From a virus (lineage: Duplodnaviria; Heunggongvirae; Uroviricota; Caudoviricetes): DNA of 19,309 bases. Every line of letters starts with the position of its first letter. Position 1 is the first letter of the stretch. Shown here piece after piece: positions 1 to 19,309 of this stretch. The notes below the pieces were generated by a model, which was not told the origin of the DNA, did not search any database, and saw nothing but the letters and a program-made list of their open reading frames with translations. The stretch covers positions 1 through 19,309 of the IMG/VR virus record IMGVR_UViG_2690315742_000008, one strand, 5' to 3'. The translations under genes were made by a program, and so were the position numbers.

Positions 1-201
1 TTACCCATTGGCGCGGCTTAAGAGCTTATTTTTGAATTCACAGTGGTCACGATATAACCATCTTGCTCGCCCGTGGATAACTTTGGCTTTTGGCAGGTCG
101 CCGGACTTAATCCGGTCGTAGATGAAGGTTTTACCGAAGCCAGTATCGGCCATGATGAATTTCAAATCAACCAGTGAATCAGGTTGTAGTTCGTGTTGCA
201 T
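1..201 (-). CDS. Excisionase / AlpA-family phage DNA-binding protein (Xis-like), 66 aa; its stop codon is the first 3 nt of the window, so integrase is expected just left of the window
   Basis: Complete minus-strand ORF with ATG at 199-201 and SD GGAGAT 7 nt upstream. Small basic protein with an AlpA/Xis-like pattern (…FIYDRIKSGDLPKAKVIHGRARWLYRDHCEF). Position at the far left of the early-left operon. Confidence 0.55.
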   Translation of the reverse strand: MQHELQPDSLVDLKFIMADTGFGKTFIYDRIKSGDLPKAKVIHGRARWLYRDHCEFKNKLLSRANG

Positions 202-243
202 GAGTGCTATCTCCGAATAGGGAATCGAACCTGCAAATCAGGC

Positions 244-266
244 AATAAAAAACCGCCATCAGGCGG
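244..266 (-). terminator. Candidate intrinsic terminator (minus strand): CCGCC-TGAT-GGCGG stem-loop followed by TTTTTTATT
   Basis: Read directly on the minus strand; the hairpin overlaps the stop codon of the 259..426 gene. Short 5-bp GC stem. Confidence 0.45.
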
Positions 267-426
267 CTTGGTGTTCTTTCAGTTCTTCAATACAAATATT
301 GGTTACGTCTGCATGTGCTATCTGCACCCATAGCATCCAGTGGTCATAGCAGTCGTTGATGTTCTCTGCTTCGATAACTCTGTTGAATGGTTCTCCATTC
401 CATTCACCTGTGACTCGGAAGTGCAT
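259..426 (-). CDS. Small hypothetical early-left protein, 55 aa (MHFRVTGEWNGEPFNRVIEAENINDCYDHWMLWVQIAHADVTNICIEELKEHQAA)
   Basis: ORF below the 60-aa track cutoff, found by hand. ATG at 424-426 with GGAG 7 nt upstream, TGA at 259-261, terminator immediately after. Confidence 0.5.
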   Translation of the reverse strand: MHFRVTGEWNGEPFNRVIEAENINDCYDHWMLWVQIAHADVTNICIEELKEHQAA

Positions 427-439
427 TTATCATCTCCAT

Positions 440-464
440 AAAACAAAACTCGCCGTAGCGAGTT
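440..464 (-). terminator. Candidate intrinsic terminator (minus strand): AACTCGC-TACG-GCGAGTT followed by TTGTTTT
   Basis: 7-bp perfect stem with tetraloop and T-rich tail on the minus strand, between the 28-aa ORF and the 55-aa gene. Confidence 0.5.
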
Positions 465-527
465 CAGATAAAAGAAATCCCCGTCAGTGCGAGGATTGTT
501 AGTTGCGCTCTGCTGCTTCCTTGGTCA

Positions 528-614
528 TTACCATATCCACCAAACTTCACCAGACATGATTCTCGCAATCACTATCATCACCAAAGTGATAATCACAACT
601 TTAACTGGCGGCAT
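528..614 (-). CDS. Possible 28-aa hydrophobic peptide (MPPVKVVIITLVMIVIARIMSGEVWWIW), start overlapping the stop of the upstream gene (TGATG)
   Basis: Hand-found ORF; ATG shares one base with the TGA of the 614..1468 gene. Single predicted transmembrane-like stretch. No independent support. Confidence 0.3.
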   Translation of the reverse strand: MPPVKVVIITLVMIVIARIMSGEVWWIW

Positions 615-1468
615 CATTCACCATCCTGCTCCGGCGGTTCAGGAATCGCCATCCATCTGATTACATCGCAATTACGTAGGCCGATGTCATCTCCAAGCCA
701 TCCTTGACCTTCAGACCAGCATTGCACGTAATACCCGTCTGCGGCGTCAACTACGCACCACTGCGCGTCGTCCGGCATTCGCTCACTACAGCTTATCCAG
801 CCATCCGGAGTTACCGGATAGTTGCCCGATAGCGCATTACGCAATCGCTCCAGATTCACGTATTCCTGAACCCTGTTTCCGTCGCATGCCTGAAGCCATT
901 GCGCAGCCTTTTGCGCATCAGTGTGAAAGGCACAAGTGCGACCGTCATCAAATTGCATTTCGTAGAGGTCAGCAACTTGTTCAAACTGCGTATGTTGTGA
1001 CTTGTAAGTTTGGCTTACAGGTTCGGCACCATGAAGCATGGCGTCGCTCCGCTCTATGCCATCCAGCGCGATTCGCAGTGCCTGAATTGTGGTAGAGCTA
1101 TCGTTTGGGGCTATTCCATATCGCTCGAATACAGCTAAATGGTTGCGCATAATCTCAGGCGTAAGCTCTTTGTAAGCATAAGCAAGAGGCTCTGATGCAT
1201 TATCCGGCACAACCGACGCAGGCGCGGCAGCATAAACAGGAATAACGTCCGATTGATCTTTATTGCTTTCATCCGTCAAAGCCCAGAATAATTTTCCGGC
1301 CGGATGTTTGAAAATATAAGCAACTGGCTCTGCTTCCAGTGATGCCAGTGCAATTCGTGCCAGTTCCCTAAGATTTTCGCTATATGGTGAAGTATTATCA
1401 CGATGGATTATGTGGTTAGCTGTATCTATGAGAATTTGCTTTTGTTCTTCTCTGTTCATAGTGGTCAT
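614..1468 (-). CDS. DUF551-domain phage protein, 284 aa
   Basis: C-terminal PDGW…W…ERMPDD…W segment is typical of DUF551 proteins found in lambdoid early-left regions. ATG at 1466-1468 with AGGAG 6 nt upstream. Confidence 0.65.
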   Translation of the reverse strand: MTTMNREEQKQILIDTANHIIHRDNTSPYSENLRELARIALASLEAEPVAYIFKHPAGKLFWALTDESNKDQSDVIPVYAAAPASVVPDNASEPLAYAYKELTPEIMRNHLAVFERYGIAPNDSSTTIQALRIALDGIERSDAMLHGAEPVSQTYKSQHTQFEQVADLYEMQFDDGRTCAFHTDAQKAAQWLQACDGNRVQEYVNLERLRNALSGNYPVTPDGWISCSERMPDDAQWCVVDAADGYYVQCWSEGQGWLGDDIGLRNCDVIRWMAIPEPPEQDGE

Positions 1469-1469
1469 C

Positions 1470-2285
1470 TCACTCTCCTTTGATGCGAATGCCAGCGGCG
1501 CGGATTGCAGCGATGACTTCAGAAACTTTGTATGCCATTACCGTTTGGTAATCATCGTGAAAATCTGTTCGATGAAGCATGCTGCTACGTTCTGGGAGCG
1601 ATATTTCCCGAGCATCCAGTTCCTTAACGCGTTCCTCCAGTTCGTAGACCCTGCATTGTTCTCTATCATCAATCAGATATAACCCAAGACATTCGCTTTC
1701 TACCCAACCGCCAAAATCATGATCGTAACGCTCACATGAAAACTCACCGTCACCGTCCTTTGTTGGAATGGTGTAACTATCTAATGGGCCACCATATGTC
1801 GGCACATTTCCCAATGTTGGATGCTCAATCCACATGAAAAATGCACGTCCGGTTATTGGGCAAATATCTGGCCGCCATTGGTCACGAACAGCCTTGGTTT
1901 CGGATAATTCTTCAGCGTGTTGTTTTACTTCCTCAAGCTCAACTCTCAGCTTCCCTACCGTTAGCGCAATATCCTCGTTCTCCTGATCGCGGCGTTTGAT
2001 GTATTGCTGGTTTCTTTCCAGTTCATCCAGTAATGCCAGCACGGTAGCCGGATTGGCTGCGGCGATGAATTCAGCATTGGTCTGCTGTTCCATTTGGAAA
2101 TCTTCATCGAAACCGCTTTCAGGATGCGCTCCTTCAATTCTGCAAATGGGAAGATATCCAACAACTTCACGATGAATTAGCGCATCACCAGCATCAAATC
2201 TCTCCTCTCCATATTCGAGCGACCACACGCCACACGTTGCTTTCTCTGCCTTTTCACGCAGTGCCTGATAGTTAATTTTGGTCAT
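1470..2285 (-). CDS. ea22: Ead/Ea22-like protein, 271 aa
   Basis: N-terminus MTKINYQALREKAEKAT… and the FIAAANPATVLALLDELE segment match the Ea22/Ead family pattern as recalled. ATG 2283-2285 with GGTGA SD; its stop lies 1 nt from the next start. Confidence 0.7.
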   Translation of the reverse strand: MTKINYQALREKAEKATCGVWSLEYGEERFDAGDALIHREVVGYLPICRIEGAHPESGFDEDFQMEQQTNAEFIAAANPATVLALLDELERNQQYIKRRDQENEDIALTVGKLRVELEEVKQHAEELSETKAVRDQWRPDICPITGRAFFMWIEHPTLGNVPTYGGPLDSYTIPTKDGDGEFSCERYDHDFGGWVESECLGLYLIDDREQCRVYELEERVKELDAREISLPERSSMLHRTDFHDDYQTVMAYKVSEVIAAIRAAGIRIKGE

Positions 2286-2286
2286 A

Positions 2287-2586
2287 TCACATCACCCTGA
2301 AGCCGTTGCATTTACGTAAGAAATCGCAGATATAGCCCTTCATTTTTTCATGCCAATCTCGATCATTCCCATTGCACCAACCATCAGGTGGAGTCCAGTT
2401 TTCTATCAGAGCAGCCATTTTCTTTGCTTTCGCCGGAGTAGCTGTTGCGGTATCGCAGTAATGACGAGTGTCAACCAACGCATCCATACCATCGATATCA
2501 AGTACGCAAAACCATGTGTGATTCGGAATTCCTACAGGTGGTATTTGTTGCCCACGTCGACGTTTATCAATAAGATATACACTCAC
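2287..2586 (-). CDS. Hypothetical protein, about 99 aa, probably starting at the GTG at 2584-2586 rather than the track start at 2607
   Basis: The in-frame GTG at 2586 has AAAGGAGG 6 nt upstream and forms a 4-nt GTGA overlap with the stop of the upstream gene. The track start at 2607 is also a GTG but has no SD. Confidence 0.45.
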
Positions 2587-2768
2587 TGGTTGCCTCCTTT
2601 GCGCCACATCGCATTCAGATATTTGTTGTCATTAACAGAACCGAAACTCTTTCTTTTAAGCAATTCCTCTCTCGATGGCATTGGCTTTACGCGTTGGCGA
2701 ATAATCATTTCTGCCGGAAGAATGCCGGGATTGTATGCAAGTCCTCTCATGGAAAATTCCTCAGTCAT
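2583..2768 (-). CDS. Hypothetical protein, 61 aa ([61 protein letters not shown])
   Basis: Start chosen at the ATG that overlaps the TGA of the 2761..3054 gene (ATGACTGA). The track start at 2900 would overlap the upstream gene by 140 nt. Confidence 0.45.
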
Positions 2769-3054
2769 TACTGATAGCGCCATAGCGTGAGCGGTAATTA
2801 CGCAGGCGCGGGTCAATTTCAGGGAAGTGGGTATATGTGGCTTTGCGGAATGGTCGGATTGATGTCTGGTAAATTCGCTCGCGTTCTTCTTTCTCTGCAA
2901 GCCATATACAATGGCGAAATTCCTTTTCCTCTTTCGTTTCCTGCGGTAGCGACATTATCCTGTCGTAGTTTTTCCTGAATTTATCCAGCACCTCCGATAC
3001 GGAATTGCCGGAACAGCGGCGCGCGTCGTCCGCACCATACAGAGGCGCTGGCAT
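2761..3054 (-). CDS. Hypothetical protein, 97 aa
   Basis: ORF with ATG at 3052-3054, in the tight minus-strand gene train. No recognisable motif. Confidence 0.45.
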
Positions 3055-3077
3055 AATGGGAGCCTTATTTTCAGTAA

Positions 3078-3665
3078 TCAGAAAGGAGGGTAATCGTTCT
3101 GGCTGTAACCATAATCATCTGCATGATTCTGGCTTACGTTTTTAGAGCGATTGTCTTTATCTTTGAGGCTGGCAACCATGTTGGCGATAGTTTCTGGTTG
3201 CTTGCCTTCCGCCTTTTCTTTAAGGGTTTGACCTGTTTTTGCAATAAACGGGATGCGTATTTCCATCTGGTAGCTGTCTGCGCCAGTCTTTTTGTTTGTG
3301 GTTAATACTTTCTGGAGCACTAACCCGATTTTCTTTCCATGAAATTCAGGAGCAACAAATTTACTGGCGGAAACCATATGTTGCGTTAATTGTCCAATCC
3401 CGGCACACCCCATCATGGCGTGGACGACATTTGCGCCAAATTTATTTTCCGTTCCGTCATTTTTCTGAACACAGACGCTAAGATATTGGATTTTACGTCC
3501 GTCGTCGGATTCGCCAGAAAACTCAATAAATTTGGCTCCTTTTTCTGATTGCTTTAGTTCTGCTTCAGTAATGGTAATGATATGAGCGCCAGTTTCGTTA
3601 ATAAAACCACCTTGCCCTGCGGTCAGTGCTGCTTCTTCGTTATAAGTAAAAATCACGTTGCTCAT
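3078..3665 (-). CDS. SSB-like (DUF669-like) protein, 195 aa, partner of the upstream Sak4-like ATPase; C-terminus ends in an acidic/aromatic …DDYGYSQNDYPPF tail resembling the SSB C-terminal tip
   Basis: 4-nt ATGA overlap with the Sak4-like gene. The Sak4 plus DUF669 pairing is a recurrent phage arrangement (recalled). C-terminal PF tip read directly. Confidence 0.6.
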   Translation of the reverse strand: MSNVIFTYNEEAALTAGQGGFINETGAHIITITEAELKQSEKGAKFIEFSGESDDGRKIQYLSVCVQKNDGTENKFGANVVHAMMGCAGIGQLTQHMVSASKFVAPEFHGKKIGLVLQKVLTTNKKTGADSYQMEIRIPFIAKTGQTLKEKAEGKQPETIANMVASLKDKDNRSKNVSQNHADDYGYSQNDYPPF

Positions 3666-4342
3666 GCGGCGTTTTCCTTAATTTGATGAACATTATTGAT
3701 GCCGTAGTAATCACAAACAGTGGCATCGACGAAAGAGAGATCGTTATCAATCTCATTGGAGTCAAACATTCCCATTGGGGATTTAACAGTGTCTGCACCG
3801 TTGTTTTTTGTGGTGAAAAAGAACTGGTCATCACGGGTAAGGGTGCGAAGAACTATAGTAAACATGCCTTCGACAGTGATTTTCTCGTCCAGCATTTTGC
3901 CGATAGTTTTCATTTTCACGCGCCCTATAGGGGTTTCTTCGGTGTGTGCAAGAAAATAGACTCTCAGGTCATCAGGTGCATCCTGTGCAGCCTTAATCAC
4001 CTCCCATGCGTGGCGGCCTATCTCAGTAAATTTATCAAACGATTTTTCTTCTGAGCGGCGCATAAACTCATTGCTCATCACATACTGGAAGTCATCAACA
4101 ATAACGATTCTTTTCCCGTATTCGTGAGCACGCTTAATTACGGCAACTATTACGTCCCATTTGTCAGTGGTAACTACGGTTCCTTTTTTTGCTCTGGCAT
4201 CCCATGCAAGCCAGTCTTTTGATTTAAATGGTAGCGGCTTGCCTATTGGTTTTATAAGTATTGCTTCCTCTGGATTGATATTTCTCATGCTGGTTGATTT
4301 TCCGGTGCCAGACTCACCGAGTATTAATGTCGCAGTTCCCAT
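3662..4342 (-). CDS. Sak4-like RecA-fold ATPase (phage recombination / single-strand annealing ATPase), 226 aa
   Basis: Walker A GESGTGKST near the N-terminus and Walker B RIVIVDD read directly. Size and position (where lambda carries bet/exo) fit Sak4. GAGGTG SD. Confidence 0.7.
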   Translation of the reverse strand: MGTATLILGESGTGKSTSMRNINPEEAILIKPIGKPLPFKSKDWLAWDARAKKGTVVTTDKWDVIVAVIKRAHEYGKRIVIVDDFQYVMSNEFMRRSEEKSFDKFTEIGRHAWEVIKAAQDAPDDLRVYFLAHTEETPIGRVKMKTIGKMLDEKITVEGMFTIVLRTLTRDDQFFFTTKNNGADTVKSPMGMFDSNEIDNDLSFVDATVCDYYGINNVHQIKENAA

Positions 4343-4350
4343 AATTCACC

Positions 4351-4539
4351 TCAGAATGGTAATTCGGATGGGGCGGAAAGAAATTCGCGCTCATTCATGC
4401 GCTCTCTTTGTGCCTGCCATAAGCAAAGTTGTTTCTTTGATTTATCTCCCGCTTTACGCCAGTAACGAGCCTCAGCAATGTGATACTCTCTTTTTAATCG
4501 GCTTAACTCTGGGGTTTTCGCCAGTTCTACCGGAATCAT
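4351..4539 (-). CDS. Hypothetical protein, 62 aa (MIPVELAKTPELSRLKREYHIAEARYWRKAGDKSKKQLCLWQAQRERMNEREFLSAPSELPF)
   Basis: Start re-picked to the second ATG (4537-4539), which has GGAGG 5 nt upstream and an ATGA overlap with the kil-like stop; the track start at 4551 has no SD. Confidence 0.5.
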   Translation of the reverse strand: MIPVELAKTPELSRLKREYHIAEARYWRKAGDKSKKQLCLWQAQRERMNEREFLSAPSELPF

Positions 4540-4649
4540 TTTGACCTCCATTTTCTGTAGGCTTCGATGGCCTCACGAAACATCTTTTCATCGCCAATAA
4601 AAGTGGCGATAGTGAATTTAGTCTGGATAGCCATAAGTGTTTTATCCAT
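4536..4649 (-). CDS. kil: Kil-like host cell-division inhibitor, 37 aa (MDKTLMAIQTKFTIATFIGDEKMFREAIEAYRKWRSK)
   Basis: Closely resembles the lambda Kil N-terminus as recalled; overlaps the cIII stop as in lambda. Shorter than lambda Kil (47 aa, recalled). Confidence 0.65.
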   Translation of the reverse strand: MDKTLMAIQTKFTIATFIGDEKMFREAIEAYRKWRSK

Positions 4650-4782
4650 TTTTGGGAACTCCTGGCTGATTAAGTACGTCGATGAGTCGTTTCCATCCGT
4701 CACGTAATTTACGGGTGATTCGTTCAAGTAAAGATTCGGAAGGGCAGCCAGCAACAGGCCACCCTGCAATGGCATATTGCAT
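4642..4782 (-). CDS. cIII: CIII (FtsH/HflB inhibitor that stabilises CII), 46 aa
   Basis: MQYAIAGWPVAGCPSESLLERITRKLRDGWKRLIDVLNQPGVPKNG matches lambda CIII residues 1-46 almost exactly (recalled). AAGGAG SD 6 nt upstream of the ATG at 4780-4782. The track ORF is over-extended upstream. Confidence 0.85.
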   Translation of the reverse strand: MQYAIAGWPVAGCPSESLLERITRKLRDGWKRLIDVLNQPGVPKNG

Positions 4783-4842
4783 GGTGTGCTCCTTATTTAT
4801 ACATAACGAAAAACGCCTCGAGTGAAGCGTTATTGGTATGCA

Positions 4843-4869
4843 TATAAAAAGGCCCTCACACTGGAGGGC
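4843..4869 (-). terminator. Intrinsic terminator (minus strand): GCCCTC-CAGTGT-GAGGGC followed by CTTTTTAT
   Basis: 6-bp GC-rich stem plus T-run read directly. Lies between ral and cIII, where lambda has tL terminators that N overrides. Confidence 0.6.
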
Positions 4870-5005
4870 AAAGAAGATTTCCAATAATCAGAACAAGTCG
4901 GCTCCTGTTTAGTTACGAGCGACATTGCTCCGTGTATTCACTCGTTGGAATGAATACACAGTGCAGTGTTTATTCTGTTGTTTATGCCAAAAATAAAGGC
5001 CACCA

Positions 5006-5206
5006 TTAGGCAGCCTTGTTGTTCAGTTCACCAAGTTCTCTGGCAATCATTGCCGTCGTTCGTATTGCCCATTTATCGACATATTTCCCATCTTCCATTA
5101 CAGGGAACATTTCTTCAGGCTTAACCATGCATTCCGATTGCAGCTTGCATCCATTGCATCGTTTGAATTGTCCACACCATTGATTTTTATCAATAGTCGT
5201 AGTCAT
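5006..5206 (-). CDS. ral: Ral-like restriction-alleviation protein, 66 aa, four Cys (C11, C17, C20, C26)
   Basis: MTTTIDKNQWCGQFKRCNGCKLQSEC… matches lambda Ral as recalled (66 aa). Lies immediately downstream of N as in lambda. Confidence 0.65.
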   Translation of the reverse strand: MTTTIDKNQWCGQFKRCNGCKLQSECMVKPEEMFPVMEDGKYVDKWAIRTTAMIARELGELNNKAA

Positions 5207-5276
5207 AAGGATAGTCCTGGTATTGTTCCATCACATCCTGAGGATGCTCTTCGAACTCTTCAAATTCTTCTTCCAT
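5190..5276 (-). CDS. Small acidic 28-aa ORF (MEEEFEEFEEHPQDVMEQYQDYPYDYDY), lambda orf28-like by position and length
   Basis: Hand-found. ATG at 5274-5276 with GAGGTGA SD inside the 3' end of N; overlaps the ral start by 17 nt. Confidence 0.35.
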   Translation of the reverse strand: MEEEFEEFEEHPQDVMEQYQDYPYDYDY

Positions 5277-5284
5277 ATCTCACC

Positions 5285-5584
5285 TCAAATAAGTGGTTTG
5301 CTGCCTAATTTCATTTTCTGGCGACCAACACAAGTCACACCCATTTCACTGCGTGGCTTGCGGTAGTAAATACGGTTCTGTTTACGCTCGACTTCTTCTG
5401 CCTTCTTGCAGCAAAGGCTTCCTAGTGATGCTGCTTTGTCTGCTCTGACGCAACCAGAGAGCTTTAGCGCAATTTTTCGCGCCAGTCGCTGCTCTTGCAT
5501 TGCCTGTTCACGTTGAGCCTGTCTGCGTGCTCTGCGGCGATTTCTGGCGTTATCGTCAGCCAGATATGTAATGACTACTGTCAT
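5285..5584 (-). CDS. N: N-like transcription antiterminator, 99 aa
   Basis: N-terminal arginine-rich motif (NARNRRRARRQAQREQ) and a C-terminus …RKQNRIYYRKPRSEMGVTCVGRQKMKLGSKPLI matching the lambda N C-terminus (recalled). GGAGG 5 nt upstream of ATG 5582-5584; nutL upstream. Confidence 0.8.
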   Translation of the reverse strand: MTVVITYLADDNARNRRRARRQAQREQAMQEQRLARKIALKLSGCVRADKAASLGSLCCKKAEEVERKQNRIYYRKPRSEMGVTCVGRQKMKLGSKPLI

Positions 5585-5691
5585 GTTGACCTCCGATGAT
5601 TGACTTTGGCGGTGACGCGCCGGGTGCTTATCTTCCGGTTGCCGTCGTGCAGCTGCACTTCACATCACCCCAAAGCCAACTACTCTTTGGT

Positions 5692-5732
5692 TCCCGCATT
5701 TCGGCGGGACAATCCCATCAATGTTAAAGAGC
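5692..5732 (-). promoter_or_regulatory. nutL: boxA-like GCTCTTTAACA (5721-5732) followed on the leftward transcript by boxB hairpin TCCCGC-CGAAAT-GCGGGA (5692-5709)
   Basis: The boxB hairpin is identical to the one at nutR (8682-8699) and boxA matches the rrn-type boxA consensus. Read directly on the minus strand. Confidence 0.7.
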
Positions 5733-5778
5733 CTGCCAATCTGTTCCGTTTGGCTACCAGCGTCCTGCTGATGGCTTA

Positions 5779-5807
5779 AAGATAACTTAGGTTATAGGCA
5801 CGGTCAA
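5779..5807 (-). promoter_or_regulatory. Candidate pL: -35 TTGACC (5807..5802), 17-nt spacer, -10 TATCTT (5784..5779), minus strand
   Basis: Hexamers read on the minus strand. Overlapped by operator sites OL1 and OL2; about 190 nt upstream of the N start with nutL in the leader. Confidence 0.45.
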
Positions 5808-5864
5808 TAACCTAATTTATATTTTGTGGTAAATAAGTTATAAGTGATGGATAACAAAGGTATT
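5782..5864. promoter_or_regulatory. OL operator cluster: ATAAC-N4-GTTAT sites at 5782-5795 (perfect), 5807-5820 and 5851-5864 (one mismatch each)
   Basis: Same 14-bp inverted-repeat motif as the three OR sites between cI and cro; seen directly. Confidence 0.6.
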
Positions 5865-5980
5865 TTATTTTTGTAAATGTTGCTGATTGATTGGTGTTTG
5901 AGGGCTTGCGTGCGGGTGAAGTTGTTACCTTTGGCTTGATGCTTGTCTATGATGAGGATGGGTGATTGGGTGGCGATCGT

Positions 5981-6011
5981 GAGGCAAAGAAAACCCGGCG
6001 CTGAGGCCGGG
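5981..6011 (-). terminator. Intrinsic terminator (minus strand) just downstream of the cargo cassette: CCCGGC-CTCAGC-GCCGGG followed by TTTTCTTT
   Basis: 6-bp GC stem plus T-run, 8 nt after the stop of the 6019..6951 gene. Analogous in position to lambda tImm downstream of rexB. Confidence 0.65.
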
Positions 6012-6018
6012 TGAGATA

Positions 6019-6951
6019 TTAAAGAACCGATTTAACAAGATGGTTTTTACGGTACAGACCTATGCGATCATTGTGAATCTCAGTAGTCTCCACTAAAAGA
6101 GAAACAATCTGTCCGACCTTGTGTTTTTTTTGTATTAAATCTAGCATTTCAATCGGATAGGAAGCCTTTAAATGTTCACCACCAACATCAAGCTCCAGCT
6201 TCCCATATTTGGATAGAACGACCAGTTCGCCTGTAACCGTTTCAGTAATGGGAGGGGATGAAATGGTTGATGTAAGTCTACTCACCAAGTACTTAATTTT
6301 ATTGGAGTCAATAGTTGCCACCTTGGTGCCATTACTAAATGGACCGGTCCAACTTGCATCAAATGTTAAGTTGTGTTTATCGCATTCCTCTACGATTCTC
6401 TTAAGGCTTACAGTGGAATTGTATCCAATTTCAGCGACGTGATTCATGAAGTTGTTGTCGTCATCGCTTAACAACAAATCGAATATGCCTTTTACAGCCT
6501 TGCTGGGTACTGTTTCTACTAATTCTGCTATTCCTGTAGAGAAGGTGACGCCCAATTTTGTAGACCCAGGGGATAAATCAGCCAGCCTGAGGTTTAAGGA
6601 GCTTTTCACGTCGTAGGGAACTTTTTTTGAGTCCTTGCCTGAGGCAATTTTGTGTGTTGCTCTTTGTATTAGCGCTGCAAGATTTGTTGAAATAGCCCCA
6701 AGCAGCTCTAAAGGAATAGAGCCAAAGTCAACCTCAGAGCCTTTCAGCCGCAGCTCAAAAAAATCGATAAGTGGGTGCCGACTATCTTGCTTTAATTTTT
6801 CGGCCTTCAAATCGCTCAGATGAGAATCCATGGAGCGATAAAGAAGCATGTCAGCAAAGGACCTGGTTTTGTTTTGCTTCATTGCATCGACTTCTTTTTG
6901 AATGAAATCAATGCGTTTATCGCAATTTTTAAACATTGATTTATCATTCAT
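6019..6951 (-). CDS. Hypothetical protein B of the cI-proximal cargo cassette, 310 aa, no recognisable motif
   Basis: ATG 6949-6951 overlaps the stop of gene A (ATGA) and has GAGGA 7 nt upstream. AT-rich by eye compared with the flanking N and cI genes. Terminator immediately downstream. Confidence 0.6.
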   Translation of the reverse strand: MNDKSMFKNCDKRIDFIQKEVDAMKQNKTRSFADMLLYRSMDSHLSDLKAEKLKQDSRHPLIDFFELRLKGSEVDFGSIPLELLGAISTNLAALIQRATHKIASGKDSKKVPYDVKSSLNLRLADLSPGSTKLGVTFSTGIAELVETVPSKAVKGIFDLLLSDDDNNFMNHVAEIGYNSTVSLKRIVEECDKHNLTFDASWTGPFSNGTKVATIDSNKIKYLVSRLTSTISSPPITETVTGELVVLSKYGKLELDVGGEHLKASYPIEMLDLIQKKHKVGQIVSLLVETTEIHNDRIGLYRKNHLVKSVL

Positions 6952-13622: not shown

Positions 13623-14146
13623 CTATCAAATCAAATACGCCAGCGTCAGATAGGTATCGGCTTATTGAGGATTATCTGTATTTAGACGGAGATACAGTCA
13701 GGTACAAAAAGGACTCGCTAAAACACCCCAACCACAGCCACCGGGCCGGAGATGAAATTAAAACATCGATAAATGGATCTGGGTATAGACAGGTGTGTTT
13801 TGCAGGCATTCAGATGTTTGTTCACGTAGTTGTTTTTGCGCTGCACAACAAAAGAATGCCATTGAAAAATATTGACCATATTAACGGAAACAGGCTGGAC
13901 AATTCCCCAAAAAATCTTAGGGAGGCAAGCCGGATAGCAAACAGCCGAAATCAGAAAACTAAGTGCAATAGCCGTTCTGGAATAAAAAATGTTTTATGGA
14001 ACAAGCAAAAAAATAAATGGGCCGTTCAAGTGCGCACAGATTTTGGCCGGTTGCATTTTGGGTTCTATGAAGATCTTGAGCTTGCTGGTTTGGTTGCCAG
14101 TGAGGCTATCAACAAATATCACGGACAATATGCGAGGGTTGAATGA
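13619..14146 (+). CDS. Second, divergent HNH-AP2 homing endonuclease, about 175 aa from ATG 13619 (ATGA overlap with ninB stop)
   Basis: HNH motif IDHINGNRLDNSPKNLREASRIANSRN and AP2-like …WNKQKNKWAVQVRTDFGRLHFGFYEDLELAGLVASEAINKYHG. The track start at 13559 lies inside ninB. Confidence 0.7.
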   Translation: MTIKSNTPASDRYRLIEDYLYLDGDTVRYKKDSLKHPNHSHRAGDEIKTSINGSGYRQVCFAGIQMFVHVVVFALHNKRMPLKNIDHINGNRLDNSPKNLREASRIANSRNQKTKCNSRSGIKNVLWNKQKNKWAVQVRTDFGRLHFGFYEDLELAGLVASEAINKYHGQYARVE

Positions 14147-14673
14147 TTAAGCATAAATCAGAAACACCAAAAGAAGTTAGAGACTGCTGGCAAACGCCGC
14201 TTTGGCTTTTTGATGCACTGGATATTGAGTTTGGATTCTGGCTGGATTCGGCAGCGAGCGACAAAAATGCTCTGTGTGCTCACTGGCTAACTGAGGCCGA
14301 CGACGCGCTCAATTCTGAGTGGGTAAGCCACGGTGCAATCTGGAATAACCCACCGTACAGCAATATCAGGCCGTGGGTGGAAAAAGCCGCTGAGCAGTGC
14401 ATACAACAGCGACAGGCGGTAGTGATGCTTGTGCCAGAAGATATGTCTGTCGGCTGGTTCAGCAAGGCTCTGGAGAGCGTTGACGAAGTTCGCATTATCA
14501 CTGATGGACGGATTAATTTTATCGAACCATCGACAGGGCTGGAGAAGAAGGGAAACAGCAAAGGCTCCATGCTGCTGATTTGGCGACCGTTCATCAGTCC
14601 TCGACGGATGTTTACTACCGTATCCAAAGCGGCATTGATGGCGATCGGGCAGGGCGTCAGGAGGGCGGCATGA
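14143..14673 (+). CDS. Phage Dam-type DNA N6-adenine methyltransferase, 176 aa
   Basis: NPPY catalytic motif ([10 protein letters not shown]); size and nin-region position are typical of lambdoid phage Dam-like methylases. ATGA overlaps on both sides. Confidence 0.7.
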
Positions 14674-14846
14674 GGCGACAGCGACGAAGTTTCACCGACA
14701 TCATCTGCGAAAACTGCAAATACCTTCCAACGAAACGCTCCAGAAATAAACGCAAGCCAATCCCAAAAGAATCTGACGTAAAAACCTTCAACTACACGGC
14801 TCACCTGTGGGATATCCGGTGGCTAAGACATCGTGCGAGGAAATGA
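14670..14846 (+). CDS. ninE: NinE, 58 aa
   Basis: [58 protein letters not shown] resembles lambda NinE (recalled). AGGAGG SD; ATGA overlap with the methylase stop. Confidence 0.75.
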
Positions 14847-15208
14847 CAATGGATTATTCACAGTTAAGTGATTTTGAAATTAACGTGGCGGTATTCGAAG
14901 CCATTCATAACGGATCACCGGATTACAAAGAAGGTGAGAATGGCGATATGGTGTTTGTCTCATTTGAGGGAGACATTGTAAACGGAGACGCAGTTGAAGT
15001 AGAAGTTGAGCGCGGATCCTTTAACCCATGCGCAAACCCAGCAGACGCATGGCCGATTATTGAAAAATACAGGATTAGCATTATCAATCTCGATGAAGAC
15101 GAGTGGGGTGCACGCGGTGTGGCCTACTGTAAATCTAAGCGAGCTATACATGAAAATCCCCTCCGCGCCGCCATGATTGTCTTTCTCATGATGCAGAGAA
15201 TCCAATAA
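14843..15208 (+). CDS. Hypothetical nin-region protein, 121 aa, NinX-like by position (between ninE and ninF)
   Basis: Start re-picked to ATG 14843, which overlaps the ninE stop (ATGA); the track start at 14807 lies inside ninE. Function unknown. Confidence 0.45.
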
Positions 15209-15387
15209 TGCTTAGCCCATCCCAATCTCTTCAATACCAGAAAGAAAGCGTCGAGCGGGCTTTAACGTGCGCTAACTGCGGTCAGAAGCTGCATGTTCTG
15301 GAAGTTCACGTGTGCTCCGATTGCTGCGCAGAACTGATGAGCGATCCGAATAGCTCAATGTACGAGGAAGAAGACGATGGTGATTAG
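15208..15387 (+). CDS. ninF: NinF, 59 aa ([59 protein letters not shown])
   Basis: Hand-found (below track cutoff). Matches lambda NinF as recalled. The ATG shares one base with the preceding TAA. Confidence 0.75.
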   Translation: MLSPSQSLQYQKESVERALTCANCGQKLHVLEVHVCSDCCAELMSDPNSSMYEEEDDGD

Positions 15388-15712
15388 CCGATACGGACAA
15401 ATAACGTTTAAACATTTTCAAGACAATCCAACATGGGCTGCTGCGGCTGGATATGACTTTAATTATTTTGATTGTCTGTCAGTCGCATGTATAGCAACTA
15501 CCAATGTTGCTAACAACATAATCGATGAATTCTTGGATTTTCCAGACTATCAGGTCAGAGAGTTGCCTGCATTTTTTGTGAAAGTATCTGTTGCTACAGC
15601 TCTGTTATTTATTTTGTTATTCGCATATCCATTGCTTGCCGTATTTGTTTATGTGAGATGCAAACACTCACAAAAGAAATACAGCGGAGAGCATACCGAT
15701 ATTACCAGCTAA
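15377..15712 (+). CDS. Hypothetical protein, 111 aa, with a C-terminal hydrophobic helix (…FFVKVSVATALLFILLFAYPLLAVFVYV…), at the position lambda uses for ninG
   Basis: ORF overlaps the ninF 3' end. Looks AT-rich by eye. No recognisable motif beyond the transmembrane-like segment. Confidence 0.4.
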   Translation: MVISRYGQITFKHFQDNPTWAAAAGYDFNYFDCLSVACIATTNVANNIIDEFLDFPDYQVRELPAFFVKVSVATALLFILLFAYPLLAVFVYVRCKHSQKKYSGEHTDITS

Positions 15713-15761
15713 AATATGCGTGTGTGGTTGAGGAGATGCCAAGAGAAATGGGGGAGACGTC

Positions 15762-16052
15762 ATGGCTAACCTACGCAAAGAAGCGCGCGGCAGAGAATGC
15801 CAGGTACGTATTTACGGCGTATGCAATGGCAACCCTGAAACTACAGTTCTGGCACATTACCGGATGGCTGGAATTTGCGGAACTGGAATGAAGCCTGACG
15901 ACCTGATCGGCGCATGGGCTTGTAGCGCGTGTCACGATGAAATCGACCGACGCACCCATAACCTCGACAACAAAGACGCCAGACTTTACCACCTCGAAGG
16001 CGTGATCAGAACGCAGGCGATACTGCTGAAGGAGGGGAAGATTAAGTCATGA
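15762..16052 (+). CDS. ybcO: YbcO-like (DUF1364) putative Zn-dependent nuclease, 96 aa
   Basis: Cys/His-rich (C-x-V…C-N-G…C-S-A-C-H-D-E); lies immediately upstream of rusA as in the DLP12-type arrangement (recalled). GGGGGAG SD. Confidence 0.6.
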   Translation: MANLRKEARGRECQVRIYGVCNGNPETTVLAHYRMAGICGTGMKPDDLIGAWACSACHDEIDRRTHNLDNKDARLYHLEGVIRTQAILLKEGKIKS

Positions 16053-16444
16053 AAACCTACCGAATAAAATTGCCGTGGCCTCCTTCAAACAACCGATATT
16101 GGCGACACTCAAGAGGGATCCACTACATCAGCGACTGGGGGAAGAGATACCGAAAAGAAGTAATCGAAATAATACAGCAACAACAGCTAGACATCAAAAT
16201 CACACCTCGCATCAGAATAACCATCCACGCAGCACCTCCCGATAACCGCAAACGAGATTTGGACAATCTGCCCAAAGCCGTTTTTGACGCACTCACCAGT
16301 GCGGGCTTCTGGCTGGATGACGGTCAGATAGACGATATGCGCATCAAGCGCTATCAGGCGATTAAAGGTGGAATGCTTGTGTTGGTTGTGACTGAAACAT
16401 GCGGGAGTTTGCCAATGATTACAGAGCTACTGGAGGCCGCATGA
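16049..16444 (+). CDS. rusA: RusA Holliday-junction resolvase, 131 aa
   Basis: …LPWPPSNNRYWRH…RDLDNLPKAVFDALTSAGFWLDDGQI… matches the RusA family pattern (recalled E. coli RusA). ATGA overlap with the ybcO-like stop. Confidence 0.8.
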   Translation: MKTYRIKLPWPPSNNRYWRHSRGIHYISDWGKRYRKEVIEIIQQQQLDIKITPRIRITIHAAPPDNRKRDLDNLPKAVFDALTSAGFWLDDGQIDDMRIKRYQAIKGGMLVLVVTETCGSLPMITELLEAA

Positions 16445-16647
16445 CGTTCTCAGTAAAAACCATTCCAGACATGCTCGTTGAAGCATACGGAAACCAGACA
16501 GAAGTAGCACGCAGGCTGAAATGTAGTCGCGGCACGGTAAGAAAATACGTTGATGATAAAGACGGGAAAATGCACGCCATCGTCAACGACGTTCTCATGG
16601 TTCATCGCGGATGGAGTGAAAGAGATGCGCTATTACGAAAGAATTGA
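16441..16647 (+). CDS. ninH: NinH, 68 aa
   Basis: [68 protein letters not shown] matches lambda NinH (recalled). GGAGG SD; the track start at 16399 lies inside rusA. Confidence 0.85.
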
Positions 16648-17296
16648 TGGCAGCAAATACCGAAATATTTTGGTAGCTGGCGACCTGCACGGATGCTACA
16701 CGAACCTGATGAACAAACTGGATACGATTGGATTCGACACCAAAAAAGACCTGCTTATCTCGGTTGGCGATTTGGTTGATCGCGGTACAGAGAACGTCGA
16801 ATGTATGGAATTAATCACATTCCCCTGGTTCAGAGCTGTACGTGGAAACCATGAGCAAATGATGATTGATGGCTTATCAGAGCGTGGAAACGTTAATCAC
16901 TGGCTGCTTAATGGCGGTGGCTGGTTCTTTAATCTCGATTACGACAAAGAAACTCTGGCTAAAGCTCTTGCCCATAAAGCAGAAGAACTTCCGTTAATCA
17001 TCGAACTGGTGAGCAAAGATAAAAAATATGTCATCTGCCACGCCGATTATCCTTGTGACGAATACGAGTTTGGAAAGCCAGTTGATCATCAGCAGGTAAT
17101 CTGGAACCGCGAACGAATCAGCAACTCACAAGACGGGATCGTGAAAGAAATCAAAGGCGCGGACATGTTCATCTTTGGTCATACGCCAGCAGTGAAACCA
17201 CTCAAGTTTGCCAACCAGATGTATATCGATACCGGCGCAGTGTTCTGCGGAAACCTCACATTGATTCAGGTACAGGGAGAAGGCGCGTGGGCATAA
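16625..17296 (+). CDS. ninI: NinI / lambda Ser-Thr protein phosphatase (calcineurin-like metallophosphatase), 223 aa
   Basis: [32 protein letters not shown]…GDLVDRG…RGNHE… matches lambda PPase (recalled) and carries the GDxHG / GDxxDRG / GNHE metallophosphatase motifs. The track start at 16550 is over-extended. Confidence 0.85.
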
Positions 17297-17805
17297 GAGA
17301 ACTAAACCTCACCAAAGAGCAGCACGAGTGGCTGAATGGCTGGCTTGAACTGTGGGGCGCATGGGTTTATTCAGGTCGTCTGGAAAAGCGCATGAGCAGC
17401 GTAATAGCTAAGTTCATGGAGAGCGTAGAGCCGGGAAGAGTTATGACAAGGCCAATGTGTAATGATGATGATGGAATGTTGATTTCTCAGGTCGTCGATT
17501 CCGTCATGTACATTGACAAGAAAGCCTTTGGCATCCTCCTCAGCTACTACGCTCATGGTTCATCTAAGCGAGCAATTGCATCCTACTATCACGCGACTGC
17601 AAAGCCACGCAAGATGTGTGGACGTGGTGGCGAGGGATGGAGAAAACCTTCACTGGCAACCTGTAGAAACGAAATTGACGACATCCTGAAAGCGTCATTA
17701 TTTGTTTTGTATCAACCAATGCAAAATGCTTTCAAAATGCGTAAACGTGTTGAGAAAGTTAAGCATGTTGCTGTTAAAAGCCTTGACATGCAATTAGCCA
17801 TTTAG
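17287..17805 (+). CDS. Q: Late-gene antiterminator Q, non-lambda type, 172 aa with an apparent GTG start
   Basis: Last gene before the S holin, where Q sits in lambdoid phages. Not similar to lambda Q as recalled; W…WGAW and RPMCNDDDG segments resemble the phage 82 / 933W Q type (recalled weakly). Confidence 0.6.
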
Positions 17806-17812
17806 CCATAAT
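17783..17812 (+). promoter_or_regulatory. Candidate late promoter pR': -35 TTGACA (17783-17788), 18-nt spacer, -10 CATAAT (17807-17812), overlapping the end of Q
   Basis: Hexamers read directly. The placement relative to the downstream hairpin is uncertain. Confidence 0.3.
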
Positions 17813-17822
17813 TATAGGGTAA

Positions 17823-17867
17823 GCTGCCGTTAGTGACTCTTAAGTTGCAACGGTGGCTTTTTTGTTT
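17823..17867 (+). terminator. Hairpin (9-bp stem with two G-U pairs, 17-nt loop) followed by TTTTTTGTTT; candidate tR'-like terminator or pause structure
   Basis: GCTGCCGTT…AACGGTGGC pairing followed by a T-run, read directly. The loop is unusually long. Confidence 0.4.
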
Positions 17868-17941
17868 GCACAACAGGTAAGAGCATTGAACCCGCAGACC
17901 TCGCGGAATTGGTGAAAGGTGCCGCGCAGTGCTCTTATCGT

Positions 17942-18072
17942 TGTGGTGAAGCTCAATGGCGAGCTAGCAGATAGGCGACAGTGCAAATACTAGTCATGTA
18001 GCTGACCGCCGCGCGTACTGCAATCGGCAGCGCACCGATGGAAGCCGGTTCGATTCCGGCCGCCACAACCCA
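17942..18072 (+). other. tRNA-like element: perfect T-arm GCCGG-TTCGATT-CCGGC (18044-18060) with acceptor-like and D-arm-like pairing partners, but about 130 nt overall and no clean anticodon arm
   Basis: T-arm read directly. TGTGGTG (17942-17948) pairs with CGCCACA (18061-18067); GCTC-AATGGC-GAGC (17951-17964) is D-arm-like. Too long for a canonical tRNA; the best anticodon-loop candidate has no U33. Confidence 0.25.
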
Positions 18073-18158
18073 AACTGAGCCGTAGCCACTGGCTGTCCTG
18101 AATTCATTAGTAATAGTTACGCTGCGGCCTTTTACACATGACCTTCGTGAAAGCGGGT

Positions 18159-18194
18159 GGCAGGAGGTCGCGCTAACAACCTCCTGCCGTTTTG
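18159..18194 (+). terminator. Strong hairpin GGCAGGAGG-(12-nt loop)-CCTCCTGCC followed by GTTTTG, about 120 nt upstream of S
   Basis: 9-bp perfect GC-rich stem read directly. Could be a terminator that Q-modified polymerase reads through. Confidence 0.45.
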
Positions 18195-18313
18195 CCCGTG
18201 CATATCGGTCACGAACAAATCTGATTACTAAACACAGTAGCCTGGATTTGTTCTATCAGTAATCGACCTTATTCCTAATTAAATAGAGCAAATCCCCTTA
18301 TTGGGGGTAAGAC

Positions 18314-18637
18314 ATGAAGATGCCAGAAAAAAATGACCTGTTAGCCGCCATTCTCGCGGCAAAGGAACAAGGCATCGGGGCAATCCTTGCGTTTGCAATG
18401 GCGTACCTTCGCGGCAGATATAATGGCGGTGCGTTTACAAAAACAGTAATCGACGCAACGATGTGCGCCATTATCGCCTGGTTCATTCGTGATCTTCTCG
18501 ACCTCGCCGGACTAAGTAGCAATCTCGCTTATATAACGAGCGTGTTCATCGGCTACATCGGTACTGACTCGATTGGTTCGCTTATCAAACGCTTCGCTGC
18601 TAAAAAAGCCGGAGTAGAAGATGGTGGAAATCAATAA
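18314..18637 (+). CDS. S: S holin / antiholin (dual-start MKM…), 107 aa
   Basis: [63 protein letters not shown]… matches lambda S (recalled). The upstream CCCC-TTATT-GGGG hairpin resembles the lambda sdi structure. Confidence 0.9.
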
Positions 18638-19097
18638 TCAACGTAAGGCGTTCCTCGATATGCTGGCGTGGTCGGAGGGAACTGATAACGGACGGCAGAA
18701 AACCAGAAATCATGGTTATGACGTCATTGTAGGTGGAGAGCTATTCACTGATTACTCTGATCACCCTCGCAAACTTGTCACGCTAAACCCAAAACTCAAA
18801 TCAACAGCAGCCGGACGTTACCAGCTTCTTTCCCGTTGGTGGGATGCCTATCGTAAGCAACTTGGCCTGAAAGATTTCTCTCCGAAAAGTCAGGACGCTG
18901 TGGCATTGCAGCAGATTAAAGAGCGTGGCGCTTTACCGATGATTGATCGCGGTGATATCCGTCAGGCAATCGACCGTTGCAGCAATATCTGGGCTTCGTT
19001 GCCGGGGGCTGGTTATGGTCAGTTCGAGCATAAGGCTGACAGCCTGATTGCAAAATTCAAAGAAGCTGGCGGAACGGTAAGAGAGATTGAGGCATGA
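18621..19097 (+). CDS. R: R endolysin (lambda-type lytic transglycosylase), 158 aa
   Basis: [51 protein letters not shown]… matches lambda R (recalled). Overlaps the S 3' end as in lambda. Confidence 0.9.
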
Positions 19098-19309
19098 GCA
19101 GAGTAACCGCGATTATCTCCGCTCTGATTATCTGCATCATCGTCTGCCTGTCGTGGGCTGTTAATCATTACCGTGATAACGCCATGACCTACAAAGAGCA
19201 GCGCGATAAAGCCACATCCATCATCGCTGATATGCAGAAGCGTCAACGTGATGTTGCTGCGCTCGATGCAAAGTACTCGAGAGAATTAGCCAATGCGCAA
19301 GCTGAAAAT
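19094..19309 (+). CDS. Rz: Rz spanin (inner-membrane subunit), N-terminal 72 codons only; truncated by the window end
   Basis: [72 protein letters not shown]… matches lambda Rz (recalled). ATGA overlap with the R stop. Rz1 would begin just beyond the window. Confidence 0.8.

Follow-up and report, generated by a model that had tools for sequence, protein, structure and literature searches.

Which recombination machinery does a lambda-like left operon encode when the genes of a RecA-like ATPase and of an SSB-like partner lie downstream of cIII and kil, where lambda carries gam, bet, and exo, and how might their products work together? We addressed this question in the window, which is the whole stretch of 19,309 nucleotides of phage DNA analyzed here. 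An earlier note on this DNA had described a 226-aa ATPase joined by an ATGA overlap to a 195-aa partner on the 3' side of cIII-kil, and this arrangement was recovered exactly (Table 1). The locus is, with a probability of about 93%, a recombination module of the type present in phage HK620, consisting of hkaM, sak4, ssb, and abc2 and operating by a four-step mechanism. The genome carrying it is best explained as that of a mosaic lambdoid phage or prophage of Escherichia coli, in which leftward transcription from pL reaches the module after N, ral, cIII, and kil.

Table 1. Features of the recombination module and of the preceding genes of the left operon, with positions numbered in the window.
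Feature	Positions	Strand	Remarks
N	5285..5584	-	Left operon, 5' of the module
ral	5006..5206	-	Left operon, 5' of the module
cIII	4642..4782	-	Left operon
kil	4536..4649	-	Left operon; ATGA overlap with hkaM
hkaM	4351..4539	-	62-aa orphan heading the module; overlaps the kil stop by ATGA
sak4 (hkaL homolog)	3662..4342	-	226 aa; putative RecA-core-only, ATP-dependent single-strand annealing protein
Walker A / P-loop GESGTGKST	4292..4318	-	Sak4 residues 9-17, read from the sequence
Walker B RIVIVDD	4091..4111	-	Sak4 residues 78-84, read from the sequence
ssb (hkaK homolog)	3078..3665	-	195 aa; predicted HK620-type ('DUF669'/'SSB-2') OB-fold ssDNA-binding protein, cognate partner of Sak4
SSB disordered C-terminal tail	3081..3140	-	Residues 176-195
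SSB tip NDYPPF, Sak4-recruiting	3081..3098	-	Last six residues; role from the HK620 delta-6 deletion (PMC5928155)
ATGA stop/start overlap sak4-ssb	3662..3665	-	Translational coupling, from the sequence
abc2	2761..3054	-	Last gene of the module; anti-RecBCD / RecBCD-hijacking protein, by profile match

The stop codon TGA of sak4 (3662-3664) shares letters with the start codon ATG of ssb (3663-3665), and a ribosome-binding site, AAGGAAAA, lies 5' of the ssb start, before the ATGA. The ribosome-binding site of sak4, GAGGTGA, is located 8 nt before the ATG and contains the stop codon of hkaM. The ATGA overlap implies that the two partners are translationally coupled, and this coupling would set the Sak4:SSB ratio. 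No sigma-70-like promoter was detected in the promoter scan of positions 2600..5800, which fits a read-through of the module from pL. The terminator-like matches fall within coding sequence. No homologs of Exo, Beta, or Gam were found among the main left-operon ORFs scanned (614 to 5584), all of which were assigned elsewhere, and this is consistent with the proposal that a Sak4-SSB pair replaces Red. That proposal needs to be extended to abc2, the membership of which in the module had been overlooked: its product matched Pfam Anti-RecBCD_p2 (5.6e-63) and phrog_656 (7.7e-55). The small gene noticed at the position of gam corresponds to hkaM of HK620 and is an orphan. HkaM belongs to phrog_1723 (3.3e-33), a family labeled 'recombinase' in PHROG without supporting evidence, and gave no match in Pfam or NCBIfam. 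Its sequence likewise ends in a -PF tip (...APSELPF); its relatives in IMG/VR (n = 80) are all at least 97% identical and thus uninformative on the -LPF ending.

The gene order kil, hkaM, sak4, ssb, abc2 is common to the window and to HK620, and the DNA at positions 2700-4800, which covers hkaJ (abc2), hkaK, hkaL, hkaM, kil, and cIII, is 98.6% identical in the two phages. Sak4 shares 224 of its 226 residues with HkaL, and the SSB 193 of its 195 residues with HkaK. The Walker motifs and the NDYPPF tip are identical, and the two conservative substitutions present in each protein (D43E and I139M in Sak4, K143Q and E153V in the SSB) affect neither the Walker motifs nor the tail; these changes are assumed to be neutral.

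Elsewhere the window phage is a different mosaic from HK620, with another immunity region, a PDC-M63 cassette, and an apparently intein-bearing helicase of the DnaB type. As a whole, the window combines lambdoid early regions in a new mosaic, and a coverage of 80% is not reached by any phage record. Two overlapping ORFs with a GC content of ~0.40 are located on the minus strand between N and cI, at the rexAB position: 6948..7427 (159 aa), which matched PADLOC PDC-M63 subunit A (1.1e-41) and Pfam DUF6932 (1.8e-24), and 6019..6951 (310 aa), which matched PADLOC PDC-M63 subunit B (7.5e-45) and no Pfam family. The region 6019..7427 is probably a prophage-encoded PDC-M63 candidate defense cassette. 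On the plus strand, after gene O, the ORF 10050..12443 encodes a 797-aa replicative helicase of the DnaB type. Its DnaB N domain spans residues 3-95, and its DnaB_C domain is in two parts, between which (~209-456) Hint and LAGLIDADG homing-endonuclease signatures were found, so that it looks like an intein-carrying helicase. Just past the helicase gene, a low-GC patch (~0.40) contains 12522..13133 (+), the 203-aa product of which has HNH_3 and AP2 domains and is homing-endonuclease-like.

The assignment of the ATPase as Sak4-like, made in the earlier note from its motifs, was confirmed by the profiles. The protein matched phrog_2872 ('Sak4-like ssDNA annealing protein') at 1.3e-107, with residues 1-220 aligned to positions 1-218 of the 219 in the profile, and Pfam AAA_24 with a score of 30.2 bits against a cut-off of 27 bits; the 224/226 identity to HK620 Sak4 points the same way. 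Both Walker motifs reported in that note are present in the translation, and residues G9, S11, G12, G14, and K15 of Walker A as well as D83 and D84 of Walker B are invariant in 32 homologs. Since the sequence and profile searches of the PDB returned nothing for either protein, the folds were tested through AF2 models. The Sak4 model, based on the 32-homolog alignment (pLDDT 85.5, pTM 0.87), shows the RecA/Rad51 core fold and lacks the accessory domains that RecA has at its N- and C-termini. Its best solved match is the Sak4 of phage 52A, followed by RAD51D (13.3), RecA (13.1), and RAD51C (12.9), and then by XRCC3, KaiC, and RadB. The RecA fold attributed to this ATPase was therefore recovered in the form of matches to a solved Sak4, to RAD51 paralogs, and to RecA itself. 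The 99% identity to HK620 Sak4 supports the view that the window protein would anneal single strands and bind ssDNA in an ATP-dependent manner, as its homolog does.

The partner matched phrog_743 ('single strand DNA binding protein') at 3.5e-66 over residues 2-190. The AF2 model, based on an alignment of 36 homologs with 55-86% identity, has a core with a pLDDT of ~90 in which the elements follow the order beta1-beta2-beta3-alpha-beta4-beta5 (strands 26-39, 45-53, and 58-67, helix 75-88, strands 112-123 and 130-141). Almost all its matches in the PDB are OB-fold ssDNA binders, the nearest solved structure being PrgE of plasmid pCF10 and not a canonical SSB. The OB-fold core of the model argues against a partner devoid of OB-fold features, and together with the PHROG match and the 193/195 identity to the HK620 SSB it substantiates the suggestion that this is an SSB-like OB-fold protein. 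The 99% identity to the HK620 protein also supports the view that the window SSB would bind ssDNA, form tetramers, and stimulate Sak4 in a tail-dependent manner.

The profiles of the Sak4 and DUF669 families had been proposed as a check on this pair, and only the first of them answered. In the 2025 copy of Pfam-A, the SSB matched no family, DUF669 and SSB included, even at E-values up to 10, and it matched none in NCBIfam; it was therefore not placed by sequence profile in the canonical bacterial SSB family (Pfam PF00436). DUF669 is the name given by NCBI to many homologs of this SSB, yet for none of the 120 listed does the precomputed Pfam field contain an entry. The DUF669 label therefore stems from another resource or from an older model. 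HkaK was equated with Pfam DUF669 by Hutinet et al. (2018; PMC5928155), and two years earlier the DUF669 proteins had been predicted to be strongly divergent SSBs with an OB fold and an acidic C-terminal tail (Kazlauskas et al., 2016; PMC4889955).

Most of what can be said about the activity of the pair comes from the HK620 proteins Sak4 and HkaK, which were purified by Hutinet et al. (2018; Front Microbiol 9:743, PMC5928155). HK620 Sak4, which consists of the RecA core only, is a monomer in solution and requires ATP for both ssDNA binding and annealing. HkaK (SSB-HK620) elutes as a tetramer of ~95 kDa and binds ssDNA with an affinity ~4-fold below that of E. coli SSB; like the latter, it blocks annealing by RecA (PMC5928155). 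When ssb was co-expressed, oligonucleotide recombineering by Sak4 rose from 15-fold to ~210-fold over background, and both hkaM and abc2 were dispensable for this activity (PMC5928155). The same authors likened NDYPPF to the DDDIPF tip of E. coli SSB and removed it: in the resulting delta-6 mutant, recombineering decreased 10-fold, the stimulation of annealing in vitro turned into inhibition, and the ATP-dependent Sak4/SSB/ssDNA supershift was lost, Sak4 no longer binding to SSB-coated ssDNA (PMC5928155). No interaction between Sak4 and SSB-HK620 was observed in solution (PMC5928155). The Sak4-SSB module is thus already known and experimentally characterized. Recombineering with the pair and the deletion of the PF tail, which had been put forward as experiments on this locus, were both published in 2018 together with the hypothesis behind them, so that the interpretation given in the earlier note is right but not new.

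The tail of the SSB deserves closer attention, since its resemblance to the tip of bacterial SSB had been the reason for assigning the partner. The C-terminus reads ...DDYGYSQNDYPPF, the last 20 residues including 3 acidic, 4 aromatic, and 0 basic ones, and residues 177-195 are predicted to be disordered (AF2 pLDDT below 50). In the 36-homolog alignment, the linker is hypervariable in both length and sequence and the core is conserved; the terminal F195 is nearly invariant, being present in at least 90% of the sequences. Of the 117 homologs of full length, PF is the ending of 64, DF of 18, and QF of 12, and these tip types could serve for a co-variation test with Sak4. Two family members from Xenorhabdus prophages, P0107 and P0108, end in ...DFDDDIPF and thereby reproduce the E. 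coli SSB tip to the letter; the ending is DDDIPF in P0117 and DDQGIPF in P0105. The disorder of the tail, its near-invariant terminal phenylalanine, and the need for the HK620 tail in the recruitment and stimulation of Sak4 (PMC5928155) all agree with an SSB-type tip. Its demonstrated partner, in the case of the HK620 proteins, is the phage's own Sak4; it is the supershift, and not a structure, that points to a direct contact between the two.

Whether the tip has host partners in addition is the alternative that survives best. The host proteins which read DDDIPF (RecO, PriA, ExoI, RecQ, and the chi subunit) might also dock on NDYPPF and be redirected to phage ssDNA. The D...PF pattern shared by the two tips and the exact DDDIPF of P0107 and P0108 are consistent with this idea, as is the view that SSB tails are determinants of the host specificity of SSAPs. 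SSB-HK620 can also stand in for E. coli SSB, albeit less well, in RecA strand exchange in vitro (PMC5928155), but the stimulation of strand exchange by RecA needs no tail contacts. NDYPPF is, moreover, less acidic than the host tip. In close relatives, the changes in the tip are confined to the residue preceding the phenylalanine (PPF, PAF, PSF) and, in a single case, the second one (NNYPPF), and this narrow variation fits a tuning to a phage partner. A phage-encoded reader, Sak4, already explains why the tail is conserved. Docking of host proteins on this tip is therefore rather unlikely. The fuller proposal that the tip has two readers, Sak4 and host SSB-tip readers that are captured or competed for, by which HK620-type phages would rewire the SSB interactome, is likewise a speculative one that we regard as improbable.

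It is less likely still that Sak4 acts in vivo as a filament-forming strand-exchange recombinase of the RecA/Rad51 type, with the SSB supplying the missing second DNA-binding site. The RecA/Rad51 core fold of the model would suit such a role, 52A Sak4 forms filaments in the cryo-EM complex 8rc5, and in a recA host Sak4 and the SSB together yielded 20-fold more crossover recombinants after conjugation (PMC5928155). This crossover frequency is nevertheless 500-fold below that obtained with RecA, and HK620 Sak4, monomeric in solution, did not exchange strands in vitro, whichever SSB was used, and left RecA unaffected (PMC5928155).

The distribution of the module bears on the role of the SSB. Near-identical modules were found in 391 phage records, many of which are Stx-converting phages, and in 195 of 5,426 complete E. 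coli genomes, where they are always chromosomal. On this evidence sak4 and ssb are to be regarded as real genes and not chance ORFs, because of their PHROG matches (1.3e-107 and 3.5e-66), their thousands of homologs, and their near-identical copies in these 391 records. Among 77 related IMG/VR loci, 63 carry hkaM, sak4, ssb, and abc2 together, and the other 14 have kept hkaM and abc2 in the absence of sak4-ssb. In the single sak4-less locus examined (L008, 2698-4788), the slot encodes an exonuclease (phrog_255) besides an annealase of the Erf type (phrog_1097) and a canonical SSB (phrog_44). Annealase and SSB are here clearly exchanged jointly, as a cassette, between the hkaM and abc2 flanks; since hkaM also stands 5' of this Erf-type module, it is not specific to Sak4.

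The joint exchange weighs against the possibility that the protein is mainly the replication SSB of the phage and that its stimulation of Sak4 is secondary. Such a function was proposed for DUF669 proteins in viruses without a known SSB, and the related N4 SSB works in replication (Kazlauskas et al., 2016; PMC4889955). However, up to 80% of the sak4 genes adjoin an ssb gene (PMC5928155). In the window too, sak4 adjoins its cognate ssb, and the two are coupled in the recombination module, outside the O/helicase replication region (9232..12443), and sister phages swap the SSB jointly with the annealase. Lambdoid phages normally replicate with the SSB of the host, which also counts against this role; we consider it very unlikely.

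In RefSeq, the products of the pair are usually labeled 'ATP-binding protein' and 'hypothetical' or 'DUF669' protein, and the possibility that the former is an unrelated P-loop NTPase, for instance of the AAA_22 or defense-associated type, next to a partner which does not bind DNA, can be drawn only from these noncommittal labels and from weak matches limited to the P-loop (Pfam AAA_22, 3.9e-6; PADLOC mad8, 2.3e-5), and it is refuted by the full-length PHROG Sak4 match at 1e-107, by the top ranking of a solved Sak4 and of RecA-family proteins in the fold comparison, and by the 99% identity to biochemically characterized proteins. A defense-system reading of Sak4 and the SSB was rejected as well, the PADLOC scans having given just these weak P-loop matches.

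The preferred reading, an HK620-type module, can be described in four steps. By analogy with P22 Abc2, the Abc2 protein would first modify the host RecBCD in such a way that the ends of the phage DNA are resected and not destroyed. The tetrameric OB-fold SSB would then coat the exposed single strand, and the binding of ssDNA would free its disordered C-terminal tail. In the third step, the NDYPPF tip would recruit ATP-bound Sak4, a monomer composed of the RecA core only, to the SSB-coated strand. Sak4 would finally pair the coated strand by annealing with a single strand of complementary sequence, located for example at a replication fork or on another resected end. The resulting recombination would be RecA-independent and tolerant of sequence divergence. 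The coating, recruitment, and annealing steps have been shown experimentally for the 99%-identical HK620 proteins (PMC5928155).

With this assignment, genes present in 195 complete E. coli genomes and in many Stx-converting phages can be named as those of a Sak4 annealase and its cognate SSB. Divergence-tolerant, RecA-independent recombination underlies the mosaicism of lambdoid phages, the Shiga-toxin phages included, and the Sak4-SSB module can also be used as a recombineering pair.

Among the proteins of known structure, the Sak4 of the staphylococcal phage 52A (PDB 8rc5, in complex with Stl2) shows only 13% identity to that of the window and is invisible to PDB sequence searches; it is filamentous, whereas HK620 Sak4 is monomeric in solution. 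PrgE, encoded in a conjugation operon of the Enterococcus plasmid pCF10 (PDB 8s4s/8s4t), shows 12-14% identity to the phage SSB; it binds ssDNA and dsDNA equally, as a filament, and oligomerizes by its N-terminal tail. When the profile of the SSB family was aligned with PrgE by hhalign, no signal emerged (probability 0.7%, with a shallow profile, Neff 2.1), so that the resemblance is structural only. PrgE and the phage SSB family might nevertheless belong to a single clade, hitherto unlinked, of atypical OB-fold SSBs carried by mobile elements.

With E. coli SSB (PF00436, tip DDDIPF), the phage SSB has in common that it is an OB-fold ssDNA binder, a tetramer in which a disordered linker leads to an acidic/aromatic tip with PF at its end, by which the partner is recruited only when the SSB is on ssDNA. 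It differs from E. coli SSB, to which it has no sequence or Pfam match, by its longer core, in which beta3 and beta4 are separated by an insert of 44 residues that contains a helix, by additional helices on the C-terminal side, and by the fact that the proven partner of its tip is a phage protein. As far as the module as a whole is concerned, lambda Red (Gam-Beta-Exo) and Arf-Erf-Abc1-Abc2 of P22 occupy the same slot in the pL operon, 3' of cIII-kil, and share with it the task of RecA-independent, annealing-based recombination combined with the control of RecBCD. Abc2 is common to P22 and the window module. The annealase is an ATP-dependent RecA-core protein, unlike Beta and Erf, which are Rad52-like ring formers, and in contrast with the lambda and P22 modules this one brings its own SSB and has no dedicated exonuclease. 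Whereas Gam of lambda blocks RecBCD, the module described here would hijack it by means of Abc2.
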